This document shows positions 1 through 64,000 of a stretch of DNA of 64,000 nt, piece after piece. The translations under genes were made by a program, and so were the position numbers. Under the pieces are notes generated by a model that did no database searches, was not told the DNA's origin, and saw only the letters and a list, made by a program, of their open reading frames with translations. The stretch comes from Candidatus Saccharimonadales bacterium (GTDB lineage Bacteria; Patescibacteriota; Saccharimonadia; Saccharimonadales; DATKHC01). Positions within the stretch are counted from its first letter, which is position 1. The number at the start of each line of letters is the position of its first letter. Location of the stretch: the NCBI GenBank assembly GCA_035510465.1, contig DATKHC010000001.1, positions 6,799 through 70,798 of the forward strand. The letters run 5' to 3'.

Positions 1-111
1 ACTGACTAGATCGCCTGTCAACGAGCCCAACAGTAGATTAAGTTTAACATATTTGATTCCTGACGAACTCCATTTCTCAATAAAGTTCACAAAATCTACA
101 GCCTCAGTCAT
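1..111 (-). CDS. hypothetical protein, 5' fragment (gene runs off the left edge)
   Basis: ATG at 111-109 (minus) opens a frame (MTEAVDFVNFIEKW...) that stays open to position 1. No family recognised. Confidence 0.3.
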   Translation of the reverse strand, partial: MTEAVDFVNFIEKWSSSGIKYVKLNLLLGSLTGDLVS

Positions 112-130
112 ACTGTAGTCTGGTTATCCT

Positions 131-207
131 GCCCCGTTAGCTCAGCGGATTAGAGCGCCTCGCTTCGGACGAGGAGGTCGGGGGTCCGAATCCCTCACGG
201 GGTACCA
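131..207 (+). tRNA. tRNA-Arg (anticodon TCG)
   Basis: Cloverleaf read by eye: acceptor GCCCCGT/ACGGGGT (G1-U72), anticodon arm CCTCG-CTTCGGA-CGAGG, encoded CCA. The T-loop reads TCCGAAT. Confidence 0.9.
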
Positions 208-243
208 TAGAAATTTATACTAATCACCAAGGGAGGCACCAGT

Positions 244-534
244 ATGAGTAAATTATCTTTTGAGGAAGCTGAAAAACACCTAGATAAGCTTCCGAAGTGG
301 GAATTAGTTGATGAAACTATTCATCGAAACTATGAGTTTAAAAGTTTTGAGGATGCAATCAAATTTATTGATGCTTTGGCGAAATTCGCCAGCAAACTTA
401 ACCACCATCCAGACCTAACTAACTCATACAACAAGGTTTCCGTCAGTTTGACCACTCACTCGGCCTCTGGGTTGACTTTAAAAGACTTTGAGCTAGCAAA
501 AATAGCTGAGAAAACTGCAGAAAAATTTAGTTAG
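244..534 (+). CDS. pterin-4-alpha-carbinolamine dehydratase (PCD/DCoH family)
   Basis: 96 aa with the HHPDL motif (LNHHPDLTNSYNKVSVSLTTH) typical of PCD/DCoH. Confidence 0.85.
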   Translation: MSKLSFEEAEKHLDKLPKWELVDETIHRNYEFKSFEDAIKFIDALAKFASKLNHHPDLTNSYNKVSVSLTTHSASGLTLKDFELAKIAEKTAEKFS

Positions 535-535
535 T

Positions 536-2260
536 TTATGCCGGGGCGGCTTTTTGCTCTAAAGACTTAGCGTTGGCAGCAGGTACGGTATCTGCCGGAG
601 CTTGTTGGAGTTCAGTTTGGCGAATAGTAGGTATAAGTACGAAGAAGGTGCTGCCTTTGTTGAGTTCACTCTCAAACCAGATTCTACCTTTCAAATATTC
701 AGTTAGCCTTTTGGCTATATATAGACCCAAGCCGGTCCCACGAGTACGTCTCGTTCTGTAGTCTTCGGATCTGAAATATTTTGAAAAAATCTTCGTCTTA
801 TCCGCCCGACCAATGCCAACTCCAGTATCTTTAACCCTAATTTCCAGGTTGCCCTGGCTATCCAGATTAGCCGAGACAGTCACACTACCCTGTTCAGTAT
901 ATTTAAGCGCATTGTCTATTAGAATTTGGACTATTTCACGTATATAATCAGCAGAACTAACAATTGGTCTTAAGCTAAGACTAAAGTCTGTTATTAACTG
1001 AAGGCCGGCTGCTGTTGCTCTATCGTTATAGGTTTGGGTTATTTTTGCTAGTAGCCCAACTATATCCAAGCGTTCTATTTTGGTCTCTAAGCGCTGCTTT
1101 TCTGCACTCGCGAAGACAGTTAGGTCATTTATTAGATCTGCCAGTGACATTACGCTTTCATGAGCTTTTTCTATCATTTTTTTATCATCATCTTTAAGAT
1201 CTGTGATCATTTTAGGATTCATTAAAATTGACAAAGAAGCCTCCGCAGTCGCAATTGGAGTTCTAAGCTCATGTGAAGTTATAGATATAAACTCGCTTCT
1301 TTCCTCATCCAAAGTTTTCTGCTTTGTAATGTCTCTCAGCTGAACGATAAAACCACCTTCTCCCTCTTTGTTAATACCTAGGTTAATTGAAGTTACATTT
1401 ATATATAAATCAATTTTCTCGCCGTTCTTGCTTAGTAAGTGCATATCAGAGATCTCGAGGGTGTGGTTGGACTTACGAGCCAGCGCGAATAGATCGACAG
1501 GCTGTGAGGAATTGTCATAGATAGCCACCACATTACTAAACTGCTTGTCAATTAAGCTGGTCGGTTGATCCAACAAGCCCAATGATGAACGATTATGGAA
1601 TAGGATTTTCCCGGTTTTGTCTGCGGCAATAACCGAATCGGACATACTATTAATTAGCGAGCTAAGCTGTTCCCTTTCCAGCACTACATTTTGACTAATT
1701 TTTTGGAACTGTTGCCTAATTCCTTCGTCTACAGATCCAGCACGTTCAAAAATCCCTCCAAGCGCAATTACAAGTATCGCAGTAAAATACGGATACAAAT
1801 AACCATAACTAACTGTGGGCACCCCATCTTTAATAGTTGATATAACCACCAAAGCAACGACCGTTACAACGGATACAAGAAATGCTCCGTGACCACGATA
1901 GTAAATTGTTATAAAAAGAACCGGAGGTAGTATTAGAACAAACGGACTAAAGATAGGCACAAACCAAATCAGTAGAATAGATATAGCAAGGTTATAGACA
2001 ATCAAAGCACCCAGACCACCGCTGTTAAAGGTATCCCAGTCCTTGGTAACGGGCAGAAAGCGGCTAACCGCCTGAATAGTTATTAGACCAACGCCTATGG
2101 CAAAACCTATTAAGTCTGATGAATGAATCTGGTGATGAATGCCTTTAGTTAGGACGTAGTAGGCAATTATGGTCAGAACATAGATGGCTGTATTTACGTG
2201 AACAAGCGGATCATTAGATACCTTCTGATCAATCCGTTTAATGTTAAATTCCGGAATCAT
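536..2260 (-). CDS. membrane-bound sensor histidine kinase with a PAS-like domain
   Basis: Multi-TM N-terminus, PAS-like segment, H-box SHELRTPI, and a C-terminal HATPase region (DTGVGI, GTGLGL). Confidence 0.85.
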   Translation of the reverse strand: MIPEFNIKRIDQKVSNDPLVHVNTAIYVLTIIAYYVLTKGIHHQIHSSDLIGFAIGVGLITIQAVSRFLPVTKDWDTFNSGGLGALIVYNLAISILLIWFVPIFSPFVLILPPVLFITIYYRGHGAFLVSVVTVVALVVISTIKDGVPTVSYGYLYPYFTAILVIALGGIFERAGSVDEGIRQQFQKISQNVVLEREQLSSLINSMSDSVIAADKTGKILFHNRSSLGLLDQPTSLIDKQFSNVVAIYDNSSQPVDLFALARKSNHTLEISDMHLLSKNGEKIDLYINVTSINLGINKEGEGGFIVQLRDITKQKTLDEERSEFISITSHELRTPIATAEASLSILMNPKMITDLKDDDKKMIEKAHESVMSLADLINDLTVFASAEKQRLETKIERLDIVGLLAKITQTYNDRATAAGLQLITDFSLSLRPIVSSADYIREIVQILIDNALKYTEQGSVTVSANLDSQGNLEIRVKDTGVGIGRADKTKIFSKYFRSEDYRTRRTRGTGLGLYIAKRLTEYLKGRIWFESELNKGSTFFVLIPTIRQTELQQAPADTVPAANAKSLEQKAAPA

Positions 2261-2341
2261 GGCTTAATCATAAGCTATTTGGTCCCATACTTCTAGACTA
2301 TTAACAGGTTTAAAACCGAGTGATTGGCGGCAAAAGAATAA

Positions 2342-2902
2342 CTAGTCGGTTTGTTTTCTACGTTTGAGCGATTTGTCTTGCGTTTTGTTTATGCGTTTAG
2401 ATTGAGAAGCTAGTGTGTCGTTTAGCAGAGTCACTAGGCTTTTGGCGTGCTCAAGACTCATTCCTAACCTCGCTATAGGTTGAGGCTGAGAGTTATTAGA
2501 TGCCTGAGCACTTTGCATAAAATTCATGGTTATGCCAAAACTAGTGGAGTTTACGTGGACTTGGTCGGTATATATGACTTTGTTATCAATCGGGATCAAG
2601 ACTAGCATCGTTGGAGAAGCAGAAAGCCCAAAACCTCCAACCGTGGTTTGATCTTTGTCATAACCTGCAAGCTGCCAAAGTTTAAAAGCTTCGGAATTAT
2701 TTAGCTCGAAATGTCTAATTATAAGTATTAGAATGTCTTCGTTAGGTAGTTTTACGCCTTTTTCAATTCCAATTAGTAAGTGGGTATCAATTTCAACTGC
2801 ACCGGAAACCTCAGCCAGAGTTTCATGGCTTTTTTCGCGGAGACTTCTAATTTTATTGCCAAGTGATTTATAGGGGTACTTCGGAACAGAGTTGTTTGTC
2901 AT
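2342..2902 (-). CDS. XRE-family helix-turn-helix protein with an uncharacterised C-terminal domain
   Basis: N-terminal HTH (LRSLREKSHETLAEVSGAVEIDTHLLIGIEKG). The C-terminal half is unrecognised. Confidence 0.6.
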   Translation of the reverse strand: MTNNSVPKYPYKSLGNKIRSLREKSHETLAEVSGAVEIDTHLLIGIEKGVKLPNEDILILIIRHFELNNSEAFKLWQLAGYDKDQTTVGGFGLSASPTMLVLIPIDNKVIYTDQVHVNSTSFGITMNFMQSAQASNNSQPQPIARLGMSLEHAKSLVTLLNDTLASQSKRINKTQDKSLKRRKQTD

Positions 2903-2930
2903 CTAAAATATAATCTTACGCCGCCAACTG

Positions 2931-3980
2931 TTGGCATGCAATAATGACTTTATGAATATCTCAAAGAACGTTTCGCTTAAAAATTATTCGACTATGAAAC
3001 TTGGCGGTAACGCAAGTTACGTAGTTGAGATTGAAAACAAGGACGATCTAGTTCAAGCGTTTGATTTCGCAAAAACTAACAATTTGAAAACAATTGCTGT
3101 TGGGACAGGCAGTAACTTGGTTTGGCGAGACGAAGGTTTCGATGGCTTAATTTTGGTATGTAAAACGAAACGCTACGATGTTTTTCGAGAGGATGACACT
3201 AACTTCTATATCACAGTGGGATCAGGTGAAATTTGGGATGATATCGTAGCCCGAACAACCTCCATTAACTTAAGTGGCATCGAGCAACTGTCTTTGATAC
3301 CAGGTACAGCTGGAGCTGCTCCAGTTCAGAACGTTGGTGCATATGGTCAAGAACTGTCTAATGTTTTAGTTAGCGTGGAAGTTTTCGATCAAAAGATAGG
3401 TGAACTCGTTAATATCCGTTCAAGTGAATGTGGCTTTGGATATCGAACTAGTCGTTTTAAAACCACCGACAAAGGACGGTTTTTCATTACCAATATTGTT
3501 CTTCATTTAAATAAATCAAACCCTCAACCACCTTATTATTCCGCTCTCAAACAATACTTTGAAGAGCATAAAATAAGTGATATAACCCCCACTGTTGTCC
3601 GTGACGCCGTAATTTCGATCAGAAAATCAAAATTACCAGACGTTTCTAAGGTTGCTAATTGCGGGTCTTTTTTTACTAATCCAATAATTGATGGGTCAAA
3701 GCTTGAAATACTTCGTTCATCCTTCCCGGCAGTCCCTTATTGGGAAAATGGAGACAATAAATATAAAATATCTGCTGCCTGGCTGATCGAACAGCTTAAC
3801 TTCAAAGACTATCACGATAAAGAGACAGGCATGGCCACTTGGCCCACCCAACCACTTGTTTTTGTTAACGAACATGCCCAGTCTACTAGTGACTTACTAA
3901 AATTCGCCCAAAAAGTAAGTGGTGCTGTGGCAGCTAGGTTTGACATTCAACTTGCTCAGGAACCCGAACTGCTACCCTAA
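2931..3980 (+). CDS. murB: UDP-N-acetylenolpyruvoylglucosamine reductase
   Basis: FAD-binding MurB-like N-terminus (LKNYSTMKLGGNASY, GTGSNLV) and MurB C-terminal domain. The track start is TTG at 2931; the in-frame ATG at 2952 is the more likely start. Confidence 0.85.
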   Translation: MACNNDFMNISKNVSLKNYSTMKLGGNASYVVEIENKDDLVQAFDFAKTNNLKTIAVGTGSNLVWRDEGFDGLILVCKTKRYDVFREDDTNFYITVGSGEIWDDIVARTTSINLSGIEQLSLIPGTAGAAPVQNVGAYGQELSNVLVSVEVFDQKIGELVNIRSSECGFGYRTSRFKTTDKGRFFITNIVLHLNKSNPQPPYYSALKQYFEEHKISDITPTVVRDAVISIRKSKLPDVSKVANCGSFFTNPIIDGSKLEILRSSFPAVPYWENGDNKYKISAAWLIEQLNFKDYHDKETGMATWPTQPLVFVNEHAQSTSDLLKFAQKVSGAVAARFDIQLAQEPELLP

Positions 3981-3984
3981 ATAA

Positions 3985-5262
3985 TTACAAATCATTTGGT
4001 AGGGGAAATTGTAAACTAAACTCCGTGACAGTTTTTTTAAGTTCAGCTAGGGCTTTGGTATCTTCTCTTTTATCTATGGCTCGGCGCATCCAGTCGGCTA
4101 GAAGTGTCATGTGTTTTTCTGTCAGTCCTCTCGTCGTTATAGCAGGCGTACCAAGCCTGATGCCGCTAGGTCTAAAAGGCGGCAGTGGATCATTGGCGAC
4201 AGCGTTTTTGTTAAGCGTCAGTCCAATACTATCTAGCGCATGCTCAACAATTGAACCATCTAGGCCAAATGACTTATAAACATCGGTTAAAATCAGGTGA
4301 TTGTCTGTGCCCCCAGATATAAGCTGGAAATCTCGGCTAAGCATTTCTTTAGCTAGCGCATGAGCATTTTTAAGAATCATTGCCACATACTCCTTAAACT
4401 CAGGTTTCATAGCTTCCCCGAATGCTACTGCCTTAGCAGCAATTATGTGCATATGTGGTCCGCCTTGGATACCTGGGAAGACTGTCCTGTCGATTAACGT
4501 AGGTAGATTATCTATAGTTTTATCAACTTTTTTTAGTGGATTAGAAACGGTTCCCTGACTGAGTATTAAACCGCCTCTAGGGCCTCGTAGCGTCTTGTGG
4601 GTCGTGCTGGTGATCACATGAAAACCATAATCAAACGGGTTTTTGGCTACACCCCCAGCTATCAGACCGGCAATGTGCGCCATGTCGGCGACTAAAACAG
4701 CGTTAACTTCCCTGCCAATTTCTGCAAATTTTTGATAATTTAACTCCCTTGGGTAAGCACTAAATCCTGCCAATATAATTTTTGGTTTGTGTTCAAGCGC
4801 CAGTTGGCGAAGTTGTTCATAATCAATTTCTCCGGTCGAGGGATCTTTCATACCGTAGCGAATAAACTTAAACTGGTGAGCTAGAACGGTGACCGGAGCT
4901 CCGTGAGTCAAATGCCCACCATGACTCAGATCCATCGCCAAAATTGTATCGCCGGGTTCCATCCAGGCATGGAAAACTGCTTCATTAGCCTGAGCTCCGG
5001 AGTGAGGTTGAACATTAGCGTGATCTGCGTTAAATAACTTCTTAGCTCTATCAATTGCCAGCTGTTCGACTTTGTCCGTGTTTTCTTGACCGCCGTAGTA
5101 GCGTTTGCCCGGATAACCTTCCGAGTACTTATTTGTGAAAACACTACCCATAGCGGTTAGCACATCCCTGCTAACATAGTTTTCAGACGGTATTAACTCT
5201 AGTCCAGATTGCTGGCGCTTTAGCTCTGCTTTGATTAATCTTTCTACAATCTTGTCCTGCAT
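3985..5262 (-). CDS. glyA: serine hydroxymethyltransferase
   Basis: Full-length SHMT with the PLP-lysine region TSTTHKTLRGPRGG. Confidence 0.95.
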   Translation of the reverse strand: MQDKIVERLIKAELKRQQSGLELIPSENYVSRDVLTAMGSVFTNKYSEGYPGKRYYGGQENTDKVEQLAIDRAKKLFNADHANVQPHSGAQANEAVFHAWMEPGDTILAMDLSHGGHLTHGAPVTVLAHQFKFIRYGMKDPSTGEIDYEQLRQLALEHKPKIILAGFSAYPRELNYQKFAEIGREVNAVLVADMAHIAGLIAGGVAKNPFDYGFHVITSTTHKTLRGPRGGLILSQGTVSNPLKKVDKTIDNLPTLIDRTVFPGIQGGPHMHIIAAKAVAFGEAMKPEFKEYVAMILKNAHALAKEMLSRDFQLISGGTDNHLILTDVYKSFGLDGSIVEHALDSIGLTLNKNAVANDPLPPFRPSGIRLGTPAITTRGLTEKHMTLLADWMRRAIDKREDTKALAELKKTVTEFSLQFPLPNDL

Positions 5263-5383
5263 AGTTAAGCCTCAAAACTTTATGAATTGATTTTACCCTA
5301 GATTAGTATTCTAACAGCCTATTAACGGGAATAAAAAGCTCTCTTGCTTTATATATCATCGGAGGTATAATACGTAAGTTATT

Positions 5384-6901
5384 ATGCAAGCTAACGAAAA
5401 AATTGGCCAACTTATTTACCAAATAAGGCAAGAGCGAGGCTTAACTCAATCCGAGTTCGCCAGCAAACTTGGCACCAGCCAATCAGCCGTTAACCGAATT
5501 GAGCATGGCCGACAAAACTTAAGCCTTGATACTCTAGCTAGAATTAGCGACGTCTTAAATAAACAGCTAATTAGCTTAGAAGGTACCGCTGTTAATCTTC
5601 GTATTGAGGGAGGTCGTGAGCTACACGGAAGCGTGGCACTAAAAACTTCCAAGAACTCTGCTGTGGCACTACTTTGCGCAAGTTTACTAAATCACGGGGT
5701 AACAAGATTCAAGGCCTTTCCAAGAATTGAAGAAGTCTTTAGGATCATCGAAGTACTAGAAAGTATTGGTGTATCTGTTAAATGGCTACCAGGTAACGAT
5801 GTTGAGATCCGACGTCCAGCTAAATTGGATCTTACTCATCTGGACGCAAAAGCCGCCCGTCAAACCCGGAGTGTTTTAATGCTAATTGGGCCTCTCATTC
5901 ATGAGGCGAATAACTTTAAAATTCCTTACGCTGGCGGTTGCAAACTAGGACGAAGAACCGTTGCGCCTCACTTGTATGCCCTGGAGGAATTTGGGGTAAA
6001 TATAGTTGCAACCAGTGGTCACTACAACGTTCAGGTTCACAGAAAAAACCCAGAGCCATTTGTTATGTACCAAACTAGTAATACCGCTACTAATAATGTG
6101 CTGATGGCAGCCGCTTCAACTGCAGCCAAAACCACAGTCCAAGCCGTTAGCGGGGATTACATGGTACAAGATCTTTGTTTCTTCTTACAAAAGTTAGGAG
6201 TTAAGATTGACGGGATAGGCAGCCATTTTCTAGAAATTACTGGGGTACCAAAAATTAAAAAGAATGTTACTTTCGCCCCTTCAGAGGACCCCATTGAGGC
6301 TATGTTTTTCATAGCTGCGGCCGTCGCAACTAATTCTAAAATCACGGTTGAGAGAGTCCCTTATAAATGGATAGGTCTTGAGCTTCTAAAACTGGATAAG
6401 ATGGGCTTAAAGCTCAAACTATCTAAGCCTTACAAGGCAAATAATGGTATTGTCGATTTAACTGATATAACTGTTGGAAAACACAATGGTGAGCTAAAAG
6501 CACTGGAGGATAAAATCGAGCCAAATCTTTATCCCGGCATAAACCCCGATAATCTTCCCTACTTCGTTCCAATCGCTGCTATGTGCAAAGGCAGAACCCA
6601 GATCCAAGACTGGATGTATGAGAACCGGGCAATCTATTTCACTGAAATGACAAAAATCGGCATGCAAGTTGAACTAGCCGATCCGCATAGATTGTTTATT
6701 GACGGTCCAACTCGTTTTTCGAGAGGGGATGTAGTCTGTCCACCCGCCCTAAGACCAGCCAGTTTGCTACTAATAGGTATGTTAGCGGCTAGGGGTGTAT
6801 CAACCCTTAGAAGTGTATACACAATAAACCGTGGATATGAAGATTTGGCCGAAAGACTAAATTCTATCGGTGCTCAAATAACTGTTTTACACGAGCTCTA
6901 G
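5384..6901 (+). CDS. murA: XRE-type HTH domain fused to UDP-N-acetylglucosamine 1-carboxyvinyltransferase
   Basis: Residues 1-65 are an XRE HTH (GLTQSEFASKLGTSQSAVNRIEHG). The rest aligns with MurA: KTSKNSAV (Lys22 region), GGCKLGRR (Cys115 loop), YPGINPD (Asp305 region), and the C-terminal INRGYE. Confidence 0.85.
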   Translation: MQANEKIGQLIYQIRQERGLTQSEFASKLGTSQSAVNRIEHGRQNLSLDTLARISDVLNKQLISLEGTAVNLRIEGGRELHGSVALKTSKNSAVALLCASLLNHGVTRFKAFPRIEEVFRIIEVLESIGVSVKWLPGNDVEIRRPAKLDLTHLDAKAARQTRSVLMLIGPLIHEANNFKIPYAGGCKLGRRTVAPHLYALEEFGVNIVATSGHYNVQVHRKNPEPFVMYQTSNTATNNVLMAAASTAAKTTVQAVSGDYMVQDLCFFLQKLGVKIDGIGSHFLEITGVPKIKKNVTFAPSEDPIEAMFFIAAAVATNSKITVERVPYKWIGLELLKLDKMGLKLKLSKPYKANNGIVDLTDITVGKHNGELKALEDKIEPNLYPGINPDNLPYFVPIAAMCKGRTQIQDWMYENRAIYFTEMTKIGMQVELADPHRLFIDGPTRFSRGDVVCPPALRPASLLLIGMLAARGVSTLRSVYTINRGYEDLAERLNSIGAQITVLHEL

Positions 6902-6914
6902 TTTTAGATTTTAA

Positions 6915-6964
6915 CGCTTTCGTCCTTTTGGACTCATCAGCCTGAACATACATTCAGAGAGCAA
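6915..6964 (-). ncRNA. hammerhead ribozyme, type III topology (stem III open)
   Basis: Minus strand reads UGCUC^UCUGAA-UGUAUG-UUCAGG-CUGAUGA-GUCC-AAAA-GGAC-GAAA-GCG. Both catalytic cores are intact. Stem I is 6 bp and stem II 4 bp, both loop-closed. Stem III is 4 bp. The cleavage triplet is CUC, with C17 at 6959. Confidence 0.8.
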
Positions 6965-7052
6965 AGACAAGCAGAAAAAGTTGGTAAAGGAACAACCCAG
7001 GGGGCAGGATTGGGTTTTTCGCTTTAGTCAGCTCAATCTGCTGTCCTTGCTC
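6959..7052 (-). other. long imperfect RNA hairpin at the 3' end of the islet-1 transcript
   Basis: GAGCAAGGACAGCAGA (7052-7037) pairs with UCUGCUUGUCUUUGCUC (6975-6959). That gives 16 bp with one bulge and one G-U that is valid only on the minus strand. The inner hairpin is AACCCA/UGGGUU. Confidence 0.55.
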
Positions 7053-7095
7053 AGTACATGTCCTTCCGATAGGTTCTTTGTCTGTTGTTACCTCC

Positions 7096-7578
7096 TTAGG
7101 TAGTAGGCAAGGGACGGATTCCCTCGGGCCTGAAACTTGGCCTTGAGATGGCACGTCCTCGTTTTACGGTTCTTCCCCCGTGAGATCTCGTCGTCTTCCC
7201 GCGAGACGGTGTTGTTGGTTGCGTTGCCGCCTGATTGTTCTGTTGTTCCCCAAGCCTCCGAAGAAGCTCGTTTGCAGCAGATTGGCCATAGGCCTTGATG
7301 AAGCCCGTGAGGTGGATTTTTGTGCCTTCAAACCCGATATGGAGTTTGATTTTCCCCTTCCGGACCACTGTTACGCGGCCGCTGTGCTGCTTTGGTACGT
7401 AGCGCAGAGCTTCACCGGGTGTCATTTTCTTGAGCTCTCTTGGTACGAGGCGTCTCCTCACGTCATGCTGTCTGGTCGCGATGTCGGTCGCAATCAGAAT
7501 GGCATTCGTTCGGTGCCTTACAACTGGCTCTGGAATCTCCTTTGCGTCGGGCTCGATTTCCGATAACGTTGTCGTCAC
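7096..7578 (-). CDS. orphan hypothetical protein (160 aa, basic disordered C-terminal tail) in GC-richer islet 1
   Basis: GTG start preceded by GGGGAGAAGGG. The composition is protein-like, unlike the antisense ORF. No family recognised. Confidence 0.45.
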   Translation of the reverse strand: MTTTLSEIEPDAKEIPEPVVRHRTNAILIATDIATRQHDVRRRLVPRELKKMTPGEALRYVPKQHSGRVTVVRKGKIKLHIGFEGTKIHLTGFIKAYGQSAANELLRRLGEQQNNQAATQPTTPSRGKTTRSHGGRTVKRGRAISRPSFRPEGIRPLPTT

Positions 7579-7615
7579 GGTTTTGCCCTTCTCCCCTACC
7601 TAGGCTAACGGTGCC

Positions 7616-7702
7616 ATAGCTAAACTAAAGCTATCTGTGTTTCCTTTACACAGTGAGGTGAGGGGGAAGCCCGCAATTACTTGCGAACTTTCTTCTCACC
7701 TC
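7616..7702 (-). promoter_or_regulatory. structured 5' leader of the islet-1 ORF (three consecutive hairpins)
   Basis: Hairpins at 7655-7702 (GAGGUGAG/CUCACCUC enclosing CGCAA-GUAA-UUGCG with a GNRA loop), 7635-7653 (CUGUGU/ACACAG) and 7616-7634 (AUAGCU/AGCUAU). Confidence 0.4.
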
Positions 7703-7791
7703 ATGATTTCTGCTTGTCAAAATACATCTTTGGATACACTAGCAATATCTTCAAAACTTGAAAAATTTGTGTCTCAACAAAGAATTTAGTT

Positions 7792-7820
7792 AATCTACTC
7801 CCAACGTGCTTGTGTGTCAA
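7792..7820 (-). promoter_or_regulatory. putative promoter for the islet-1 transcript
   Basis: Minus strand reads TTGACA, 17 nt, TAGATT, immediately downstream of tRNA-His. Confidence 0.35.
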
Positions 7821-7828
7821 TAGGTCCT

Positions 7829-7903
7829 TGGGGTGTCCAAAGGGAATCGAACCCTCGTCGCCGCGACCACAGTGCGGAGCTTTACCACTAAGCTATGGAC
7901 ACC
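7829..7903 (-). tRNA. tRNA-His (anticodon GTG)
   Basis: Encoded G-1 opposite C73, acceptor GTGTCCA/TGGACAC, anticodon loop CTGTGGT, T-arm GAGGG-TTCGATT-CCCTT, encoded CCA. Confidence 0.9.
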
Positions 7904-8036
7904 AAAAATATTTCCTATTCCGTGGCCATATTATCACATACAGGCAGCCCCTTAAGAAAGACTGATAACTCAAGTCCGGAATAAAAATAAATGCTTGCAA
8001 GTACAATTTTCTAGGTATATACATATCATTAAAGGT

Positions 8037-8774
8037 ATGGGAGAAAGATTAGCAAAACTCACTAGGCCAAATAGAAGGTCAATGGTACTTAAGTCTCTAG
8101 GGGCCTTAACAGCTGTTTCGCTAGTCGGCGGCTGCGGAAGTGATATCCCAAATTTGGCTGGCTCAGTAGAGATACCAGCTAAATTTGTACCAGTAAATTG
8201 CAATAACACTTTAGAGGAAGCAGAAATTAAAGACAAGGTCGGAAGCCCAATAACACCTCCTGAAGAAGCTATAGATAAAAAAGTTTGCGAGACTGTTAAT
8301 GCCATCGGCAAACAAACCGTCAATAATAATCTTGAAAACCCTAATTTGTACCCGAACAATTCTGATTTCGGCGGGGAGATTGATTTCTTCCTCCAGACCA
8401 ACACCGGACCATATTCGGAGGTAGCATATGCGACTAACTCAAGGGGTGAGCCGATTTACTCTAAGCCACTATATACAATGGTGGGCAATCAATCAAATGG
8501 TATGAAAGGAGACATTGTAATTGTTGAGTCTTCTCCCATTACTCAGCCATTTACTCTGAATGGTACGACTGTGAACGCAACAGGTGTTCAATGGGATGAA
8601 TCTACTCAGGGGCAAGGTAGTCCTACGCCTACTAACTTTGACTCTCTAACCTTCCCGGAGTTCACTGGTGATAATCTAAGTCCTTTACAAATAGAACAAT
8701 CGGATCTGCAGTTATTGCAAATGTACCATCAAGTCTATGTGGATGAGCTTTTAATGTTGCACAATAACCATTGA
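8037..8774 (+). CDS. putative lipoprotein, function unknown
   Basis: Signal peptide with a lipobox-like SLVGGC. The track ORF starts at TTG 7995; ATG 8037 or ATG 8085 is the more plausible start. Confidence 0.55.
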   Translation: MGERLAKLTRPNRRSMVLKSLGALTAVSLVGGCGSDIPNLAGSVEIPAKFVPVNCNNTLEEAEIKDKVGSPITPPEEAIDKKVCETVNAIGKQTVNNNLENPNLYPNNSDFGGEIDFFLQTNTGPYSEVAYATNSRGEPIYSKPLYTMVGNQSNGMKGDIVIVESSPITQPFTLNGTTVNATGVQWDESTQGQGSPTPTNFDSLTFPEFTGDNLSPLQIEQSDLQLLQMYHQVYVDELLMLHNNH

Positions 8775-8784
8775 GAGGCTTTGT

Positions 8785-9102
8785 TCACTGCCAAACTCTT
8801 GACTCATTTTTCGTTTCTTTGGCCTGGAAGGCTTTTTCTAGGTCAATATCGAGTCTGTTGCATAGATCAATAAGCAGCCAAAAAACATCCGCCGCTTCTT
8901 CACTTATTTCGTGTACTTTTGATGCATGGTCAACCTTCTGACCACCGGCCTTACGAATTGCTTTGGCTAGCTCACCTATTTCTTCAATGAGCAGCGTGAA
9001 GACCTCTGACACTGTCTCTTCCCCAAAACCTCGTTCAGTGACTAACTTGCTAATCAGTTTCTGGTATTTTGGCAGCGAGTAGCCTTTATTTGAGTTGCTC
9101 AT
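8785..9102 (-). CDS. MazG-like nucleotide pyrophosphohydrolase
   Basis: 105 aa with an EEIGELAKAIRK ... EEAADVFWLLIDLCNRL pattern typical of MazG/NTP-PPase. Confidence 0.75.
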   Translation of the reverse strand: MSNSNKGYSLPKYQKLISKLVTERGFGEETVSEVFTLLIEEIGELAKAIRKAGGQKVDHASKVHEISEEAADVFWLLIDLCNRLDIDLEKAFQAKETKNESRVWQ

Positions 9103-9284
9103 TTAACTTAAATAGTACAGCTAGAGAGATAAAAAGTTTAGTTTTGATTTAGCCACTTATGCTAAACTTTCTTTCAGGAGTTTTATAGTCTTGATAGGAC
9201 TAAAACGAAAAACACTAACTAGTAAAATAGAAATAGCGGTGGGGCAACCTACCGTTTTTAAATTGGGTAGATGGGAGCGGAAAA

Positions 9285-10334
9285 ATGGTTGGTCTAATTA
9301 GCCCTGAGATTAGAGATGTTGCAGTGCCAATTGCCGGAGAACCTAAGGGCAAAAATTTGTTATCAATGCATCAACTTAACGAAGATGATATTTATATATA
9401 TCTGGAAGAGGCACAAGCTGCTTCAAGACTAGTTGATGACCCATCACTAAGAGGTATCAGGCTCTTACCGCATGCTGTTATGAAGGCGGTCATGAGACAA
9501 CCGTCGACACGTACCGGGGGTAGTATGACCACCGCCATGTTCAAGCTTGGAGGCGCTGGAGAACTTATAAGTGGTATGAGCAGTTCATCTGAAGCAAAGG
9601 GTGAGTCTTTGGCAGATTCCTGGATAGCTTTTGCTACCCAAGCCGACATCCTTGGTATACGTACGGCTGAGGATAACGGACCCGCCTTTGCTGCTAGAGT
9701 TATCGCAGAGTCAGCAGCAGCAGGTAAGTTACCCAGAACCATTCCAGTAATCAACCTAGGAGATGGTAGAAACGAACACCCAACGCAGGCACTCGGCGAC
9801 GAATTTACTATCTTCAGAAAGTTTGGGAGATTTGAGGGACTAGTATTGGCAGTCGTCGGTGATCACGAAAGATACCGCGCTCACCATTCTCTAATGATTG
9901 GTGCTGCGATGCTGGGTATGACCGTAGTGGCGGTCGAGTCGAAGGCAGCAAAAGTTCCCCCAGATCTTGTGGCAGCTATGGGAAACAAGCTTAGCCGAAC
10001 TTACGACTTGGACGAGGCTATGCGATATACTGATGCGCTATACGTAGGCCGAAAACCCGACGAGTATGCTGGCCGCAAATGGCAGGAAAAGCGGCGAGAG
10101 CGCCGACTAGACAGAGACTATAGAAAGTGGGTAATCGACAATGACAGGCTTCAGCAGATGAGTCCCAATGCCTTAGTGCTTCATCCTAGACCACGAAGGG
10201 GTGAACTTCACCCTAGTGTTGACTCAGATCCAAGAATGGGTGATGTAATGCAGATGTATAACATGATAGCTATGCGTATGGCTATTATTGCTCTGCACCT
10301 CGGTGAGTCTATCTCAGAGTATGTAATGTGCTAG
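9285..10334 (+). CDS. pyrB: aspartate carbamoyltransferase-like protein
   Basis: Carbamoyl-phosphate motif STRTG, HPTQALGD, and HPRPR near the C-terminus. Confidence 0.7.
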   Translation: MVGLISPEIRDVAVPIAGEPKGKNLLSMHQLNEDDIYIYLEEAQAASRLVDDPSLRGIRLLPHAVMKAVMRQPSTRTGGSMTTAMFKLGGAGELISGMSSSSEAKGESLADSWIAFATQADILGIRTAEDNGPAFAARVIAESAAAGKLPRTIPVINLGDGRNEHPTQALGDEFTIFRKFGRFEGLVLAVVGDHERYRAHHSLMIGAAMLGMTVVAVESKAAKVPPDLVAAMGNKLSRTYDLDEAMRYTDALYVGRKPDEYAGRKWQEKRRERRLDRDYRKWVIDNDRLQQMSPNALVLHPRPRRGELHPSVDSDPRMGDVMQMYNMIAMRMAIIALHLGESISEYVMC

Positions 10335-10416
10335 TTACTATAAGACCAAATCGATTATAAAAACCCACTCACTGGTGACGTTAATCTAAACATAACGCTA
10401 AAAGCCGAGTAGTTAA

Positions 10417-10884
10417 TTAAATATTGCCAGGGTCTATAGGTTGACGAGTGGCGCTGCTCACGTCGTTCCAAAACTTGTCCGTGGAGACATACGATTTGTT
10501 ATCTATAGTCACTCCTCGGCAACCAGTTGTCGAAGCTGTAGCAGTAAGAGATGGATTCGTGAAAGTGAATGTGTATTCAACGCCGTCGTCCATAGGGCAA
10601 TTATAAATACCAGACGGTGTAGATTTTAATGAGTCTATGTCATTTAAAATAGTAAGCGCAGAGGAACCGCTAACTTTCTTTGTAAAATTACTTACGCCTG
10701 GCTGGTTAAGTGTGTTCTCTCTTTCAATTGTTAGGCCAATTCCGGAAGAATTTTGGGATAGACTGCTGCTATTGTGGTAGTGCTTATATATAAGCCCACC
10801 AACTACTCCAAGCAAAACTATCACAAATACAGTTATTAAAACTTCAACAAGCCCAAAGCCTTGGTTATTTATTTTTTTAATCAT
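10417..10884 (-). CDS. type IV pilin-like protein
   Basis: N-terminal prepilin-type motif QGFGLVEVLITVFVIVLLG. Confidence 0.65.
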   Translation of the reverse strand: MIKKINNQGFGLVEVLITVFVIVLLGVVGGLIYKHYHNSSSLSQNSSGIGLTIERENTLNQPGVSNFTKKVSGSSALTILNDIDSLKSTPSGIYNCPMDDGVEYTFTFTNPSLTATASTTGCRGVTIDNKSYVSTDKFWNDVSSATRQPIDPGNI

Positions 10885-10907
10885 GGCTTGATTATACCTC
10901 TTGTACT

Positions 10908-10984
10908 TGGTACCCCGGGAGGGATTCGAACCCCCGACCTTGAGCTTAGAAGTCTCCTGCTCTATCCAACTGAGCTACCGGGGC
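10908..10984 (-). tRNA. tRNA-Arg (anticodon TCT)
   Basis: Acceptor GCCCCGG/CCGGGGT, D-arm GCTC..GAGC, anticodon loop CTTCTAA, T-arm GGGGG-TTCGAAT-CCCTC, CCA. The anticodon stem has only 3 Watson-Crick pairs. Confidence 0.85.
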
Positions 10985-10992
10985 AAATTAAG

Positions 10993-11067
10993 TGGTGCGG
11001 GATACCGGAATCGAACCGGTCTCTCCAACTTGGAAGGTTGGCATACGAACCACTATACGAATCCCGC
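10993..11067 (-). tRNA. tRNA-Gly (anticodon TCC)
   Basis: Acceptor GCGGGAT/ATCCCGC, anticodon arm CCAAC-CTTCCAA-GTTGG, T-arm ACCGG-TTCGATT-CCGGT, CCA. Confidence 0.85.
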
Positions 11068-11153
11068 ATCGAACATTAACTTACTTTGTGAAACGCTCGA
11101 GCGTATTATATCAAAACCTCTGTTATAATTGAGTAAACTTAAGAAAAACTCAT

Positions 11154-13013
11154 TTGAAAAACGTTTTAAAGACCGTTATTAAATTTCTAAAAGGCTATAA
11201 ATTACTTAGTTTTGTTTTGGTGTGCCTGATAGCAGGGATTGTTTTATATTCCCTCGGTTATCACGTTTTAGCCAATTGGATATTAGGCATAGCCTCTTCG
11301 ATTGCCGTAATCCCTCTAATTATTGATATGACCCAGACGATTAGAGGCGGTTCGTACGGTATCGATATCCTAGCAGCCACTGCAATTATCGCTTCTGTAA
11401 TTTTAAGACAAGACTGGGCTGCGATCATTATCGCCTTGATGCTTACTGGGGGAGAAGCGCTTGAGGACTTTGCCGAGAATCGAGCTAAGACAGAACTCAA
11501 AGCACTACTGGACAATAAACCAAAAGTTGCTCACCTGTTAAAGGGTGATAAAACCATCGATATCAAAGTCAGTGAGATTAAAATCGGCAACAAGCTTCAA
11601 ATCCTACCTGGGGAGGTTGTGCCTGTAGACTGCGTAATTATTTCCGGGGAATCAACTTTCGATGAATCTAGTTTAACCGGGGAAAGTGTACCTGTAGATA
11701 AAGACCCAGAGGATCAGATACTTAGTGGTTCTGTGAATATTTCCGGGTCTATCACCGTCAGAGCCATTAGAACTGCAGAAGATAGTCAATATGAACAAAT
11801 TCTAACTTTAGTTAGGGCTGCCTCTTCAAGTCAATCACCCTTCGTCCGACTAGCTGATCGATATAGTATTCCATTTACTGCGCTTGCCTACTTTCTGGCC
11901 ATTTCAGCTTGGTTTATATCAGGTCACCCAATTAGATTCCTAGAAGTTATCGTAGTTGCAACACCGTGTCCTCTACTTCTTGCTGCACCAATCGCGCTTA
12001 TATCGGGTATGAGTCGAGCGGCTAAAGCCGGCATTATTATAAAGAATGGTTCAGCGCTAGAAAAACTAGCCGAAATAAAATCCATCGCTTTTGATAAAAC
12101 TGGCACTCTAACTAGCGGAGAGGCAGTAGTTAGCAGTGTCCAGGTATTTAAACCATTTACAAAAACTGATGTTTTGCACTTTGCATCGGCGCTTGAACTG
12201 AATTCAAATCATGTGCTCGCCAAGGCAGTCGTAAACGAGGCTGAGGAGAATAAACTAAAACCCCGACCAGCTAAGAATGTAAAGGAAATCGCTGGACATG
12301 GTTTATCTGGAAAGGTTGCTGGGAAAGACATAGTGATAGGGCGGCTCAGCTTGATGGAAAGTTCAGGCATAGAAATGAGCAAGGAGTTCAAGCCAAAGAG
12401 TATTGAAGCGACCTCTACATTTGTGGCAGTGAATGGGAAACTTGCAGGTGTGATAAGTTTTTCGGATAAGCTACGGCCCGAGACTAAAGGTATGATCAGC
12501 CACCTAAGGAAAGCAGGGATTAAACACTTCCTGATGGTTACAGGAGACAATGAAGAGGCAGCGAAGTCTGTAGCCCAAGAACTCGGTATTGATAATTTTA
12601 TGGCAAATGCTCTCCCAGCGGATAAAATGCATTTTATCGAGAATGCTTCTGATCGCCCGGTAGCCTTTGTTGGTGATGGCGTTAACGATGCTCCTGTTCT
12701 GACACTTTCTGATGTTGGAATTGCCCTAGGAGCACGCGGATCAACTGCCGCGAGCGAGTCTGCCGACGTAGTCATAATGCTAGACGACGTTAGTAAAGTC
12801 TCGATTGCTTACGATATAGCTAAGCGTACTTTTTTCATCGCTAAACAGAGTATCCTTGTTGGTATTTTTATTAGCTTTGGCTTGATGATTATATTTGCAG
12901 GAGGACATTTTAAACCAATTGTTGGTGCCATCTTACAAGAAGTGGTTGATATTATCGTGATTTTCAACGCCCTAAGAGCACATATCGATAAAAAGAAACC
13001 TGCCACACTTTAA
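11154..13013 (+). CDS. P1B-type (heavy-metal) P-type ATPase without an N-terminal metal-binding domain
   Basis: TGES, DKTGTLT and GDGVNDAP motifs. The transmembrane motif is TPCP. TTG start. Confidence 0.85.
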   Translation: MKNVLKTVIKFLKGYKLLSFVLVCLIAGIVLYSLGYHVLANWILGIASSIAVIPLIIDMTQTIRGGSYGIDILAATAIIASVILRQDWAAIIIALMLTGGEALEDFAENRAKTELKALLDNKPKVAHLLKGDKTIDIKVSEIKIGNKLQILPGEVVPVDCVIISGESTFDESSLTGESVPVDKDPEDQILSGSVNISGSITVRAIRTAEDSQYEQILTLVRAASSSQSPFVRLADRYSIPFTALAYFLAISAWFISGHPIRFLEVIVVATPCPLLLAAPIALISGMSRAAKAGIIIKNGSALEKLAEIKSIAFDKTGTLTSGEAVVSSVQVFKPFTKTDVLHFASALELNSNHVLAKAVVNEAEENKLKPRPAKNVKEIAGHGLSGKVAGKDIVIGRLSLMESSGIEMSKEFKPKSIEATSTFVAVNGKLAGVISFSDKLRPETKGMISHLRKAGIKHFLMVTGDNEEAAKSVAQELGIDNFMANALPADKMHFIENASDRPVAFVGDGVNDAPVLTLSDVGIALGARGSTAASESADVVIMLDDVSKVSIAYDIAKRTFFIAKQSILVGIFISFGLMIIFAGGHFKPIVGAILQEVVDIIVIFNALRAHIDKKKPATL

Positions 13014-13027
13014 GCTCAATGTTCTAA

Positions 13028-13687
13028 TCAAAGAGACTTAAGTACCAGAGTGACTACTAAAGGCACGAGCAAATCGTCCGTACCAAGGGCTGCTATGTTC
13101 TCAGTTAGTGCTACAAGCACAGCCAGCATAAAGACGCCAAACCAACTAAGTAAAACCAGTTGAGGCCCGTCCACAAATTTGGCCACAGATAAAATAAGAA
13201 TCGAGGCAAGAAACGCTGATGTGGTGCCTGTCACTGACTTGGTTTGTCCAAAGACCTTATATTTATTTGAGTCACCAAATTTTCTGCCTATAAGAGCTGG
13301 GAAACCATCTGCTAAACCAAGGTTTAACATAGCAAGCGTAAAAATTAGATGCTCCGGTTTAATTAACGCCAGCACCAGTATACTGATCGGGAAAAGATAG
13401 GCTCCAAAGCTTTGTCGGCTAACTTCGTGGATGCTACCAAGTATCGCTAAACGGCTAGATAAAATAGTAATTATCAGCAGTAGAATTGCTATAAAGCCAA
13501 TCGTTTGATAACTCAGATAAAGTGGCCAAAATGCTACGAAACAAGCAATACATATGTGTACTGATTTTCGAGATATTTCATTGGGTATTCGCCACACTCG
13601 CCAGGCTATTTCGGCTAGGACAACTATTACTAAACCAACTAATCCTGTTGCGAATAATTTCAGCATATTTTCTACATTGTAACCCAA
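13028..13687 (-). CDS. polytopic membrane protein, dolichol/phytol kinase-like (CdsA superfamily)
   Basis: All-TM 219-aa protein with an SRKSVH motif. The family assignment is tentative. Confidence 0.45.
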   Translation of the reverse strand: MGYNVENMLKLFATGLVGLVIVVLAEIAWRVWRIPNEISRKSVHICIACFVAFWPLYLSYQTIGFIAILLLIITILSSRLAILGSIHEVSRQSFGAYLFPISILVLALIKPEHLIFTLAMLNLGLADGFPALIGRKFGDSNKYKVFGQTKSVTGTTSAFLASILILSVAKFVDGPQLVLLSWFGVFMLAVLVALTENIAALGTDDLLVPLVVTLVLKSL

Positions 13688-13738
13688 ATTCTACATATGA
13701 TGTCTTATAGCATAAACGTATATACTTACTTATGTTTG

Positions 13739-13815
13739 TGGTCGGGGTGGCCGGATTTGGACCGGCGACCTCAGCGTCCCGAACGCTGCGCGCTACCAAG
13801 CTGCGCCACACCCCG
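13739..13815 (-). tRNA. tRNA-Pro (anticodon CGG)
   Basis: Acceptor CGGGGTG/CACCCCG, anticodon arm CAGCG-TTCGGGA-CGCTG, CCA. Confidence 0.9.
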
Positions 13816-13860
13816 TACTTAGGTTGATAAGTAATTATATTCTCAGTTTAGGAGACAATC

Positions 13861-13882
13861 AAAAAAGCCATGGTCGCATGGC
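13861..13882 (-). terminator. rho-independent terminator (usable in both directions)
   Basis: GCCATG-GTCG-CATGGC hairpin flanked by an A-run on one side and a T-run on the other. Confidence 0.55.
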
Positions 13883-13985
13883 TTGGTTTTCGTCTTTTTT
13901 GGATCTAATTTTAAGTTATAAGATTTAACTTGAAGTTAAAACCGAAAAGATTAAGCGTTTCTTAGACTGATATTTATTTAACTAA

Positions 13986-14070
13986 CGAAAAAGTACGACA
14001 AGCAGACAGGGAGAAGAAAGGACAGTGTTGCCCAAAAAATTGTCCTTGCTATCTCCCCGCCTGTTTGTCG
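13986..14070 (-). terminator. very long imperfect hairpin plus U-tract at the 3' end of the islet-2 ORF
   Basis: CGACAAACAGGCGGGGAGAUAGCAAGGACA pairs with UGUCCUUUCUUCUCCCUGUCUGCUUGUCG. The G-U pairs are valid only on the minus strand. It is followed by UACUUUUUCG. Confidence 0.5.
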
Positions 14071-14088
14071 AGTCATCTCGATCTGAGG

Positions 14089-14364
14089 TTAATTGCTAAT
14101 GAAAGCAAGTCTCGGATCGACAATGATGTCGCCACGCGGTGTTCTTATAAACTTTGGGTCTTCTTGTTGGGTCGGCACAAATGGTACTGATTGCAAGATT
14201 GTGACTGTGTCACAGTGTTTGCAACGACCTACTAGCCGACACTCCATTTCCCCACCAAGGTGAGGTACGTCGTAACCAGGACAGTTGTGCTCGTCCTCTT
14301 CTGTGCAGAAAAGAACGACGTGATCAACCGAATGTACTACCTTGCAACCGAAGCAATCGGGCAT
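14089..14364 (-). CDS. orphan Cys-rich small protein (91 aa) in islet 2
   Basis: Eight Cys including CFGC and CKHC pairs, which looks like a zinc ribbon. AAAGGA lies upstream of the ATG. No family recognised. Confidence 0.45.
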   Translation of the reverse strand: MPDCFGCKVVHSVDHVVLFCTEEDEHNCPGYDVPHLGGEMECRLVGRCKHCDTVTILQSVPFVPTQQEDPKFIRTPRGDIIVDPRLAFISN

Positions 14365-14508
14365 TGGACTTTTACATCCTTTCTTGGCTATATCCCCAGA
14401 AGTTTTATATAGATAACAAGGAAAAGAACTAGGAATGTTCCTCTAGCTTTTCCCAAAATCTGCTTGTCAATGTTCATCGGAGCAAAGAAGCTCTACAACG
14501 AAGCTAAT

Positions 14509-14537
14509 ATGATAACACGATCTGTAATAAATGTCAA
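14509..14537 (-). promoter_or_regulatory. putative promoter for the islet-2 transcript
   Basis: Minus strand reads TTGACA, 17 nt, TATCAT, downstream of tRNA-Pro(TGG). Confidence 0.4.
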
Positions 14538-14605
14538 ACGCTAAAGCTTATGTGTGGTTTGTTTCTGAGGTAAAATATTGGTCGCTTTAACAGAGATAAA
14601 GAAAC

Positions 14606-14682
14606 TGGTCGGGGTGAGAGGACTTGAACCTCCGACCTCCGCGTCCCAAACGCGGCGCGCTAGCCAACTGCGCCACACCCCG
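14606..14682 (-). tRNA. tRNA-Pro (anticodon TGG)
   Basis: Acceptor CGGGGTG/CACCCCG, anticodon arm CCGCG-TTTGGGA-CGCGG, CCA. Confidence 0.9.
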
Positions 14683-14835
14683 TTATTTCTCATAAAATAT
14701 AGACTTATCTACCAGACACGCGAATAAAGATGTAAGCTAGATAGGGATATATTGCCGCTAGATTATAGCTTAGCAATCTATAAAAAACTAGTCCTAGCTA
14801 TAGCATTATTATCTTAAATATGATATAACTCGGTT

Positions 14836-14994
14836 ATGAAATACGCTTCAACGTTTTTTACAATCTTACTGGTTTGGGTAGCTATCATCCTGATGACCCT
14901 AACTATATCAAACTCAACCCAAGTTTTTGAATTATATTTGGCAGCTATGCTATCAAGTGTACTTTTGTTTTTGATTGGCTTCGGCAGAACTTAA
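14836..14994 (+). CDS. small two-TM membrane protein (52 aa, below the ORF-track cutoff)
   Basis: Translated by hand: MKYASTFFTILLVWVAIILMTLTISNSTQVFELYLAAMLSSVLLFLIGFGRT. It ends 8 nt before the ABC1 kinase gene. Confidence 0.4.
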   Translation: MKYASTFFTILLVWVAIILMTLTISNSTQVFELYLAAMLSSVLLFLIGFGRT

Positions 14995-15002
14995 CAAATT
15001 AA

Positions 15003-16562
15003 ATGAAACCACAAACTATCGCCTCAATAAAAAGGCATCGTACCGCTAAGATGGCAAAAGTCGCCACCCGAGCTCTATACCTTCAAAGACGTGGTAGAAG
15101 TGCTGAGATGGCTGCTTTTATTGCGAACGAAATGGTCGCTCTTGGTGGTGTATACGTAAAGTTCCTACAAGGCGTGCTGCTACAGAGTGAGTTCTTTAAA
15201 CAGTGGGACAACCCTAATCGCTATAACATCTTCGAGAACCTAGATACTGAGATGATAGATCTACCAACTCTACTACAAAAAGAGTTACCGAAATCTAAGC
15301 TGGCTCAAATTGCCCAAGTTCAACCGCAACCTTTTGCGGCTGGTAGTTTTGGACAAGTCTATTTTGGCGCTTTAAGAGACGGATCACCGATAATCATTAA
15401 GGCTCTGCGCCCCCTTGTTAGAGAAACACTTCAATACGATTTGAAATTAATAAACGTTTTTGCAAAAAAATTCTTCATTAAGTTGTTTGAGAGCAATGTA
15501 GACATTAACGCCTCTAATGCTTTGGACGAATTTAAACATTCAACTCTCAATGAGACGGATTATGTATCAGAAGCTAACTTTGCTGCCGAATATCACGAAG
15601 CCTATAAATCTCACCCAACACTGTTTATACCCAAAACTTATTTAGAACTTTGTACACCAAATATTATTGTCCAGGAATATGTCGGGGGTATCTCTGCTGC
15701 TCAACTTATAAAGTTAAAAGAGCAAGGAATTGAGCCACTAAACTACGTTTGGGAACACCTGGGTTCAAACTTGGATGAACAGTTAACAAGCTTAGGGATA
15801 GAATTCATTAAGGGGATTTTTACATTACCGAGAATTCAAGGCGACCCACACCCTGGAAACATAAAGCTGCTTGAGAATAACCGTGTTGGCATAGTCGACT
15901 TTGGTATTATTGCTCCAGCTCCGCAAGATAGCCCAGCATTTTTTGCTTTAATGGAAGAATACGCCAAATTATATGAAGGTAATTTGGATATCGAAGAACT
16001 GTTCGGGAAGTTCCTTCGTTTTTTTGCCAGCGATCTCTATAGAGCATTCCGAAGATTGCACGACATGTCAAGTCACTCGTCTGAAGACTTAACTAAGACT
16101 ATCGGGAAGATTGCCAAAAAAGCGTTCGCTGGTCATATGAATCATACGAATGCTGATAAATTGATGCATGACGATAGTATATTGAGTATAATTAACCAGG
16201 TAGTTAACCGCCAAAACCGTTTCGGAATAGTCTTAACCGTCCACTCCTCAGAAATATTAAGAGCTGCACAAACCTACATTACCTTGGTAGAGACATTGGA
16301 CCGTGGTCCTAAAGTTTTGCCAGTTGTGTTTAGGCGAGGAGTTGATGAAGTCAAAACACTTAAGCCTGAGCTTAGTGTAGAAAAACCAGTGCATATGAGC
16401 GTCACAAAAGCAGTTGATACAGTTACGCGTTGGCTAGGTAGAGTGGCCGAGCGAGACCCCCAACTATTCCAGAAATTCATGAAGCAAATTCGAGGTGGTT
16501 CAGCAGAACCCGTAGAGGAAGCAGTAGAAAAAGTAAAGGATAAGGAGACCTTAAATGTTTAA
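15003..16562 (+). CDS. ABC1/UbiB-family atypical protein kinase
   Basis: GGVYVKFLQ, AAGSFGQVY, IIIKALRP, DPHPGNI and VDFG motifs. Confidence 0.8.
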   Translation: MKPQTIASIKRHRTAKMAKVATRALYLQRRGRSAEMAAFIANEMVALGGVYVKFLQGVLLQSEFFKQWDNPNRYNIFENLDTEMIDLPTLLQKELPKSKLAQIAQVQPQPFAAGSFGQVYFGALRDGSPIIIKALRPLVRETLQYDLKLINVFAKKFFIKLFESNVDINASNALDEFKHSTLNETDYVSEANFAAEYHEAYKSHPTLFIPKTYLELCTPNIIVQEYVGGISAAQLIKLKEQGIEPLNYVWEHLGSNLDEQLTSLGIEFIKGIFTLPRIQGDPHPGNIKLLENNRVGIVDFGIIAPAPQDSPAFFALMEEYAKLYEGNLDIEELFGKFLRFFASDLYRAFRRLHDMSSHSSEDLTKTIGKIAKKAFAGHMNHTNADKLMHDDSILSIINQVVNRQNRFGIVLTVHSSEILRAAQTYITLVETLDRGPKVLPVVFRRGVDEVKTLKPELSVEKPVHMSVTKAVDTVTRWLGRVAERDPQLFQKFMKQIRGGSAEPVEEAVEKVKDKETLNV

Positions 16563-16743
16563 AGATTTCATTTTATTCATAAAGTACCCCTACACAGCCG
16601 GAGTTATTGTAACCATTTGGCTGGGTAGTGCTTGTCTTATGGCTATCAATCGAGGCTTACCGGTAATAAAAATGGTTATTATCGATATGTTTGCGACGAT
16701 CTTTATTGCCCTAGTTGGCTTTAGTGGTCGAAAAGAACCTTAA
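16555..16743 (+). CDS. small two-TM membrane protein
   Basis: Overlaps the kinase stop (ATGTTTAA). The C-terminus LVGFSGRKEP resembles that of the 52-aa upstream peptide. Confidence 0.45.
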   Translation: MFKDFILFIKYPYTAGVIVTIWLGSACLMAINRGLPVIKMVIIDMFATIFIALVGFSGRKEP

Positions 16744-17549
16744 GTCAAGATTTTTTCTTGTACCAGCTCGGCCTTCGTGCTGAGTCCAGTTTTAGGATCA
16801 ACCTCGAAAAGTAGCGCGTTAAATTGAAGTGGGCCCATATCTTCGGGTGCATTGCGTAGAATCTGATTATCGCGCCATCGTTTTATGATGATATCTGTTT
16901 TAACTCCTATAGAAGACTCTATTGTGCCACACATACCTACGTCGGTAATATGAGCTGTTCCCTTTGGCAATACAGCTGCGTCAGCTGTTGGAATATGCCA
17001 GTGGTCACCAATGACTGCCGAAACTTTACCGTCTAAGTAATACCCAATCACATATTTTTCGCTACTGTAGTCACCATGAAAGTTAACGACTGTTGCGACT
17101 TTTGGTTTACGCGACTCCGCCTTTAGAATTTGGTCTATTTTGATGAGCGGGTTATCGATCGGCTTAGATGAATCACGCCCAACTACCGCACCCAATAAGC
17201 TAACAACCAATATCTTACCCCCGTTGGTCTTTAGGTACTTATAGCCCATACCAGGAGTAGGATCTGGGTAATTTGCCGGTCGGATGATTGGGGAGTTAGG
17301 GTCATTTAATGAAGGTATGATATCTGGTTGAGCCAAGCTCCAGTTTCCGCCTGTACAAAAATCTACTCCAGCTTTTATGAGCCTTTCATAATCTCTGACG
17401 TTAATCCCCCTGCCGTCTGTTACGTTCTCGACTTGGGCAATTACTACATCTACCTGATGTTTCTTTTTTATTTTCTTTAGTAGTAGATCAACTACCTTAA
17501 GGCCTGGCTCAGCGTAGATATCACCTAGGTATAGTATTCTCATAAACAA
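16740..17549 (-). CDS. YmdB-like metallophosphoesterase
   Basis: MRILYLGDIYAEPG N-terminus and YmdB-family length, located downstream of rny. Confidence 0.8.
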   Translation of the reverse strand: MFMRILYLGDIYAEPGLKVVDLLLKKIKKKHQVDVVIAQVENVTDGRGINVRDYERLIKAGVDFCTGGNWSLAQPDIIPSLNDPNSPIIRPANYPDPTPGMGYKYLKTNGGKILVVSLLGAVVGRDSSKPIDNPLIKIDQILKAESRKPKVATVVNFHGDYSSEKYVIGYYLDGKVSAVIGDHWHIPTADAAVLPKGTAHITDVGMCGTIESSIGVKTDIIIKRWRDNQILRNAPEDMGPLQFNALLFEVDPKTGLSTKAELVQEKILT

Positions 17550-17570
17550 AAAGAAGGAGTTTGTTAAGTG

Positions 17571-19088
17571 TTATTTGGCAAACTCAGTAGCCCGAGTTTC
17601 TCGGATTACGTTTACTTTTATAGTACCCGGATACTGCATAGTGGATTCAATCTTTGTGGCTATGTCCCGGGCTAGTTTAATTGCTGACAGGTCATCGATT
17701 TGCTGAGGTCTAACAAAAATTCTAACCTCTCTTCCTGCGCTAATAGCATATGTCTTTTCAATGCCTGGAAATCCATTAGCTACATTTTCGAGCTCACGCA
17801 TTCTCTCGACAAAGTTCTCGGCACTAATATTTCGTGCACCTGGTCTAGCTGCACTAACAGCATCAACAACCCGGATTATCAAAGCTTCTGTGGTAGTTGC
17901 TTCCACGTCGTCGTGGTGAGCTTCAGCTGCGTGGGCGACTTCTTCTGGTGCACCATATTTTCGCAGCATTTCACCACTGATGTGGTGGTGCTTGCCTTCC
18001 ATCTTGTGTGTCAAAGCCTTACCAAGATCATGTACAAGTGCGGCATATTTGGTGGTTTTCACGTTTGCTCCAAGTTCCTCTGCAATCATTCCAGCCATGT
18101 GAGCCATTTCAGTTGAGTGCTTTAAGACGTTTTGCCCATAACTAGTTCTATATCTTAGTTCTCCAAGTAGCTGCAGAACTTCCTTTGGTATACCTATAAT
18201 TCCAACTTCTCTGGCTGCATCTTCTCCGGCTCTAACGATTTCCTTCTGGACATTCTTTTGAGCTTTTTCAACAATTTCTTCGATCTTGGCTGGCTGAATA
18301 CGACCATCCTTGATTAGTGTTTCAAGCGTTTGTCGTGCAACTTCCCTCCGAATCGGATCAAAAGAGCTCAGGACTATTACACCGGGTGTGTCGTCGACTA
18401 AGATGTCTACTCCCGTTGCTCTTTGCAGGGCTTGAATATTTCGACCTTCTTTGCCGATTATTCTACCTTTCATTTCCTCGTCCTCAAGCTTTACTGTTGC
18501 AATAGTTCTCTCTGCCGTAACATCTGATGCCATTCTCTCCATTGCTGACACTAAAACAGTCCCAGCTAGCTCCTCGGCGTTGTCCCGAGCTTCGTTCTGA
18601 AGTTTACCTATCAACCCAACCAGGTCTTCGCGAATATCCTTTTCGGTCATCGTGAGCAGCTTTTCAGCTGCGTCGGCCTTCGTAAGCTTAGCTATCTTTT
18701 CTAATTTATCCTGTTGGTTTTTTCTAATTGCACGGATCTCATTTTTTAGCTCTTCTACTTCATCCTCAGCTTTACGAAGAGAATCTGATCGTTTATCTAA
18801 GTTGTCTAATTTTTTGACAAATTGCTCATCACGAGCTAGCAATCTTTGCTCGGTATCTTTTAATTCTCTGCGCCTCTGAGCTTCTTCTTTTCTAGCTACA
18901 TCTGCCATGTCAGCAGCTTTAGTTTTGGCTTCATTAATTATTTTGGCGCTTTCTTTCTTGGCTTTTTCAAGTTCTCCGTTAGCCTGATTCTCAACATTGC
19001 CTAGGCGCTGTTTGGTAACAACTGTGTTTGCACCAAACCCAACACCAATACCAGCCAATGCCAATACAATGGTAACCACTGGGTTCAT
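17571..19088 (-). CDS. rny: ribonuclease Y
   Basis: N-terminal TM, coiled coil, KH domain (GRIIGKEGRNI) and HD domain (HDLGK). Confidence 0.9.
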   Translation of the reverse strand: MNPVVTIVLALAGIGVGFGANTVVTKQRLGNVENQANGELEKAKKESAKIINEAKTKAADMADVARKEEAQRRRELKDTEQRLLARDEQFVKKLDNLDKRSDSLRKAEDEVEELKNEIRAIRKNQQDKLEKIAKLTKADAAEKLLTMTEKDIREDLVGLIGKLQNEARDNAEELAGTVLVSAMERMASDVTAERTIATVKLEDEEMKGRIIGKEGRNIQALQRATGVDILVDDTPGVIVLSSFDPIRREVARQTLETLIKDGRIQPAKIEEIVEKAQKNVQKEIVRAGEDAAREVGIIGIPKEVLQLLGELRYRTSYGQNVLKHSTEMAHMAGMIAEELGANVKTTKYAALVHDLGKALTHKMEGKHHHISGEMLRKYGAPEEVAHAAEAHHDDVEATTTEALIIRVVDAVSAARPGARNISAENFVERMRELENVANGFPGIEKTYAISAGREVRIFVRPQQIDDLSAIKLARDIATKIESTMQYPGTIKVNVIRETRATEFAK

Positions 19089-19273
19089 GATAAATCCTTC
19101 CCTTTTAAACCAAGTCTATCTAACAGTCACTATCACTTCTTTAGTCAGTAGTCTTAGTTATTTGTCTAAATATAGTTAATCGATAAATTGGACTTACTCC
19201 CAAAAACAGCAGAAAATCCACTGCTAACTATAAACTTAGGCGCAAAAACCGTCAATCACAAGAATTTGATCTT

Positions 19274-19666
19274 TCAGCGTTTTGGTGGCGTTATATGGGG
19301 TGGACTACCGTAGTTTGGTAAAATTAATTCTTTAGATTTGTTATTTAATAAATTGCTTATGCCAGATGATTCCCATTTTTCACCAGAGCTTGCCGCAATA
19401 GGTGCATCTAAACCATAGGCCAAACTATTTGCGATACTTATGCCAATTCTCAACCCAGTAAAACTGCCCGGGCCCTTATACACTACTATTCCATCAATGT
19501 CATTCCATGAGAGCTTTTTAGATTCCAACACTGCTTTAATTTTGGCGTGAATGGTCTCAGCCAGCCCCGTATGGGCATGCCAGCTGAACTTTGACAATTG
19601 AGTCTTGTCGTCAAACAGTCCAATCTCTGCTTCGGGTTGATCAGTTTTGATAGTTAAGATAGTCAT
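19274..19666 (-). CDS. tsaB: tRNA t6A biosynthesis protein TsaB (short form)
   Basis: GPGSFTGLRIGISIANSLA motif. Overlaps tsaE by 4 nt. Confidence 0.75.
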   Translation of the reverse strand: MTILTIKTDQPEAEIGLFDDKTQLSKFSWHAHTGLAETIHAKIKAVLESKKLSWNDIDGIVVYKGPGSFTGLRIGISIANSLAYGLDAPIAASSGEKWESSGISNLLNNKSKELILPNYGSPPHITPPKR

Positions 19667-20121
19667 AGTCCTTTTATTAAATACTCTGTTGGTTTTGGAT
19701 AGTTAAAAGTCAGTTGCCTGGCTTTTTCATCCTTAACGCTAAACTCAATTTTAAGACGATTGTCTGGCAATAGCTTTTCAACAATACCGGCCCATTCAAC
19801 TACAATAACGGTTTTTGGATCATCAGCTGACTCAGCCAGCTCATAGGCAATCACTCCAGCATCAGCCAAACGGTAGAAATCAAAATGTTTAATAGTTAGC
19901 TCGTTTGCTGTATAAATCTTGCTAATTGTAAAACTCGGGCTGGCAACTTGATCATTACTTCCGGCTCCAGCTACTAGTCCCGAAACAAAGGTGGTCTTAC
20001 CGCCACCCAAATCACTAACAAGTTCAATAACTTCTCCGCCTTTAAGCTTTTCGCCAATTAATTTAGCGATTCGTTTAGTCTCATCCTCCGACAAGCTGTC
20101 GAGTATCCTTTTCATTAACAA
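19663..20121 (-). CDS. tsaE: tRNA t6A biosynthesis ATPase TsaE
   Basis: P-loop GDLGGGKTTF and TsaE/YjeE length. Confidence 0.8.
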   Translation of the reverse strand: MLMKRILDSLSEDETKRIAKLIGEKLKGGEVIELVSDLGGGKTTFVSGLVAGAGSNDQVASPSFTISKIYTANELTIKHFDFYRLADAGVIAYELAESADDPKTVIVVEWAGIVEKLLPDNRLKIEFSVKDEKARQLTFNYPKPTEYLIKGL

Positions 20122-20190
20122 CTAATTATAGCTAAGTCTTTGATTTTTTAGTTTTCTAAGTTAGCTACTACGGCTTTATAATAAGTAATC

Positions 20191-20730
20191 ATGTTGCTGC
20201 TTAAATCCAGTTTAGTAAATAAACCCATTCTCTCGCTTCGCACAAACGGCGTGATTGCTACAAGTACAGCAGCAATTATCAATCCCAATAATTTGAAAAT
20301 TGAGGGTGTATACGTTATTGCACGGCAAAAAAAAGAAAGTTTAATTGTGCTCTATCAAGATATTCGAAGTCTAACCAGCCAAGGCATAGTTGTTAACGAT
20401 CATGATGCCCTGAGTCAGCCGGAGATTCTTGTCAGATTACAAGAAATTTTAAAACTCCATTTTGTTTTGGAAGGTAAGCCAGTTATCACGGCTCAAAAAA
20501 GTAGAGTTGGCAGAGTCCGCGATTACGCGTTTGATAGTGAGACTTTTTATATTCAAAAAATATACGTTGGGCAAAGCCTATTAAAAAATTTCACCAGTGG
20601 CCAACTTAGTGTGGATCGCAACCAAATAATTGAGATAACTGACAAGCACGTAGTTATATCAGACCTATTGAAGAAAGCTCCCCTTGGAGCCACTAACCCA
20701 GCAAGCTCACAAGTTAGTTCAGCTGGCTAA
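20191..20730 (+). CDS. hypothetical protein (possibly PRC-barrel-like repeats)
   Basis: Two similar halves resemble PRC-barrel/YlmC-type domains. Weak call. Confidence 0.35.
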   Translation: MLLLKSSLVNKPILSLRTNGVIATSTAAIINPNNLKIEGVYVIARQKKESLIVLYQDIRSLTSQGIVVNDHDALSQPEILVRLQEILKLHFVLEGKPVITAQKSRVGRVRDYAFDSETFYIQKIYVGQSLLKNFTSGQLSVDRNQIIEITDKHVVISDLLKKAPLGATNPASSQVSSAG

Positions 20731-21316
20731 GCGCTTGTTTGATTTTATCGTAACTAAAACCTCGCCTAGATAAAAAGCTCATTAAAACCTGACTGTCCTG
20801 ATAGCGAGCAATAGTCCTTTTTCTTTCGATCAGGATTTTAATTAAACTTAGTTCATCAATCTCGGCTTCGTCGAGAACTTGAGAAATAAGCTCTGCGCTA
20901 ATATGCTTTTTTCTTAGTTCAGTTTTTATTTGAAGGATGCTGGAATGTTTTAGGTTTATTCGATTACTAACCCAGGCTCGGGAGAACTTAAGATCATCTA
21001 CTAATCCCACCCTTCCCAACCTGATAATGGTTCTGTCTATTAAATCCTGATCAAGACGTTTGCGTTTCATATAATCAACTAGCTCACCTTCACTTCGACT
21101 ACGGTGAGCTATCAAACGCAAACATGCACTATAGGTTTTCTCCTCAATACTCTGTTTTTTTAAGCTGTTGAGCTCAGAAGTTGTAATGGTCTGATCAAGT
21201 TTGATGCCCAGTTCGGCTACTTTAAGTTCTGGTAGGGAAAAGCCATATCGACCATCAATAAAAATAGAATAATAATTTGTTTGTCTTAACTGCTGCTTGA
21301 TCTGAGTGACTTTCAC
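20714..21316 (-). CDS. recX: recombination regulator RecX
   Basis: Helical-repeat protein of RecX size, directly downstream of recA. Confidence 0.75.
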   Translation of the reverse strand: MKVTQIKQQLRQTNYYSIFIDGRYGFSLPELKVAELGIKLDQTITTSELNSLKKQSIEEKTYSACLRLIAHRSRSEGELVDYMKRKRLDQDLIDRTIIRLGRVGLVDDLKFSRAWVSNRINLKHSSILQIKTELRKKHISAELISQVLDEAEIDELSLIKILIERKRTIARYQDSQVLMSFLSRRGFSYDKIKQALSQLN

Positions 21317-21344
21317 GGGTCAGACTTTTCTTTAAAGAGAATGC

Positions 21345-22367
21345 TTAGACCGCTAGAGCTTTGTCTCTAACTTCTTTGGCTAGGGCATCTAGAACCTTGG
21401 GGTGCTCCCTCAGATATTGCTTAGCTGCTTCGCGTCCTTGTCCAATCTTTTCACCCTTGTAAGCAAACCAGGCACCCGATTTCTCAATAATTTCTTGATT
21501 AACTGCGAGGTCTAGTACGTCTCCGCTATATGAAATACCTTCGTTAAACATGATGTCGAACTCAGCTTCCCTGAAAGGTGCTGCAACTTTGTTCTTAACA
21601 ACTTTGACTCTGGTACGGTTTCCGATTGCCACGTCGCCTTGTTTAATTTGGGATATCCGACGAATATCCATACGAACAGTGGCATAAAATTTTAAGGCGT
21701 TGCCGCCTGTCGTAGTTTCGGGATTACCAAACATGATACCTATTTTCATACGGATTTGATTTATGAAAATGACGGTAGATTTAGATTTACTTATTACCCC
21801 TGCTAACTTGCGCAGCGCTTGGCTCATGAGTCTAGCTTGCAGACCAGGTAGGGAGTCACCCATATCACCCTCAATTTCCGCACGTGGGACTAAAGCTGCT
21901 ACCGAATCAATTACAACTAAGTCAACCGCGTTTGATCGTACTAACGTCTCCGCAATTTCAAGAGCTTGTTCACCGTTATCAGGTTGAGAAATGAGAAGGT
22001 TATCAATATCTACGCCTATTTTTTTTGCATAGGCAGGGTCAAGCGCATGCTCTGCGTCAATAAAAGCAGCTGTGCCACCAGCTCGTTGTACGGCTGCTAT
22101 GGCGTGTAGAGTTACGGTAGTTTTACCAGAGCTTTCTGGTCCATAGATTTCGATTACTCGACCCTTAGGTAGACCGCCCCCCAGAGCAATGTCAAGACTC
22201 ACGCTTCCACTGGGGATAGTCTCAACCACAGTTTTATGCGCTTCACCAAGTTTCATTATTGAACCCTTACCAAATTGTTTTTCAATAGTATCAACAGCCA
22301 AACTAAGCGCTTGTCTCTTGCCGCTTGATTCTTTAGGATGATCCTTGGGGGTGTCTTTCGTAGCCAT
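21345..22367 (-). CDS. recA: recombinase RecA
   Basis: GPESSGKTT Walker A and full-length RecA similarity. Confidence 0.97.
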
Positions 22368-22465
22368 TTATGTTCTTAATACTGTCAATGATCTAGTTGG
22401 TAAAGTCAAGCTTTGACAAGTTAGCTATCTAGTTAGCTTCTCATTTTATATAATGAGGTCTAAGC

Positions 22466-23764
22466 ATGACCGTTAAGAATTTAAATAAGGCTGAAAAGTC
22501 GTCCGTCGGAGAGTCGATAGACCAGATTATTAAGAGGGCCGTTGGACTCAAAGCAACTTATCTTCACATTGAACCCGATAAAGAAAAGGTGGGAATGAGG
22601 CTTAGGGTTAATGGGTTACTAAGAGATTTCGGTAGTTTACCCAAAGCTCGTTTCTCAAAAATCGTCGATAGATTAAAAACCCTGGCTAACCTCAACCCCT
22701 CTGAGCGAATGATACCTCAGGAAGGCCGCTTTAAATTAGACTCCATTGGAAAGAATCTCTCCTTAAGTGTCTCTATACTGCCAACCATAGATGGAGAAAA
22801 AGTGACGATACATATATTGGACGAGATGTCTGAAGTGCTTTCGCTCAGTCAATTGGGTTACTACGGCAAAAATCTCAGTGACATTAGAGAAACCATGGCT
22901 CATGACTCTGGTTTAATCCTTGTTAGTGGACCCGCAGACAGCGGTAAATCAACCAGCATGATATCAATGCTTAGTCTAATTGATCGTTCAGCCCGAACTG
23001 TCTTTACTTTGGAAGACAAGGTTGAACAGCGTCTACCGGGAACTTTACAAACCCAGATTAATCCTAGGCTTAAACTTAATTTTGCTACGGGACTAGCTTC
23101 TATTTTGCGACAAGATGCCAACGTCATTATGCTGAGTGGGTTGGCTGATTCTAAAACAGCAGGGCTGGTTTTTAGGGCATCACGAACTAATAAACTAATA
23201 CTGAGTGGCTTGGTTGAGAACTCTATTTCTAAACTTATTTCGAGATTAAAATATCTGGGTATAGACAGAAATTCGATCGGGAGTAGCTTAAAGTTGCTGA
23301 CTAATCAACGCTTAATGCGGAAGCTTTGCTCAAAATGCAGAGTTGAAGTAAGCCTTGACCAAACCCAAATAGAAAAACTCAAAAAAATGTTTGATATCGA
23401 ATCCCGAGCAAACATCAGTTTATTAAATCAACTCGAGAATAGTTACGTATCGGAACTTAAGGATCCGGGGAAAACTGAACTATCAACTACCTCGACCCGA
23501 ATTAAAAAATTCTACCGTGCTAGCGAAGACGGCTGTAAGGAATGTGAAAGTTCGGGTTACGAAGATAGGATTGGGGTTTTTGAAGTAGTAAAAATGAGCG
23601 ATAAATTACAGAGCTTGATTTCCACAGACTCTGACTGGAGTTCAATATATGCTGCTGCACTAAGGCAGGGCACAATCCCATTAATCGTCGACGCACTCGT
23701 AAAGTCTCTGGCTGGTCAAGTTTCATTTGATGATTGCCTAAAACTTTTAAGTAGCCCACTATAA
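22466..23764 (+). CDS. GspE/PilB-family secretion/pilus ATPase (divergent motifs)
   Basis: Walker A reads SGPADSGKST, followed by RQDANVIMLSG and a C-terminal CxxC..CxxC cluster. Confidence 0.75.
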   Translation: MTVKNLNKAEKSSVGESIDQIIKRAVGLKATYLHIEPDKEKVGMRLRVNGLLRDFGSLPKARFSKIVDRLKTLANLNPSERMIPQEGRFKLDSIGKNLSLSVSILPTIDGEKVTIHILDEMSEVLSLSQLGYYGKNLSDIRETMAHDSGLILVSGPADSGKSTSMISMLSLIDRSARTVFTLEDKVEQRLPGTLQTQINPRLKLNFATGLASILRQDANVIMLSGLADSKTAGLVFRASRTNKLILSGLVENSISKLISRLKYLGIDRNSIGSSLKLLTNQRLMRKLCSKCRVEVSLDQTQIEKLKKMFDIESRANISLLNQLENSYVSELKDPGKTELSTTSTRIKKFYRASEDGCKECESSGYEDRIGVFEVVKMSDKLQSLISTDSDWSSIYAAALRQGTIPLIVDALVKSLAGQVSFDDCLKLLSSPL

Positions 23765-23811
23765 TCTTTGGTTATTCTATTTTACACTAATTAGCTTTAG
23801 CTTTTAAATAT

Positions 23812-24300
23812 ATGGTAATGAATAAACAAAAAAACCTACGAAGACCCGCATCTAATTCGAGCGGTTTCACTGTCGTTGAGCTACTTGTTATTGTCTTAAT
23901 CATTGGCATACTATCAAGCGTTCTTGTTCTAACTTACTCTGGTATTCAACAAAAACAGCACAATAATACGCGCATCAATGACATCAAATTAATTCAAACT
24001 AATCTAGAAGCCTACTTTGCGCAAAATGGCATATATCCAACTCTCACAGATATTAATAGTAATTCCTGGGTACAAACAAATATGAAGACGCTCGATTTGG
24101 GTTCTATTAGAGATCCTCAAGAAAAAAGTTCTATTCCTGCATTTTCATCAGTTCCAATTAAAACTCAGTATGCTTACCAGCCAACTGCTTCTGATGGAAC
24201 CTCACCTTGTGATAATAAAACAGTAGCCTGCGCTAAGTACGTTCTAACTGCCACACTAGAAGGTAGTACTCAGACTTTTGTCGTGAAGAGTTTAAATTAA
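23812..24300 (+). CDS. type IV pilin-like protein
   Basis: Prepilin motif [18 protein letters not shown]. Confidence 0.7.
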
Positions 24301-25328
24301 AGTAACTTGGATTGCTTGGAGTTCGGAGACCGCCTTTTACCAAGATGAGAATAGGCTTTGGGGGTAGCTTTTCTGCCCCGATTAGTTCGCTCAATTAAAC
24401 CTATCTGGAGAAGATAGGGTTCAAAGAAATCCTCGATAGTAGAATTCTCTTCAGCAATGACAGCTGCAAGTGCTTCAATTCCAACTGGCCCACCATGATA
24501 ATTTTCGATAATAGCATTGAGTAGTAGTCGATCAGCCGGTTCAAGCCCTAATTGATCAATATCGAGAAGTTCAAGGGCTTTTTGATTTATTTGGTGATCA
24601 ATAATTCCGTCCCCATTGATATCGGCATAGTCTCTGACTCTTCTGAGCAAACGGTTGGCTATTCTTGGCGTTAGTCTAGCTCTTTTGGCGAGTTCAACAG
24701 CCGCATCATTATTGATCTTTACCCCCAAAATTTTTGCAGTACGTTTAATAATACGTTCTATTTCATCAGGATTGTAAAACTCCAAACGATGAATCATACC
24801 AAATCGATCACGTAGTGGTGCGGCCAAAGTACCTGTCCGAGTAGTAGCTCCGATAATTGTAAATTTAGGTAGATCGAGTCTAAGTGATTTAGCGCTTGGT
24901 CCCTTGCCTAACATTATATCTAGCTTGAAATCTTCCATCGCACTATATAAAACTTCCTCAATTGATCGATGTAAACGGTGAATTTCATCAATAAATAAAA
25001 TGTCGCCGTCCTGGAGAGCCGTCAGTAAACTTGCTAGGTCAGCCGCCCTTTCTATTGCAGGTCCAGAAGTAATCCGAATGGTCGCACCCATCTCGTTGGC
25101 AATTACGGTTGCCAGTGTGGTCTTGCCAAGCCCCGGTGGTCCATATAGCAATACGTGATCTAGTGGTTCATCTCGTTTTTTGGCGGCGGCTATTGAAAGC
25201 ATTAAATTTTTCTTGAGCCGTTCCTGGCCAATGTAATTAGCGAAGTCTTTGGGACGTAGAGAATTGTCAAACTCAATCTCCTGATCATCATCAGGCAGTT
25301 GGTTGTTTAGAATTCTTTCGACAGTCAT
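24297..25328 (-). CDS. ruvB: Holliday junction helicase RuvB
   Basis: GPPGLGKTT and full-length RuvB similarity. Confidence 0.95.
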
Positions 25329-25332
25329 GATT

Positions 25333-25911
25333 TTATTGTCCTCTTAGGGCTGCCTTCACTCGATTTTCAGTTGAGAGTTTAGGATCTACTTTAGCAAGCG
25401 CGGTCAATGCATCGGTTGGGGTATAACCAAGTGACACCAGAGCTTGAACGGCTTCATCTTGTTGAATAGCTTCTTCTGACACTAGTAGGCCGCTTTCATC
25501 AATGTTGCTCGGCAGTCCTACTTTATTTTTTAAATCAACCACAATGCGTTCAGCCACCCTCTTACCAACCCCTGCGGCAGATTGAATCAACTTAACGTTC
25601 CCATTAGCTATAGCTATTTTGAGTTCACTTGGGGTAGCAACATTTAATATAGACAGCGCAACTTTTGGGCCGACTCCATTAACTTCAATTAACTGCTCAA
25701 ATAGGGCTTTACTGACAAGTTCTGTGAAGCCAAATAAATCATAGGTGTTTTCTCTTACGTGTTCGTATATATAAAACTTGGTTTCATCACCCACGGTTAG
25801 CTTCAAATAATTATCGAGTGGCATAAGAAGGCCATAGCCAACACCCCCAACTTCAACTACTAGAATATTTGGTAATTTCTCGGCCACCTTACCGGTGATA
25901 GTCGCTATCAT
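25333..25911 (-). CDS. ruvA: Holliday junction DNA-binding protein RuvA
   Basis: RuvA N-terminus and HhH motifs ([22 protein letters not shown]). Confidence 0.9.
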
Positions 25912-25918
25912 AAACCTA

Positions 25919-26407
25919 TTATCGCACAGTCATTAAGTGGGTAATGGCTGCAGCCAAAGCATCAGCGCAATCATCTGGTTTCGGAATTGACTGAAGTTTT
26001 AGTATTACTTTGACCATCTCCTGCATTTGGTTCTTGGTTGCCCGGCCATACGAGGTTAGAGCTTGTTTAATTTGAAGTGGGGTATACTCAAAAACCTCAA
26101 GACCAGCTCTAGCGCCAAGAGCTAAGACTACGCCTCTAGCCTGAGACACAGTCATTGCGGTTGTTATGTTTTGGGCAAAGAAAAGTTTTTCTACAGCCAT
26201 TGATGAAGGTTTAAATTCATTTATTATTTGCTCAAGGTCGGTTTGAATGTCGGCTAAACGTTCGGCGTCCGATCTATCTGGGGTTGTTCTAATAACCCCA
26301 GCATCAACCAACTTTGGTTGGTTTGACTCGTCGGTATCAATTATCCCAAAACCTAGAATGCCGGTCCCAGGGTCAATCCCTAAAATCCGACCTTTTTTAA
26401 GATTCAA
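25919..26407 (-). CDS. ruvC: Holliday junction resolvase RuvC
   Basis: ILGIDPG start and the C-terminal DAADALA-like motif. Confidence 0.9.
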   Translation of the reverse strand: MNLKKGRILGIDPGTGILGFGIIDTDESNQPKLVDAGVIRTTPDRSDAERLADIQTDLEQIINEFKPSSMAVEKLFFAQNITTAMTVSQARGVVLALGARAGLEVFEYTPLQIKQALTSYGRATKNQMQEMVKVILKLQSIPKPDDCADALAAAITHLMTVR

Positions 26408-27128
26408 GTAATTCCTCCGGGATGTCGAAGTTCGTGTAAGTATTTGTTACCTCGTCAATGTCGTCCAACGCATCAAGCAGTCTCATTATTTTTCCTGCTG
26501 CTGCTTTGTCCTCAACTTTGACCATCTGTTTTGCTACATAACTAAGCCCGGACTCAGTAATTTTTAGGCCGGCTGAACGCAGCGCAGACTCAACCTCGGA
26601 TAATTTCTTTTGATTAGTATAGACAATTGATTCGCCGGCCTCTTCGTCAACATCATCAGCCCCCGCGTCTAGAGCAGCCAAAAGTATCTCGTCTCCCTGA
26701 CCATTAATTCTCAAAACGCCTTTCCTGTCAAATAAGAATGCAACTGAACCTTTTTCGGCAATCTTGCCACCGTGTTTTGAAAAAACCAAGCGAATATTTG
26801 GGTATGTCCTATTTATATTATCAGTTGCAGCTTCAGCCATAATGGCGACTCCACCCGGGCCGTAACCCTCATATAAAACTTCCTGGATTTGCTCGCCGCC
26901 TAGTTTACCGCTCCCGCGATCAATAGACCTTTGGATATTCACAGTTGGCATGTTTGCAGTTTTGGCCTTATCGATCGCTAGTCGCAGCGAAAAGTTAGTT
27001 GCAGGATCCGTCCCTGAACGAGCAGCTATTGCTATTGCGTGTCCAAGTTTAGTAAAAAGCGCTCCGCGTTTCGAGTCGGTAGCTTCTTTTTGCCTTTTAA
27101 TAGTTGACCATTTTGAATGTCCTGACAT
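26397..27128 (-). CDS. YebC/PmpR-family transcriptional regulator
   Basis: MSGHSKWSTIKRQK N-terminus. Confidence 0.9.
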   Translation of the reverse strand: MSGHSKWSTIKRQKEATDSKRGALFTKLGHAIAIAARSGTDPATNFSLRLAIDKAKTANMPTVNIQRSIDRGSGKLGGEQIQEVLYEGYGPGGVAIMAEAATDNINRTYPNIRLVFSKHGGKIAEKGSVAFLFDRKGVLRINGQGDEILLAALDAGADDVDEEAGESIVYTNQKKLSEVESALRSAGLKITESGLSYVAKQMVKVEDKAAAGKIMRLLDALDDIDEVTNTYTNFDIPEELLES

Positions 27129-27131
27129 GAG

Positions 27132-27719
27132 CTATTCCTGGATAATCCTTTTATATTCAGGTAAGTTCAATAACTGCTCAATAGAATCTATTCCCTCAAG
27201 TAAATCCTTTGGTAGATAACGCGCTTTAAGATTGCCAACCAACTTTTTCAGCTCCGCAAGGCTGAGTTCCAAAACCTTTATCTTTTCACCTGAATCTAGG
27301 GACTGTTTTACTTGATTTTGAAAATCAGTTGCTAAAAAGACGTATACAAATAATTCAACCTTCGAGAATGGTTGAGTAATATCAATTAATTTCCAATTCT
27401 TAAACGTCATTCCGGTTTCTTCAAGCAACTCTCTTTTTGTGCCTTCAAGTTCAGTCTCGCCACTTACGTCATGGCGACCACCTGGTAAATCGTAAAAAAC
27501 ATCCGAGGAGTCTGGCTGCTGCTGCTCAAGAAGTATTATCTTATTCTCTTTTACTGCCAATGCTTTCAGAGTATCTGGCCGTCTTAACATTTCAAAAGTT
27601 TCGTAAGAATCATCAAACATTTTCTGCTGCCACTGATATGTGTCATAGATAATGCCTTTGAAAACAAGCTTGGCATTTTTAGGTACTAACTTAGCATTTG
27701 TAGGTAATATGGTTCTCAT
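27132..27719 (-). CDS. NUDIX hydrolase
   Basis: Nudix box GGRHDVSGETELEGTKRELLEETG. Confidence 0.7.
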   Translation of the reverse strand: MRTILPTNAKLVPKNAKLVFKGIIYDTYQWQQKMFDDSYETFEMLRRPDTLKALAVKENKIILLEQQQPDSSDVFYDLPGGRHDVSGETELEGTKRELLEETGMTFKNWKLIDITQPFSKVELFVYVFLATDFQNQVKQSLDSGEKIKVLELSLAELKKLVGNLKARYLPKDLLEGIDSIEQLLNLPEYKRIIQE

Positions 27720-27867
27720 TGAACAAGCCTCTATATGGTCTTTCTACTATTGTACTCGAAAAAAACCGTGTTACTTGCAGTTTGTGAGACTTAGTTTTTA
27801 TAAACTTTTTTTGTAGATTATTGAGAATGCTTGTGCAAAAGCGGATGGTTTATTAGATAATATATAC

Positions 27868-29394
27868 ATGGCCGTTAATAAGCGTCAAAAGACACCAATA
27901 AAACGTAAGTTTTTCCTGCTGAAGATTCTCGGGCTAGCACTTTATAAAAGAGTTAGATACGGACAGGCCGAAATGATGACTACTTTGGCTGATGGTTTTT
28001 TAAACCTAGGTGGAGTCTACGTGAAGTTTCTGCAAGGTGTTCTATATCAAATTCCTATGATGAAACTATGGAAGAATGAAAATCGTTTTGACGTATACGA
28101 AAATGTTCCGATTGACGACATTGATGTTGAAACTTTCTTTTTAGAAAATTTATCGAAAGAACAGTTGGGAAAAATTAGAGAGGCTTCAAAGACTCCATTC
28201 GCCTCAGGCAGTTTTGGCCAAGTTTACAAGGGGAAACTTGAGAATAACAAAGAGGTTGTTTTTAAAATATTAAGGCCAAATACCCGTAAGATACTAAAAA
28301 GTGACTTACGGCTTATCGGACTGGTCTCGCGCTTTATCGCGGGAATGTTAACGAACTGGGATGTCGATCTTCGCAAATTGGTTAAGCAGTTTATCAGTTC
28401 AACTCTACGAGAAACTGACTATATTGCCGAGGCAAGCTTCGCTAATCGTCTTTATAAATACTATATAAACAGTGACGTTATTGTTATTCCAAAAACTTAT
28501 TCGGAATTGTCAGGTAAGAACATGATAGTACAAGATTATATAGGTGGGGTATCGCTAGCACAGTTACTCAGAGACAAAGAGCGAAATCTAAACAAGCAGG
28601 ATTTGGAAAAAATTGTTCGGGACGAGACCGGCTCAAGCCTAGAATTTCAGATAGAGCGTCTGGGCGTAGAAATAAATAAAGCTATATTAAATGGTGTATC
28701 AGTCCATGGTGATCCACACCCCGGCAACATAAGACTGCTGCCAGATAACAAAATAGCCTTTATTGACTTCGGGGTGGAGACTAAGCCGATAAAATCACCA
28801 GAGGCATATTACGGTGTTATAAAAGAATTTTGGAGAGCAGAGTATTTAAACAATCCTGACCCGGGTAAAATGTTCATTTCTTATATAAGGTTTTATTCCG
28901 GTAGGTTATACGAAAGCCTAAAATTATTCTCTGAACATGCCAGTACTAAATATATGAAAGTGATTAAGATTGATGACTGGATTGCAGAGTTCGGAAATAA
29001 GCTCTTTAAATCAAAGGTAAGTCAAGAAGCCTTATTGAACGGACTGGATAAGATTAGAAACGGCGAAAGTGCTAAAGAGATATCCGTAGATAAAATAGTT
29101 AACTCAGATAACCGATTCCAGGTAGGGGTAAAGATAGAGGATGGCTCAGTTTTACGAGTTGGGGCTAACTATATGAGTCTGGCAAGCGAGCTAGGTTTTA
29201 GATCAGTCGTACCGAGAGTTTATAACCAGATAGTCCAGTACGTCGAACAATCCATGCCGCAGTTAAACTATGACAAAGAATCTGGCATGGGAATATCCGA
29301 AGCTACGGAAACGGTTTATCTGTGGTTAGAAAAAATAGCTAATAAAGACGGCGATTTATACCAAGAGATCATTAGCTATATTGGTAACTCTTAG
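27868..29394 (+). CDS. ABC1/UbiB-family atypical protein kinase (second paralogue)
   Basis: GGVYVKFLQ, ASGSFGQVY, DPHPGNI and IDFG motifs. Confidence 0.8.
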   Translation: MAVNKRQKTPIKRKFFLLKILGLALYKRVRYGQAEMMTTLADGFLNLGGVYVKFLQGVLYQIPMMKLWKNENRFDVYENVPIDDIDVETFFLENLSKEQLGKIREASKTPFASGSFGQVYKGKLENNKEVVFKILRPNTRKILKSDLRLIGLVSRFIAGMLTNWDVDLRKLVKQFISSTLRETDYIAEASFANRLYKYYINSDVIVIPKTYSELSGKNMIVQDYIGGVSLAQLLRDKERNLNKQDLEKIVRDETGSSLEFQIERLGVEINKAILNGVSVHGDPHPGNIRLLPDNKIAFIDFGVETKPIKSPEAYYGVIKEFWRAEYLNNPDPGKMFISYIRFYSGRLYESLKLFSEHASTKYMKVIKIDDWIAEFGNKLFKSKVSQEALLNGLDKIRNGESAKEISVDKIVNSDNRFQVGVKIEDGSVLRVGANYMSLASELGFRSVVPRVYNQIVQYVEQSMPQLNYDKESGMGISEATETVYLWLEKIANKDGDLYQEIISYIGNS

Positions 29395-29978
29395 CCTTTT
29401 GCTCGAGCTGTTGCTAGCGCGTCAGAATACCACTTCAGGTCTTCTAACAATTTAGTCACCGCAGCTTGTGGGCCCATCGGGTTACTCTTTAATTCCTCAT
29501 TTAGATTACCTTTTTCGTCGATCACTTCTCCCACGCGCCCCATAAAATAGAGCGCATTTGGAGTTGTGAAAGTCTGTAGTCCTGGAAGCACTCCTCTTAA
29601 ATGGGCTATGGCTTGTGAACCACCAGTAACACCGTGTGATACTAGTGCAACTGGCTTTCTCCGAAGCTGAAAAGCTACATAGTCCAAGGCATTCTTTAAG
29701 ACCGCTGAGTATGATCGATTATATTCTGGTGTCACCAAAACGAAAGCATCGCCTTGATCTAATTTAGACAAAAATTTGGCAACGACCTCATCTGGTTTTC
29801 GATTAGGATTATACTGTGGCGACATTGCTTCGTCTAAAAACGACATGTCATATTCTGCTAGGTCAATTATCTCAACCTCTGAATCGGGTAGATTCTTGGC
29901 CTCATTCGCAACCCATTTTGCTAATTTATCAGTCACTCGACCTGGTCTTGTACTACCAACAATAATCTGTAATTTCAT
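29391..29978 (-). CDS. NADPH-dependent FMN reductase family protein
   Basis: MKLQIIVGSTRPGR N-terminus and flavodoxin-like fold signature. Confidence 0.75.
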   Translation of the reverse strand: MKLQIIVGSTRPGRVTDKLAKWVANEAKNLPDSEVEIIDLAEYDMSFLDEAMSPQYNPNRKPDEVVAKFLSKLDQGDAFVLVTPEYNRSYSAVLKNALDYVAFQLRRKPVALVSHGVTGGSQAIAHLRGVLPGLQTFTTPNALYFMGRVGEVIDEKGNLNEELKSNPMGPQAAVTKLLEDLKWYSDALATARAKG

Positions 29979-30058
29979 AAAAATTCTCCTCTGATTTTGC
30001 TGTGGTATACTTTATATAGTAATATTGAGTATACAGACAATACTATATTTTGTAAAGT

Positions 30059-30397
30059 ATGAAGACTCTATCTACAAAACTCCCCATTGAAGCAAAAGCT
30101 GGCTGTATAGCGAATGCTATGCAAATAATGGGAAACAAATGGACAGCATTAATTCTGCGCGACCTGACCAAAGGCCCAATTCGTTTTCATGAAATAGAAG
30201 AGTCCGTTCAGGGCATTAATCCCCGGACACTAAGTAAAAGACTTGATGATCTAGAAAGTTACGGAATCATAACTAAACAAAGCTTCGCAGAAGTACCACC
30301 TAGAGTTGAATACACACTAACCAAGAAAGGCCAGGACCTTATACCTATTCTTAAACAAATGGCAAATTGGGGAGAGAGATATTTTACGAAAACTTGA
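30059..30397 (+). CDS. HxlR-family transcriptional regulator
   Basis: GNKWTALILRDL ... PPRVEYTLT pattern. Confidence 0.85.
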   Translation: MKTLSTKLPIEAKAGCIANAMQIMGNKWTALILRDLTKGPIRFHEIEESVQGINPRTLSKRLDDLESYGIITKQSFAEVPPRVEYTLTKKGQDLIPILKQMANWGERYFTKT

Positions 30398-30474
30398 ATC
30401 ATTCCAGACAAAAAATCGTTTATGCTACATTAATAATGTAGTGGTCCAAAATAATGTGTGGAAAGGCACCGTCT

Positions 30475-30507
30475 AGAGTTGTACTAAATTAATATCAATA
30501 CAACTCT
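30475..30507 (+). promoter_or_regulatory. 9-bp inverted repeat upstream of the MFS gene (candidate operator)
   Basis: AGAGTTGTA, 15 nt, TACAACTCT. A second palindrome, CTACAT-TAATA-ATGTAG, lies at 30424-30440. Confidence 0.35.
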
Positions 30508-30524
30508 GATATAAACAACTAAAT

Positions 30525-31982
30525 ATGGAAAAGAAAGCAACTAATCACTGGTTTATTCTGGTAATCCTTGCCTTAGCTCAGTTTATGGTGGTGCTCGATA
30601 TATCAATCGTTAATGTCATGCTACCCACCGTTCAGAAAACATTTCATTTAAGCCAGCTAAATCTTCAATGGATAATAACTGCTTATACTCTAGCTTTCGG
30701 CGGTTTCTTACTATTGGGTGGACGTGCAGCTGACCTATTCGGTCGAAGAAAAGTCTTTTTGTCAGGCGTAGTTGTGTTCACACTTGCTTCACTTGCTGAT
30801 GGCCTTTCGCAATCTGGAGGTATGCTTATAAGCCTAAGGGTAGTCCAAGGTCTAGCTGGGGCTTTTATGTCACCGGCTGCACTTTCAATCGTCCTTGTTA
30901 CATACCGTGAAGGTCATGCCCGTAATCTAGCACTCTCTGTATGGGGTGCTGTGGCAGCAGGCGGTGCTGCTGTCGGAGTACTACTTGGAGGTATCGTTAC
31001 GCAGTACCTGGGATGGCGTTGGAACTTCTTTATTAACGTACCGATTGGTATTTTAGTCATAGCTTTTGCATGGAAACTAGTACCTAGACATGAAAATGAA
31101 GAGAAAAAATCTAATCTCGATCTACCAGGAGCAGTTTCAGTAACTGTTGGATTAATGTCGCTGGTTTACGCACTCACTAATGCTCCTACTAAAGGTTGGA
31201 CATCCCACTCGTCACTTCTGTTCTTCGGGATAGCTATTGTTCTTCTGGTCTTCTTTGTTATGAATGAACTGCGAGCAAAGCACCCGCTAATGCCAATGTC
31301 GATATTTAAAATTCGTAACGTAGCAGGAGCAAATCTAATACAATTAACAGTTGCAGCCTCACTATTTTCAGTTTTCTTCTTTACGACTTTATATGTACAG
31401 GAGATTTTAGGGTATTCCCCTGTTAAGACAGGAGTAAGTTTCTTGGCATTGCCGATTGTAATCGCAATCTGCGCGACTAATGCCCCGCATTTAATAAAAA
31501 GGATCGGGTTTAGACCAATCTTGATAGTTGCCCCCTTGTTTACTGCCACAGGTCTTTTTATGCTAGGACACGTCCCAGTACATGGTCACTATTTCCATGA
31601 CCTTCTTCCAGGATTTATCCTGATGTCTATAGGACTTGGCTTCTCATTTGTCAGTATCCTAGTTGCTGCAACTTCTGGAGTAGCAGGACATTTGTCAGGC
31701 TTGGCGTCTGGACTTGTTAACACAGCTCAACAAGTTGGTGGCTCGCTTGGGCTAGCAATCCTCAGTGGAATCGCAGCATCTAGTACAGTTAGGTATATCG
31801 CGCACGCTGGGATACCAACTCAGCTTACTGCGGTTGCCGCAAGGGTTCACGGATTTCAAACTGGCTATTATGCAGCTGTCGGATTCGCGCTTTTCGCATC
31901 TCTTCTTGCTATAGTCGTACTTAGGAAGCCTAAGCAACCGGCAGGTGGAAAGTCAGAAACCGAGCCTGTTGTTGCGCTATAG
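30525..31982 (+). CDS. MFS transporter, DHA2 (14-TMS, EmrB/QacA-like)
   Basis: About 14 hydrophobic segments and the motif GGRAADLFGRRKVF. Confidence 0.85.
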   Translation: MEKKATNHWFILVILALAQFMVVLDISIVNVMLPTVQKTFHLSQLNLQWIITAYTLAFGGFLLLGGRAADLFGRRKVFLSGVVVFTLASLADGLSQSGGMLISLRVVQGLAGAFMSPAALSIVLVTYREGHARNLALSVWGAVAAGGAAVGVLLGGIVTQYLGWRWNFFINVPIGILVIAFAWKLVPRHENEEKKSNLDLPGAVSVTVGLMSLVYALTNAPTKGWTSHSSLLFFGIAIVLLVFFVMNELRAKHPLMPMSIFKIRNVAGANLIQLTVAASLFSVFFFTTLYVQEILGYSPVKTGVSFLALPIVIAICATNAPHLIKRIGFRPILIVAPLFTATGLFMLGHVPVHGHYFHDLLPGFILMSIGLGFSFVSILVAATSGVAGHLSGLASGLVNTAQQVGGSLGLAILSGIAASSTVRYIAHAGIPTQLTAVAARVHGFQTGYYAAVGFALFASLLAIVVLRKPKQPAGGKSETEPVVAL

Positions 31983-32019
31983 AATCGTTTTAAGTCTTCA
32001 CTGTTTATAGGATTTATAC

Positions 32020-32637
32020 TTACGTTGAGGTGGGTCTGTCTACTATAAGCACACCCGCAGCTTCTAACTTGGTAAATATCTCAAAGCCTGGGTCTTTTGA
32101 GTGGAGCGCTTTTGCAAGAGACGTAACCGCAGCCAATCCTACTTCGAATTCTACTTCACCTATTCCTCCGCCTTCTCCTCTGGATACTTTGTGATAATCT
32201 TCTGAGTCAGCAACCGCAAACGAGGTATTGTATCCTCTACCAGTTGGGTTACGGTAACCTATGCTAGCTATTCTTCCCATTACGCCTACGGTCCTAATAA
32301 AAGCTAGTTTTGGGTCTACATTATCCAATTCGGTCCACCTAAACCTTGCTTCAAGGCCCGGGGTTTGTGACACGTACTCTAATTTCTGATTATTCGTACG
32401 AACTAAACCGTGACCACTTGCCCCAACTTTTACAATTGCGGTTGTTAGAGCATATTTCTGTCTTCCAATATTTTTAGCTAGATATACACCAAGTAGTGTG
32501 GAAATCCACTCCTGGGAAGAAAAAGAATCATCATCCCTGAAAAAAATGGCTATCCTACTGTTTTTTTCTCTAGCTTCCAGAGGTGGCAACTTTTTAAACA
32601 TGCTTGGGATACTAACATACATGTTCGTCATTGGCAC
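32020..32637 (-). CDS. hypothetical protein
   Basis: 205-aa ORF in an apparent operon with the HD protein. No family recognised. Confidence 0.4.
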   Translation of the reverse strand: MPMTNMYVSIPSMFKKLPPLEAREKNSRIAIFFRDDDSFSSQEWISTLLGVYLAKNIGRQKYALTTAIVKVGASGHGLVRTNNQKLEYVSQTPGLEARFRWTELDNVDPKLAFIRTVGVMGRIASIGYRNPTGRGYNTSFAVADSEDYHKVSRGEGGGIGEVEFEVGLAAVTSLAKALHSKDPGFEIFTKLEAAGVLIVDRPTST

Positions 32638-32677
32638 AAGCGAAAACCATAGATTGATATAATATCCTTATGTCATT

Positions 32678-33295
32678 TCAATCCTGGGATCGATAAAAAT
32701 ACTCAGGGTGAGATTCAAATATAGCCCACAGCTCTTCAAAATACTTACCAATCTCAGGATAAGTCTGAGCTTTATTACGACTTGGGGTAAGGCCCGCTAA
32801 GAACGCTCCCTTGGTAAGTTGCTTATCAATGTATGCCTGTCCTTTATCGATACGTCTGATAACTAAGGCAATTAGCTTGTCCAGAGCATAAACAAACTTT
32901 GCTTCTTTAGTATCTTGTCGTTCGTAGGTTTCAATAGTTGAAGATATCCAAGGTAGATGCGAAAAGCGTTCGGCTATACTCTGTTGTGCAGCGACTTCGT
33001 TCTGTTTCTTTTTGGCTAGTTTATCTGCTGAATCCCAGACGGAAATATCACTGGCATATACTTCGGGAATATCATGCACAATAGCAAGCTGCGCAATTAA
33101 ACCAAGATCTAATTCAGGATCAATTTGAGAAGCAATACTACAAGCCAAAAATGCAAGCGACCAACTATGCTCAGCATCTGTCTCATCTCTGCGAATAGTG
33201 CCAGGGATGACCATATCTCGTTCTATGTGATAGAACGGTATTACTAACTCACTGACGACTTCCTCGATATCATCGTATGTGGGTTTTTCTGACAT
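32678..33295 (-). CDS. HD-domain phosphohydrolase (YfbR-like 5'-deoxynucleotidase family)
   Basis: DAEHSWSLA ... VHDIPEVYASD HD signature. Confidence 0.7.
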   Translation of the reverse strand: MSEKPTYDDIEEVVSELVIPFYHIERDMVIPGTIRRDETDAEHSWSLAFLACSIASQIDPELDLGLIAQLAIVHDIPEVYASDISVWDSADKLAKKKQNEVAAQQSIAERFSHLPWISSTIETYERQDTKEAKFVYALDKLIALVIRRIDKGQAYIDKQLTKGAFLAGLTPSRNKAQTYPEIGKYFEELWAIFESHPEYFYRSQD

Positions 33296-33339
33296 AGCTA
33301 GAGTATCGCAGAGATAACATTTAGGTAAAAGCTTAATAT

Positions 33340-33368
33340 AAAAAAAATGACCTCAATACCTAAGGTCA
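33340..33368 (-). terminator. rho-independent terminator after non-coding element copy 1
   Basis: Minus strand reads UGACCU-UAGGUAUUG-AGGUCA followed by U8. Confidence 0.65.
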
Positions 33369-33381
33369 AAATGTTTATGCT

Positions 33382-33669
33382 TGGAGGTCGGGTCTGACTA
33401 TGGGTCACCCAATTAATGGCTGAGATAACACGTTGGTACTGTCATAGCTGCTGAGTACTCCCAACACGCTTTGGCTACATATAAAGTCTGATGTGTTCGG
33501 GGCTCTTAAGGTAGAGTTATTGGTTTTTAACCGAATCTACCTTAATTAAAAGCTCTTAATAGCTAAAAGGGATGGTTCGCTGGTTCCTTACGATACTACC
33601 CTTAGTTAACGCCTACCTAGTTTGAAAGTGCAAAAGTACAACTACTATAGTAGGAGACTTTTTGAGTTT
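33382..33669 (-). ncRNA. conserved structured non-coding element, copy 1 (unclassified; candidate RNA)
   Basis: About 290 nt directly after the PIN stop codon and homologous to 35384-35679. Shows compensatory changes and a GUAA tetraloop hairpin. Ends in CCTCCA and is followed by a terminator. Confidence 0.5.
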
Positions 33670-34068
33670 TCAGTTTAAGGCAAGTGTCGTAACACAATCC
33701 CTGACACTTATGATTTTGATATTTTTATGCTCTTTAAGTTCAAGTAAAAGCTTATCACCTGTTACTAAGTAGTCAGCATTACCTTTAACACTTGTTTCTA
33801 ATATTCTGTTATCGGGTTCGTCAGTTATAACATGGAGGAAAGGCTGAAAGTATACTACATCCGCTTCACTTAGCAGCTGCTGTAGTAGTTTTATATTAGT
33901 AGGCTGAGCTTTAAATCTATCCTCAAGTATACGGGTTGTTTCAGCAATGATATATGACGATAAAACCAATCCATGCAACCCTCCTAGCGTGCTAAGCAAG
34001 AGCTGCTCTGGCAAGCCATCAAATAGCAAAGCTGAAATGATAACGTTAGTGTCAAGAACAAGACGCAT
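33670..34068 (-). CDS. PIN-domain toxin (type II TA)
   Basis: MRLVLDTNVIISAL N-terminus, later acidic residues, and a 1-nt overlap with the upstream RHH gene. Confidence 0.8.
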   Translation of the reverse strand: MRLVLDTNVIISALLFDGLPEQLLLSTLGGLHGLVLSSYIIAETTRILEDRFKAQPTNIKLLQQLLSEADVVYFQPFLHVITDEPDNRILETSVKGNADYLVTGDKLLLELKEHKNIKIISVRDCVTTLALN

Positions 34069-34304
34069 TACTTAGCTCGGTGGGCGCGGACAACTTCTAC
34101 TACTTCATCTTCACTGAGTTGCTTGCCCTTATATTGGCTACGAACTTTGCTGGTTAAGCTTTCCCATTGCTCTAGGGTAGCTAATTGCTTTCTTACCGCT
34201 AGACGAACAAAATCACTACGGCTACTTCCTTGGCGCTTAGTTTGAGCGTCAATACGCTTTACGAGCTGTTTGGGCATTGATATGTTGAAAGTTTGTGAGT
34301 TCAT
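34068..34304 (-). CDS. ribbon-helix-helix (CopG-like) antitoxin
   Basis: FNISMPKQLVKRIDAQTKRQGSSRSDFVRLAV is an RHH pattern. Confidence 0.75.
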   Translation of the reverse strand: MNSQTFNISMPKQLVKRIDAQTKRQGSSRSDFVRLAVRKQLATLEQWESLTSKVRSQYKGKQLSEDEVVEVVRAHRAK

Positions 34305-34310
34305 ACAAAC

Positions 34311-34339
34311 ATTGTATGATACTATGCTTCGGTTGTCAA
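34311..34339 (-). promoter_or_regulatory. consensus-like promoter of RHH-PIN module 1
   Basis: Minus strand reads TTGACA, 17 nt, TACAAT, ending 6 nt before the ATG. Confidence 0.6.
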
Positions 34340-34394
34340 GTAGGAAATGTAAAAGTGCAGCACCTATGTATGTGCATTTTGCAGTTTCGGGATT

Positions 34395-35204
34395 CTAATT
34401 ATAGCTAACGCTACTCAAGATTTGATTTGCAGTTTGTACTTCGCTATTGCTAAACCATGCCTGGGCTTCAGCAATACTGCTGAAGTTGAGATAGTTCCCA
34501 CCTGCACTGTTATTTAATGAACCAACATTAAGGCACTGTAAGTTGCTTGTGCTAATAGTAGATTTAGTATTTTCAAAGAAGCCAGCAGCAGACTCATCAT
34601 CATTTCCTGTAGTGTTTGTATGTGAACCAACAGTAATGCCGTTTTGCTGAACAACTGCATTTGAAGTTAGATATAAGTTTTCTGAAATATTACTACTGCT
34701 ACTGCCTTGGTAAGACGAAACTGCCTTAACTATCTTAAAGCCCGGTGTTGAAGTTGGTGAAGTTACTGATAGAACATTATCGGTATAAGTTCCTGCTGGT
34801 GGGGCAGCTAATTGTGTGCAATAAGGTTGATATTCAACCGTTACATTACCTGATGGACTGGTTATATTGGCTTCTGTAGTTGTAGGCTCTGGAGCAATAG
34901 TCCCATCAGGGTCTACGCCAACTGATTTAGTGGCCAACGACCAGTTTGATGGATATTTAAGGCACAAGCCACCATAACTAGAACAGAAGGATTTCCAACC
35001 CGTATAGGGGTTAGTTACAGTGGTTGTTTTCGTTGAGCTGTATACTGGTTTTGCGGTCGAAACTGTAGCGGCAGAAGCGCTAGTAGTCTTGTGGTGGTTC
35101 TTATAGACTAACCAACCTACCGTACCAATTAAAGCCAATATAACTATAGCCAGTATTAGTTCGACAGCACTGAATCCTGAATCATTATTGTTTAGCTTTT
35201 TCAT
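34395..35204 (-). CDS. type IV pilin-like protein (large, Ser/Thr-rich)
   Basis: Prepilin motif SGFSAVELILAIVILALIG. Confidence 0.6.
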   Translation of the reverse strand: MKKLNNNDSGFSAVELILAIVILALIGTVGWLVYKNHHKTTSASAATVSTAKPVYSSTKTTTVTNPYTGWKSFCSSYGGLCLKYPSNWSLATKSVGVDPDGTIAPEPTTTEANITSPSGNVTVEYQPYCTQLAAPPAGTYTDNVLSVTSPTSTPGFKIVKAVSSYQGSSSSNISENLYLTSNAVVQQNGITVGSHTNTTGNDDESAAGFFENTKSTISTSNLQCLNVGSLNNSAGGNYLNFSSIAEAQAWFSNSEVQTANQILSSVSYN

Positions 35205-35259
35205 TAAGACTTATCCTTTTATTAGCTTCAGTTTAGCATTATAGATTAGGTGCATAGTT

Positions 35260-35383
35260 GGGTGTAACCAGTCGTAATTTTACTGGTTGAATTTAACTGT
35301 TTAAAATCAAAAGTGTTTACACCCCATGGATAACAGATATAGAAGCGGGATAATAACAGTAAAAATTGATGATTCTGTATTTG
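35260..35383 (-). repeat. direct repeat A' (copy of the sequence that follows tRNA-Lys)
   Basis: Minus strand CAAATACAGAATCATCAATTTTT...ATCTGTTATCCATGGGGTGTAAAC...GGTTACACCCAA aligns with 37425-37549. It contains a hairpin with a compensatory G-C to U-A change. Confidence 0.6.
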
Positions 35384-35679
35384 TGGAGGTCGAGACAGAC
35401 ACCAATGTACAACCTTTAATAGCTGAAGTACTGCGCTGGCGTAGTGTCATAGGTACTGTGTACTCCCAACAAGCTTTAACTACATACAAAGTCTGATTTG
35501 TTCGGGCTTTTAAGGTGGAAGCATTGGTTTCTCATCGAGCCTACCTTAATAACACCTCTTAATAGTTAAAAGGGATAGTTCGCTGGTTCCTTACGGTACT
35601 ACCCCTAGATAACTGCCTACCGACTTTGAAAGTGCAAAAGTACAACTACTATAGTAAGAGACTTTTTGCGTTTTCAGTG
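35384..35679 (-). ncRNA. conserved structured non-coding element, copy 2 (unclassified; candidate RNA)
   Basis: Homologous to 33382-33669 and located directly after the second PIN gene. It shares a 32-nt block (TACTATAGTAGTTGTACTTTTGCACTTTCAAA) and an 18-nt block (CGTAAGGAACCAGCGAAC), both identical. Confidence 0.5.
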
Positions 35680-36075
35680 CTAGCCTAAGATTTTATTGAA
35701 AGCTGTCGGAGTAATAATTGCTGTGCTTTTATACTTTTTAAGCACTGCCAAATCTTCATCAAGCGTAACAATATAGTCTGCTTTGCCATACAATGCTGTA
35801 GCTAAAATCATATCGTCATTAGAATCACGGGATATTTTCTCGATACTTTCTAGTTTCGCTACTTCAGATACTCTTACCAATAGATTAGTTCGTGATTTAG
35901 CAGCTTGTTTTGTTAAGCCGAACTTAGATGATAAAACTGTCTCTACTTCAGCTAGGATAGGAACTGAGATGACTATTACGATATTTCTAGAACTAACAGC
36001 TTGCTTCAGTTTTAATATCTGGTCTCTGCGTGATAGCAGCGTTACTAACACACTTGTGTCGTAGACAACACGCAT
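35680..36075 (-). CDS. PIN-domain toxin (type II TA)
   Basis: MRVVYDTSVLV N-terminus and PIN acidic residues. Only distantly similar to the other PIN. Confidence 0.8.
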   Translation of the reverse strand: MRVVYDTSVLVTLLSRRDQILKLKQAVSSRNIVIVISVPILAEVETVLSSKFGLTKQAAKSRTNLLVRVSEVAKLESIEKISRDSNDDMILATALYGKADYIVTLDEDLAVLKKYKSTAIITPTAFNKILG

Positions 36076-36078
36076 AAA

Positions 36079-36345
36079 TCAACGCTTTCTAGTTGAACTT
36101 CGTACTTCTTTAACTGCCCTAAGGTAGTCTTTGTCGCTTGCATAGCCAGCTTTCTTAGCACTTGCACGAACTTCGTCAGCACCAATTGCAAGTTCTCCCC
36201 ATATATCGTTATCTTGAGCTTTTAATCGTCTCACAATAGTTTGACGAATAAACTCGCTTCTAGAGGCATAATCCACACTAGCTGCATTATCAATTTTTTT
36301 TACTAATTCTTTGGGTAGTGATATATTTATAATCTGTGTAGTCAT
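36079..36345 (-). CDS. ribbon-helix-helix (CopG-like) antitoxin
   Basis: INISLPKELVKKIDNAASVDYASRSEFIRQTI is an RHH pattern. Confidence 0.75.
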   Translation of the reverse strand: MTTQIINISLPKELVKKIDNAASVDYASRSEFIRQTIVRRLKAQDNDIWGELAIGADEVRASAKKAGYASDKDYLRAVKEVRSSTRKR

Positions 36346-36373
36346 ATAAATCCTATATTAATTACATATAATT

Positions 36374-36402
36374 ATTATATGCCTATAGTCTACTGGTGTC
36401 AA
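36374..36402 (-). promoter_or_regulatory. consensus promoter of RHH-PIN module 2
   Basis: Minus strand reads TTGACA, 17 nt, TATAAT. Confidence 0.6.
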
Positions 36403-36495
36403 TACTATGTATTGGTCCATAACATACTAAACCTGCAAATGTAAAATCGTATATTACTACTTATTAAGACTCTAACTAAGTAACTCTGGCGGGAG

Positions 36496-37389
36496 CTACT
36501 CTTGATGAAGTATCTTTGCGAATACCGATGGACCATCTTCTTTAAGTGCAGTAGCTATCTGTACAGCAGACGCTCCTGCTGATATATAGTCTTTAACATC
36601 TGTAGCTGTGCTAATACCGCCTGCTCCTATAATATAAATGTCTTTTGGCAGTAAAGAACGCAATTGCTTAACAACACCCAAGCTAATTGGTTTAAGTGCT
36701 CTACCGGCTAGCCCTACGAGCTTATCGTCATAGAACTTATTATCTTTGGCCCCACTAGTAATCGCGGCATTAGGATAAGTATTTGTGGCTGTTACGATTT
36801 GGACAATACCGGAATCAATTATTGCTTTACTCACTTCTTGCAGAATATCTGGAGGGAGGGGCGAAATTTTAACACTTATTTTTATCTTAGGTGATTGTTT
36901 GCTAATAAAAGACAAGGCGTCCTTAACTAGCGAAGCATGATACGAAATTATACGTTTCTGATGGACTCCATCCCAAACATTCGGGCAACCAAAGTTAAGT
37001 TCCACTACATCAGCACCTGATTCTTCAGCAAACCCAACCAACTCCACAAACTCAGAGTTAGAGAAACCAATAACGTTTGCAACTAATGGTTTACCCTCAC
37101 TATGTGCGATTTTTACCATCTTGGGTAAAGCCTCTTTAAAATATGGGATTCCGCCATTGGGCAGTCCGTAAGAATTGAGCGAGAAGAAATGCTCTTTATG
37201 AAGCCAGTAGTTCTTCCCTGGATTTTTATTTCGCGGCTGAACTGAGATTGAGCCAACAACTACGGCGCCCGCCGCTGAGCTTACTAAAGCATTAATATCC
37301 TTAAGGTTCTTACTGTTTATATATGCGCCGTTCATGAGAGCATTGCCAAACTTAATGCCTGCAATGTTTACGGAAGATGATAGTTTCAT
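36496..37389 (-). CDS. pyrD: dihydroorotate dehydrogenase, class 1-like
   Basis: TIM-barrel DHOD pattern with the active-site ELNFGCPNV. Confidence 0.75.
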   Translation of the reverse strand: MKLSSSVNIAGIKFGNALMNGAYINSKNLKDINALVSSAAGAVVVGSISVQPRNKNPGKNYWLHKEHFFSLNSYGLPNGGIPYFKEALPKMVKIAHSEGKPLVANVIGFSNSEFVELVGFAEESGADVVELNFGCPNVWDGVHQKRIISYHASLVKDALSFISKQSPKIKISVKISPLPPDILQEVSKAIIDSGIVQIVTATNTYPNAAITSGAKDNKFYDDKLVGLAGRALKPISLGVVKQLRSLLPKDIYIIGAGGISTATDVKDYISAGASAVQIATALKEDGPSVFAKILHQE

Positions 37390-37424
37390 AACTTAATGAT
37401 AACAAAGCCCCTAAAACTAACTAT

Positions 37425-37549
37425 TGGGGGTAACCTCCTACGATTTTTACGTTAATTTTTAAACCTTAGGAAAAGTAAAAAGTTACCCCCACTGTGTAAC
37501 AGATGTAAAAAGATGGATTGTTTAGCAAAAATTGATAGTTCTGTATTCG
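37425..37549 (-). repeat. direct repeat A (immediately downstream of tRNA-Lys)
   Basis: Minus strand CGAATACAGAACTATCAATTTTT...ATCTGTTACACAGTGGGGGTAAC...GTTACCCCCAA. The 10-bp stem is TGGGGGTAAC/GTTACCCCCA. Confidence 0.6.
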
Positions 37550-37626
37550 TGGAGGGCCCAGTGGGACTCGAACCCACGACACCCTGCTTAAAAGGCAGGT
37601 GCTCTAACCAGCTGAGCTATGGGCCC
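37550..37626 (-). tRNA. tRNA-Lys (anticodon TTT)
   Basis: Acceptor GGGCCCA/TGGGCCC, anticodon arm CCTGC-CTTTTAA-GCAGG, T-arm GTGGG-TTCGAGT-CCCAC, CCA. Confidence 0.9.
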
Positions 37627-37720
37627 AAATTTTTAGAAATTAGCTAAGACTAGCCCAGATGTCACCAATAAGATTATCTATGCTTTAATTTAAATGTCAA
37701 ACAGGAGTAGTAAAGACCCA

Positions 37721-38215
37721 TCACTTATGTTTTGATTTATGGCTAGTCTTACCTTCAAGAATTACAACCACTAAACATACCAATACACTTACTCCAATTA
37801 ACGGTATTTGATATTGTTCAAGCAGGCTCCAAAGTTTATTGTCTGTTATATGATTTTGGGCAGAAGTCGAGAGTAATGGCACAATTAAAAGTGATCCTAG
37901 TATCCCTGTTGCTATGGCTGGAAGAACTTCTAAAGGCATTTTCGATGGCCCATGGGATTTGCGAAGCAGAACAGCAATAATTATCGCCGGTGCAAGCAGT
38001 AAACCAATTTCGAATCCAGAGCTATTTACACTAAAGTTATGCGGCAATAATTTGCTGTTCAGATGGCCATCCACATATGCCATGTTTTTATTTGCGAACT
38101 CCACGAGCACACTACCACCGCATAGTCCAAAGAAGACCATCGCTGCATTTGTTCGCAGAATCAATAAAATCACGGCAACCGCAGCTACAACAATTAATAA
38201 GGTCAGATTAGCCAT
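37721..38215 (-). CDS. membrane protein, function unknown
   Basis: Multi-TM. The track ORF (to 38332) overlaps the DUF192 gene, so the internal ATG at 38215 (MANLTLLIVV...) is the more plausible start. Confidence 0.5.
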   Translation of the reverse strand: MANLTLLIVVAAVAVILLILRTNAAMVFFGLCGGSVLVEFANKNMAYVDGHLNSKLLPHNFSVNSSGFEIGLLLAPAIIIAVLLRKSHGPSKMPLEVLPAIATGILGSLLIVPLLSTSAQNHITDNKLWSLLEQYQIPLIGVSVLVCLVVVILEGKTSHKSKHK

Positions 38216-38238
38216 GAGGTTATAATAACACGAGCATT

Positions 38239-38553
38239 TTACAGAGAAAGGATCTGGCCAACTCTTAAGTCCTCTTTCCTTGCAGTACCAGCATTTAACT
38301 CTATTGTATAAGAGCTCTTCTGGGGGTCGCAAAATGCTTCAGGGTAGGTACTTTGTAAGATATTTGATTTTATCTGGTTGATTTCTCCGTTACTATCTAA
38401 CCAGATAATATCCAGCGGGAACTGCATTCCTCTCATCCAGAAACATTGATACTTAGGAGTACCAAAGACAAATAGCATACCCTGATTTGCTGGCATCGAA
38501 CTTCGTCCACCCAGTCCTTGCTGCTGTTGAGCGGTCGTCTTTGCAACCAACAT
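38239..38553 (-). CDS. DUF192-family protein
   Basis: GLGGRSSMPANQGMLFVF ... FWMRGMQFPLDIIWLD pattern. The frame stays open upstream through a TM-like segment with no canonical start codon. Confidence 0.6.
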   Translation of the reverse strand: MLVAKTTAQQQQGLGGRSSMPANQGMLFVFGTPKYQCFWMRGMQFPLDIIWLDSNGEINQIKSNILQSTYPEAFCDPQKSSYTIELNAGTARKEDLRVGQILSL

Positions 38554-38715
38554 ATTAAACGAGCTAGAACCAATCCGTACAGTTTTTGATCCCGGATCTA
38601 GGTTTTTAACTAAAATAAAAACAATCGATATGACAGCAATTACTACGACTAATAGACTAAATTATAAGTCTCCAGGTGGGATCTCACGCTCTAATTATAG
38701 CGTGAGATGGGTCTC

Positions 38716-40041
38716 TTAAACTGTTTTAGTTTGCCCAGAATTGCTAGCTTTTCTACTAACAACTATGTCTACTGTTTGTTCAACTCGCCTTATGTCAGCG
38801 AGAAGTTTGGACCTAACTTTGTTTGACAGAACTATATCGAAAACTGGTTCGTCACCTTTACTAGCAAAATCACACATTTCTCCAACCTTTTTGTAAATCT
38901 TAATGTCGGAGTAAGACTCTAGTTTACGAATCTTGTTAATGCCGCCTATGCTCTTTAGTCTACCTCTCTGGGGGGGATAGAATTTCAAGGCTACGGTATA
39001 GCACAGAACTTTTTTAGTAAGCAATGGTTTTTTGGGGATTCTGATTAGGATGTCGTTTAGAGAGTGATCTATCCCATAAGCTAACCTGTATAGATCGTGT
39101 CTAAATCCACCTATTCTAGGACCAAGCTCAATAACTTTCCAACCATCTTCCGTTTTCATTAGCTCAATGTGGGCAGTCGTACTACGAAGTCCAAGCGCCT
39201 CAATAGCTTTTTCGGCAGTTTTTCTAGCAGCTTCAACTTTATGGGGCTTAAGAAGTACAGGAGTTATTCGGTAATAGTTAAAGAAATCTTCAAATCCCAC
39301 AGAATGGCCTGTCTTAACATGAACCAAGGGCATATGATAAATTACACCTCTTTGGTTAACGTAACTATCTATTGAATACATGGTGCCATCCATATACTCC
39401 TCAACTAACACCTGCGGTTCGCCGTTACGCTTTTTCTTTTTATAGGTTTGGTTAATTTTTCTAACGGTTGTTTTTAGAGTTTTTTCTAGTTCTTCTCTGT
39501 AATAACAAATACTTACTAGCAAACTAGAGTCGAGCCCAGCTGGCTTAATAATAACCGGGAAGCCAATTCGCTTTTCAATTCTATCTAGAGTTTCAACCGA
39601 GCCATCATGCACAACTAAGAATTTTGGTGCAATATTTTTATCATAACCTCGTAGCATCTGGCGCATTTTTATTTTGTCAGTCGCCCATTCAAGTGAGAGC
39701 TCAGTCGGTGTATTGACATAAGGGACATGGGGGATTGTTTTTCTAAGTAAAGCAATATTCTTTTCCTGGCGAGTAGTAACCGCCAGTAATCGGTGATTAT
39801 AAGGAGCTAGGCAAGCCTGTATCGCGGTGTGTGAGGAAAAGTCACATTCAACTATGATTGTACGGTTATCTTTAGGTATCTTCCCTCTTATATCGGGATC
39901 TGTTATGTCAATTAAAACCAATGCGAAAAGTCTCCTGTCTAAAAGTTCAGACAGCTTACGCATTGCTTCTTTTTGCACCTCTAGATAAGACCCAACGAAT
40001 AGGACCATATCTCTTTCTTGTGCTTCTTCAAATCCTGACAT
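38716..40041 (-). CDS. ATP-grasp domain protein
   Basis: Central ATP-grasp pattern (FPVIIKPAGLDSS ... VLVEEYMDG). Confidence 0.7.
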   Translation of the reverse strand: MSGFEEAQERDMVLFVGSYLEVQKEAMRKLSELLDRRLFALVLIDITDPDIRGKIPKDNRTIIVECDFSSHTAIQACLAPYNHRLLAVTTRQEKNIALLRKTIPHVPYVNTPTELSLEWATDKIKMRQMLRGYDKNIAPKFLVVHDGSVETLDRIEKRIGFPVIIKPAGLDSSLLVSICYYREELEKTLKTTVRKINQTYKKKKRNGEPQVLVEEYMDGTMYSIDSYVNQRGVIYHMPLVHVKTGHSVGFEDFFNYYRITPVLLKPHKVEAARKTAEKAIEALGLRSTTAHIELMKTEDGWKVIELGPRIGGFRHDLYRLAYGIDHSLNDILIRIPKKPLLTKKVLCYTVALKFYPPQRGRLKSIGGINKIRKLESYSDIKIYKKVGEMCDFASKGDEPVFDIVLSNKVRSKLLADIRRVEQTVDIVVSRKASNSGQTKTV

Positions 40042-40209
40042 GACTTAATAAAAACCTATATATCTTAAATCAACAATAGGTTTTTTTACTATCTTTCCGT
40101 ATTTATTAATATTAAGGGCAGATGATATCATTATTAGTGTAAATTGTCAACCGTAAAAACTATCCCTTACAGATGACAATGAGTCTTATTGGTTTCAATT
40201 ACTTTAATT

Positions 40210-40335
40210 TCACAAGGAAAGAGAAGAGGCGTGTTTCACGTGCACGTAGGCTAATATGATAGCTATTATTAAAATAGCCAGCAACAGTAGAAGAAGCGGA
40301 ATAAAACCTGAGTTATCTTTGAGAAATTTTTTCAT
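40210..40335 (-). CDS. possible small hydrophobic peptide (41 aa)
   Basis: Translated by hand: MKKFLKDNSGFIPLLLLLLAILIIAIILAYVHVKHASSLSL. The N-terminus is pilin-signal-like. Below the track cutoff. Confidence 0.25.
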   Translation of the reverse strand: MKKFLKDNSGFIPLLLLLLAILIIAIILAYVHVKHASSLSL

Positions 40336-40429
40336 TATCCAATAAGTAATTTAAGTTTCTGCTTTTAAACTTTACCACTTTGCGCAATAGCTTTGTAGTC
40401 AATAGTTTTTTCTGGGGACGGTTTTTTAT

Positions 40430-41515
40430 TTAAGGTCTTCGTAACTGTTCTAGTAGTTCACGCTCTCGTCGACCTAGCTTAGTTGGGGTATCCACGATCA
40501 TAGTTACAATATGTGATCCTCTACCTCCACCCTTTAAATGTGGCACCCCATGACCACTTAGCTTAAAATCGGCTCCGCTCTGAGTACCAGCAGGGACTTT
40601 CATGGTAACAGGGCCATCAACTGTTTCAACTTCTATTTGGGTACCTAGTGCCGCATCGGCCATTCCTACATGCTCCTGACTTAGTATCAGATCTCCGTCA
40701 CGAGTGAAGTGTTTATCCGATTTAACTCGGATATTAACGAATAGGTCTCCTTTTGTGCCTTTTGCAACTGCTTCACCACGTTCTCTTAGGCGTATAACAG
40801 ACCCATCATCAATACCGGCCGGTATTTTCAAACTAATGTGCTGGTTTTTGACCTGAGTTCCTTTGCCATGACATACACTGCAAACTTTTTCAGGAATTTT
40901 TCCGGCACCAGAACATTTTGGACAAATACTAGCTTGTTGAATATTACCAAAGATGGTTCTAGAGACACTTACCACCTGGCCTGAACCATTGCATTGATCA
41001 CATGTTTTAAGACCGTAGCCAGGTTCGGTTGTGGTGCCTTTGCAGTGCTCACACACATCTGGCAAATTAAGCCGTAGTTCTACATCCGTTCCAAAAACTG
41101 CTTGCTCAAAGCCAATTTCAATGTTAGTTTCGACATCCCTACCTTGCTCAGGTCTCCTTTGCTGAGAACCTGACCCAAAGCCACCACCAAAGAAATTATT
41201 GAAGATATCACCTAGCCCTAGATCACCAAAATCGAAATTGACGCCTTGGGCTCCCCCGAAACCGGCTCCTCCATATCCTCCGCCGTCACTCGCGGCCGAA
41301 GATCCTACACCAGCATGCCCAAACTGATCATAGCGTTGACGTTTGCCCGGATCTTTTAAGACTTCATATGCCTCGCCTAGTTCCTTAAACTTAGTCTCGT
41401 CACCTCCTCGGTCAGGGTGATGCTCAATCGCTAAGCGACGATAAGCTTTTTTAATCTCGTCATCACTAGCATTTTTACTAATGCCCAAAATCTCGTAGTA
41501 ATCTCTTTTTGCCAT
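40430..41515 (-). CDS. dnaJ: chaperone DnaJ
   Basis: J-domain with HPD, a G/F region and four CxxCxGxG repeats. Confidence 0.95.
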
Positions 41516-41835
41516 TACTCAATCACCTCATCGAGCCAAAGTTGTGCTTTTTTAGAAATTTGGTCTACTGGTAAAGCTTGTAGCACAAACGTGTCATAGC
41601 TGTGATGAGCTCTTACGACTTTTTCAATAGACGTAAATTTTGGCTTAGTTGTTAACATTATAAGTTTAACCTCTTTTGCTTGATTAAGTTCTCCCTGCCA
41701 AGCAAATTTCGACTTTACTTCCAGAAATTCCGCACAGGCGATCAGCTTCTTGGCAAATAGATCATCAACGATATTCTGGGCTTCTTGCCAAGATCCGCAG
41801 GTTAATAGAACCTCTGTTAACTTAGCCTTTGTCAC
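41515..41835 (-). CDS. cutA: CutA divalent-cation tolerance protein
   Basis: 106 aa with a CutA1-like pattern (CAEFL..., HSYDTF). Confidence 0.75.
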
Positions 41836-43762
41836 CGTCTTCGACGACCTCTCCCTCGACTACATTGTCGTCCTTGTCGTCTTTCGGTTTATCACCAGCT
41901 GTTTCAGTTGAATCTGTTTTGCTGGCGTCTGCGCCTGATTCATCAGTTTTCGCAGATTCATACATCTTTGCACCAATTGGTGAGACTTTCTCATTTAATT
42001 CTTTAGTTGCTTTATCAATTGCTTCTTTATCAGACTTCTCATCACCGGCAACTTTTTTCGCAGCCTCGACTGCTTCAGTTAGACTTTTTGTGTCTTCCTC
42101 TGATAGTTTTTTATCATTTTCACGACGGAGTTTATCTGCCTGGTATATAGCGTTATCTAGCAGATTTCTGGCTTCAATTACTTCACGTTTTTGTTTGTCC
42201 TCATCAGCATGGGTTTCAGCATCTTTGGCCATCTTCTCAACATCGTCTTTTGACAGATTACCGCTACCAGAGATTGTGATACTTTGCTCTTTGCTAGTTC
42301 CTTTATCTTTTGCGGTAACATTTAGTATGCCGTTGGCATCAATGTTAAAGGTAACTTCAATTTGTGGAACACCGCGAGGGGCTGGTGGTATACCATCCAG
42401 AATAAATCGGCCTAAACTCTTGTTGTCGGCTGCCATTTCTCGCTCACCCTGCAACACATGAATTTCAACTTGCGGTTGATTGTCTGCAGCAGTTGAAAAT
42501 ATCTCGCTTTTCGAGGTAGGAACAGTAGTATTTCGCTCAATTAACTTGGTACTAACTCCCCCCATGGTCTCAATTCCCAGACTAAGCGGTGTTACATCAA
42601 GCAGTAGGACATCTTTAACGTCTCCTTGTAACACTCCTCCTTGGATAGCTGCACCAACAGCAACAACCTCATCTGGGTTGACGCCCTTCATTGGTTCCTG
42701 ATCAAAAATCTGTTTAACTTTCTCTTGAACAGCTGGCATTCTAGTCATTCCACCAACCAAAACTACGGCATTAATGTCTTTTGCTGTCAGCTTGGCATCT
42801 TTTAAAGCTTTCTCGCACGGGCCAGCAGTTTGATCTATTAATCCAGAGACTAGTTGTTCTAGCTTTGCTCTTGATAGTTTGTACTCAAAGTGTTTTGGAC
42901 CGTTGGCATCAGCTGTCAAGAAAGGTAGATTAATGTCTACTTCATTGGTGGTAGATAGTTCAATCTTAGCTTTTTCGGCCTCATCCCTTAACCTTTGCAT
43001 GGCAGCTTTATCAGAGGTAATATCTATGCCTTGTTCTGATTTAAATTGTTCAACTAAGTGATTAACGATGGCTCTATCAAAGTCAGCGCCACCTAGGTGA
43101 GTGTCTCCATTCGTACTCTTGACTTCAAAAACCCCATCTCCTAGCTCTAGGATTGAAACATCAAATGTTCCGCCACCGAGGTCATAAACTGCAATCTTTT
43201 CGTCCTTTTTATCGCCTTTGTCTAAGCCGTAAGCTAGAGCGGCTGCCGTTGGCTCATTTATGATTCGTTTAACTTCTAGTCCGGCTATCTTACCAGCGTC
43301 TTTAGTAGCTTGACGTTGTGAGTCGTCAAAATAAGCGGGAACCGTAATTACTGCTTCATAAATCGACTCACCGAGGAATGCCTCAGCATCTGCTTTCAGC
43401 TTTGATAGGATCATACCGCTAATTTCTTCAGGTGAGTAATCTTTGTCGGCCATTTTAACTTTAACGCCGTTTCCACTCTTAACGATTTGATAAGGCATCA
43501 GTTTGAGGTCACGTTGTACTTCCTTATCCTCAAAACGACGACCAATTAAACGCTTTACTTCAAAAATAGTATTGGTGGAATTGGTGACGGACTGCCGCCT
43601 GGCAACTTGGCCGACTAGTCTTTCACCATTCTTATTAACAGCAACGACACTTGGTGTAGTTCGGGCACCCTCGCTATTTGCGATAATTTCCGGTTTCCCG
43701 GCCTGCATTACTGCCATTGCCGAGTTAGTAGTTCCAAGATCGATCCCGATTATTTTTCCCAT
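41822..43762 (-). CDS. dnaK: chaperone DnaK (Hsp70)
   Basis: [17 protein letters not shown] and full-length Hsp70 similarity. Confidence 0.97.
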
Positions 43763-43798
43763 AATTTATATCTCCTTATACTTATTTATATATGATTC

Positions 43799-44275
43799 TT
43801 AGCTTAGTTTTACCTTGACCATGGCGTGTCTTATGACTGAATCACCAAGACTGTAACCAGGTTGAACTTCGTCGCTGACTATCTCCTCGTTGCCGTCACC
43901 TTCATCCATACTGACAGCTTCATGGAAACGAGGGTCAAAAGGCTCGCCAACAGTTTTGATTTTCTCGACACCAAGGTCTTCTAATACCTTCTCAAACTGT
44001 TTAACGATGTTTTTAATCCCGCTTATGTAGTCATTGTTCTCCAGATCTTTTGGAACGTGCTTAAGTGAACGTTCGAAATTATCGATAACCGGTAGCAGTG
44101 CTCTGACTGTGGTAGCAGTTACGAAATTCTTAAGCTCAGCTACTTGCTCTTCGTGTCGGCGACGAATATTTTGACTATCGGCTCTTTCACGTTGCAGTGC
44201 TAAAGTTAGTTCCTCAATTTGAGCTTGTAACCGTTTTAGATTAAGTTTGGGTTGATGACTGTCCTGTTTACTCAT
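43799..44275 (-). CDS. grpE: nucleotide exchange factor GrpE
   Basis: Coiled-coil N-terminus and the GrpE C-terminal pattern (FDPRFHEAV). Confidence 0.9.
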   Translation of the reverse strand: MSKQDSHQPKLNLKRLQAQIEELTLALQRERADSQNIRRRHEEQVAELKNFVTATTVRALLPVIDNFERSLKHVPKDLENNDYISGIKNIVKQFEKVLEDLGVEKIKTVGEPFDPRFHEAVSMDEGDGNEEIVSDEVQPGYSLGDSVIRHAMVKVKLS

Positions 44276-44994
44276 TAAAGTGCCGCCTCCAATGCTTCAC
44301 CTGTTCGCTTAACTAAATTCATAACGTCACGATAACTTTGTCTGGTCGGTCCGAGTGTGCCAACGTAACTGTGGTCACTGTAGGGGCTACGGAACCTACT
44401 TATGATCAGAGTACAGCCAGCTGTTCGTCCAATTGGGTTTTCGCTACCAATATAAACACTTAGAGGTTTGTTTGGAGCAGCCTCAATTAACCAAGGCTCT
44501 AAATTGTCCAGCAACCTCGCAACTTGCTGGACCTGAACACGATTAATAAACTCTGGTTGATCAAATAAATTTGATAAACCGCTCATATAAAGACTGCTAC
44601 CAATTGTAGCTAGTCCTAGGTTATGCGTAAGTTCAACTAAGGTGTCAACAGCGTTTCTAATGGTTTGTTCTGGTAAACCGCCGCCTCCAACTCGAGCCAT
44701 AATAGCCCGTTCACCCCTAAGTTCAGATGCATTGGCGTCTTTTTTCGTCATATCGTTAACGTACAAGCGATAACCTCGATCTGTTGGAATACGACCCGCG
44801 CTGGTATGAGGCTGGGTAATGTAACCCATTCGCTCGAGCTCAGCCATTTCGGCCCTAACAGTTGCACTACTGACATGAAAAAGTTTAGCAAGAAGCGAGC
44901 TGCCAACCGGGCTGGCTACTTCAGCATATTGCTCAACTATAGCTAGTAAAATCTGTTTTTGTCGTTCACTCATAATGGCACTTAAGTATACCAA
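44275..44994 (-). CDS. hrcA: heat-inducible repressor HrcA (short form)
   Basis: N-terminal winged helix (LSERQKQILLAIVEQY ... PVGS), with CIRCE upstream. Confidence 0.85.
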   Translation of the reverse strand: MVYLSAIMSERQKQILLAIVEQYAEVASPVGSSLLAKLFHVSSATVRAEMAELERMGYITQPHTSAGRIPTDRGYRLYVNDMTKKDANASELRGERAIMARVGGGGLPEQTIRNAVDTLVELTHNLGLATIGSSLYMSGLSNLFDQPEFINRVQVQQVARLLDNLEPWLIEAAPNKPLSVYIGSENPIGRTAGCTLIISRFRSPYSDHSYVGTLGPTRQSYRDVMNLVKRTGEALEAAL

Positions 44995-45011
44995 GTGCTA
45001 GTTTAGCGCTT

Positions 45012-45038
45012 TTAGCACTCAATAGTCAAGAGTGCCAG
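45012..45038 (-). promoter_or_regulatory. CIRCE operator
   Basis: TTAGCACTC-N9-GAGTGCCAG against the consensus TTAGCACTC-N9-GAGTGCTAA, 18 nt upstream of hrcA. Confidence 0.8.
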
Positions 45039-45059
45039 TTTACAATTTCTACAGATTGT

Positions 45060-45776
45060 TTATAACAATTTAACGAGTAACTTCGTCGCGACAGCTCTGC
45101 CTTCCTGTTGCGTTTCCACGCTTGATACATTAGCATCTAACAGCTCTTTTATTTTACGAACTGTTTCTTCAAATTCATTGTTAACTAAAAAAATGTAATG
45201 ATTAGCCTCAAGTGCCCCTTCTAGTTCTTCTTTTGCGCTGTTTAGGCGTCTTTCTCTTTCTTGCTCCGACATTTCTCCCCTGTTATTTAAACGTGACATC
45301 CATTCTTCAAAAGTTGGTGGCAGCAAGAAAATAGTCACGGTGTCGGATTTTAGTTTTAAAATATTTTCAGAACCCTGAACTTCAATGTCGGTTATTGCAA
45401 TCTTATTTTGAGTGGCAATTTTCAATAATTCAGTGGTATTAATCCCAGAAACTTGTTGACCATGAATTATTGCAGCTTCTAGGTAGTGGTGGTTTTTTAG
45501 ACCTTCCAGGAATTCGCGTTCACTTTTAAACCAATATTCTCTTCCGTTTTGTTCTGGTACGCCGTTGTTAACTCTAGGCTCTCTGGTGGTGTCAGATGCT
45601 AAATACTCGAATTCTCGAGACTGGGCAAGTCTAGTTATAACGGTGTTTCGGCCGACCGCAGTAGGACCTACCATCAAAATAAGTCTGGCTTGATCTAATA
45701 CCGATCTTGCTTCTGGCGAAAGATTGTGTTTAAGAAGCAAGTGCTTGAACTCAGATAGATGTTCTAGTTTTGGCAT
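45060..45776 (-). CDS. guanylate kinase-like protein with a degenerate P-loop
   Basis: GMK fold markers are present (SDTTREPR, YWFKSEREF). The P-loop reads GPTAVGRNT instead of GxxGxGK[ST]. Confidence 0.65.
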   Translation of the reverse strand: MPKLEHLSEFKHLLLKHNLSPEARSVLDQARLILMVGPTAVGRNTVITRLAQSREFEYLASDTTREPRVNNGVPEQNGREYWFKSEREFLEGLKNHHYLEAAIIHGQQVSGINTTELLKIATQNKIAITDIEVQGSENILKLKSDTVTIFLLPPTFEEWMSRLNNRGEMSEQERERRLNSAKEELEGALEANHYIFLVNNEFEETVRKIKELLDANVSSVETQQEGRAVATKLLVKLL

Positions 45777-45824
45777 TAGATCAGTTATAACAGACTAATC
45801 TCAATAAAACTACATCTTTACAAA

Positions 45825-46496
45825 CTAGTTCTTAACCAACTTGCCATCCTGTAATCTAAATGTCTTATCAGTTCGATCAACGATTGATAAGTCGTGAGTT
45901 ACGACCACTATTGTGGTGTTTTGGCTTTTAGCTAAACTTCTCAGGAGTTTAAATATTACTTCTCCAGTTTGTGAGTCTAAATTTCCAGTTGGCTCATCGG
46001 CCAAGATTAGCTTTGGTTTGTTGGCGAGCGCTCGGGCAATTGCTACTCTTTGCTGCTCACCTCCTGATAAACGGGTGGGTTTACGAGTCTGTTTATCACC
46101 TGACAATCCAACTTTGTCTAGCAGTTCCTTTGCTCGTGAAATTCGCTGTCCTTTTGGAACATGAGCAAATTCCATAGGTAACGTCACGTTCTCTAGCGCA
46201 GTCAGGTTAGGTACCAAATTATAGCTTTGGAAAACAAAACCAATACTCTTGCAGCGATACGCAATTAGGCTATGAGCGGATAATTTGGTTATGTCCTGGT
46301 CCTCAACTTCAATTTTGCCGCTAGTTGGTTTATCGAGAGCTCCGATCAAACTAAGTAGTGTGGTTTTACCACTTCCACTCTTACCTATAATGGAGGCAAA
46401 CTGGCCAGTCTCTACTTCTAAACTCACTCCATTAACTGCCGTCACATTATTGTCACCTGATTTGAAACTTTTCTTTAGATCAACAACTTTTAACAT
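45825..46496 (-). CDS. ABC transporter ATP-binding protein (MacB/LolD-like)
   Basis: [18 protein letters not shown] and ILADEPTG motifs. Confidence 0.85.
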
Positions 46497-46497
46497 C

Positions 46498-47919
46498 TTA
46501 TTCCGTCCTTAATACTTCTGCTGGCCTAATTTTTGAGATAAAGAATGCCACAAACACACTACCAACAATAGCTATAACAATGGCCCCAACAATACCGTAG
46601 ATAATTATGTCCCAACCAACTGCAGCATGAATGTTAGACAGGTTATTTTTCAAGAATCCACCAACGCCTCGACCACCACTCACGAACCTCGCCGCGCCAC
46701 CGCCGCCGCCAAAGCCACCAGCCCCACGCGTCAACCCACCTGCAGTAGGTGATGGGCTACTTGAACTGTTATTAACAAGTAGTTTCGTAATAGGATTCCC
46801 AGCAACTACCCCAAGTACGATACCTACAACTGCTCCCATAAGTGTCAATGTTACAGCCTCTGTCGCAAATTGGGTAATGACCTTTAAATCAGAAGCACCA
46901 ATAGCTTTTACGACTCCAATTTCCCGACGTCTTTCTCTTACAATCATAACCATAGTTAGCAGTATTATTACTCCGCCTGCGATAACTGCTCCGATTACAG
47001 AATAGAGTGAAACCGTTTTTACACTATTTAGGGGAGCAACTGTATTATTCGCCTCAGTTTGGGCACTTGTAACGTCGGCTGAAGAACCAAGTATATTCTT
47101 TATAGACGTTGTGGCTGAGTTTAAGTTATCTAGTGAATCAACAGTTGCAACGGCACTAGTAACGTCACCGGCTTGGTTGCTGAGTCTCTGCTCAGTTGGC
47201 AGCGACACCAAGACAGTATTAGCACTGGCCTGATCACTGCTAACCGTAAAAACTCCTGTTACGGTCATAGTTGTAGAGTAGGCAGTGAATGTAGAACCAA
47301 CTTTCAGGCTATTTTTGCTAGCCATGCTTTGACTGATCATTGCATCATTGCTATCGCTGGCACCATTTATGGCTGTGCCGCTAGTTATAGTTAGATACGT
47401 ACCATTTATGCTAGATGTATCATTAGTGCCAGTAATTGTTATAGGAGGAGTAAAGTTTGCTGGCAAACCTCCACCACCTGATATAAAGGTACGACCACCA
47501 CCTGAGCCACCACCAGTATTTATAGTTACAGGTGAGGTTAGACTTGTCTGATTAGTAGTGCTAGAAGTTGACGAGCTACCTCCGAATCCTCCAAAGGATG
47601 GTGCGGTCGAACCGATGGTTGTTAACCTATCTGTCAACGATTCTTGAACACTAACAACATGTGGCAACGACGTAACTTTAGATAGTTCAGCAGTCGTAAG
47701 TGAATTATTAACTTGGCTAAACCCGCTAAAACCAGCTGGAGCAATTGATATGGTGTTCCCGATCGAACCCTTTACAGAAGCTATTTTAGTACTAACCGCC
47801 TGATGAGCGACCAACATAGCTAGCGCTAGCCCTGTACTTAGACCAAGGATAACTACAATTGAAATGGTTCTGACACTATTTCTAAATGCGTTTCTAATTC
47901 CGCGCGATACTACATTCAT
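46498..47919 (-). CDS. FtsX/MacB-type ABC permease with Gly/Ser-rich inserts
   Basis: N-terminal TM, large periplasmic domain and a C-terminal FtsX-like TM bundle. Confidence 0.75.
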   Translation of the reverse strand: MNVVSRGIRNAFRNSVRTISIVVILGLSTGLALAMLVAHQAVSTKIASVKGSIGNTISIAPAGFSGFSQVNNSLTTAELSKVTSLPHVVSVQESLTDRLTTIGSTAPSFGGFGGSSSTSSTTNQTSLTSPVTINTGGGSGGGRTFISGGGGLPANFTPPITITGTNDTSSINGTYLTITSGTAINGASDSNDAMISQSMASKNSLKVGSTFTAYSTTMTVTGVFTVSSDQASANTVLVSLPTEQRLSNQAGDVTSAVATVDSLDNLNSATTSIKNILGSSADVTSAQTEANNTVAPLNSVKTVSLYSVIGAVIAGGVIILLTMVMIVRERRREIGVVKAIGASDLKVITQFATEAVTLTLMGAVVGIVLGVVAGNPITKLLVNNSSSSPSPTAGGLTRGAGGFGGGGGAARFVSGGRGVGGFLKNNLSNIHAAVGWDIIIYGIVGAIVIAIVGSVFVAFFISKIRPAEVLRTE

Positions 47920-48017
47920 ATGTTTTCAAATACTTCTTAAACTGTTTGGAAATATATATGCAAATACTTTAGATTATCTGAATTTTTCTATTTATATAAA
48001 ACTACGGAGCCGGGTTA

Positions 48018-49796
48018 TTAACGTTTAAGCATGGCTGTGAATGCGTCGGTTGGAATATCAACTTTGCCAAATCGTTTCATCCTAGCCTTGCCTTTTGCCT
48101 GCTTAGCCCAGAGTTTCTTCTTTCTAGAAACATCTCCTCCGTAAAGATGAGCAGTCACATCTTTTTTCAGTGAACTTATATCTTCACGAGCAATTATTTT
48201 ACTGCCAACAGCTGCTTGAAGACTCACCTTAAATAACTGTTTTGGGATAACTTCTTTTAGTTTATTGACACTGGCCCGCCCGATTGATTCTGCTTCGGAC
48301 GCATGAACAATAGTCGATAGCGCGTCAACCCTATCGCCTGCCACTAAAATATCTAGCTTAACCAAATCTGCTGTGCGGTAGTCGATTAGTTCATAGTTGA
48401 GTGAACCATATCCGCTAGTAACGCTTTTCAATTGATCGTAAAAGTTTGTTAGAAGATTTGCTAGTGGTGCTTCGAAATTAACAACCAGCAATTCGTCATC
48501 AACATAGGACAGGTTTTTTTGCTTACCCCTAGCGCTAACTAATAAGTTAAGTACGCTGCCAAGGTGAGCTTTTTGACAGACTATCTCACCCTTAACCCAG
48601 GACTCTTTTATTTCCTCAATCCGGGAGGCATCCGGGAGATCAGTCGCTGATTTAATATCAACCAGTTTGCCATTTTTCAAAATTACTTGGTAGTTAGTTG
48701 AGGGACTAGTTAGTATCAGCTCGAGGTTGTACTCACGCTCTAGCCGTTCACGAACAATTTCAAGATGAAGAAGTCCTAAAAAACCAAGTCTAAGCCCAAA
48801 ACCCAAAACAGCTGAGTTTTCAGGGGCAAACTCGAGCGCAGAATCACTTAAACTGAGTTTCTCAACTGCCGTTTTTAGTATCTGAAAATCGTCGCTACTA
48901 CTCGGAAAGAAGCCTGCATACACAAAGGGTTTGATTTTAACATATCCCGGCAGAGCCTCAGAAGCTAGTTGGCTCGGCACACCCAAAGTATCACCCACTC
49001 TGGCTTGGTTTGCGCTTTTTAGGTTAGTGACAACGTAGCCAATTTCCCCACTTACTAGTTGAGGAAGTGGATTAGGTTTGGGCGATAGTGAACCGACTTC
49101 AAGCGCAATTCCCTCCGTTTTATTCCCTAAAGTCACGATTGGATCATTTTTTTTGAGCAATCCGTCTACTAACCTAACATATAAGACTACTCCCCTGAAT
49201 TCATCAAAATAACTATCGAATATTAAAGCCCTTGTTGGTGAATCTGACTGTCCACTTGGTGGAGGTACCAAAGCTATAACTTTATCGAGAACTTGTTCGA
49301 TTCCCTCGCCAGTTTTAGCTGAAATTTTTAAAATGTCATCAGCACTACCACCCAATAAATTAATAATCTCTCGTTCGGCCTTAGCTACTTGTGCTGCTGG
49401 CAAGTCAATCTTATTGATGATCGGGATAATTTTTAAGTCTGCCTCGACGGCCAGGTAAACATTGGCCAAGGTTTGGGCCTGAATACCTTGAGTAGCATCT
49501 ACTATTAGCAGCGCGCCCTCACAAGCAGCTAAACTTCTCGATACTTCGTAGCTAAAATCGATATGCCCGGGCGTATCTATTAAATTTAATTCAAGGCCTT
49601 TATAGCTCATTTTTACAGGAGCTAGCTTGATGGTAATCCCTTTTTCGCGCTCCAGATCCATTTGGTCAAGTACTTGAGCCTTCATATGACGTTTATCGAT
49701 GGTCCCCGTGATCTCTAAAATACGGTCGGCTAAAGTGCTTTTCCCGTGATCAATATGAGCAATTATGCAGAAATTACGTATTTTTGATTGGTCCAT
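48018..49796 (-). CDS. lepA: translation elongation factor 4 (LepA)
   Basis: AHIDHGKST G-domain and full-length LepA similarity. Confidence 0.95.
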   Translation of the reverse strand: MDQSKIRNFCIIAHIDHGKSTLADRILEITGTIDKRHMKAQVLDQMDLEREKGITIKLAPVKMSYKGLELNLIDTPGHIDFSYEVSRSLAACEGALLIVDATQGIQAQTLANVYLAVEADLKIIPIINKIDLPAAQVAKAEREIINLLGGSADDILKISAKTGEGIEQVLDKVIALVPPPSGQSDSPTRALIFDSYFDEFRGVVLYVRLVDGLLKKNDPIVTLGNKTEGIALEVGSLSPKPNPLPQLVSGEIGYVVTNLKSANQARVGDTLGVPSQLASEALPGYVKIKPFVYAGFFPSSSDDFQILKTAVEKLSLSDSALEFAPENSAVLGFGLRLGFLGLLHLEIVRERLEREYNLELILTSPSTNYQVILKNGKLVDIKSATDLPDASRIEEIKESWVKGEIVCQKAHLGSVLNLLVSARGKQKNLSYVDDELLVVNFEAPLANLLTNFYDQLKSVTSGYGSLNYELIDYRTADLVKLDILVAGDRVDALSTIVHASEAESIGRASVNKLKEVIPKQLFKVSLQAAVGSKIIAREDISSLKKDVTAHLYGGDVSRKKKLWAKQAKGKARMKRFGKVDIPTDAFTAMLKR

Positions 49797-49812
49797 AGTT
49801 ATTCAGCCTAGA

Positions 49813-51405
49813 TTAGTACTCAATCCTGATTGGCCGAAGAACAATTCTTCTAATTCGGTCAATGACAGGTCTTGCCTCTTCGAGTCCAAAAATAGAGGAA
49901 GTTCCAACATGGACCATAAACGTCACGGCTGTAATTAAACTAAGTTTGGCTCCAAGGGTTACAAAACCTCTGTCGTTAATACCAAGCGGTAAGATTGAAA
50001 TCATAATATATGTGGCCACCACAGAAAAGCCAGTTACAGACATAATTTTCAAAATACCTGCCCAGAAAAAGCGATCAAAGAATTTATGATCCCTAAGCAG
50101 CATAATTATCGTTAGTATCAGAACCTCTACTGCTGCGACCGTCGATTGAGCTAAAGCAAGCCCTGCTACTCCGTAAGCATTCGGTCGTGATAGTTTGTAA
50201 GCTAGAACTATATTTAAGGCAATAACGAATAGTGATATGAAAAGAGGAGTTTTTGTGTCTTTACGAGCATAAAACCAACGAGAGATTATTGTATAAATAA
50301 TACGGAAAAAAATTGCTCCTGAGAGATAACCAAATATTAGAGAAATCTGAGGGGCGTTTCTAGAAAAGATCAACCTAGCTAAATAACCTCTTGTAAAGAA
50401 AGAGATCACTACTACCGGTGCAGCTAACCAAATCATTGCTCTGAGTATTTGTAGGAAATCACGTCTAAACAAGTCAGGCCGATTCTGAGCTAAGCGGTGA
50501 GTTAGCCTTGGAAAGACAGCTGTTGAAATGGCAGAACCAATTAACATAATTGGCACGGTTTGGAGAGCGAAGGCGTTATTGTAATAACTTACATTTCCAA
50601 CTCCTAGCCCGCGAGCAAATCGAGTGTCTGCAATAGCTTCGATTTGGTCTATGCCTTGGTCAATAGAACGAGCCGGTAGGTTTCGGAGAACGGTGTGAAA
50701 GTCACGGCTTCTCCAGAGAATTTTCGGATTCCAACTGAATTTTGTTCCTATTAGTCCAAATAAAATTATTAGAAGTTGCAGTATGGCTCCAGCCAGAGCT
50801 CCAATACCCAATCCAACCAACCCGATATTATTTTTAAACACAAAAATGCTTACAATTATGCAAGCGTTATAGAACATTGGGGCAATAGCATAAAAAAAGA
50901 ACCTACCCATACTTTGCTGCAGAGCGGTCAAAATACCGGATATTGTAAAAAGAAGCGGGTTAAATGCAAGTAGTCGCATGATTGTTACTGAGTTTTTGAG
51001 TTGCTGAGGATCCAATCCTGGCGCGACTACGTTATGAATTAAAGGTTTAGCGAAGAAAAAGATCGCTAGTCCGACTACCGCCATAACAACCGCTAATAGA
51101 TTAAGTAGGCTTACGGATAGTTCAATTGCCTTCTTTTTCTCACCCTTGTTTAACTTATCGACTAGTACTGGTATGAAAGCTACTCCAAGAGCACCCGCAG
51201 CCAAGGTATAAAAGAAAAGGTCTGGGATGTTAAAGGCTGCAAAATAGGAGTCAGTGCTGTTGGGGCCAATAGCAGAAAAGTTGGCGTTTACCAGCTTGGT
51301 TCTCATGAAACCAAGAAGCTGTGCTAAAAAAGTCGAGGATACTAAGAGCAATGCGACATTGCCCAATCCAACTTTCTGATTGGCGCGCTGAACGAGTTTA
51401 TTCAT
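49813..51405 (-). CDS. murJ: lipid II flippase MurJ (MviN)
   Basis: 14-TM MOP-family protein with an MviN-like N-terminus. Confidence 0.85.
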   Translation of the reverse strand: MNKLVQRANQKVGLGNVALLLVSSTFLAQLLGFMRTKLVNANFSAIGPNSTDSYFAAFNIPDLFFYTLAAGALGVAFIPVLVDKLNKGEKKKAIELSVSLLNLLAVVMAVVGLAIFFFAKPLIHNVVAPGLDPQQLKNSVTIMRLLAFNPLLFTISGILTALQQSMGRFFFYAIAPMFYNACIIVSIFVFKNNIGLVGLGIGALAGAILQLLIILFGLIGTKFSWNPKILWRSRDFHTVLRNLPARSIDQGIDQIEAIADTRFARGLGVGNVSYYNNAFALQTVPIMLIGSAISTAVFPRLTHRLAQNRPDLFRRDFLQILRAMIWLAAPVVVISFFTRGYLARLIFSRNAPQISLIFGYLSGAIFFRIIYTIISRWFYARKDTKTPLFISLFVIALNIVLAYKLSRPNAYGVAGLALAQSTVAAVEVLILTIIMLLRDHKFFDRFFWAGILKIMSVTGFSVVATYIMISILPLGINDRGFVTLGAKLSLITAVTFMVHVGTSSIFGLEEARPVIDRIRRIVLRPIRIEY

Positions 51406-51469
51406 TGGCTCTTATTATAGAGTCAAGATTTTGGTTTATCCAAATAAAAGGCGAGTCTTTTTTGAGATG

Positions 51470-53335
51470 CTAATAAAGTGCAGCTTCTTTGGGCATAGTG
51501 GTGCCCTTTAAGATTTCATTTACTTCGTCACCTTCAACCGTTTCTTTCTCAACTAAACGGTCCTTGAGTAGTACAAGTTTATGTTTATTCGCTCTGATGA
51601 CAAAATGGGCGCGTTTTCCAGCTTCAGTAATTAGACTTTCAACTTCGTCATCAATCACTTTGGCTGTTTCGTCTGAATAGTCTCTCTCATGAACTAAGCG
51701 ATCTAACATCATGCCCTCATCAGTATGAAAAACCTGATCACGCAGTATTTTACCCATACCTTGATTGACTATCATGTCCCTAGCTAGCTCTGCTGCTTGT
51801 TGCAAATCATTACCAGCTCCGGTAGTTACGTGATCTCGACCATAAATGACCTCCTCGGCTACTCGGCCACCAAGCATTCTTGCTAGAACATCCTTGTACT
51901 CCACGATTGAGTGATAGCTTTTATCGTCAGGTGGGATAAACCAAGTTACTCCGCCGGTATGGCCACGAGGAATAATCGTAACTTTATGAACCATGTCAGA
52001 ATCTGGCAAAACATGTCCAACAACCGCGTGTCCAGCCTCGTGATAAGCACTTAGTTCTTTTTCTTTATCTGATAATATCTTGCTCTTTCGCTCTGGACCG
52101 ATGGCTACTTTTTCGAAGGCACTAGTCACATCCGCTTGAGTTATTTCGTGATGATTATTTCGGGCTGCCAGAATTGCTGCTTCGTTAGTAATGTTTGCTA
52201 GATCAGCTCCTGATGATCCGGCTGACTTTGCCGCCAGTGCATCAAGATCAACGTTCCTAGCAAGTGGCTTTTTAGCAAAATGGACCTTTAATATCGCTAA
52301 TCTGTCTTTACGGTCAGGTAAATCAATCGTTACCCTGCGGTCAAAACGTCCAGGTCGTAGCAAAGCTGGGTCTAGTACGTCAGATCTGTTAGTAGCCGCT
52401 AAAACTATAACGTTAGTACCTTGCTCGAAGCCATCCATTTCGACCAAGATTTGATTCAGGGTTTGTTCCCTTTCGTCGTGTCCACCACCCATGCCACTAC
52501 CACGCCGTCTACCGACAGCGTCAATCTCGTCTATAAAGATGATGCACGGAGAATTCTTTTTTGCTTTGGCAAATAAATCACGGACCCGGCTTGCTCCAAC
52601 TCCAACAAACATTTCTACGAATTCAGACCCACTTATTGAGAAAAACGGTACGTTTGCTTCACCAGCCACGGCACGGGCAAGTAGTGTTTTACCTGTACCA
52701 GGTGGACCAATTAAAAGTACGCCTTTGGGTATTTTTGCCCCAACTGATTCGAACTTTTTTGGATATCTTAGAAACTCTACAATTTCTTGTAAGTCCTGTT
52801 TGGCCTCGTTTGATCCGGCAACCCCACTAAAGTTAATTCGATCTTTCTCATTGCCATATAACCTTGCCTTGCTCTTACCAAAACTAAGGGCTTGGTTGCC
52901 TTGCCCTTGTGCAGTTCGAAGCATGAAGAACAAAAGCAAACTAATTACCAGTATTGGTAGTATGTCTATGCCTACTGTGGCAATCGTGGAAGCGGTTGAC
53001 GATTGAGGCTTATATTCTAGTTGAACCTTATTGAGATTAAGACCATCGGTCTTGATATCAAGTCCAGTGCCAATATATGACTGTTCAGTGGCCTTGCTGC
53101 CACCTTTTTTAGTTACTTGCAGCTGGTTACCGTTAATGACTATCAAGTGATCCTGGCCAGCATTGGCCTGTTGAATAACTTGGGAGAGTGGAACGGTTTG
53201 AAGATTGCTGGGGTGGTTGTAGGCAGCTAGAACAATTAACGCTAAAAGAACTACCAGAGCAATAAAGCCTATATTCTTAAACCCGCGTTGCTTAGGAGTT
53301 TTCGATTGATTAGATCTAAAAGGATTTTTATCCAT
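51470..53335 (-). CDS. ftsH: ATP-dependent zinc metalloprotease FtsH
   Basis: [14 protein letters not shown] region and HEAGH zinc motif. Confidence 0.95.
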
Positions 53336-53372
53336 ACTCGAAACAAATTATACGTGTAATTAAGGATTGATG

Positions 53373-54299
53373 CTAGCGCTCTCGCTCATTGAGTGCCAAG
53401 TATTCCTTACCTATCATAATAAAGTACTGTCCATTAACGTCAACTTTTTGACCCGGGCTATAAGTTTTCAGAGCAACTGTTATATCATCTAGTAGTTTTC
53501 GGTCAAAACTTCTTAACTTATTTTGCCTTAACCAATGAATAAGAACTTCAACAGCAACTTTATGTGGTAATAGAATGAATGACTTGCGTATCAAGCCAGC
53601 CTTATCGGAATTTAATCTTAAATATTGATTGAGCTCAATCTCAAGTTGCCGATTAGTTTCAGAGGTTTGATTAATAATATCTATAAACTTGTCCTGGGAT
53701 GGTTTATCTATTTTTGGTAGCAATCGATGCCGAATATAGTTTCTCTTATATTGAACATCCTGATTTGTTGAATCTTCGTTCCAGGCAAGATTATGATCTT
53801 TCGCGTAGTCGATTAGCGTTTGTTTAGGAAAGTTGAGAAAAGGTCTCACCACATACTCACGAGAACGAAGTGAAGACAATCCACGTCTACCAGTACCCCT
53901 AAGTAAATTGAAAATGGCTGTCTCAACTAAGTCATTTTGATGATGAGCAGTGATCACAGCGTTTGCTCCAGAGGCTTTTCTGACGCTATTTAAAAATTGA
54001 TACCTATATTTTCTGGCTTCGGCTTCGCTTGCACCTTCTCCTAAATTAGCCCGGTCGAAAACAAACGGCAGTTTATAACGAGCGGCAGCCTTTTGAACGA
54101 GTTTAAGATCCTGATTAGAGTTGCCACGGATTCCGTGATCAAAATGGGCTACCACTATTTTTAGTCCAGGCTGGCTGGCTAATAGATCGAGCAGGACCAT
54201 CGAATCAACACCACCTGAGACCGCCGCTACGTAGGTACCTTTGCTTAAATTAATCTGTGGGGGGGAATTTTGCATAATCTTTCCTCGTTTTAGTATCAT
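53373..54299 (-). CDS. tilS: tRNA(Ile)-lysidine synthase
   Basis: PP-loop SGGVDS and TilS N-terminal domain. Confidence 0.85.
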   Translation of the reverse strand: MILKRGKIMQNSPPQINLSKGTYVAAVSGGVDSMVLLDLLASQPGLKIVVAHFDHGIRGNSNQDLKLVQKAAARYKLPFVFDRANLGEGASEAEARKYRYQFLNSVRKASGANAVITAHHQNDLVETAIFNLLRGTGRRGLSSLRSREYVVRPFLNFPKQTLIDYAKDHNLAWNEDSTNQDVQYKRNYIRHRLLPKIDKPSQDKFIDIINQTSETNRQLEIELNQYLRLNSDKAGLIRKSFILLPHKVAVEVLIHWLRQNKLRSFDRKLLDDITVALKTYSPGQKVDVNGQYFIMIGKEYLALNERER

Positions 54300-54337
54300 C
54301 CAAGACTGCCAATTAATCCACTTGCTATACTTTTTTT

Positions 54338-54853
54338 ATGAGACATCTTTATTTTATCCGTCACGGTCTGTCTGTTACGAACGAATTGGGTGTATATTCT
54401 GGCCAAACAGAAACACCGCTATCTGAAACCGGACGTGAGCAGTCCAGACAAGCGGGTGAAATACTTAAGAAACTGGGCATTGATACGATTGCTTCATCTC
54501 CACTTAGTCGCGCACTAGAAACAGCAGAGATAATTGCAGACGTGCTTAGTTACCCAAAAGATAAAATTTACGTAAGTAAGCTGCTGACTGAGCGTGAACT
54601 GGGTGTACTTGAGGGCCAGCCCTACGAAGTGGGCCTGGCTGATGATGACAAGATCAAAGGCATAGAGCTTTCAGTAGATTTATTTGCCCGAGCTAAAAAC
54701 GCATTGCAGTGGTTGGACAGTCTAGATGGTGAAACGATTTTAGTTGTCAGCCACGGAGCCGTTGGCCGAGCTATTAGACACAGTATACCGGGAGGCTATA
54801 AGTTTGAGGACCCCAGAAAATTTAAAAACGGCGAAGTGGTGAAGCTGATATAG
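54338..54853 (+). CDS. histidine phosphatase family protein (PGAM-like)
   Basis: RHG motif (YFIRHGLS) and a later SHG. Confidence 0.8.
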   Translation: MRHLYFIRHGLSVTNELGVYSGQTETPLSETGREQSRQAGEILKKLGIDTIASSPLSRALETAEIIADVLSYPKDKIYVSKLLTERELGVLEGQPYEVGLADDDKIKGIELSVDLFARAKNALQWLDSLDGETILVVSHGAVGRAIRHSIPGGYKFEDPRKFKNGEVVKLI

Positions 54854-54917
54854 CTTATTTCGCCCTCAGCAAACTAGTAATAAATACGCTAAGAATGTTA
54901 TAACTTACTAGAGTTGA

Positions 54918-54994
54918 GGCGGCGTAGCTCAGTTGGTTAGAGCGCGGGACTCATAAGCCCGAGGTCATAGGTTCAATTCCTATCGCCGCTACCA
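54918..54994 (+). tRNA. tRNA-Met, elongator type (anticodon CAT)
   Basis: Acceptor GGCGGCG/CGCCGCT, anticodon loop CTCATAA, T-arm ATAGG-TTCAATT-CCTAT, CCA. The body resembles elongator Met, but Met versus Ile2 cannot be proven from sequence alone. Confidence 0.8.
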
Positions 54995-55032
54995 TATTTG
55001 ACTATTAGTAAAGCTTATGCTATACTAATAAC

Positions 55033-55626
55033 ATGTCAGAAAAACCAAAATCAAATCAAAACACCAGCCCAGAGAAAATTGCTGAGTTATTACACGACCC
55101 TGCTTTTAAAACCATGCTTGAGGGTCACACTGGAGAATATATAAGCTCTGGGTTAATGACTTACTACGGTAAAAGCATTAAACACAATAATAAAAGATTT
55201 GAAGATGAGCCTGATTTCTTAAAAGTGTTTCTGGCAAAGCACAATGATGAAGAGCAACTAGACAAGATAAAAGAGTCGCATGATGAACATCACGAAGTGG
55301 CCAGTGAATCACTGCGAGTTGAAGGTCCATTATTAGTAACCAGACATTTTCAAGAGCCCAATGATGCTGGAGTAGCTAAGACTTGGTACGGTCTTGAAAG
55401 ATATAACCCAACTGATGGTAATCCATTACCTTTATCACACTTTTTTGTCTGTGAGGTCGGTGATGACGGAAGCGTTGAATGCGGAATAGACCAGCCAGCT
55501 GATTTTGTTCCAGACGCACAATTACGCGAGTTTGCTGAAATGCTTGATCGACACTTTGATCAACAAGTTCAAGCAGGCTTAGTTATTGATGTTCCTGTGA
55601 AGTTCAGTATTAAAGGTATAGTGTAG
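55033..55626 (+). CDS. hypothetical protein (first cassette after tRNA-Met)
   Basis: 197-aa acidic ORF with TTGACT, 17 nt, TATACT upstream. No family recognised. Confidence 0.45.
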   Translation: MSEKPKSNQNTSPEKIAELLHDPAFKTMLEGHTGEYISSGLMTYYGKSIKHNNKRFEDEPDFLKVFLAKHNDEEQLDKIKESHDEHHEVASESLRVEGPLLVTRHFQEPNDAGVAKTWYGLERYNPTDGNPLPLSHFFVCEVGDDGSVECGIDQPADFVPDAQLREFAEMLDRHFDQQVQAGLVIDVPVKFSIKGIV

Positions 55627-55707
55627 GTCACATCTAGTTATAAGCTGCTCAACAGGTTCAATACCTCGCGATTAGGCTTTCGAACAAGTCTTACTCCTGG
55701 TTTGATT

Positions 55708-55777
55708 CACTATTTCCCACATCGCAATCAATTCAAGTTTGAGTTGGTTCCATTTCGTCCAACTCGTCTCTACCATA
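55708..55777 (+). repeat. 70-bp cassette-boundary direct repeat R1
   Basis: CACTATTTCCCACATCGCAATCA...TTGGTTCCATTTCGTCC...CTCTACCATA aligns with R2 and R3. Confidence 0.65.
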
Positions 55778-55785
55778 AAATCCTC

Positions 55786-55814
55786 TTGACATAAGTGGTC
55801 AGTGTGATTACAAT
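55786..55814 (+). promoter_or_regulatory. promoter of mazEF-like module
   Basis: TTGACA, 17 nt, TACAAT, directly after R1. Confidence 0.6.
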
Positions 55815-55824
55815 AGTAATTACT

Positions 55825-56061
55825 ATGCAGTCAACTATAATTCAAATCGGTAATTCTAAAGGTGTACGTCTACCCAAGGATGTTCTAACCCTAAGTGGTA
55901 TTAAAAAAGACATTGATATAAAGGTCAAACGAGGTGAAATAAAAATAGTCCCTATAAAGGAAAGTAAAAATATTGATGACTTCGCTATTGCTTCTGAGGA
56001 GTCGTTTGCTAAAGACTGGCTACGACCTGAGGAGGAAGAGGCATGGAAAGCTTATCAATAG
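55825..56061 (+). CDS. AbrB/MazE-family antitoxin
   Basis: MQSTIIQIGNSKGVRLPKDVL is a SpoVT/AbrB pattern. The track start 55795 lies inside the promoter, so ATG 55825 is preferred. Confidence 0.75.
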   Translation: MQSTIIQIGNSKGVRLPKDVLTLSGIKKDIDIKVKRGEIKIVPIKESKNIDDFAIASEESFAKDWLRPEEEEAWKAYQ

Positions 56062-56378
56062 GCCAAGTAGTCTTAGCTACCTTCCCTTTTTCAGACTTAA
56101 CGGCAACAAAACTTAGGCCGTGTTTGGTTATTGGCCTAGCTGAGTTTAATGATGTTTTATTGTGCCAAATAACAAGTAAGAACTATGGCAGTAGAAAAGC
56201 AATAATGTTAGCTATGAGCGATTTTGATCAAGGAGAACTCGTACGTGATAGTTTTGTTCGCCCAAACAAAATAGCTACATTAGATAAAAGCAAAATAAAA
56301 CGAACCTTAGGGACAATTAGCAGCAACAAGCTGGATGAGGTTAAAGAAAGGCTGAAAAGTATTCTTGAGATAAGTTAA
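56043..56378 (+). CDS. MazF/PemK-family toxin
   Basis: GQVVLATFPFSDLTATKLRPCLVI pattern. Overlaps the antitoxin gene. Confidence 0.8.
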   Translation: MESLSIGQVVLATFPFSDLTATKLRPCLVIGLAEFNDVLLCQITSKNYGSRKAIMLAMSDFDQGELVRDSFVRPNKIATLDKSKIKRTLGTISSNKLDEVKERLKSILEIS

Positions 56379-56419
56379 AAAGCTTCTGATTTTAAACTTT
56401 GTTCTTCTCTAATTTGTTT

Positions 56420-56489
56420 CACTATCTGCCACATTGCTATCAGTTCTCTCTTTATTTGATTCCAATTCGTTCCTACCACGCCTACCATA
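56420..56489 (+). repeat. 70-bp cassette-boundary direct repeat R2
   Basis: CACTATCTGCCACATTGCTATCAG...TTGATTCCAATTCGTTCCTACCACGCCTACCATA. Confidence 0.65.
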
Positions 56490-56518
56490 TTGACATGTTA
56501 AGTAATGTTTGATACCAT
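56490..56518 (+). promoter_or_regulatory. promoter of HTH-PIN module
   Basis: TTGACA, 17 nt, TACCAT, directly after R2. Confidence 0.55.
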
Positions 56519-56524
56519 ATAGTC

Positions 56525-56791
56525 ATGTCTAATAACATTATTCCTGATAAAGTATATACTCCTGAGCAAGTCGCAACTATGTTGCAGCTCTCTAAAAATA
56601 CTGTCTACGAATTGATCAGCAGAGGTGAACTTGTCGCTAAACGTTTCGGTAGAGTTTATCGAGTGCCTGCTAGCTCACTCAATTTTATCTTTACTGGTCT
56701 AGACGCCGACTTATACAATGCCGAGCAGATTGATTTGGCGTCCATAGATAAAGTTCACAAAGAACTGGCAGCAGTACGTAAAGGTTCGTAA
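56525..56791 (+). CDS. excisionase-family (MerR-like) HTH protein, probable antitoxin
   Basis: YTPEQVATMLQLSKNTVYELISRGEL is an HTH_17-type pattern. The next gene, a PIN toxin, starts 1 nt after the stop. Confidence 0.65.
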   Translation: MSNNIIPDKVYTPEQVATMLQLSKNTVYELISRGELVAKRFGRVYRVPASSLNFIFTGLDADLYNAEQIDLASIDKVHKELAAVRKGS

Positions 56792-56792
56792 T

Positions 56793-57230
56793 ATGACCTT
56801 CATTAGACCAATAAGGGTCTTTGTTGACACAGATGTAATAATATCTTCCCTTATTTCTAAGTCTGGTGCCGCTTTTGCTCTTATATCCCATACAGAGCAG
56901 GTAAAGCTCTATATATCAAACTATTCTGTATTAGAGTTTAATAAAGTTGTTGACAGACTCCACCTTCAACAAGAGGTGTTGCACAATGTCATTAAAAACC
57001 AATTAACCTCTGTTAAGATTGACCAGACATACAAAAAAGTGCAGATACGGTTTGCTGATTACGTTCGAGACCCCGATGATGCCCATGTCGCTGCTGGTGC
57101 CATGGAAGCTAAGGCTTCATTTTTAGTATCATATAATGTTCGGCATTTTAATGCTGAGAAACTAAGACAAGATTTTCAAATTATCCTTTTAACACCTGGT
57201 TTATTTTTGCAATACCTACGTAGTTTATAG
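56793..57230 (+). CDS. PIN-domain toxin
   Basis: VFVDTDVIISSL N-terminus and later DPDDAHV. Confidence 0.75.
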   Translation: MTFIRPIRVFVDTDVIISSLISKSGAAFALISHTEQVKLYISNYSVLEFNKVVDRLHLQQEVLHNVIKNQLTSVKIDQTYKKVQIRFADYVRDPDDAHVAAGAMEAKASFLVSYNVRHFNAEKLRQDFQIILLTPGLFLQYLRSL

Positions 57231-57249
57231 CCTCTCCCCTAACAGTCTT

Positions 57250-57319
57250 AACTATTTGCCACATCGTTATCAGTTCTCGTTTAATTTGGTTCCAATTCGT
57301 TCCTATCAGACCTACCACG
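57250..57319 (+). repeat. 70-bp cassette-boundary direct repeat R3
   Basis: AACTATTTGCCACATCGTTATCAG...TTGGTTCCAATTCGTTCCTATCAGACCTACCACG. The 3' part resembles the tRNA-Met 3' end. Confidence 0.65.
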
Positions 57320-57356
57320 ACTTTTATTTTTACAATTAAGGCTATAGAGTTAAATA

Positions 57357-58298
57357 ATGGCATATCAACCATACTTTTCTTCATATAGACCAAGCACACC
57401 ATCTTCGAACCCTAAGAAGCAAACAAAGAAAAAAACCAAAAAGACCCATAAGAAAGTCTTTTGGGCAGTTTTAGTACTGTTGATAGTGTTTTTTTTCGTG
57501 TTTTTTGGTAATAAAAAACCGTTATCGGACGTGACAAATACAATCGTAAAAATTAACCCAATCCAGAAAAAGACCACTCCACCAGCCCCCTCTCTCAACC
57601 TTACTCTGCTCAGCAACCAAATTAATGGTGTTATCACTGCAAACAGCGGTATAGATTTCTCCGTGAGCACTATAGATTTAAGTAATGGGCAACTAGAACA
57701 CTACGGTGACTCGGGTACTTTTTTAGCTGCCAGCACAAGTAAAGTTATTACGGCAGAGGATTTCCTAAAACAGGTCGAGCTTGGTAATGAAAGTTTAACC
57801 GAGACAATAAACGGCAGTTCTGCAGAACATGAAATCCAACAAATGATAGTCGTAAGTAATGATAACGCCTGGGATGCATTAAATAATGAACTAGGTTACA
57901 ACCAACTTGAAACTTACGCCTCTCAAATTGGTATCCCAGATTTTGATTCTGATGCTAATTCACTAACGTCCAACGACATAGCTGTAGCATTACAAAAACT
58001 ATACCAAGGCCAGCTATTAAACTCTAACGACACCCAACTCTTATTATCATATCTGTCAGAAGCCAACTATCGGCAATATATACTCCCAGCAATACCATCA
58101 GGTTATATGGTTTATCATAAAGTTGGATTTTATGAAGACTACGTTCACGACGCGGTTATTATAAACAAAGGCAATCAAACAATTGTTTTAGTAATCTTTA
58201 CTAATGGTAACGGTACGTACAATTGGACTCTTAGGGCACAGTTAATGCAACAAATTACTAAATACGTACTAGCTACTTACTTTACTAGTTCTTCTTAG
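57357..58298 (+). CDS. membrane-anchored class A beta-lactamase-like serine hydrolase
   Basis: N-terminal TM, SxxK (ASTSKV), SxN (VSNDN) and a KTG-like HKVG. Confidence 0.6.
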   Translation: MAYQPYFSSYRPSTPSSNPKKQTKKKTKKTHKKVFWAVLVLLIVFFFVFFGNKKPLSDVTNTIVKINPIQKKTTPPAPSLNLTLLSNQINGVITANSGIDFSVSTIDLSNGQLEHYGDSGTFLAASTSKVITAEDFLKQVELGNESLTETINGSSAEHEIQQMIVVSNDNAWDALNNELGYNQLETYASQIGIPDFDSDANSLTSNDIAVALQKLYQGQLLNSNDTQLLLSYLSEANYRQYILPAIPSGYMVYHKVGFYEDYVHDAVIINKGNQTIVLVIFTNGNGTYNWTLRAQLMQQITKYVLATYFTSSS

Positions 58299-59041
58299 CT
58301 TTCGATTTTCTTAAAACGCCAGACTGCAAATGCAATTAGAACTACTGCTGTAATACTAAGGACTATAAAATCCTTCAGATAACCATAGTGTGTTTGGTTT
58401 ATCAAACTAGTCCTCATGGCGTCAACCGCATAACTGATTGGGTTAACATTAGCTACGTAGCGCAGTACCTTAGGAGCCGTGTTTAGAGGATAAAGTGAGC
58501 CTGATAAAAAGAAAAGTGGGAATATTAAGAATTGGTTGATAGCCTGAAATCCTTGGAAGTCGTTCACGATTGCTCCGATACCTGAGCTAAAACTAGCCAG
58601 TGCTATAGCCAGCAAGCCTAGAACTAGGATTGACACTAATACCATGGCCCAGTTATATGGCCTGAAACCGATCATCAAAGCTAGAATAAAGACCAAAACT
58701 CCCTGGAAAACTGCAGTTGTCGCTCCGCCAAGTGCTCCTCCCAGCATAATTTTTGTTCGAGTAACGGGAGCCACTAAAGTCTCTTTTAAAAATCCAAACT
58801 GTTTGTCAAAAATAATGTTTATACCAAAGAAGATAGCTGAGAACAAAACGGTCTGAGCCATTACTCCTGGAACCAAAAAGTGTATATAGTCCCCGTGTCC
58901 GGCTGCTTTAAAAACCGAACCCAAACCGTAACCAAGTGCAAATAATAGTAGTAAGGGTTGACCAATCGCCCCAATTAATCTTGAAGGTGATCTAAAATAA
59001 CGTTTAAGTTGTCTTAGCCAAAGAATATGAATGACTCTCAT
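58295..59041 (-). CDS. ABC-2 type transporter permease
   Basis: Six-TM ABC-2 pattern. Overlaps the ATPase gene. Confidence 0.8.
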   Translation of the reverse strand: MRVIHILWLRQLKRYFRSPSRLIGAIGQPLLLLFALGYGLGSVFKAAGHGDYIHFLVPGVMAQTVLFSAIFFGINIIFDKQFGFLKETLVAPVTRTKIMLGGALGGATTAVFQGVLVFILALMIGFRPYNWAMVLVSILVLGLLAIALASFSSGIGAIVNDFQGFQAINQFLIFPLFFLSGSLYPLNTAPKVLRYVANVNPISYAVDAMRTSLINQTHYGYLKDFIVLSITAVVLIAFAVWRFKKIES

Positions 59042-59862
59042 TACCTTCTCCTCGCCCGGTTACGAAGACGCATACGGTCTGACGAATTTGCTTCTTCGTC
59101 TCTTATCTCTCTCCCCGTTAAAGCCAAATATGCTTCTTCGAGACTTGTAGTTCCGGTCTGCTTTTCTAGTTGTTTGGAAGTACCTGATGAAATGATCTTG
59201 CCGTGGTCAATAATCGATATTCTTTGAGCAACTGCCTCTGCTTCTTCTAAATAATGCGTGGTAAAGAAAATGGTAGTTCCGTTTTGTTTGTTGATCTTTT
59301 TTACATAATCCCAAAGTAGGGTTCGAGTTTGTGTGTCAAGACCTATCGTTGGTTCATCCAAGAAAAGGATTTTTGGAGAGTGCAGGAAACCTCTTGCTAT
59401 CTCGAGTCTTCTTTTCATCCCGCCGGAAAATTGACGAACCCGGTGGTCTTTGCGTTCCCACAAATCAACTAGTTTGAGTAGTTCGTGAATATGTGATTTA
59501 GCTGATCCCCTGCTCATGCCATATAAAACTGCATGTAACTCCATATTCTCATAGGCAGTTAACTCATCATCAACACTTGGGTCCTGAAAGACAATTCCAA
59601 AAGACTTACGCACATTCTCTTGATCATGCATGACATCGTAGCCAGCTAAACTGAGCTCCCCGGAGGTTGGTACAAGTAGTGTCGTTAACATTTTGATGGT
59701 AGTACTTTTGCCGGCTCCGTTTGGCCCTAAAAATGCAAATATTTCAGCTTTTTCCACCTCAAACGTAATATCATCAACAGCCACAAAGTCGCCGAATTTT
59801 TTAGTTAGGTTGTTCGCTTTAATAATGCCACTCATCAACAAGACATTATAACTTGAATTCAT
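59041..59862 (-). CDS. ABC transporter ATP-binding protein (DrrA-like)
   Basis: GPNGAGKST, FSGGMKRRL and LFLDEPT motifs. Confidence 0.85.
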   Translation of the reverse strand: MNSSYNVLLMSGIIKANNLTKKFGDFVAVDDITFEVEKAEIFAFLGPNGAGKSTTIKMLTTLLVPTSGELSLAGYDVMHDQENVRKSFGIVFQDPSVDDELTAYENMELHAVLYGMSRGSAKSHIHELLKLVDLWERKDHRVRQFSGGMKRRLEIARGFLHSPKILFLDEPTIGLDTQTRTLLWDYVKKINKQNGTTIFFTTHYLEEAEAVAQRISIIDHGKIISSGTSKQLEKQTGTTSLEEAYLALTGREIRDEEANSSDRMRLRNRARRR

Positions 59863-59948
59863 AATTCTTGTTGTGTTGATAAATTCAGTAAAAGTCTTTA
59901 CCTAAAACGGTTGTGTTTAGATAATCTTTGGGCAATACTTAAATAAGT

Positions 59949-60725
59949 ATGGATGATCAGAATCAACCTCCATCAAATGATCAGGTGGAAAATTTAAACA
60001 GTACGCCAGATTCTTCGGGCAGTACACCTCCTAGCTCCAACGAACCAATTGGTAGTTCTCCTGACGACCATGTTGCCTCACCGTTTAGCGTACCGCCAAA
60101 CGAAATCAGTACCGAAACTCCTAAAGATCCAAAACTCTCTAGCCCAATTTCAGATAATAAAATTCAAGTTCACAAACAAGGATTTATGCCACTGGTTCTT
60201 ACCATAATAGCTGTAATAATTTTTATTGGGACCGTTTATGGGGTTTATGGTTGGCAACATCAGAGTGTTAGCAAACTGAACTCTCAACTGTCAGCAGCTA
60301 ACTCAAATGTCAGTTCCCTAAAGACCAGTTTGGCCAACGCTAAAACCACAGCCAGCGCGCCCAATACCGTAAAGATAGCGCCACTAGGGATTAGTTTAGT
60401 TGTCCCGAGTAACTTGGCTAATCTTACTTACGTAGCAAACGCTCAAGGTAGTGTCGTTAACGTATCGTCACAAACTCTGACCGATCTTGATCCCGCCTGC
60501 ACAGCAACCAGCTCAGGTACCAACGCACTAGGTGATTTATCGAAAGTAACTGGTAACTATAGCTCATCTACTAGCGTTACATTGGTTAAACAATTCTCCG
60601 GTTACTATATTGGTTATAGTGCTGCAAAAACCCCGTGCTCGACCGTTTCTCAAGTTAATAGTTTAGTCACCACACTAACGACTTCACTAAAAACCAGTTT
60701 TTCATCAGCAAGTTCAACTGATTAG
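59949..60725 (+). CDS. hypothetical membrane-anchored Ser/Thr-rich protein
   Basis: Disordered N-terminus, a single TM, and an extracellular S/T-rich domain. Confidence 0.45.
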   Translation: MDDQNQPPSNDQVENLNSTPDSSGSTPPSSNEPIGSSPDDHVASPFSVPPNEISTETPKDPKLSSPISDNKIQVHKQGFMPLVLTIIAVIIFIGTVYGVYGWQHQSVSKLNSQLSAANSNVSSLKTSLANAKTTASAPNTVKIAPLGISLVVPSNLANLTYVANAQGSVVNVSSQTLTDLDPACTATSSGTNALGDLSKVTGNYSSSTSVTLVKQFSGYYIGYSAAKTPCSTVSQVNSLVTTLTTSLKTSFSSASSTD

Positions 60726-60976
60726 TTTAAAAAACTAACTTTTAGAAAGCTCAGTGTTCTTCTAAGACTCTATCAATCTTTGTTATTTCTGGGTTAGAAC
60801 TAGGGATCAGTTCGAATACAAGCCCCGAGGGCAAAGTAATTAATGACATTTTGTTTTCCTTTTTTGTTTTCTTATTAAAGGTTACCTATCATTATGCATA
60901 ATCTTGCGTAAATGTCAATATAAGGTTATCTTGACTACTTGCATACTTCTCTGTTATTCTAAGCATTATTAATTAT

Positions 60977-61051
60977 CGCGGGGTGGAGCAGCGGCAGCTC
61001 GCGTGGCTCATAACCACGAGGTCACAGGTTCGAGTCCTGTCCCCGCTACCA
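60977..61051 (+). tRNA. initiator tRNA-fMet (anticodon CAT)
   Basis: CGCGGGGTGGAGCAGC start with a C1-U72 mismatch, anticodon arm CGTGG-CTCATAA-CCACG, CCA. Confidence 0.85.
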
Positions 61052-61063
61052 TGAGTATTTTTG

Positions 61064-61086
61064 GCCTCTATGCTAAGAGGCTTTTT
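61064..61086 (+). terminator. rho-independent terminator after tRNA-fMet
   Basis: GCCTCT-ATGCTA-AGAGGC followed by TTTTT. Confidence 0.7.
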
Positions 61087-61111
61087 CATTTAAGTTTGTT
61101 ATGATTACTTC

Positions 61112-61837
61112 GTGGAAACGGTTGTCAAAATAAAGAATCTATCAGTTACACTAGGCAGTCACTTTCGAGCACTTAAAAACATAAATCTCGATCTGCCCGC
61201 GGGTAAAACGATCGGTTTCATTGGACCATCTGGTGCTGGAAAAACTACCTTGATACGTGGGATAGTTGGGAGTCTACGTGCTACATCAGGAGAGATAAAC
61301 GTTTTTAACGAAAAAGCCGGTTCGGCTAATTTGCGTAAACAAGTTAGCTACATGACTCAGGAGTTATCAGTCTACCCTGATCTCACGGTGAAAGAGAATC
61401 TCAAGTATTTCGTAACTATGGCTGGTCAGCCAAGGAGAAAAACAGAAGCAGTAGTATCAGAAGTTCTGGAGACAGTAGATCTTACCAGCAAATCTGCCAG
61501 TTTAGTGCGAGATCTCTCAAGTGGCCAAAAACAAAGAGTGTCTTTAGCCATAGCCCTAATAGGTTCGCCAAAACTATTAGTTTTGGATGAGCCTACCGTC
61601 GGTTTAGACCCGGTACTTCGTAAAAAACTTTGGAATTTATTTGCCGATTTGGCTAACAACGGAGCAACCTTAATTATCTCCAGCCATTCAATGGATGAGG
61701 CTGAGAGGTGTGACGATTTAGTCCTCATAAGAGATGGTCGGCTAATTGCTCATAGTTCACCAAAAAAGCTGCTACAGCGTACTGGAACTAAAACAATCGA
61801 AGAAAGTTTTTTAAAGTTAGTCGGAGACAAGGAGTGA
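61112..61837 (+). CDS. ABC transporter ATP-binding protein
   Basis: GPSGAGKTT, LSSGQKQRV and LVLDEPT motifs. GTG start. Confidence 0.85.
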   Translation: METVVKIKNLSVTLGSHFRALKNINLDLPAGKTIGFIGPSGAGKTTLIRGIVGSLRATSGEINVFNEKAGSANLRKQVSYMTQELSVYPDLTVKENLKYFVTMAGQPRRKTEAVVSEVLETVDLTSKSASLVRDLSSGQKQRVSLAIALIGSPKLLVLDEPTVGLDPVLRKKLWNLFADLANNGATLIISSHSMDEAERCDDLVLIRDGRLIAHSSPKKLLQRTGTKTIEESFLKLVGDKE

Positions 61838-62574
61838 GCATTAGAAAAACGCTTGCTACGTCAGCCCGTGTGCTTAGGCAGCTGCGCCATGACCCACGTA
61901 CTCTAGCTTTAATATTTGTTGTGCCGCCGGTACTTCTGACTATCCTGAAATATGTTTTTCAAGGTGATTCGGGGGTCTTCGGCCATATTTCTCCAATGCT
62001 ACTGGGTATTTTCCCAATGATCATGATGTTTCTTGTAACATCCATAGTTACCTTGAGAGAGAGAACTAGCGGCACATTAAATAGACTTATGACTATGCCT
62101 TTGTCCAAGCCCGATTTTATTTTTGGATACGCTATCGCCTTTTGCATACTAGGTTTGTTTCAAGCATTGATCTCCTGCGGGGTTATGCTTGGCTTGCTCA
62201 ACGTTATAGTTTTAGGAGGCGCACTATCAACTATCATAGCTGCTGTTTTGGCAGCGTTTTTAGGTACAGCCCTAGGTCTTTTCACGAGTGCTTTTGCGAC
62301 AAGCGAGTTCCAGGCTGTTCAATTTTTGCCAGCTTTCATTTTCCCCCAACTTTTGGTTTGTGGGCTGTTTATCGCACGCTCTGGAATGGCTAAACCACTG
62401 CGGTGGTTTTCTGACATAATGCCACTAACCTACAGCGTAGACGCGATGAGACGAGTCACCACTGACTCCTCGTGGACAGGCACATTAACCAGAGATTTAG
62501 TTGTTGTTGCGGCCTTTGCTGTAGTCGCGTTGGTTCTAGGATCCGCCACCATTCGCAGACAAGAAAAGACTTAA
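61834..62574 (+). CDS. ABC-2 type transporter permease
   Basis: Six-TM ABC-2 pattern. Overlaps the ATPase gene by 4 nt. Confidence 0.8.
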   Translation: MSIRKTLATSARVLRQLRHDPRTLALIFVVPPVLLTILKYVFQGDSGVFGHISPMLLGIFPMIMMFLVTSIVTLRERTSGTLNRLMTMPLSKPDFIFGYAIAFCILGLFQALISCGVMLGLLNVIVLGGALSTIIAAVLAAFLGTALGLFTSAFATSEFQAVQFLPAFIFPQLLVCGLFIARSGMAKPLRWFSDIMPLTYSVDAMRRVTTDSSWTGTLTRDLVVVAAFAVVALVLGSATIRRQEKT

Positions 62575-63020
62575 TCCTGGTTTCTATGGAAGTAGAAATT
62601 CATCCAAGCTTCAAAATTACTTTGATAGAGAGGTTTTGGGGGAGGGTTCTGGGATTGCGAATTGGTGTTACTCGGTAAAATTGCCAGTTGTGCCAGCGCA
62701 AGTGATGTTTGCACATTTAGAACCTTTTCTCCCGGCTCAGCTTTCCCGAGTAATTGCCTAGCCTCTAGTTCAAGGTATTCATTGGTATTGTAATACTGGT
62801 TCTGTAGCTGCAGATTATTGTTTTGCAGGGACTGGTTCTGATTTTGTTCCTGAAGGGCGGATATCTGTTTTTGAAGTGAGTAGTTAGTTTCTACCGCACC
62901 TATACCACTCCAGGTTACTAAAATAACAATGACACCAAAAACCGCCAGACCAATAGCTCTTATATCCTGAAATTGCTTGATCACAGATTGTAATTTTGTT
63001 ATTTTTGATTTTTCTGACAT
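62571..63020 (-). CDS. septum formation initiator (FtsB/DivIC-like)
   Basis: N-terminal TM, Q/N-rich coiled coil, and YLELEARQLLGKAEPGEKV. Confidence 0.65.
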   Translation of the reverse strand: MSEKSKITKLQSVIKQFQDIRAIGLAVFGVIVILVTWSGIGAVETNYSLQKQISALQEQNQNQSLQNNNLQLQNQYYNTNEYLELEARQLLGKAEPGEKVLNVQTSLALAQLAILPSNTNSQSQNPPPKPLYQSNFEAWMNFYFHRNQD

Positions 63021-63044
63021 CTTAACTGTATTTTAACAAATCCT

Positions 63045-63121
63045 TGGTGGGGCTGGTTGGATTCGAACCAACGACCAATCGGTTATGAGCCGACTGCTCT
63101 AAACCACTGAGCTACAGCCCC
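63045..63121 (-). tRNA. tRNA with CAT anticodon, probably tRNA-Ile2 (lysidine-modified)
   Basis: Acceptor GGGGCTG/CAGCCCC, anticodon loop CTCATAA. The variable loop and T-arm (TTGGTCGTTGGTTCGAATCCAAC) resemble ileX-type tRNAs. The Ile2 versus Met call is an inference. Confidence 0.75.
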
Positions 63122-63234
63122 AGACTGAAGTGAGTATAACAGATTGAGTGGTCAAAACGTCAGGCTGAACGGACGCAAAATAAAAATAGCACCTTTTACA
63201 GTGCTATTTTCAACTAAATTGTCTTTTATTTAGA

Positions 63235-63432
63235 CTATTTTCGCTTCAGTGTTAGGAAACCGTTTCGTGGGTTTTCGTTTACTGAGTAGCCGCTTGGTAA
63301 CTCGTTTACCGTCTCTGGGCGCTCGTCCTTACTAAAATAGTAGATAGTTTGTTTTTTACCACCACGGAGTGTGACGTCTTTTGAATTCAAAAAATATGTC
63401 ACCCCTTTTGAGTTTGTGTGCTTGTAAGCCAT
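63235..63432 (-). CDS. small hypothetical protein
   Basis: MAYKHTNSKGVTYFLN... preceded by AGAGGGAGAG. The upstream promoter (TTGACA, TATGGT) makes the track start 63474 unlikely. Confidence 0.5.
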   Translation of the reverse strand: MAYKHTNSKGVTYFLNSKDVTLRGGKKQTIYYFSKDERPETVNELPSGYSVNENPRNGFLTLKRK

Positions 63433-63670
63433 TATTACAACTCTCCCTCTCTTGTAATTAGTAATTGTACTCATACCATACTCTCGGCAGTTTTATCTTG
63501 TCAACCGGTTTTTTACAAAAGAACACCTTATCTTATACGAAAACCCACATTTAACAACTACAGAGTTGTAGTTATATTGGCAATGCCCATACGTTGATAT
63601 TGTGATCAAAACGGTTATGTATTACACTGTTAGCATTCAATAAAAGACGAAAGACGGGGAATTTTTAGTA

Positions 63671-64000
63671 TGGATATTGGCTTAAAACCGAAAATCGAAC
63701 AGCCGGTCCAACATCATAACCACTACTCCGAGCTAGCTAAAAGCACTGGCGGAGGAGAGGATCATCCTACGAAGAGTAAAAGAACCAAAGGAAATTTATA
63801 CGGGATGAGGTTTCTAACGTCCCTGTTACTCTTGGGTATCGCGGCTATAGTAGTTATGACAATTGCCTTTTTGGCAGTCGGGCGATATGTATATGGAGAG
63901 AACACATACGTCAATAAAAATGAATACCAGGCTGTTTTTGTTAATGTAACTGGCAGCAGTGGCGGCCAGGCCTACTTCGGGCATATATCTTCAATTTCTC
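63671..64000 (+). CDS. hypothetical membrane protein, 5' fragment (runs off the right edge)
   Basis: ATG at 63671, frame open to the window end, with one TM (FLTSLLLLGIAAIVVMTIAFLAV). Confidence 0.4.

Follow-up and report, generated by a model that had tools for sequence, protein, structure and literature searches.

Hammerhead Ribozymes in Bacteria and Phages

Hammerhead ribozymes self-cleave at a specific site in an Mg2+-dependent manner, leaving 2',3'-cyclic-phosphate and 5'-OH ends. Their core comprises C3 U4 G5 A6 N7 G8 A9, G12 A13 A14, the A15.1-U16.1 pair and H17, and a tertiary contact between loops 1 and 2 allows fast cleavage at physiological Mg2+. All three hammerhead types are already known from the genomes of prokaryotes and phages (PMC3088659, PMC7761336). 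Catalogues of these genomic copies go back to 2011, and their purpose is still open (PMC6765202). Bacterial and phage hammerheads cleave within long transcripts and have been proposed to process polycistronic mRNAs (PMC3088659, PMC6765202).

The ribozyme described here shares with the bacterial and phage type III hammerheads (Perreault et al., 2011, PMC3088659; RF00008) their core, NUH cleavage site and three-helix topology, as well as their proportions, i.e., a stem I of 6 bp with a 6-nt loop and a stem II of 4 bp with a 4-nt loop. Those ribozymes are also intergenic, with small accessory or phage genes as neighbors and several copies at some loci, and the role proposed for them, namely cutting polycistronic transcripts, is similar. 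In contrast, the present case is distinguished by Rfam scores below the gathering threshold, by CUC, CUU or CUA triplets instead of GUC, by Saccharibacteria-like housekeeping surroundings, and by a conserved hairpin of ~94 nt that mimics stem III, to which a complementary 5' box is added in a subset of loci. What is new here is a variant hammerhead in a new lineage, the existence of hammerheads in bacteria and phages being already known.

Viroid and satellite hammerheads and those of retrozymes (PMC4918200, PMC7761336) are likewise of type III with a short stem III. As would be expected here, their substrate strand can alternatively be held in a rod or hairpin of greater stability, so that catalysis is confined to a transient fold and religation after cleavage is disfavored. 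However, viroids and retrozymes are circular or LTR-flanked and use paired ribozymes in rolling-circle or retrotransposition cycles, whereas here a chromosomal protein-coding unit ends on its 3' side in a single ribozyme, with no sign of circles.

Ribozyme-defined mRNA ends also exist in RiboJ, a synthetic insulator, and a flanking hairpin would shape the fate of the products here as it does in such systems. The fragments expected here, carrying 5'-OH and 2',3'-cyclic-phosphate ends and differing in stability, also resemble those of glmS and of twister or hammerhead processing in bacterial 3' UTRs (PMC6765202). glmS is nonetheless ligand-dependent and located in a 5' UTR, whereas here the ribozyme follows the gene and a protective hairpin would remain on the upstream product, so that control would come from competing RNA helices and not from a metabolite. 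Short perfect duplexes between segments that lie hundreds of nucleotides apart, on either side of the functional RNA, are also formed by the RNase III stems flanking rRNAs and by pairing between bacterial 5' and 3' UTRs; the duplex discussed below differs in that it abuts stem III of the ribozyme and competes with a local mimic hairpin. Finally, in the PeSL cassettes of the hyperplastic regions of T4-type phages, units made of a promoter and a stem-loop frame variable orphan ORFs, whose exchange they have been suggested to allow. PeSLs are not known to contain a ribozyme. Conserved units framing orphan ORFs are common to both systems, recombination through the flanks being here a suggestion.

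A Type III Hammerhead between murA and tRNA-His

The window, i.e., the whole stretch of 64,000 nt that was analyzed, contains at 5384-6901 (plus strand) a gene for an HTH-MurA fusion (Pfam HTH_3 and EPSP_synthase; NCBIfam NF006873, 302.9 bits for a cutoff of 297) and at 7902..7829 a tRNA-His gene. The relatives of this murA belong to Saccharimonadales MAGs, which agrees with the CPR-like chromosome recognized in a preliminary description of this DNA. The ribozyme lies on the minus strand and is convergent with murA, with 13 bases (6902-6914) between the murA stop and stem III. Its elements are as follows:

6913..6965, minus strand: type III hammerhead ribozyme, 53-nt unit (sequence reading, models, shuffles and covariation)
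6959/6958, minus strand: predicted cleavage site, 3' of C17 (6959)
6960..6963, minus strand: stem III 5' strand, UGCU, also part of the base of the long hairpin
6941..6958, minus strand: stem I, UCUGAA/UUCAGG, 6 bp (6958-6953/6946-6941; sequence reading)
within 6941..6958, minus strand: loop 1, UGUAUG, 6 nt, fitting the family consensus UGNNUR
6934..6940, minus strand: catalytic core strand CUGAUGA (C3-A9; sequence reading)
6922..6933, minus strand: stem II, GUCC/GGAC (6933-6930/6925-6922), with AAAA as loop 2
6921-6918, minus strand: GAAA, of which 6921-6919 is the core GAA (G12 A13 A14)
6918-6915, minus strand: stem III 3' strand, AGCG, A15.1 being 6918 and the last pair G.U

The 13 core nucleotides are all canonical, as are the G10.1-C11.1 and A15.1-U16.1 (A6918-U6960) pairs, and the cleavage triplet is CUC, with C17 at 6959 as an H17 that is not G. 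The three helices meet at a junction where stems I and II are closed by loops and the 4-bp stem III is open; a seventh stem I pair, U.G at 6952/6947, is possible. The preliminary description had listed all invariant elements and the CUC triplet as those of a complete type III hammerhead, a reading that proved exact to the nucleotide.

A relaxed type III scanner gave one match on both strands of the 64-kb window and none in 300 dinucleotide-preserving shuffles of it, also scanned on both strands. The Rfam type III model that had been put forward as a check (RF00008, Hammerhead_3) yielded a near miss, with 28.2 bits for a gathering threshold of 48.5 bits (E = 9e-4 in a search of 801 nt against 4227 families), and an Rfam search of the whole window at the gathering threshold returned tRNAs only. 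A covariance model built from phage copies alone (R2) nonetheless recognized the ribozyme with 59.5 bits (E = 2e-14), and gave no further match at E < 1 in the 843 kb searched. By sequence and homology, 6965..6913 (minus strand) is a genuine hammerhead of type III.

Upstream of the ribozyme on the same strand are found:

7096..7578, minus strand: ORF160, an orphan ORF of 160 aa and variable cargo, with a GTG start preceded by an SD-like GGGGAGAAGGG
7792..7820, minus strand: promoter-like TTGACA-17-TAGATT, a consensus match only, just downstream of tRNA-His

ORF160 matches only itself among 5.8 billion proteins, the sole other contig (L001) belonging to the same genome, and has no match in Pfam, NCBIfam or PHROG. 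The promoter-like sequence is a candidate site of transcript start. The unit as a whole found no counterpart in phage genomes by blastn.

Relatives in Phages and Saccharibacteria-Like Chromosomes

An orthologous ribozyme is present beside murA, 5 nt from its stop, in a Saccharimonadales relative (L002). The core and stem II of the two ribozymes are identical, and stem I (C-G to A-U and G-C to A-U) and stem III (G-C to A-U) differ by compensatory changes. The L002 copy reaches 68.7 bits with R2. Both loci have a leader and the ribozyme in common, whereas the stretch that separates the two elements shows no detectable similarity from one locus to the other.

More generally, the family shares the sequence CUGAUGAGUCCAAAAGGACGAAA for the core, stem II and loop 2, the identity of stem II and loop 2 being built into the search pattern and hence uninformative. 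Unchanged copies of the 23-nt core were found in 36 viral contigs, and of the 24-mer made of this core ending in G in at least 120 metagenomic contigs; nearly all of these are type III hammerheads with strong covariation. The context had seemed to be without precedent, a view that these contigs, and the prokaryotic hammerheads already known, do not support. The paired cells amount to 97.9% in 29 phage copies (124 double-change cells) and to 97.4% in 84 distinct chromosomal sequences, window included (306 double-change cells); none of 500 shuffles reached these values in either set. Stem I is paired at 99.8% in the 84 sequences. U14 and G15 of loop 1 are nearly invariant in the family (UGNNUR), and loop 2 is AAAA throughout. 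From these similarities, the locus is placed in a large family that spans phages and Saccharibacteria-like chromosomes. Within it, the window copy is a weak member: it alone among the 84 sequences has U.G at pair 1.1-2.1, and its stem III is limited to 4 bp with a terminal G.U, followed by a U.U mismatch.

RF00008 scored 15 family loci, including the window, at 26-46 bits, i.e., all below 48.5; as the 14 other loci fall short too, the low score of the window is attributed to the seed of the model and not to the motif. The chromosomal subfamily uses CUC, CUU or CUA triplets and not GUC, and is located in Saccharibacteria-like chromosomes amid housekeeping genes. In the phage copies, the 26-64 nt from the upstream stop to the cut are occupied by a short GC hairpin, devoid of U tracts, which in many copies engages the stem III 5' strand and H17 in pairing, and in about half of the copies the next gene begins 19-30 nt past the ribozyme. 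At several loci, genes are flanked by two or three hammerheads that share one orientation; L214, at the same murA locus, is among them. Another locus (L188) has three tandem copies, two of which form a recent 442-bp duplication carrying U4 to C, i.e., dead copies; the tandem copies were uninformative for a model, now set aside, in which the 5' box directly follows the ribozyme. The proximity of a tRNA, noted at the outset, did not generalize to the family: a tRNA lies within 2 kb in 14 of 113 loci, with no excess over the overall density (38 tRNAs in 699 kb). Repeats of the 3' end of tRNA-His, of the kind left by integrases as att sites, were looked for and not found.

A Hairpin That Copies Stem III

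The ribozyme is immediately preceded by a long hairpin, which is transcribed ahead of it:

6959..7052, minus strand: long imperfect hairpin of 94 nt, about -40 kcal/mol (folding), whose 3' arm ends at C17

The cut had been predicted to fall at the last paired base of this hairpin, and folding bears this out, since the 5' cleavage product forms a blunt hairpin of -40 kcal/mol with G7052-C6959 as its last pair. The 211-nt fold around the hairpin has a z of -4.05. Its 5' arm, GAGCAAGGACAGCAGA, resembles the stem III 3' strand followed by the 5' box described below, and nucleotides 6960-6963 belong to both the hairpin base and stem III, a conflict that was pointed out early on and recurs in L002 and in the family. 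Nearest-neighbor energies, which leave tertiary contacts out, are -55.0 kcal/mol for the hairpin (off) fold and -40.4 for the active fold; with the latter 14.6 kcal/mol above the former, efficient cleavage is not guaranteed.

The same organization is found in 98 related chromosomal loci. In 82% of them the sequence upstream shows strong structure, the 160 nt preceding the cut having a median z of -3.5; for the terminal hairpin, the medians are 93.5 nt (span) and -37 kcal/mol (energy). The ribozyme strand folds more stably than the opposite strand in 66 of the 98 loci (p = 4e-5) and G.U accounts for 10.7% of the basal pairs of the hairpin, which together point to a structure at the RNA level. 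In all 13 loci inspected, the 5' arm of the hairpin starts with a copy of the stem III 3' strand, after which it repeats the 5' box with G.U wobbles. Given this mimicry, the structured loci and the same design in L002, the competition between hairpin and stem III looks selected and not accidental. In 62% of loci, as compared to 45% of shuffles, pairing in the 3' tail of the product extends to within 2 nt of its end, which is only a modest enrichment.

Two other identities were considered for this hairpin. It does not resemble a Rho-independent terminator, as the sequence that follows, UCUGAAUG, lacks a U tract, and a terminator scan reported only a small inner stem (7012-6993) and not the long hairpin. 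An integron attC site is an imperfect hairpin between R'' (RYYYAAC) and R' (GTTRRRY), close to an integrase/attI platform. Here the ends, GAGCAAGG...CUUUGCUC, contain by eye neither GTTRRRY nor RYYYAAC, and the neighboring ORFs include no integrase.

Leader and Complementary Boxes

Three further elements complete the unit:

6966..6977, minus strand: 3' box UUUCUGCUUGUC, located 7 nt 5' of the cut within the 3' arm of the hairpin; conserved sub-family motif
7707..7718, minus strand: 5' box GACAAGCAGAAA, which the UU before it extends to TTGACA
7616..7706, minus strand: structured and conserved 5' leader, with H1 (7703-7654), H2 (7653-7635) and H3 (7634-7616)

The two boxes are perfect 12-nt complements 729 nt apart. 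The leader is homologous to that of L002, and nhmmer detected it in 10 hammerhead loci, in which leader and ribozyme frame unrelated orphan ORFs. Complementarity of 10-12 nt between boxes was found in 10 of the 10 leader-bearing loci, with sequences that differ among loci, and over the family in 17 of 47 cases upstream as compared to 2 of 61 in a downstream control. The ten duplexes, of about 110 bp in total, contain a single G.U, and this near absence also fits an inverted repeat acting at the DNA level. If the TTGACA overlapping the 5' box were a real -35 element, the box would lie outside the cassette's own transcript; no sigma-70 -10 element was found by eye at a fixed distance past this TTGACA, whose spacing to a conserved GGUGAG ranges from about 13 to 24 nt.

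Proposed Mechanism and Alternatives

We consider it probable that a small transcription unit has the hammerhead as its 3' end, and that the ribozyme cuts the message to leave a hairpin-capped end under the control of a three-partner switch. This unit would comprise the promoter-like site near 7800, the leader (7718-7616), ORF160 (7578-7096), the hairpin (7052-6959) and the ribozyme. RNA polymerase would read past the hairpin and the ribozyme, heading into the convergent murA, and pairing of stem III (6963-6960 with 6918-6915) would allow the cut after C6959. The upstream RNA would carry a 2',3'-cyclic phosphate and refold into the blunt hairpin by using its copy of the stem III 3' strand, thereby making the cut irreversible and shielding the 3' end from exonucleases, while the downstream RNA, antisense to murA and with a 5'-OH, would be uncoupled from the message. 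Prior to cleavage, the hairpin would sequester stem III and keep the ribozyme off; the 5' box (7718-7707) is positioned to draw the 3' arm out of the hairpin and may thus free stem III and turn the ribozyme on. The suggestion, in the preliminary description, that two competing folds could work as a switch is retained as to the competition, and its two-fold version needs revision to accommodate this putative third partner.

A broader reading, possible but doubtful, is that of a portable expression frame in Saccharibacteria-like (CPR) genomes, in which a leader with its 5' box, a swappable orphan gene, and a G.U-rich decoy hairpin with a hammerhead as catalytic end would be combined. In such a frame, these three elements could form an RNA strand-exchange switch that sets if, and at what moment, the message is released by the cut and possibly end-joined, and the flanks would permit unrelated genes to replace one another at one site.

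Several alternatives bear on the same observations. The conserved frame could act chiefly as DNA, in the form of a regulatory cassette that is mobile or recombinogenic, resembling the PeSLs, and whose 12-bp inverted repeats or flanks would be recombination handles, terminal repeats or inversion sites for orphan genes, the ribozyme being part of portable expression signals. We regard this as unlikely. It would account for the murA-tRNA-His segment being an insertion, present in 2 of 81 related species (in other relatives the tRNA follows murA by 4-56 nt), with a GC content of 0.54 in the insert, including the ORF160 region, versus 0.42 in the flanks, and for the shared leader and ribozyme of the window and L002 with nothing in common between them. 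The orphan nature of the family's upstream ORFs (77 of 94 are singletons and about 75 of 86 are without Pfam match), the TG...CA termini of the boxes and their Watson-Crick duplexes, as opposed to the wobbled hairpin, are also in its favor. Terminal inverted repeats, a target-site duplication and multiple genomic copies would mark a transposon or MITE; the 12-bp inverted repeat seen here is perfect, and no target-site duplication was seen by eye. Against a DNA-level role, the 64-kb window holds one copy only, with a single orientation in all assemblies and no recombinase or transposase gene in or beside the unit. Furthermore, the ribozyme lies outside the inverted repeats that it nonetheless always accompanies, and neither terminal redundancy (in contigs shorter than 4 kb) nor an association with tRNAs was found in the family. 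This possibility and a catalytically active ribozyme are compatible and not mutually exclusive.

At the RNA level, the boxes could instead clamp the ends of the transcript for joining by an RtcB-type ligase or by the reverse ribozyme reaction, giving a circular or end-joined RNA akin to retrozymes and viroid-like RNAs. In such a model, the helix of the boxes would be well placed, since it abuts stem III, and the stem III 3' strand and 5' box would become contiguous in a circle or tandem, a fusion that the hairpin 5' arm looks like; the loci with two or three co-oriented hammerheads, including that at murA, point the same way. We consider this very improbable, because no second ribozyme was detected upstream of ORF160 (Rfam at E <= 10 over 7000-8300, and R2), which leaves the 5'-OH end undefined, and no terminal redundancy was found in contigs shorter than 4 kb. 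A viroid-like, retrozyme or Obelisk-type circular element was rejected on these same two results. It is also quite improbable that the ribozyme is a decaying and catalytically dead relic of phage or foreign DNA. The window copy does lie at the weak end of the family, with a lower score than that of L002, a U.G pair at 1.1-2.1 and a 4-bp stem III; moreover, the off-state fold is strongly preferred, dead copies are known (L188), and the cargo, an orphan ORF, has a foreign composition. However, the 13 core nucleotides, both closing pairs and the loop 1 signature are all intact, as are the hairpin mimic and the 12/12 complementarity of the boxes, and the helices have been kept by compensatory changes relative to L002 despite an insert without detectable similarity. 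Lastly, a chance match to the hammerhead consensus, which a score under the Rfam gathering threshold might suggest, is effectively refuted by the shuffles (0/300), by the orthologue with its compensatory changes, by the covariation across the 84 sequences, by the 59.5 bits from an independent, phage-derived model and by the accessory architecture shared with the family.

Orphan Genes at the Ribozyme Loci

With the hammerhead as the probable catalytic 3' end of a transcription unit, the locus and its relatives provide a concrete and testable design for the function of genomic hammerheads. The preceding hairpin that copies stem III, often together with a distant complementary box, suggests regulated and irreversible mRNA 3' ends that would replace classical termination. 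A large hammerhead subfamily thereby appears in CPR-like chromosomes, where the literature searched reports none: no paper in it ties hammerheads to Saccharibacteria, Patescibacteria or the candidate phyla radiation. This subfamily is missed by Rfam-based annotation. As the ribozyme frames a stream of orphan genes, it may help to make clear how novel genes are taken up and expressed in such genomes. Pfam and PHROG annotate almost nothing among the cargo ORFs.

Two of the 86 upstream ORFs are Tad4-like, Tad4 being an anti-defense protein, and at one locus a Csx3-like gene and a helicase gene are present.

The hammerhead motif and its scoring

Read directly on the minus strand, window positions 6965..6913 give UUUGCUC/UCUGAAUGUAUGUUCAGG/CUGAUGA/GUCCAAAAGGAC/GAAA/GCGUU, and each hammerhead element located by the preliminary description is found in its place:

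Elements of the type III hammerhead in the window
6963-6960 with 6918-6915, minus strand: stem III (pairs A-U, G-C, C-G and G.U)
6959, minus strand: C17
6958-6953 with 6946-6941, minus strand: stem I
6940-6934, minus strand: CUGAUGA core strand
Minus strand: stem II, GUCC/GGAC with loop AAAA
6921-6918, minus strand: GAAA

A relaxed type III pattern scan returns this as the only site in the window; 300 dinucleotide-preserving shuffles of the full 64 kb yielded no site. Rfam Hammerhead_3 aligns end to end on the motif with 28.2 bits (E = 9e-4, 801 nt). As this is under the gathering score of 48.5 bits, the default Rfam scan is silent, and the type III covariance match to which the preliminary description had looked stays below threshold. 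RF00008 likewise scored 26-46 bits in 14 of 14 other family loci scanned, all under 48.5 (among them L112, L114, L110, L089, L115, L122, L124, L128, L139, L146, L150, and L214). Since every tested member falls below the gathering score, the entire family would be missed by standard annotation. An Rfam match to the plant microRNA precursor MIR1862 in the bacterial contig L163 (311-421, minus strand; 51 bits versus a gathering score of 84) is almost certainly spurious, a product of the long hairpin there.

A widespread hammerhead family

Right in its essentials, the preliminary description overstated the uniqueness of the motif, whose identical core recurs in viral and metagenomic sequences. Exact matches to the 23-mer CTGATGAGTCCAAAAGGACGAAA were found in 36 IMG/VR viral contigs, nearly all of which hold complete type III hammerheads, and to a 24-mer ending in G, the variant of the window, in at least 120 metagenome contigs. 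Of the metagenome contigs listed, about 110 carry a type III hammerhead whose triplet is CUC, CUU, or CUA and whose stem I and loop 1 are proportioned as in the window. Because the 23-mer was the search key, the core, stem II, and loop 2 match by construction, and independent evidence for the family is confined to stems I and III and loop 1. Among phage copies (n = 29), 97.9% of cells are paired, with 124 double-change cells; among 84 distinct chromosomal-type sequences, including the window, the values are 97.4% and 306, and 0 of 500 shuffles reached either result. In the 84-sequence set, stem I is 99.8% paired, and sliding the 3' partner by 1-3 columns lowers pairing to 32-46%. R2, a covariance model built from phage copies only, scores 59.5 bits on the window (E = 2e-14) and 68.7 bits on L002, a Saccharimonadales murA relative, and finds nothing else at E < 1 over 843 kb. 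As a family member the window copy is weak, with the sole U.G pair at 1.1-2.1 among the 84 sequences and a stem III of just 4 bp.

Prokaryotic and phage hammerheads of all three topologies are on record; they frequently lie next to prophage genes, and mRNA processing has been suggested as their role (PMC3088659, PMC7761336, PMC6765202). Our literature search returned no paper connecting them with Saccharibacteria, Patescibacteria, or CPR. The window element is a lineage-specific new variant of this already known ribozyme class. The neighbours of chromosomal-type copies are cellular housekeeping genes of CPR flavour (RuvX, YceG, Obg, Mur ligases, FtsA/FtsW, ClpP, ATP synthase, sortase, and T4SS_pilin), not phage structural genes. 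Convergent and co-directional contexts are both common: of about 100 unique loci listed, 20 resemble the window in having a convergent ORF whose stop is no more than 15 nt from the ribozyme, and 49 have the start of a co-directional ORF no more than 150 nt away. Contig L188 carries three copies: two (6473-6525 and 6915-6967), placed within a direct repeat of 442 bp, have CCGAUGA (U4->C) as their core strand and are probably inactive, and the third (8300-8352) is canonical.

The murA neighbourhood

Landmarks flanking the segment
5384-6901, plus strand: HTH-MurA fusion gene, convergent neighbour of the ribozyme
7902..7829, minus strand: tRNA-His

As no homologue of ORF160, the orphan ORF ahead of the hairpin, was found in 5.8 billion proteins, the MurA neighbour was used to collect 80 Saccharimonadales loci. 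The ribozyme is present in just 2 of 81 murA loci examined. In L002 it occupies the same minus-strand position, with 5 nt between it and the murA stop; it shares the window's core, stem II, and loop 2 without change, and differs in stems I and III by compensatory pairs. The L002 hairpin is long (fold z = -7.1), with the stem III 5' strand at its end and, ahead of it, a 145-aa orphan ORF unrelated to ORF160. The metagenomic locus L214 provides a third ribozyme adjoining murA. Many other relatives have a tRNA no more than a few tens of nt past murA (tRNA-His lies at +4 in L024 and at +56 in L070), which makes the window segment an insertion or variable island.

Downstream of murA (L002-L081), the murA/tRNA-Gly/tRNA-Arg/tRNA-His neighbourhood is a rearrangement hotspot across Saccharimonadales, with insertions of 0.2-4 kb and with tRNA order and orientation varying between species. 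The ORF160 segment looks foreign by composition: 7000-7600 has a GC content of 0.53-0.55, compared with flanks of about 0.42, and A is strongly enriched on the minus strand of this stretch (AT skew -0.38). The MurA of the window has an N-terminal XRE-type HTH domain (residues ~8-62), an unusual architecture for this essential cell-wall enzyme, kept in at least 80 Saccharimonadales genomes at 70-78% identity (window and L002-L081).

A structured hairpin before the predicted cut

A 94-nt hairpin (7052..6959, minus strand) is predicted with z = -4.05, and the free 5' product folds in silico to a blunt hairpin (-40 kcal/mol) with G7052-C6959 as its final pair. This is typical of chromosomal-type loci: in the 98 among the matches listed, the 160 nt ahead of the cut are strongly structured (median z -3.5; 82% below -2), and terminal hairpins have medians of 93.5 nt and -37 kcal/mol. 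In most phage copies, 26-64 nt separate the end of the upstream ORF from the cut and a GC-rich hairpin fills the gap, often pairing on to the stem III 5' strand and H17 (e.g., GACGGA...UCCGUC in L105); the next gene starts 19-30 nt past the ribozyme in about half. In the 13 loci inspected, the hairpin 5' arm opens with a copy of the stem III 3' strand, so that rivalry for the stem III 5' strand looks recurrent and selected, and the competition between stem III and hairpin perceived in the preliminary description extends beyond the window.

Such a hairpin could also be a palindrome of the DNA or a terminator serving the convergent gene. Both readings are disfavoured by the G.U pairs (10.7% of basal pairs) and by the greater stability of the ribozyme-strand fold over the opposite strand in 66 of the 98 listed loci (Wilcoxon p = 4e-5), which together point to RNA-level structure. 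No U tract was found after the hairpins, either by a terminator scan of the window or in the phage family. Protection of a 3' end by the hairpin would require a cut in the RNA at that point, and the ribozyme is positioned to make it.

Complementary boxes, leader, and variable cargo

ORF160 is bracketed by a perfect 12-nt inverted repeat:

Boxes around ORF160
7718..7707, minus strand: 5' box GACAAGCAGAAA, upstream of ORF160
6977..6966, minus strand: 3' box UUUCUGCUUGUC, in the hairpin 3' arm, 7 nt before the cut

The ~120 nt after the 5' box form three hairpins (leader, 7616-7706) and have a homologous counterpart ahead of the unrelated L002 ORF. Iterated nhmmer found the leader in 10 hammerhead loci, including L002 and 8 metagenomic ones, always upstream of a variable ORF. 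In all 10, the 5' box is complementary to the 3' box over 10-12 nt, with sequences differing between loci (TGACAAGCAGAC/GUCUGCUUGUCA; CAGGCAGUAUU/GAUACUGCCUG; GACAAUAUGAG/CUCAUAUUGUC; GACAGACAGGC/GCCUGUCUGUC); the 5' box thus co-varies with the 3' box adjoining the ribozyme. More broadly, 17 of 47 family loci have, 250-1450 nt upstream, a stretch of 10 nt or more that is perfectly complementary to part of the last 30 nt before the cut, against 2 of 61 in an equal-sized downstream control region. Past the stem III mimic, the hairpin 5' arm is a wobble-degenerate copy of the 5' box. As this local arm copies both stem III strand and 5' box, the 3' arm has two alternative sets of partners. The boxes may instead act at the DNA level, serving as handles for recombination or as inverted repeats; a TTGACA hexamer overlaps the 5' box, and the box duplex is nearly devoid of G.U pairs. 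No att repeat matching the tRNA-His 3' end was found.

Similarity between the window and L002 is limited to leader and ribozyme, and 77 of 94 upstream ORFs among the matches listed are singletons, so the cargo within the conserved frame appears interchangeable. About 75 of 86 such ORFs lack a Pfam match; 2 of 86 ahead of the hairpin-ribozyme module match Tad4, a Thoeris inhibitor (L118-L237, upstream-ORF alignment A3). The cargo ORF of L162 matches PHROG 'secreted protein' families, and the majority of cargo ORFs match nothing.

Proposed mechanism

From motif, homology, covariation, family-wide hairpin, strand specificity, long-range complementarity, and the mimicry in inspected loci, we infer cleavage, the fate of its products, and gating. 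Judged from sequence, the ribozyme most likely sets the 3' end of the ORF160 message. Pairing of the 3' arm with the local decoy arm would turn the ribozyme off; pairing with the distal 5' box and the ribozyme's own stem III strand, the box helix abutting stem III, would turn it on, and the 5' box would thereby gate cleavage. After the cut, the decoy arm would recapture the stem III strand and C17>p, yielding a blunt, exonuclease-resistant hairpin and blocking religation, and read-through RNA downstream, antisense to murA, would be cut off with a 5'-OH. The active fold lies 14.6 kcal/mol above the hairpin fold in a nearest-neighbour model that ignores tertiary contacts. No second ribozyme was found by Rfam over 7000-8300 or by R2 over the window, terminal redundancy gave no sign of circles among family contigs under 4 kb, and no tRNA association was found across family loci. 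The element is embedded in a conserved, apparently undescribed three-part RNA architecture framing orphan genes. Its significance is moderate, and would be much greater were the strand-exchange switch or cassette exchange true.

In L214 (1913-4600), a defence-like gene is flanked by ribozymes:

Order of features in L214
Start: Csx3-like ORF
2320-2372: hammerhead
2436-2488: variant hammerhead (GUC triplet; stem II CGCC/GGUA)
2513-4387: DEAD/DEAH helicase
Next: hairpin
4436-4488: hammerhead
End: convergent murA

Follow-up and report, generated by a model that had tools for sequence, protein, structure and literature searches.

The islet occupies positions 6902-7828 on the minus strand of the window (the whole stretch of DNA analyzed, 64,000 nucleotides) and is flanked by murA and tRNA-His. 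Its surroundings are housekeeping in character (murA, glyA, murB, OTCase and tRNAs), and relatives of this murA pointed to the taxon Saccharimonadales. Read on the minus strand, the islet holds a promoter, a structured leader, an ORF of 160 aa (ORF160), a large 3' hairpin and a hammerhead ribozyme whose end is 13 nt away from the stop codon of murA (Table 1). All elements listed in a preliminary description of this DNA were found at their positions on the minus strand, including ORFs on both strands, the one on the plus strand (128 aa) overlapping ORF160. The islet had also been called GC-richer than its surroundings, and among all 160 segments of 400 nt the highest GC (0.545) was at 7201-7600, inside the islet, with the remainder of the window mostly at 0.36-0.46.

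Table 1. Features of the islet, its flanking genes and the second cassette, with positions in the window.
Feature	Position	Strand	Remarks
murA, N-terminal HTH fusion	5384-6901	+	convergent with islet
tRNA-His(gtg)	7829-7902	-	upstream neighbor, same orientation; marks insertion site, outside cassette
Sigma-70-type promoter	TTGACA 7820-7815; TAGATT 7797-7792	-	17-nt spacer; consensus matches 10/12
P1, 5'-terminal leader hairpin	7728-7782	-	CUUUG 7782-7778, UUGAGA 7777-7772, UCCAAAG 7734-7728
Box A (5' arm), GACAAGCAGAAA	7707-7718	-	12/12 complement of box B, 729 nt downstream
P3 leader hairpin, GAGGUGAG...CUCACCUC	7703-7654	-	nested CGCAA-GUAA-UUGCG tetraloop hairpin
Leader hairpins 2 and 3	7653-7635; 7634-7616	-	fold prediction
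Shine-Dalgarno-like GGGGAGAAGGG	7596-7586	-	7 nt ahead of GTG at 7578
ORF160, 160 aa	7578-7096	-	GTG start 7578, stop 7096
3'-UTR giant hairpin, 16-bp stem	7052-7037 with 6975-6959	-	fold prediction
Box B (3' arm), UUUCUGCUUGUC	6966-6977	-	7 nt upstream of predicted cleavage site
Type III hammerhead	6908-6972	-	Rfam Hammerhead_3 match and core pattern
Stem III 5' strand UGCU and C17	6963-6959	-	predicted cut between 6959 and 6958
Stem I	6958-6941	-	hammerhead
Core and stem II, CUGAUGA-GUCC-AAAA-GGAC-GAAA	6940-6918	-	hammerhead
Stem III 3' strand GCG	6917-6915	-	hammerhead
Second cassette, lacking a hammerhead	13996-14537	-	family layout
Promoter of second cassette	TTGACA 14537-14532; TATCAT 14514-14509	-	17-nt spacer
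Box A of second cassette, TGACAAGCAGA	14469-14459	-	
ORF91, Cys-rich	14364-14089	-	cargo of second cassette
Box B of second cassette, TCTGCTTGTCG	14006-13996	-	3' of hairpin
tRNA-Pro(tgg); tRNA-Pro(cgg)	14606-14682; 13739-13815		flank second cassette

The promoter begins 9 nt past the 3' end of tRNA-His. A promoter scan was not significant overall (5 sites vs. 2.3 ± 1.7 expected); the islet promoter is nevertheless credible because an equivalent promoter is kept at the matching place in other family members. P1 begins a few nt at most from where transcription is predicted to start and carries a long loop or an inner stem between its strands, with the family consensus yCUUUUG-UUGAGA...CUCC-CAAAAG. 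Covariation of its outer stem (CCUUCG/CGAAGG, ACUUUG/CAGGGU, CAUUG/CGAUG, UUCAG/CUGGA, GUUUCG/CGAAGC) was counted manually because RNAalifold called zero pairs on the MAFFT leader alignment, in which the 3' strand was mis-registered. Box A contains TTGACA and was considered as an internal promoter; this was rejected, as a correctly spaced -10 was not present in the members read. The three consecutive leader hairpins of the preliminary description, one with a GUAA tetraloop, were all recovered (7703-7616), and a GGUGAG...CUCACC hairpin 3' of box A recurs in loci L002, L246, L263, L312 and L314.

The ribozyme has the CUGAUGA...GAAA core, the A15.1-U16.1 pair and an NUH triplet (CUC, with the cut predicted after C6959), in a type III topology (loops capping stems I and II, stem III open-ended) that is backed by covariation. 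Stem III has 4 bp including one G.U, and the first pair of stem I is U.G. Searching 1.4 kb around it with Rfam Hammerhead_3 gave a match at 6966-6912 with 28.2 bits (E = 0.0016), below the gathering score of 48.5; ten other hammerheads of the family scored 28-43 bits, so that all 11 scored, the window's included, fell below the threshold and standard annotation would miss such designs. The low scores come from the shortness of stem III and the compactness of the loops rather than from any break in the core. A model, R1, gave the window hammerhead 69.8 bits, the window sequence being part of its training set. Across 95 distinct hammerheads of the design, 94.1% of cells were paired; shuffles gave 71.8% and slid controls 32-44%. 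Pairing in stem I reached 99.5%, with covariation in 6/6 pairs, and stem III had 4 covarying pairs; stem II, prescribed by the search pattern, is uninformative. A hammerhead following the 3' hairpin, as first described, is therefore present with an intact core and a design that covaries. In 843 kb of related DNA searched by regular expression and R1, the ribozyme was found only in the window and in L002, where it is kept at the matching murA-proximal spot and both stem I and stem III show compensatory changes.

In the 3' region, A' (GAGCAAGGACAGCAGA, 7052-7037) pairs with UCUGCUUGUCUUUGCUC (6975-6959), a segment made up of box B, the 5' strand of stem III of the hammerhead and the C of the cleavage site. 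The result is the 16-bp hairpin already described 3' of the ORF, with U6970 bulged and an inner hairpin as its tip. In the predicted processed RNA the terminal pairs of this hairpin had P = 0.97-1.0 (C6959-G7052, P = 0.97). Boxes A and B of the islet read GACAAGCAG/CTGCTTGTC, 7718-7707 complementing 6977-6966 at 12/12 positions. The A:B helix is predicted to be 5.0 kcal/mol worse than A':B in the window, with a probability near 0 in the processed RNA, so a 'closed loop' fits other members more than the window copy. Forcing the hammerhead fold in the window was predicted to cost 12.4 kcal/mol relative to the A':B hairpin, and in L243, L248, L283 and L314 the active fold was predicted at ~0 kcal/mol above the MFE. 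On these predictions the A':B hairpin would hide the cleavage site of the window copy, and cleavage there is expected to be slow, conditional or decaying rather than constitutive. The 3'-UTR fold was stabler in the sense strand in 18 of 27 cases, the window going in the opposite direction; in most class-A members the tail of the cleavage product is paired up to the final 0-1 nt.

The Shine-Dalgarno-like sequence, GTG start and 160-aa ORF were all present as described, and the C-terminal tail of ORF160 is basic and rich in Arg, Thr and Pro. A word-indexed search of 5.8 billion clusters and a full phmmer search of 1.84 billion representatives each returned ORF160 itself alone. ORF160 had zero matches in Pfam and PHROGs at E < 0.1 and no match in PADLOC, in agreement with the earlier failure to recognize a protein family. 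Codon usage was compared with the rest of the DNA, as had been suggested, and ORF160 is foreign by this measure, with a CAI of 0.594 vs. 0.741 ± 0.015 for the host and a GC3 of 0.57 vs. ~0.39. A single-sequence AlphaFold2 model was poor (mean pLDDT 54). Homology with the L002 cargo at the same site was rejected (BLASTP E = 38); the Smith-Waterman score of 32 was matched by 97 of 500 shuffles and was taken as chance resemblance. With no homologue found and with non-host codon usage, ORF160 is a putative orphan cargo protein, and in this copy the ORF may, as cautioned earlier, be fortuitous.

The gap between murA and tRNA-His(-) is 927 bp in the islet-bearing window, 4 bp in relative L024 and 56 bp in relative L070. 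The empty site that had been anticipated, with tRNA-His abutting murA, therefore exists, and universal synteny in relatives was not seen, as 78 of 80 Saccharimonadales murA loci had no module at this site. No att-like duplication of the tRNA 3' end, as a direct repeat, was seen at the opposite edge of the islet. The L035 gap contains an 11-nt inverted repeat, which was tried as a module and rejected, since it sits in an ordinary coding region (probably purD-like, by eye). A phage origin of the cassette was also rejected: long-range arms were not enriched around IMG/VR phage hammerheads (4 upstream vs. 6 in the control), and blastn of the islet against 50,697 INPHARED phage records and against PLSDB plasmids gave no match. 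Fifteen IMG/VR matches to 'box B ... CTGATGAGTCC' were false positives from the coding region of one phage group and lacked GAAA. The earlier suggestion of a foreign or selfish module stands in its first part, as an inserted foreign segment (empty sites, codon usage); the label 'selfish' is unsupported because mobilization machinery was not found.

The second cassette of the window follows the same layout and uses the same box as the first. Its site is likewise empty in relatives, with gaps of 154 bp in L028 and 28 bp in L011 vs. 790 bp here, and ORF91 has host-like codon usage (CAI 0.709). A hammerhead is missing from this cassette and, in L266, from the first cassette of a tandem pair with a common box, so the ribozyme is dispensable.

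A metagenome scan for the ribozyme core gave at least 120 loci. Among the matches listed, at least 36 loci (37 with the window) carry TCTGCTTGTC(A) with at most 2 substitutions just upstream of the ribozyme, and 13 of those 36 have a complementary box 447-978 nt upstream, as in the window. An upstream complement of at least 10 nt was present in 10/42 metagenome loci vs. 2/42 for the downstream control. The common layout runs from promoter, P1, box A (10-13 nt) and optional leader hairpins, through a Shine-Dalgarno sequence and one variable ORF, to a 3'-UTR hairpin, box B and a hammerhead with its cut predicted 7-10 nt after box B. The order of promoter, UUGAGA...CUCC hairpin and box A is common to more than 15 members. 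Box A-box B pairs fall into nine arm classes of unrelated sequence; cognate arms are perfect complements of 9-14 nt, and between classes the complement averages 5.06 (maximum 9). In class-A modules the box occurs a third time 3' of the ORF, as a direct copy (A').

The modules nearly always hold one sense ORF (77-317 aa). The cargos are mostly orphans and mutually unrelated, BLASTP among them giving no cross-similarity save between near-identical copies, and three match Pfam (DUF2807, Tad4 and, weakly, Rce1-like). The oral TM7 cassette has a clear coding signature, with 108 codons kept without indels and changes numbering 15, 18 and 44 at the first, second and third codon positions. In the flank of L236, an AtpD is encoded that has an identical counterpart in TM7 oral taxon 349. 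This is a previously unannotated cassette family of Saccharibacteria (TM7) chromosomes, environmental and human-oral; the literature searched gave no relevant description of hammerheads in Saccharibacteria or CPR, or of hammerhead cassettes. We consider it probable that the GC-rich islet is an insertion, a self-contained one-gene cassette of this wider family.

With somewhat better than even confidence, the islet is read as an inserted autonomous single-gene expression cassette in which the ribozyme makes the mRNA 3' end. Beyond the presence of the elements, the mechanism is throughout one that we infer. The cassette would be transcribed from its own promoter, and the hammerhead would cut after C6959, giving an mRNA 3' end without an intrinsic terminator and detaching the message from any read-through transcript, which would run antisense to the convergent murA. 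The short stem III would release the mRNA, whose last 17 nt would fold with A' into the giant hairpin or, in members without A', pair instead with leader box A. Such a message would start with a hairpin and have its 3' end entirely paired, and could be expected to resist exonucleases. A bolder and rather improbable extension is a new gene-cassette system, in which an RNA scaffold (5' hairpin, genome-specific boxes, terminal hammerhead) takes unrelated, fast-evolving and often foreign (GC-richer) ORFs, and the boxes and ribozyme do more than stabilize the message. For example, A, A' and B could form a switch, with self-cleavage dependent on translation or a trans-acting factor; alternatively, boxes and ribozyme could be handles for cassette capture or exchange via an RNA or ssDNA intermediate.

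Boxes A and B might instead act at the DNA level, as inverted-repeat recombination or binding sites of a mobile cassette, with a recombinase or transposase capturing, swapping or inverting the ORF and RNA pairing being secondary. We regard this as unlikely, and it would be compatible with the expression-cassette reading. It draws on the unrelated ORFs within a conserved scaffold, the common box in both window cassettes and in the L266 tandem pair, the insertions adjoining tRNA genes with empty sites in relatives, the class-A third box copy after the ORF, and two large serine recombinases that flank the L231 cassette. However, the Pfam list for the islet-holding locus contained no recombinase (identical contig, ~3.4 kb on one side and 10 kb on the other), and the promoter, P1 and hammerhead, although external to the arms, are conserved together with them. 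The A':B helices of L263 and L312 stay paired through G.U-compatible changes. The longer ORF is sense in 23 of 31 modules (antisense in 6, a tie in 2) and an inverted state was not recognized; the invertible-segment idea was dropped, the 94-aa antisense ORF of L277 (the sole one inspected) not being protein-like. The box layout is also unlike integron attC, since the upstream box equals the 5' arm of the hairpin and has no GTTRRRY core.

That the islet is an RNA-only element, a structured non-coding RNA of ~830 nt in which ORF160 arose by chance in GC-rich sequence, appears improbable to a slightly greater degree. ORF160 itself leans that way, being an orphan with no frame-specific codon signal (GC1/2/3 = 0.57/0.50/0.57) and a CAI in frame no better than out of frame, and having a 128-aa ORF on the opposite strand. 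The 886-nt transcript folds with z = -5.4 vs. shuffles, the module interior is GC-richer than its flanks in 28/31 modules, as for structured RNAs in AT-rich genomes, and a sense ORF of at least 50 aa is absent from L277 and L302. These observations are opposed by the Shine-Dalgarno-like sequence 7 nt ahead of the start codon, by the single sense ORF that fills the space between the arms in nearly every member, by the third-position bias and conserved length of the oral TM7 cargo, and by the Pfam matches of some cargos. Neither a shared sequence nor an Rfam family was detected among module interiors, and the complement of the transcript folds almost equally (z = -4.7), so structure alone cannot choose the strand.

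A circular-RNA or viroid-like element (Obelisk, retrozyme or 'Tornado'-like), in which a ~0.8-kb unit encoding a small basic protein circularizes or replicates as RNA, is very improbable. The islet resembles these systems in size (~830 nt, against ~0.8-1 kb), type III hammerhead, single small basic ORF and strongly structured RNA, and in many members the arms place the 5' region beside the cleaved 3' end. It differs in being chromosomal DNA with its own promoter, in its branched rather than rod-like fold, and in having cargos of no common protein family, ORF160 having no relatives and hence no Oblin-like family. The two ribozyme cuts of such elements were also not seen: Rfam found no further ribozyme or known RNA in 6700-8100 (E <= 10), no second motif near the 5' end, and no second self-cleaving motif in 13 other modules (E <= 0.5). 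With a single ribozyme the 5' end would be a triphosphate and not ligatable. That the gene is an ordinary chromosomal one and the hammerhead-like motif fortuitous, for which the sub-threshold Rfam score and housekeeping flanks might speak, is barely credible and already contradicted by the covariation of an identical design across 95 sequences and by the empty sites, as well as by the L002 ribozyme with its compensatory stem I and III changes and by the foreign composition.

Among known systems, integron cassettes likewise consist of one ORF each, with a cargo that varies greatly and is for the most part orphan; the ORF is followed by an imperfect hairpin that has a bulged base and a variable tip, and tandem arrangement occurs at times (here L266). 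The islet differs in having its own promoter and an attached hammerhead, whereas integron gene cassettes have a promoterless ORF, attC R''/L''/L'/R' boxes and an integrase; no intI or attI was found nearby in the Pfam list of the locus, and the boxes lack GTTRRRY/RYYYAAC cores, the upstream one matching the 5' and not the 3' arm of the hairpin. Minimal insertion sequences of the IS200/IS605 type carry a Y1 TnpA or TnpB ORF flanked by subterminal hairpins, and here ORF160 has no Pfam or PHROG match and the cargos are mutually unrelated.

Phage 'morons' are autonomous promoter-ORF-terminator units inserted between genes. The cassette is similarly compact, with a single gene, its own promoter, deviant composition and a variable accessory cargo whose presence varies between relatives, and one family cargo is a Tad4-like anti-Thoeris homologue (Pfam). 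In the cassette, by contrast, a ribozyme replaces the intrinsic terminator, the flanks are housekeeping genes and not prophage, and a 5'/3' UTR scaffold is conserved across unrelated cargos. The 5' UTR stem-loops of ompA and REP 3' hairpins stabilize bacterial mRNAs. Similarly, P1 starts at the predicted 5' end, the 3' end would be fully paired after the predicted cleavage, and cleavage would uncouple the message from its genetic context as synthetic ribozyme insulators do. The difference lies in the natural, family-wide union of both ends with a ribozyme predicted to self-cleave; a description of this combination was not found in the literature searched.

In prophages, hammerheads have been noted on either side of single genes or short gene blocks 'whose identities are not constant', their function being given as unknown (Perreault et al., 2011, PMC3088659); the role of the hundreds of bacterial and phage hammerheads has been open since that catalogue. 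The cassette ribozyme is like bacterial and phage type III hammerheads (RF00008) in catalytic core, three-stem topology and NUH site, and shares with IMG/VR phage hammerheads the compact design, with an upstream hairpin, a stem III of 3-5 bp, and loops of the UGAGUG or AUGUGUA type on stem I and AAAA on stem II. It differs in that it closes, on the 3' side, an mRNA scaffold that is conserved and lies in Saccharibacteria chromosomes. The family marks a variable, mostly orphan gene class in Saccharibacteria, one member being Tad4-like, and in these minimal epibiont genomes such genes may matter for interactions with hosts or phages. The architecture predicts a 2',3'-cyclic-phosphate 3' end at C17, stabilization dependent on A/A'/B pairing, and insulation from neighboring genes, and cultivable oral TM7 strains appear to carry cassettes, which makes experiments feasible. 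Compared with the hammerheads catalogued so far, the family sets the ribozyme at a fixed place in a recurrent mRNA architecture, closing an autonomous accessory gene, and its position directly after a 3' hairpin or a leader-pairing box suggests a concrete, testable role for bacterial hammerheads.

The interval between murA and tRNA-His (6902-7828) contained the GC peak of the entire window (0.545 at 7201-7600, against 0.36-0.46 elsewhere). The features listed for this islet in the preliminary description, i.e. the GC contrast, promoter, leader hairpins, ORF, hairpin and hammerhead, were all recovered on the minus strand.

Features of the islet (cassette 1) and of the second cassette, in window positions
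Feature	Position	Strand	Details
murA	5384-6901	+	ORF call and domain search
tRNA-His(gtg)	7829-7902	-	
Promoter	7820-7792	-	TTGACA-17-TAGATT
P1 (5'-terminal leader hairpin)	7782-7728	-	CUUUG-UUGAGA ... UCCAAAG
Leader		-	~200 nt; three hairpins in succession, the first containing a CGCAA-GUAA-UUGCG hairpin
SD-like GGGGAGAAGGG		-	7 nt upstream of GTG
ORF160	7578-7096	-	160 codons
16-bp hairpin	7052-7037 pairing with 6975-6959	-	
Box-B motif	6975-6966	-	
Type III hammerhead	6966-6912	-	Rfam
Second cassette	13996-14537	-	Promoter, box A, ORF, 3' hairpin, box B
Second cassette, box A	14469-14459	-	TGACAAGCAGA, same as cassette 1
Second cassette, box B	14006-13996	-	

A scan with the 24-nt ribozyme core matched at least 120 metagenome loci. 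The motif TCTGCTTGTC(A) lay within 30 nt upstream of the ribozyme, with ≤2 substitutions, in 36 of these (37 including the window), and 13 of those 36 loci, among the matches listed, had a complementary box 447-978 nt upstream, as in the window. Side-by-side reading of the modules gave a common plan: a sigma-70 promoter; a hairpin from the predicted 5' end (P1, consensus CUUUUG-UUGAGA-loop-CUCC-CAAAAG); box A, ~8 nt past this hairpin; often a GGUGAG...CUCACC hairpin; an SD and a single ORF (the cargo); a hairpin in the 3' UTR; box B; and, 7-10 nt past box B, the cleavage site and ribozyme. In other members (table below) the box sequences were entirely different, in the same positions. Across nine box classes, the cognate 5' and 3' regions contained perfectly complementary stretches of 9-14 nt, against a between-class mean of 5.06 nt (maximum 9), which argues that complementarity, not sequence alone, is conserved. 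The boxes may be DNA recombination sites, a reading compatible with the RNA model. Compensatory variants of the P1 outer stem (CCUUCG/CGAAGG, ACUUUG/CAGGGU, CAUUG/CGAUG, UUCAG/CUGGA, GUUUCG/CGAAGC) were counted by hand; the automatic consensus fold gave no result, the alignment being mis-registered.

Box pairs and predicted cost of the active ribozyme fold in the window and in compared loci (L-numbers)
Locus	Box A	Box B	Cost (kcal/mol)
Window			12.4
L263			15.0
L206			7.0
L002	CAGGCAGTAT	ATACTGCCTG	6.5
L222	GCACCAACGCAC	GTGCGTTGGTGC	1.4
L243			~0
L248	AAGGAAGAAGTG	CACTTCTTCCTT	~0
L283	CAATCCATCCAA	TTGGATGGATTG	~0
L314	GACAATATGAG	CTCATATTGTC	~0
L277	TGATAAGCA	TGCTTATCA	
L260	TGACATGTA	TACATGTCA	

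The 11-nt box occurred five times in the window (1.6 expected), and four of the five were arms of the two cassettes. The ORF of the second cassette was 91 aa long, Cys-rich and host-like in its codon usage, and no hammerhead was present in this cassette. gtactttttCGTTAgttaaa directly followed its box B; the CGTTA in this sequence equals the bases following the ribozyme in cassette 1, and may be the scar of a lost ribozyme. As hammerhead-less copies exist (this cassette and the first of a tandem pair in L266), the ribozyme is dispensable for cassette retention. The high-GC contigs L266 and L252 had two tandem cassettes with common boxes (GCACCAACGCA/TGCGTTGGTGC) and a hammerhead at the end of the second only; their cargo (~65-69% GC) was flanked by AT-rich promoter and leader sequences. 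The tRNA-Pro(tgg) and tRNA-Pro(cgg) genes flanking the second cassette were 790 bp apart in the window, 154 bp in L028 and 28 bp in L011.

Between the boxes lay nearly always a single sense ORF of 77-317 aa, and cargo ORFs compared with each other had no similarity, near-identical copies excepted. Module interior GC was above that of the surrounding contig in 28/31 modules (window, 0.52 vs. 0.41). A Pfam scan of 20 cargos returned one DUF2807 match, a weakly Rce1-like/CPBP cargo (L231, WBZM01006388.1) and Tad4 in L263 (OEIV010018929.1, between tRNA-Tyr and tRNA-Thr; E = 1.4e-9, 38.7 bits vs. a cut-off of 25), with nothing significant for the remainder. Tad4 is a type I Thoeris inhibitor family (Pfam), and the match indicates that an anti-defence-type protein is carried by this ribozyme-ended cassette. 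The L231 cassette was flanked by two large serine-recombinase-like ORFs (553 and 503 aa), a setting that looks like an integrative element context. For a human oral TM7 cassette, the AtpD encoded in the flank and the AtpD of TM7 oral taxon 349 were identical; the 108 codons of its cargo ORF were kept without indels across several diverged copies, changes were mostly third-position (e.g., 44 vs. 15 and 18), and between strains the module was 83% identical and the flanks 94%. This codon pattern and identity difference suggest that cargos can be real, fast-evolving proteins.

Support for ORF160 as protein-coding is thin. The preliminary description had recognised no family, and ORF160 likewise had no match in Pfam, PHROG or PADLOC, no relative among 5.8 billion clusters or 1.84 billion representatives, and no detected homology to the L002 cargo. 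The codon-usage comparison proposed there placed it well under host genes (CAI 0.594 vs. 0.741 ± 0.015), its reading frame had no CAI advantage over other frames, and its single-sequence structure model was poor. The islet copy is possibly an RNA-only element.

As modelled, the scaffold looks built for a defined, protected message. P1 starts at the predicted transcript start, and 5'-terminal hairpins have a protective effect on bacterial mRNAs. The ribozyme would cleave shortly past box B, and in most class-A members the final nucleotides of the upstream cleavage product were predicted to be paired in a long hairpin; in the window, the terminal hairpin of the processed RNA was predicted to be paired to the last base (C6959-G7052, P = 0.97). 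Cleavage would sever the message from read-through RNA antisense to murA, the stop codon of which is 13 nt beyond the window ribozyme. A circular-RNA element is improbable, as Rfam searches of the islet and of 13 other modules gave no second cleavage site. Class-A members have a third box (A') just past the stop codon, and since A' pairs with box B and the stem III 5' strand, the A':B hairpin and the active ribozyme are predicted to be mutually exclusive. Such predicted costs might be explained by a switch, by a ribozyme that acts slowly, or by decay. The window A:B helix was predicted to be 5 kcal/mol worse than A':B, with box A mostly unpaired. A 10-nt perfect complement, of a length within chance expectation, was found between 7275-7284 inside ORF160 (CAAUCUGCUG on the RNA) and the 3' half of A' (7034-7043). 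Such a pairing, should it exist, would release box B while the ORF is untranslated. The 3' UTR folded better in sense than in complement in 18/27 cases, weak evidence of selection acting on RNA.

The window hammerhead scored 28.2 bits in Rfam (gathering score 48.5) and ten further family members 28-43 bits, all under the gathering score. Rfam also gave a partial AsrC (RF02746) match at 49717-49784 (+), with 33 bits, E = 3.7e-6 and model positions 46-113 of 886 (gathering score 111). L002, with a MurA 77% identical to the window's, had the same hammerhead core immediately 3' of the murA stop; stem I (CAUAAAU/AUUUAUG vs. CUGAA/UUCAG in the window) and stem III (CCAC/GUGG vs. UGC/GCG) were paired in both. 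Covariation was counted in an alignment of 95 distinct hammerhead sequences, among the matches listed: paired cells amounted to 94.1% (71.8% in shuffles, 32-44% with partners slid), 6/6 stem I pairs covaried (99.5% paired), and four stem III pairs covaried. Pairing kept and covarying across these sequences and L002 argues that the family ribozyme is a genuine hammerhead class.

MurA proteins 69-78% identical to the window's were encoded at 80 loci, nearly all labelled Saccharibacteria (Saccharimonadales). The window is from a chromosome of this group. The window MurA has an N-terminal XRE-type HTH (HTH_3, residues 11-62) fused to EPSP_synthase (75-492). As 80/80 relatives align from residues 1-5 on, the fusion seems to be a conserved trait of this group of Saccharimonadales. 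Among the murA relatives examined, the module followed murA in the window and L002 only; in relatives, the tRNA-Gly/Arg/His block begins 18-120 bp past murA. The empty site sought by the preliminary description was present in L024 and L070, where a minus-strand tRNA-His lies 4 bp and 56 bp from murA, respectively. In most relatives (L005, L011, L018 and others) murA was followed by plus-strand tRNA-Gly, -Arg and -His; in the window (7829-11067) and L002 the block was inverted (His, Arg, Gly on the minus strand), with additional genes between the tRNAs, and the inversion junction is the position of cassette 1. The spacing of these tRNAs differs among relatives, some gaps being tens of bp and others several kb, which makes the block a variable region. 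An ordinary gene with a chance hammerhead motif is contradicted by the stems covarying in the 95 sequences, among the matches listed, and by the empty sites in relatives.

On longer metagenome loci, the cassettes were flanked by housekeeping genes (ATP synthase, LigA, HtpX, MalQ, P-type ATPase). Neither the 50,697 phage records nor the 72,556 plasmid records searched by blastn contained a match to the box-plus-ribozyme query. Hammerheads of the same compact design were found in IMG/VR phages, with no enrichment of long-range arms around them; every IMG/VR match to a pattern of box B plus core was a false positive. Many compact type III hammerheads on these contigs (L082-L201) had a palindromic hairpin just upstream, e.g. 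GTGTCTTCAAAGACAC, and on some (L089, L108, L147) two ribozymes lay ~0.9-2 kb apart. The ribozyme type is thus shared with phages, whereas, given the lack of arm enrichment and of phage or plasmid matches, the scaffold appears chromosomal; the cassette family looks chromosomal, not phage-borne. Full-text literature searches turned up no account of a conserved mRNA scaffold whose 5'/3' boxes covary, of its spread through Saccharibacteria chromosomes, of its insertion beside tRNA genes, or of a three-way A/A'/B competition at the cleavage site. Hammerheads beside variable genes in prophages were already noted in 2011 (PMC3088659), and the window ribozyme is of the same type as the known type III hammerhead.

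Follow-up and report, generated by a model that had tools for sequence, protein, structure and literature searches.

The window, that is, the whole 64-kb stretch of DNA that was analysed, contains two minus-strand ORFs, hereafter islets 1 and 2, and around each of them an inverted pair of the 10-mer GACAAGCAGA is found. Four exact copies are present (6966-6975 and 13997-14006 on the plus strand, 7709-7718 and 14459-14468 on the minus strand) against 0.09 expected from shuffles, and none of 100 shuffles reaches four, so that the arrangement singled out by an earlier, sequence-only reading of this DNA is confirmed. A search with one mismatch added only background matches. In islet 1 the complementarity extends to 12 nt (GACAAGCAGAAA / TTTCTGCTTGTC), and the 12-mer TTGACAAGCAGA is common to the 5′ copies of both islets. 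Apart from these boxes and short motifs, the two islets have nothing in common. A third cassette of this kind was searched for in the window and not found.

Islet 1, of which all features lie on the minus strand, opens directly downstream of a tRNA-His gene (7902-7829) with a sigma-70-like promoter (7792-7820; TTGACA, 17 nt, TAGATT). Some 3 nt past the predicted transcription start begins the hairpin P1 (CUUUGUUGAG...UCCAAAG; 7728-7782), recognised by reading the sequence and in the minimum-free-energy fold; relatives carry an equivalent P1 at the equivalent place. The 5′ box UUGACAAGCAGAAA (7707-7720) follows, assigned as the 5′ strand of a long-range helix on the basis of the 10-mer copy and of covariation in the family. 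Next comes a second hairpin, P2 (UGAGGUGAGAAG...CCCCCUCACCUCA; 7654-7703), which has analogues in relatives and of which one arm is Shine-Dalgarno-like and the other anti-Shine-Dalgarno-like. The cargo ORF (7096-7578) has a GTG start and encodes 160 amino acids, with identical copies as its only homologues. Behind it lie the local decoy GGACAGCAGA (7037-7046), an imperfect 5′-box copy able to pair with the 3′ box, as it does in the minimum-free-energy fold, and the 3′ box UUUCUGCUUGUC itself (6966-6977), identified as the 3′ strand of the long-range helix by its 10-mer copy and the 12-nt complementarity. The duplex energy is -17.5 kcal/mol with the local decoy and -23.4 kcal/mol over the long range. 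The islet ends in a type III hammerhead ribozyme (6912-6966), found as a match to RF00008, with an intact core (CUGAUGAG...CGAAA), a stem I of 7 bp, a stem II of 4 bp and a weak stem III of around 4 bp. Cleavage is predicted after C6959, with U6960 and C6959 preceding stem I. When the hammerhead is folded alone, stems I and II form and stem III does not.

Islet 2, equally on the minus strand, is built along the same lines. Its sigma-70-like promoter (14509-14537; TTGACA, 17 nt, TATCAT, TG-extended) lies downstream of a tRNA-Pro(UGG) gene (14682-14606). The promoters of both islets are strong, and in both the 5′ copy sits downstream of the promoter, as suggested earlier. A P1 hairpin (GCUUCGUUGUAGAGC...GCUCCGAUGAAC; 14472-14504), the 5′ box UUGACAAGCAGA (14459-14470), which the centroid structure joins to the 3′ box, and a further hairpin immediately 3′ of this box (14420-14453) precede the cargo ORF (14089-14364), which encodes a Cys-rich protein of 91 amino acids and finds only its own record among homologues. 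Both hairpins, like the local decoy CGACAAACAGG (14060-14070), rest on sequence and fold. This decoy forms the 5′ arm of a long imperfect hairpin towards the 3′ box UCUGCUUGUC (13997-14006), the latter identified as a 10-mer copy. In both islets the 3′ copy closes an imperfect local hairpin of which the other arm is a degenerate copy of the box, all as had been noted before. In islet 2 the local duplex is computed to be slightly more stable (-30.9 versus -27.8 kcal/mol over the long range). Local and long-range states are close alternatives in the folds of both islets, and the minimum-free-energy folds choose the local hairpin in each. The earlier reading is to be corrected in that the hammerhead core is intact in islet 1 only. 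In islet 2 a decayed relic, AUUAGAUCCAAAAAAGACGAAAACC (13885-13909), which matches the stem II/GAAA segment of islet 1 over 16 nt (87.5%) and has lost the catalytic CUGAUGA, is followed by an intrinsic terminator (13865-13884). Hammerhead-less relatives show an equivalent arrangement, and the terminator probably stands in for the ribozyme as the element that forms the 3′ end.

The hammerhead of islet 1 shows the conserved core (CUGANGA...GAAA, the A15.1-U16.1 pair and a non-G cleavage site), as do around 140 relatives, whereas that of islet 2 lacks it and is a relic only. All three stems covary in alignment A1, with both sides changed in 6 out of 6 pairs of stem I, 3 out of 4 of stem II and 4 out of 7 of stem III, and 89-100% of cells paired. 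Along with the catalytic core, the three stems and the predicted cleavage after UH, the family shares an open stem III with the type III hammerheads of RF00008. It differs from them in that the 5′ strand of stem III runs on into a helix with its partner strand hundreds of nucleotides further upstream, and in its scores of about 28 bits (28.2 in the window, E 0.0011 for the 1-kb stretch searched, and 28.4-28.6 in the tandem array L291), all below the gathering threshold of 48.5. Around islet 2, an Rfam ribozyme search returned no match at E values up to 10. RAGATH-10 (RF03147), one of the RNAs associated with genes associated with twister and hammerhead ribozymes, was found in the leaders of cassettes from oral Saccharibacteria, where it follows P2 and precedes the ribosome-binding site (83 and 74 bits in L291), and these matches imply that such loci had already been sampled by motif hunters. 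It covers a leader segment of 82 nt only, with neither the 5′ nor the 3′ box, and is absent from the window at the gathering score and from the surroundings of either islet at E values up to 10.

Searches of the two window ORFs against Pfam, PHROGs and a collection of 5.8 billion sequences yielded nothing except identical copies, and the family was therefore traced through DNA patterns. Genomes were scanned for the 3′ box together with the hammerhead core, the 5′ box being absent from the query, and this gave around 20 loci in Saccharibacteria among some 100 chance matches; all loci with enough upstream sequence carry (T)TTGACAAGCAGA 520-950 nt upstream. Because this pattern fixed the 3′ box by construction, the scan was repeated in metagenomes with the ribozyme alone and neither box, which gave 120 loci. 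In these genomes and metagenome loci the 3′ box lies 0-2 nt before a type III hammerhead, and a complementary 5′ box (usually UUGACAAGCAGA) occurs 316-1165 nt upstream, in the 5′ leader. Since the relatives were ascertained through the ribozyme, these counts chiefly cover ribozyme-bearing cassettes. In viral contigs, the first pattern gave matches of the chance type only and the ribozyme-specific pattern none.

The elements of a cassette come in this order: a sigma-70-type promoter, P1, the 5′ box, leader structures with a ribosome-binding site, the cargo ORF, the decoy, the 3′ box and the hammerhead. Where an intrinsic terminator takes the place of the hammerhead, as in islet 2, the helix is kept. 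Judged from its sequence, the unit is a self-contained cassette for the expression of a single gene, and it is widespread among the Saccharibacteria. The cargo ORFs fall into at least 35 unrelated clusters, which include a Tad4-like anti-defence protein (one cluster), secreted and membrane proteins and many ORFs without homologues. Some cassettes occur in tandem arrays with a promoter for each unit, L291 being an example. The loci are flanked by housekeeping genes, as identified by eye. Both window islets adjoin tRNA genes, a location that is not general in the family. A cross-tabulation of flanks and cargos further indicates that the same frames bear differing cargos, a qualitative observation that is confounded by the tandem arrays.

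The pairing of the two boxes is seen in their variation. Among the metagenome loci, differences in the sequence 5′ of stem III are matched by differences in the upstream partner, for instance TGACAAGCAAACATA / TATGTTTGCTTGTCA, TGACATGTAGACACA / TGTGTTTACATGTCA, GATAAG / CTTATC, AACAAATAGAGAGC / GCTCTCTATTTGT and GTATATATTCTCG / CGAGAATATATAC. An ungapped search for the best helix with shuffled controls had a high background because G·U pairs were allowed, and a pair count in a fixed register failed because of 1-nt anchor shifts and bulges. Pairs were instead counted in a structure-blind MAFFT alignment of 53 distinct 5′/3′ chimeras, in which 10 of the 15 helix pairs are changed on both sides and 89.9% of cells are paired, compared to 28-45% with the partner slid; none of 500 shuffles reached the observed values. 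The bulge-free core of the helix contains 13 G·U cells against two other mismatches. Such G·U wobbles make sense on the sense RNA strand only. A leader HMM built without the variable part of the box provided an anchor independent of pairing, and in 86 of 91 elements it placed the 5′ strand at most 12 nt from the site of best complementarity. The gapped duplex has a median of 22 bp (range 15-28) and -27 kcal/mol, with bulges, and ends 0-2 nt from stem III of the hammerhead in 82 of 96 elements. Its proximal 7-8 bp are near-invariant and do not covary (UUGACAAG.../...CUUGUCA), whereas the distal helix covaries freely. The near-invariant pairs hint at an additional sequence-specific partner, either a protein or a third RNA, for which the model of end closure proposed below does not account. 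The TTGACA of the 5′ box was also considered as a -35 element and rejected, as a conserved -10 element at 16-18 nt is missing and the box covaries with the 3′ box.

A local decoy of the 5′ box recurs in the family. It is weaker and rich in G·U, and its copies keep their pairing only by means of G·U. The median duplex energy is -24.4 kcal/mol for the long-range helix and -17.0 kcal/mol for the decoy, with controls at -14.4 and -16.4 kcal/mol, and the long-range duplex is the more stable one in 59 of 76 elements. Of the three explanations that the sequence-only reading had put forward without deciding among them, the first, a 5′-3′ panhandle in the RNA, is upheld as far as the panhandle and its competing local hairpin are concerned, on the strength of the covariation, the G·U pairs and these energies. 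The second part of that explanation, control over stem III, has lost ground and is discussed below.

The pairing of the 10-mers is neither a chance feature nor a DNA repeat. An invertible ORF cassette had been proposed as well, and more generally the inverted core TTGACAAG/CTTGTCAA could be the binding site of a recombinase by which the cargo is turned around or swapped. Such recombination would account for the highly diverse cargo between conserved frames, for the differing cargos in the same frames and for the invariant sequence of the repeat core, and serine recombinase-like ORFs were seen by eye in two singleton flanks. The orientation of the cargo, however, is fixed: all HSPs of at least 100 nt between interiors are co-oriented with leader and ribozyme (1192 plus/plus versus 0 inverted), in 97 of 112 elements the sense ORF exceeds the antisense ORF in length, and islet 1 has an identical orientation on two further contigs from other assemblies of the same organism. 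The housekeeping flanks contain no regularly linked recombinase, and none was found beside the window islets, where the neighbours are a transcription-regulator/MurA-like fusion, tRNAs, a P-type ATPase and similar genes. Moreover, the mismatches are strand-specific in being of the G·U type, also in the decoys, and a helix that covaries freely with bulges in its distal part is unlike a protein-binding repeat. Inversion is thus contradicted, and we regard any role of the boxes as recombination sites as very improbable.

An integron gene cassette consists of a promoterless ORF and an attC site, and the array is headed by an integron integrase and attI. In both systems, single ORFs of diverse kinds sit in a recurring frame and may form arrays, and each ORF is followed by an imperfect hairpin. 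Contrary to integron cassettes, each Saccharibacteria cassette has its own promoter, and neither an integrase in the flanks, nor the R/L box pattern of attC, nor attI was found; the cassette hairpins rely on G·U pairs, a sign of RNA and not of DNA. The remaining DNA-based proposal, in which the boxes are the terminal inverted repeats of a miniature ORF-carrying transposable element, draws on the inverted 10-12-mer that twice brackets a segment of around 0.5-0.75 kb, both times beside tRNA genes. This adjacency does not generalise, conserved sequence extends past both repeats, to the promoter and P1 on the upstream side and to the ribozyme on the downstream side, and the interiors are unrelated between the two islets and across the at least 35 cargo clusters of the family. 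The flanking dinucleotides differ as well (TT/TT at islet 1, TT/GT at islet 2), hence there is no target-site duplication. A transposable element is contradicted, and we give it hardly any credence.

We consider it probable that the 10-mers form the core of a long-range RNA helix between the 5′ UTR and the 3′ UTR of the cassette, which would close and insulate the ends of the mRNA. The helix, its covariation and the architecture around it are established at the level of sequence comparison, and the following course of events is proposed. During transcription, the 3′ box would first pair with the nearby decoy, in keeping with the predicted structures, and then swap to the 5′ box, its thermodynamically better partner, with which it would make an imperfect duplex of around 22 bp that can stack on stem III. 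Cleavage by the ribozyme in vivo would set the 3′ end around 10 nt past the duplex, or a terminator a few tens of nucleotides past it, and the message would thereby be split from the downstream RNA. In the mature mRNA, the 5′ end would lie in P1 and the 3′ end close up against the closing helix, a configuration that may limit attack by exonucleases and 5′-end-dependent RNases and insulate each cassette from its surroundings. In one subfamily, closure might additionally cover the Shine-Dalgarno sequence.

The same structure could have a different consequence, namely cleavage instead of protection. In rRNA precursors and some phage mRNAs, bracketing stems are processed by double-strand-specific RNases, and the duplex might similarly be an RNase III-type substrate from which the cargo mRNA is excised, leaving behind the P1 leader and, on the 3′ side, the ribozyme or terminator. 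Its length of around two helical turns, its bulges, its position around the entire coding part, its persistence where a terminator replaces the ribozyme and its near-invariant proximal base pairs, which could serve as recognition determinants, are all compatible with such processing. Yet the adjoining ribozyme would be redundant if the stem were cleaved, and the conserved 5′-terminal P1 hairpin would be thrown away, which makes this an unlikely alternative, albeit the most serious one.

A somewhat smaller chance is given to a ribozyme switch, in which exchange of the 3′ box between decoy and 5′ box decides on the formation of stem III, so that cleavage is gated by the 5′ leader (e.g., through translation or a ligand). 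The end of the helix at 0-2 nt from stem III fits such gating, and the weak stem III of islet 1 might depend on stacking. In addition, the 3′ strand of P1 (CGAAAGCGCAC) resembles CGAAAGCGAAC of the ribozyme, and one subfamily has a copy of the stem III 3′ strand, GCGAAC, upstream of the 3′ box that could sequester GUUCGC. This mimic is nonetheless limited to that subfamily. Neither partner of the 3′ box overlaps the nucleotides of stem III, leaving the ribozyme free to fold in both the local and the long-range state, and the helix, which abuts the stem, is conserved in cassettes with a terminator and no ribozyme, including islet 2. The idea that the boxes govern the availability of stem III is weakened accordingly.

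More speculatively, and with little probability in our estimate, the frame of P1, 5′ box...3′ box and hammerhead could be the functional and evolutionary unit of a ribozyme-bounded cassette system, served by a dedicated factor and with RNAs that are handled as units. In that case the helix would do more than stabilise mRNAs: the factor would recognise the closing helix with its invariant UUGACAAG/CUUGUCA core as well as P1, a mimic of the helix, and the processed, end-closed RNAs might be made circular, packaged or sent out to the host bacterium, or might serve as templates when cassettes are exchanged.

Long-range processing stems bracket rRNA precursors, and closure between 5′ and 3′ UTRs is known for mRNAs. 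As in these systems, the two sides of a long RNA pair over around 20 bp, by which its ends would be defined or protected, whereas the Saccharibacteria duplex brackets small mRNAs of diverse cargo and combines with a ribozyme or terminator and a built-in decoy. A discontinuous hammerhead in the 3′ UTRs of rodent Clec2 mRNAs was reportedly described by Martick et al. in 2008. There too, a hammerhead in an mRNA 3′ UTR goes together with pairing between segments hundreds of nucleotides apart, although the ribozyme itself is split in Clec2, while in Saccharibacteria it is contiguous and only the adjoining helix is long-range.

Thousands of bacterial hammerheads are known, and their biological role is largely unexplained. 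Besides the RAGATH-10 leaders, the closest parallel is found in prophages, where clustered hammerheads are described as flanking single, variable genes, ardA among them, with the proposed role of dividing transcripts into mRNAs of one gene each (Perreault et al. 2011, PMC3088659). The Saccharibacteria hammerheads likewise border individual genes of varying identity, in tandem in L291, and the Tad4-like protein of one cluster parallels ardA as anti-defence cargo. Different from the prophage arrangement, the Saccharibacteria units have their own promoter and a conserved structured leader, lie among housekeeping genes and were not found in viral contigs. They also include the covarying closing helix and its decoy, of which the passages of PMC3088659 examined make no mention. 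The window itself departs from the array described there in having single units, of which one only has an intact ribozyme.

No paper that links hammerheads with Saccharibacteria or CPR bacteria was found in the literature, and the closing helix itself appears to be undescribed so far. Within a conserved transcript frame, the hammerhead emerges as a module that can be exchanged for a terminator, and this interchangeability suggests that its job is 3′-end formation and the insulation of single-gene messages. A role of bacterial hammerheads in shaping mRNA ends thereby becomes testable. A covarying 5′-3′ UTR closing helix with a weaker decoy is a rare structure among bacterial RNAs that can be probed and mutated, and the abundance of the cassettes in Saccharibacteria makes experiments feasible. 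The cassettes may carry accessory functions that matter for life as an epibiont, and their frame is a natural analogue of synthetic ribozyme insulators with possible applied use. Members of the genus Candidatus Nanosynbacter are described as cultured, and a MAG labelled with this name (L076) was seen to carry a member of the family.

The window comes from a Saccharimonadales (Saccharibacteria) chromosome; it has ~41% G+C, ten tRNA genes and housekeeping ORFs. The 10-mer GACAAGCAGA occurs in it exactly four times, at 6966 (+), 13997 (+), 7709 (−) and 14459 (−), where 0.09 copies are expected; dinucleotide-preserving shuffles of the window never attained four, and one-mismatch variants show no excess over background in the window. 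This confirms the sequence-only reading that an inverted pair brackets the single ORF of each of two units (islets 1 and 2). Both islets read on the minus strand. Islet 1 follows tRNA-His (7902-7829) and comprises a predicted promoter (−35 at 7820, −10 at 7792), a hairpin at the transcript start (P1, 7782-7728), the leader copy of the repeat (5′ box, UUGACAAGCAGA, 7720-7709), a second hairpin (P2, 7703-7654), a cargo ORF of 160 aa (7578-7096) and an imperfect 3′ hairpin whose 3′ arm is the 3′ box (6975-6966), with a box complementarity of 12 nt. Immediately 3′ of this box lies a type III hammerhead whose core is intact (6966-6912; 28.2 bits, under the Rfam gathering score). Islet 2, located between two tRNA-Pro genes (13739-13815 and, upstream, 14682-14606), has the corresponding predicted promoter (14537/14509), P1 (14504-14472), 5′ box (14470-14459), hairpin after the 5′ box (14453-14420), ORF (91 aa, 14364-14089), long imperfect 3′ hairpin and 3′ box (14006-13997). 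An Rfam search around islet 2 gave no ribozyme match. Its 3′ box is followed by an AU-rich hairpin, a degraded hammerhead relic (AUUAGAUCCAAAAAAGACGAAAACC, ~13909-13885), which retains a discernible stem II and GAAA segment and has lost the catalytic CUGAUGA, and an intrinsic terminator (13884-13865). The ribozymes of this genome appear degraded, with a weak stem III in islet 1 too, whereas the pairing of the boxes is perfect in both islets. Beyond the boxes, the two islets have just a few short motifs in common. The tRNA adjacency was not seen in most relatives and is not general.

Protein homology searches returned no homologues of either islet ORF, so relatives were sought by DNA patterns. 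A scan of one genome per species for the 3′ box, 10-40 nt and CUGAUGAG returned mostly chance matches, plus ~20 loci from Saccharibacteria MAGs with the common consensus TCTGCTTGTC-AT-GTTCGC-TC-C-stem I-CTGATGAG-stem II-CGAAAGCGAAC. The sequence (T)TTGACAAGCAGA, which was not in the query, occurs 520-950 nt upstream in every such locus with sufficient upstream sequence. A ribozyme-only pattern, chosen to remove ascertainment on the 3′ box, yielded at least 120 loci in metagenomes and zero matches in viral contigs. We found no paper in the literature tying hammerheads to Saccharibacteria or CPR bacteria.

In the metagenome loci, the 10-20 nt preceding stem III vary, and the best complementary upstream partner varies in step. 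The 5′ and 3′ strands are, for instance, TGACAAGCAAACATA and TATGTTTGCTTGTCA in L283, TGACATGTAGACACA and TGTGTTTACATGTCA in L269, TGACAAGTGA and TCACTTGTCA in L185, GATAAG.. and ..CTTATC in L204, AACAAATAGAGAGC and GCTCTCTATTTGT in L248, GTATATATTCTCG and CGAGAATATATAC in L245, and TTGACAAGCAGAAGAA and TTCTTCTGCTTGTCAG (16 bp) in L208. For 86 of 91 elements, the 5′ strand as located by a leader HMM that ends at "TGAC", and is thus blind to the variable part of the 5′ box, lies no more than 12 nt from the site of best complementarity. The 5′ segments of 53 distinct elements were joined to their 3′ segments and ribozymes and aligned with MAFFT without structural information. In this alignment, 89.9% of the cells of the specified structure are paired, against 28-45% with partners slid, and 23 of its 32 pairs have changed on both sides, as have 10 of the 15 pairs of the long-range helix (e.g., columns 18-57: CG 48/UA 5; 22-53: CG 37/UA 12/UG 3; 24-51: GC 37/GU 6/AU 4; 25-50: AU 30/GC 7). 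None of 500 shuffles attains any observed measure. Hammerhead stems I-III covary as well. The bulge-free core of the helix holds 13 G·U cells versus two other mismatches, an excess expected of sense-strand RNA pairing and not of a DNA repeat. The proposed RNA panhandle is therefore supported. With bulges allowed, the median duplex is 22 bp long (range 15-28) at −27 kcal/mol. The strands lie 316-1165 nt apart, and in 82 of 96 distinct elements the gap between duplex and stem III is 0-2 nt. Near-invariance marks the proximal UUGACAAG/CUUGUCA core; this and the duplication of the core in P1 of oral relatives may point to a protein partner. Divergent elements (L245:5765-6530, L214, L248) carry a complementary pair of wholly different sequence beside the ribozyme (e.g., GUAUAUAUUCUCG/CGAGAAUAUAUAC), which indicates that the UUGACAAG core is not obligatory for the architecture. 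A subgroup with AAUCUUAGCUGUAU before stem III (L243, L259, L266, L272, L196, L278) has no convincing upstream partner, the best helices being 7-11 bp at inconsistent positions; the closing helix may be absent there, or a gapped one used.

Two DNA-level explanations had also been considered. An invertible cassette is rejected, as each of the 1192 interior-to-interior matches (≥100 nt) runs in the same direction relative to leader and ribozyme, with zero inversions; islet 1 also has the same orientation on the two other contigs carrying it, and inspection of the flanks revealed no recombinase regularly present. A miniature mobile element with terminal inverted repeats is equally discarded, since sequence outside both boxes is conserved too, the interiors have no relationship to one another and a target-site duplication is absent. 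Separately, TTGACA in the box was dismissed as a −35 element because the inspected leaders have no conserved −10 partner and covariation links the box to the 3′ box.

The imperfect match of the local hairpin partner to the box, noted from the sequence alone, holds and is a family trait. In many subfamilies a G·U-rich version of the 5′ box, the decoy, precedes the 3′ box by 40-90 nt (e.g., AUGGCGAGU/ACUUGUCAU and UGCGACGAGCGGGUCA/UGACCUGCUUGUCGCA). Median duplex energies are −24.4 kcal/mol for long-range and −17.0 for local pairing, with control windows at −14.4/−16.4, and the long-range duplex is the stronger in 59 of 76 elements. It is favoured in islet 1 (−23.4 vs −17.5 kcal/mol), while the local duplex is slightly favoured in islet 2 (−30.9 vs −27.8 kcal/mol). 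In full-length folds, the minimum-free-energy structure contains the local hairpin, and the boxes pair with each other in the islet 2 centroid. Together, these energies and folds make the local and long-range states close alternatives, of which the nearby local pairing would likely form first during transcription.

The interiors of 112 elements hold ORFs of no fewer than 35 unrelated clusters; in 97 of these elements the sense ORF exceeds the antisense one in length. Most clusters match no Pfam or PHROG family; others match DUF2807 or PHROG "secreted protein" families. One exceeds the Pfam threshold for Tad4 (27 bits, cutoff 25), a type I Thoeris inhibitor; it comprises L291:1235-1630, the cargo of the first cassette there, and the L045/L215 cluster. 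An anti-defence-like gene thus lies inside a hammerhead-bounded cassette of a non-viral genome. Units may be tandem, with three consecutive ones in L291, each with its own promoter, P1, 5′ box, P2, ORF, 3′ box and hammerhead. Element flanks are housekeeping genes. In L232, L277 and L180, leader, 5′ box and a covarying complementary 3′ box are kept and an intrinsic terminator replaces the hammerhead, and islet 2 is of this type; the helix is thus not solely for serving the ribozyme. In the subfamily with the largest cargo cluster (L107, L015, L089, L060), the cargo is a membrane protein with EExxxR...FxxxH motifs, CPBP-like by eye and without a Pfam match. The helix of this subfamily resumes past an internal loop as AGAGGU/ACCUCU, covering the Shine-Dalgarno sequence, which closure reaching that far would mask; a short distance upstream, GCGAAC duplicates the stem III 3′ strand of the hammerhead.

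A conserved transcript frame is present, in which a 5′-3′ closing helix abuts the 3′-end-forming element and is accompanied by a weaker local decoy. As to its function, the arrangement suggests that ribozyme or terminator would fix the 3′ end just beyond the helix and that, P1 occupying the 5′ end, both termini of the mature mRNA would be held in structure, which could protect it and insulate neighbouring units. Alternatively, the same structure could be an RNase III-type processing stem or a gate on hammerhead folding. Prophages have been described in which hammerheads border individual genes of variable identity, one of them an anti-restriction gene, with mRNA processing as the proposed role (PMC3088659). 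Relative to this known type of arrangement, the covarying closing helix with its decoy, and the persistence of the helix where a terminator replaces the ribozyme, appear to be new features. The ribozymes of the Saccharibacteria cassettes fall under the Rfam hammerhead threshold.

In oral relatives, the leader from P2 to the ribosome-binding site corresponds to a catalogued Rfam motif, RAGATH-10 (RF03147), with matches inside the cassette leaders at L291:2076-2162 (83 bits) and 2976-3057 (74 bits); an Rfam search of the window and both islets did not detect it. RAGATH-10 begins with GAAACCUCAUCUU, which also forms the 3′ strand of P2, and its outer stem pairs with GGAUGAGG of the ribosome-binding site. 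Because GAAACCUCAUCUU belongs to both stems, they are mutually exclusive around the Shine-Dalgarno sequence, which looks like a translational switch. P1 of the oral relatives (L291:1975-2012 and 2869-2915) reads GCUUUCA-UUGACAAG-loop-CUUGUC-C-GAAAGCGCAC (the last part also written GAAAGCG). Both box cores recur in it, the 5′ one for a second time, along with a sequence almost identical to the ribozyme 3′ end (CGAAAGCGAAC). Such a hairpin might act as a decoy or as a partner in strand exchange, or might be left over from the end of an upstream cassette.

On the minus strand of islet 1, the post-hammerhead tail GUUAAAAU (6908-6915) is complementary over 8 bp to AUUUUGAC (7716-7723), which overlaps the start of the 5′ box. 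This pairing is present in the full-length minimum-free-energy fold, and none like it was seen in relatives. At 49%, G+C in the islet 1 region (7000-8000) exceeds the ~41% of the whole window, and AT skew is strongly negative there; this would fit cargo that is foreign or was acquired recently. The precomputed Pfam annotation of the identical contig shows the ORF that converges on islet 1 (5384-6901) as an HTH_3-type DNA-binding domain fused to an EPSP-synthase/MurA-like domain.
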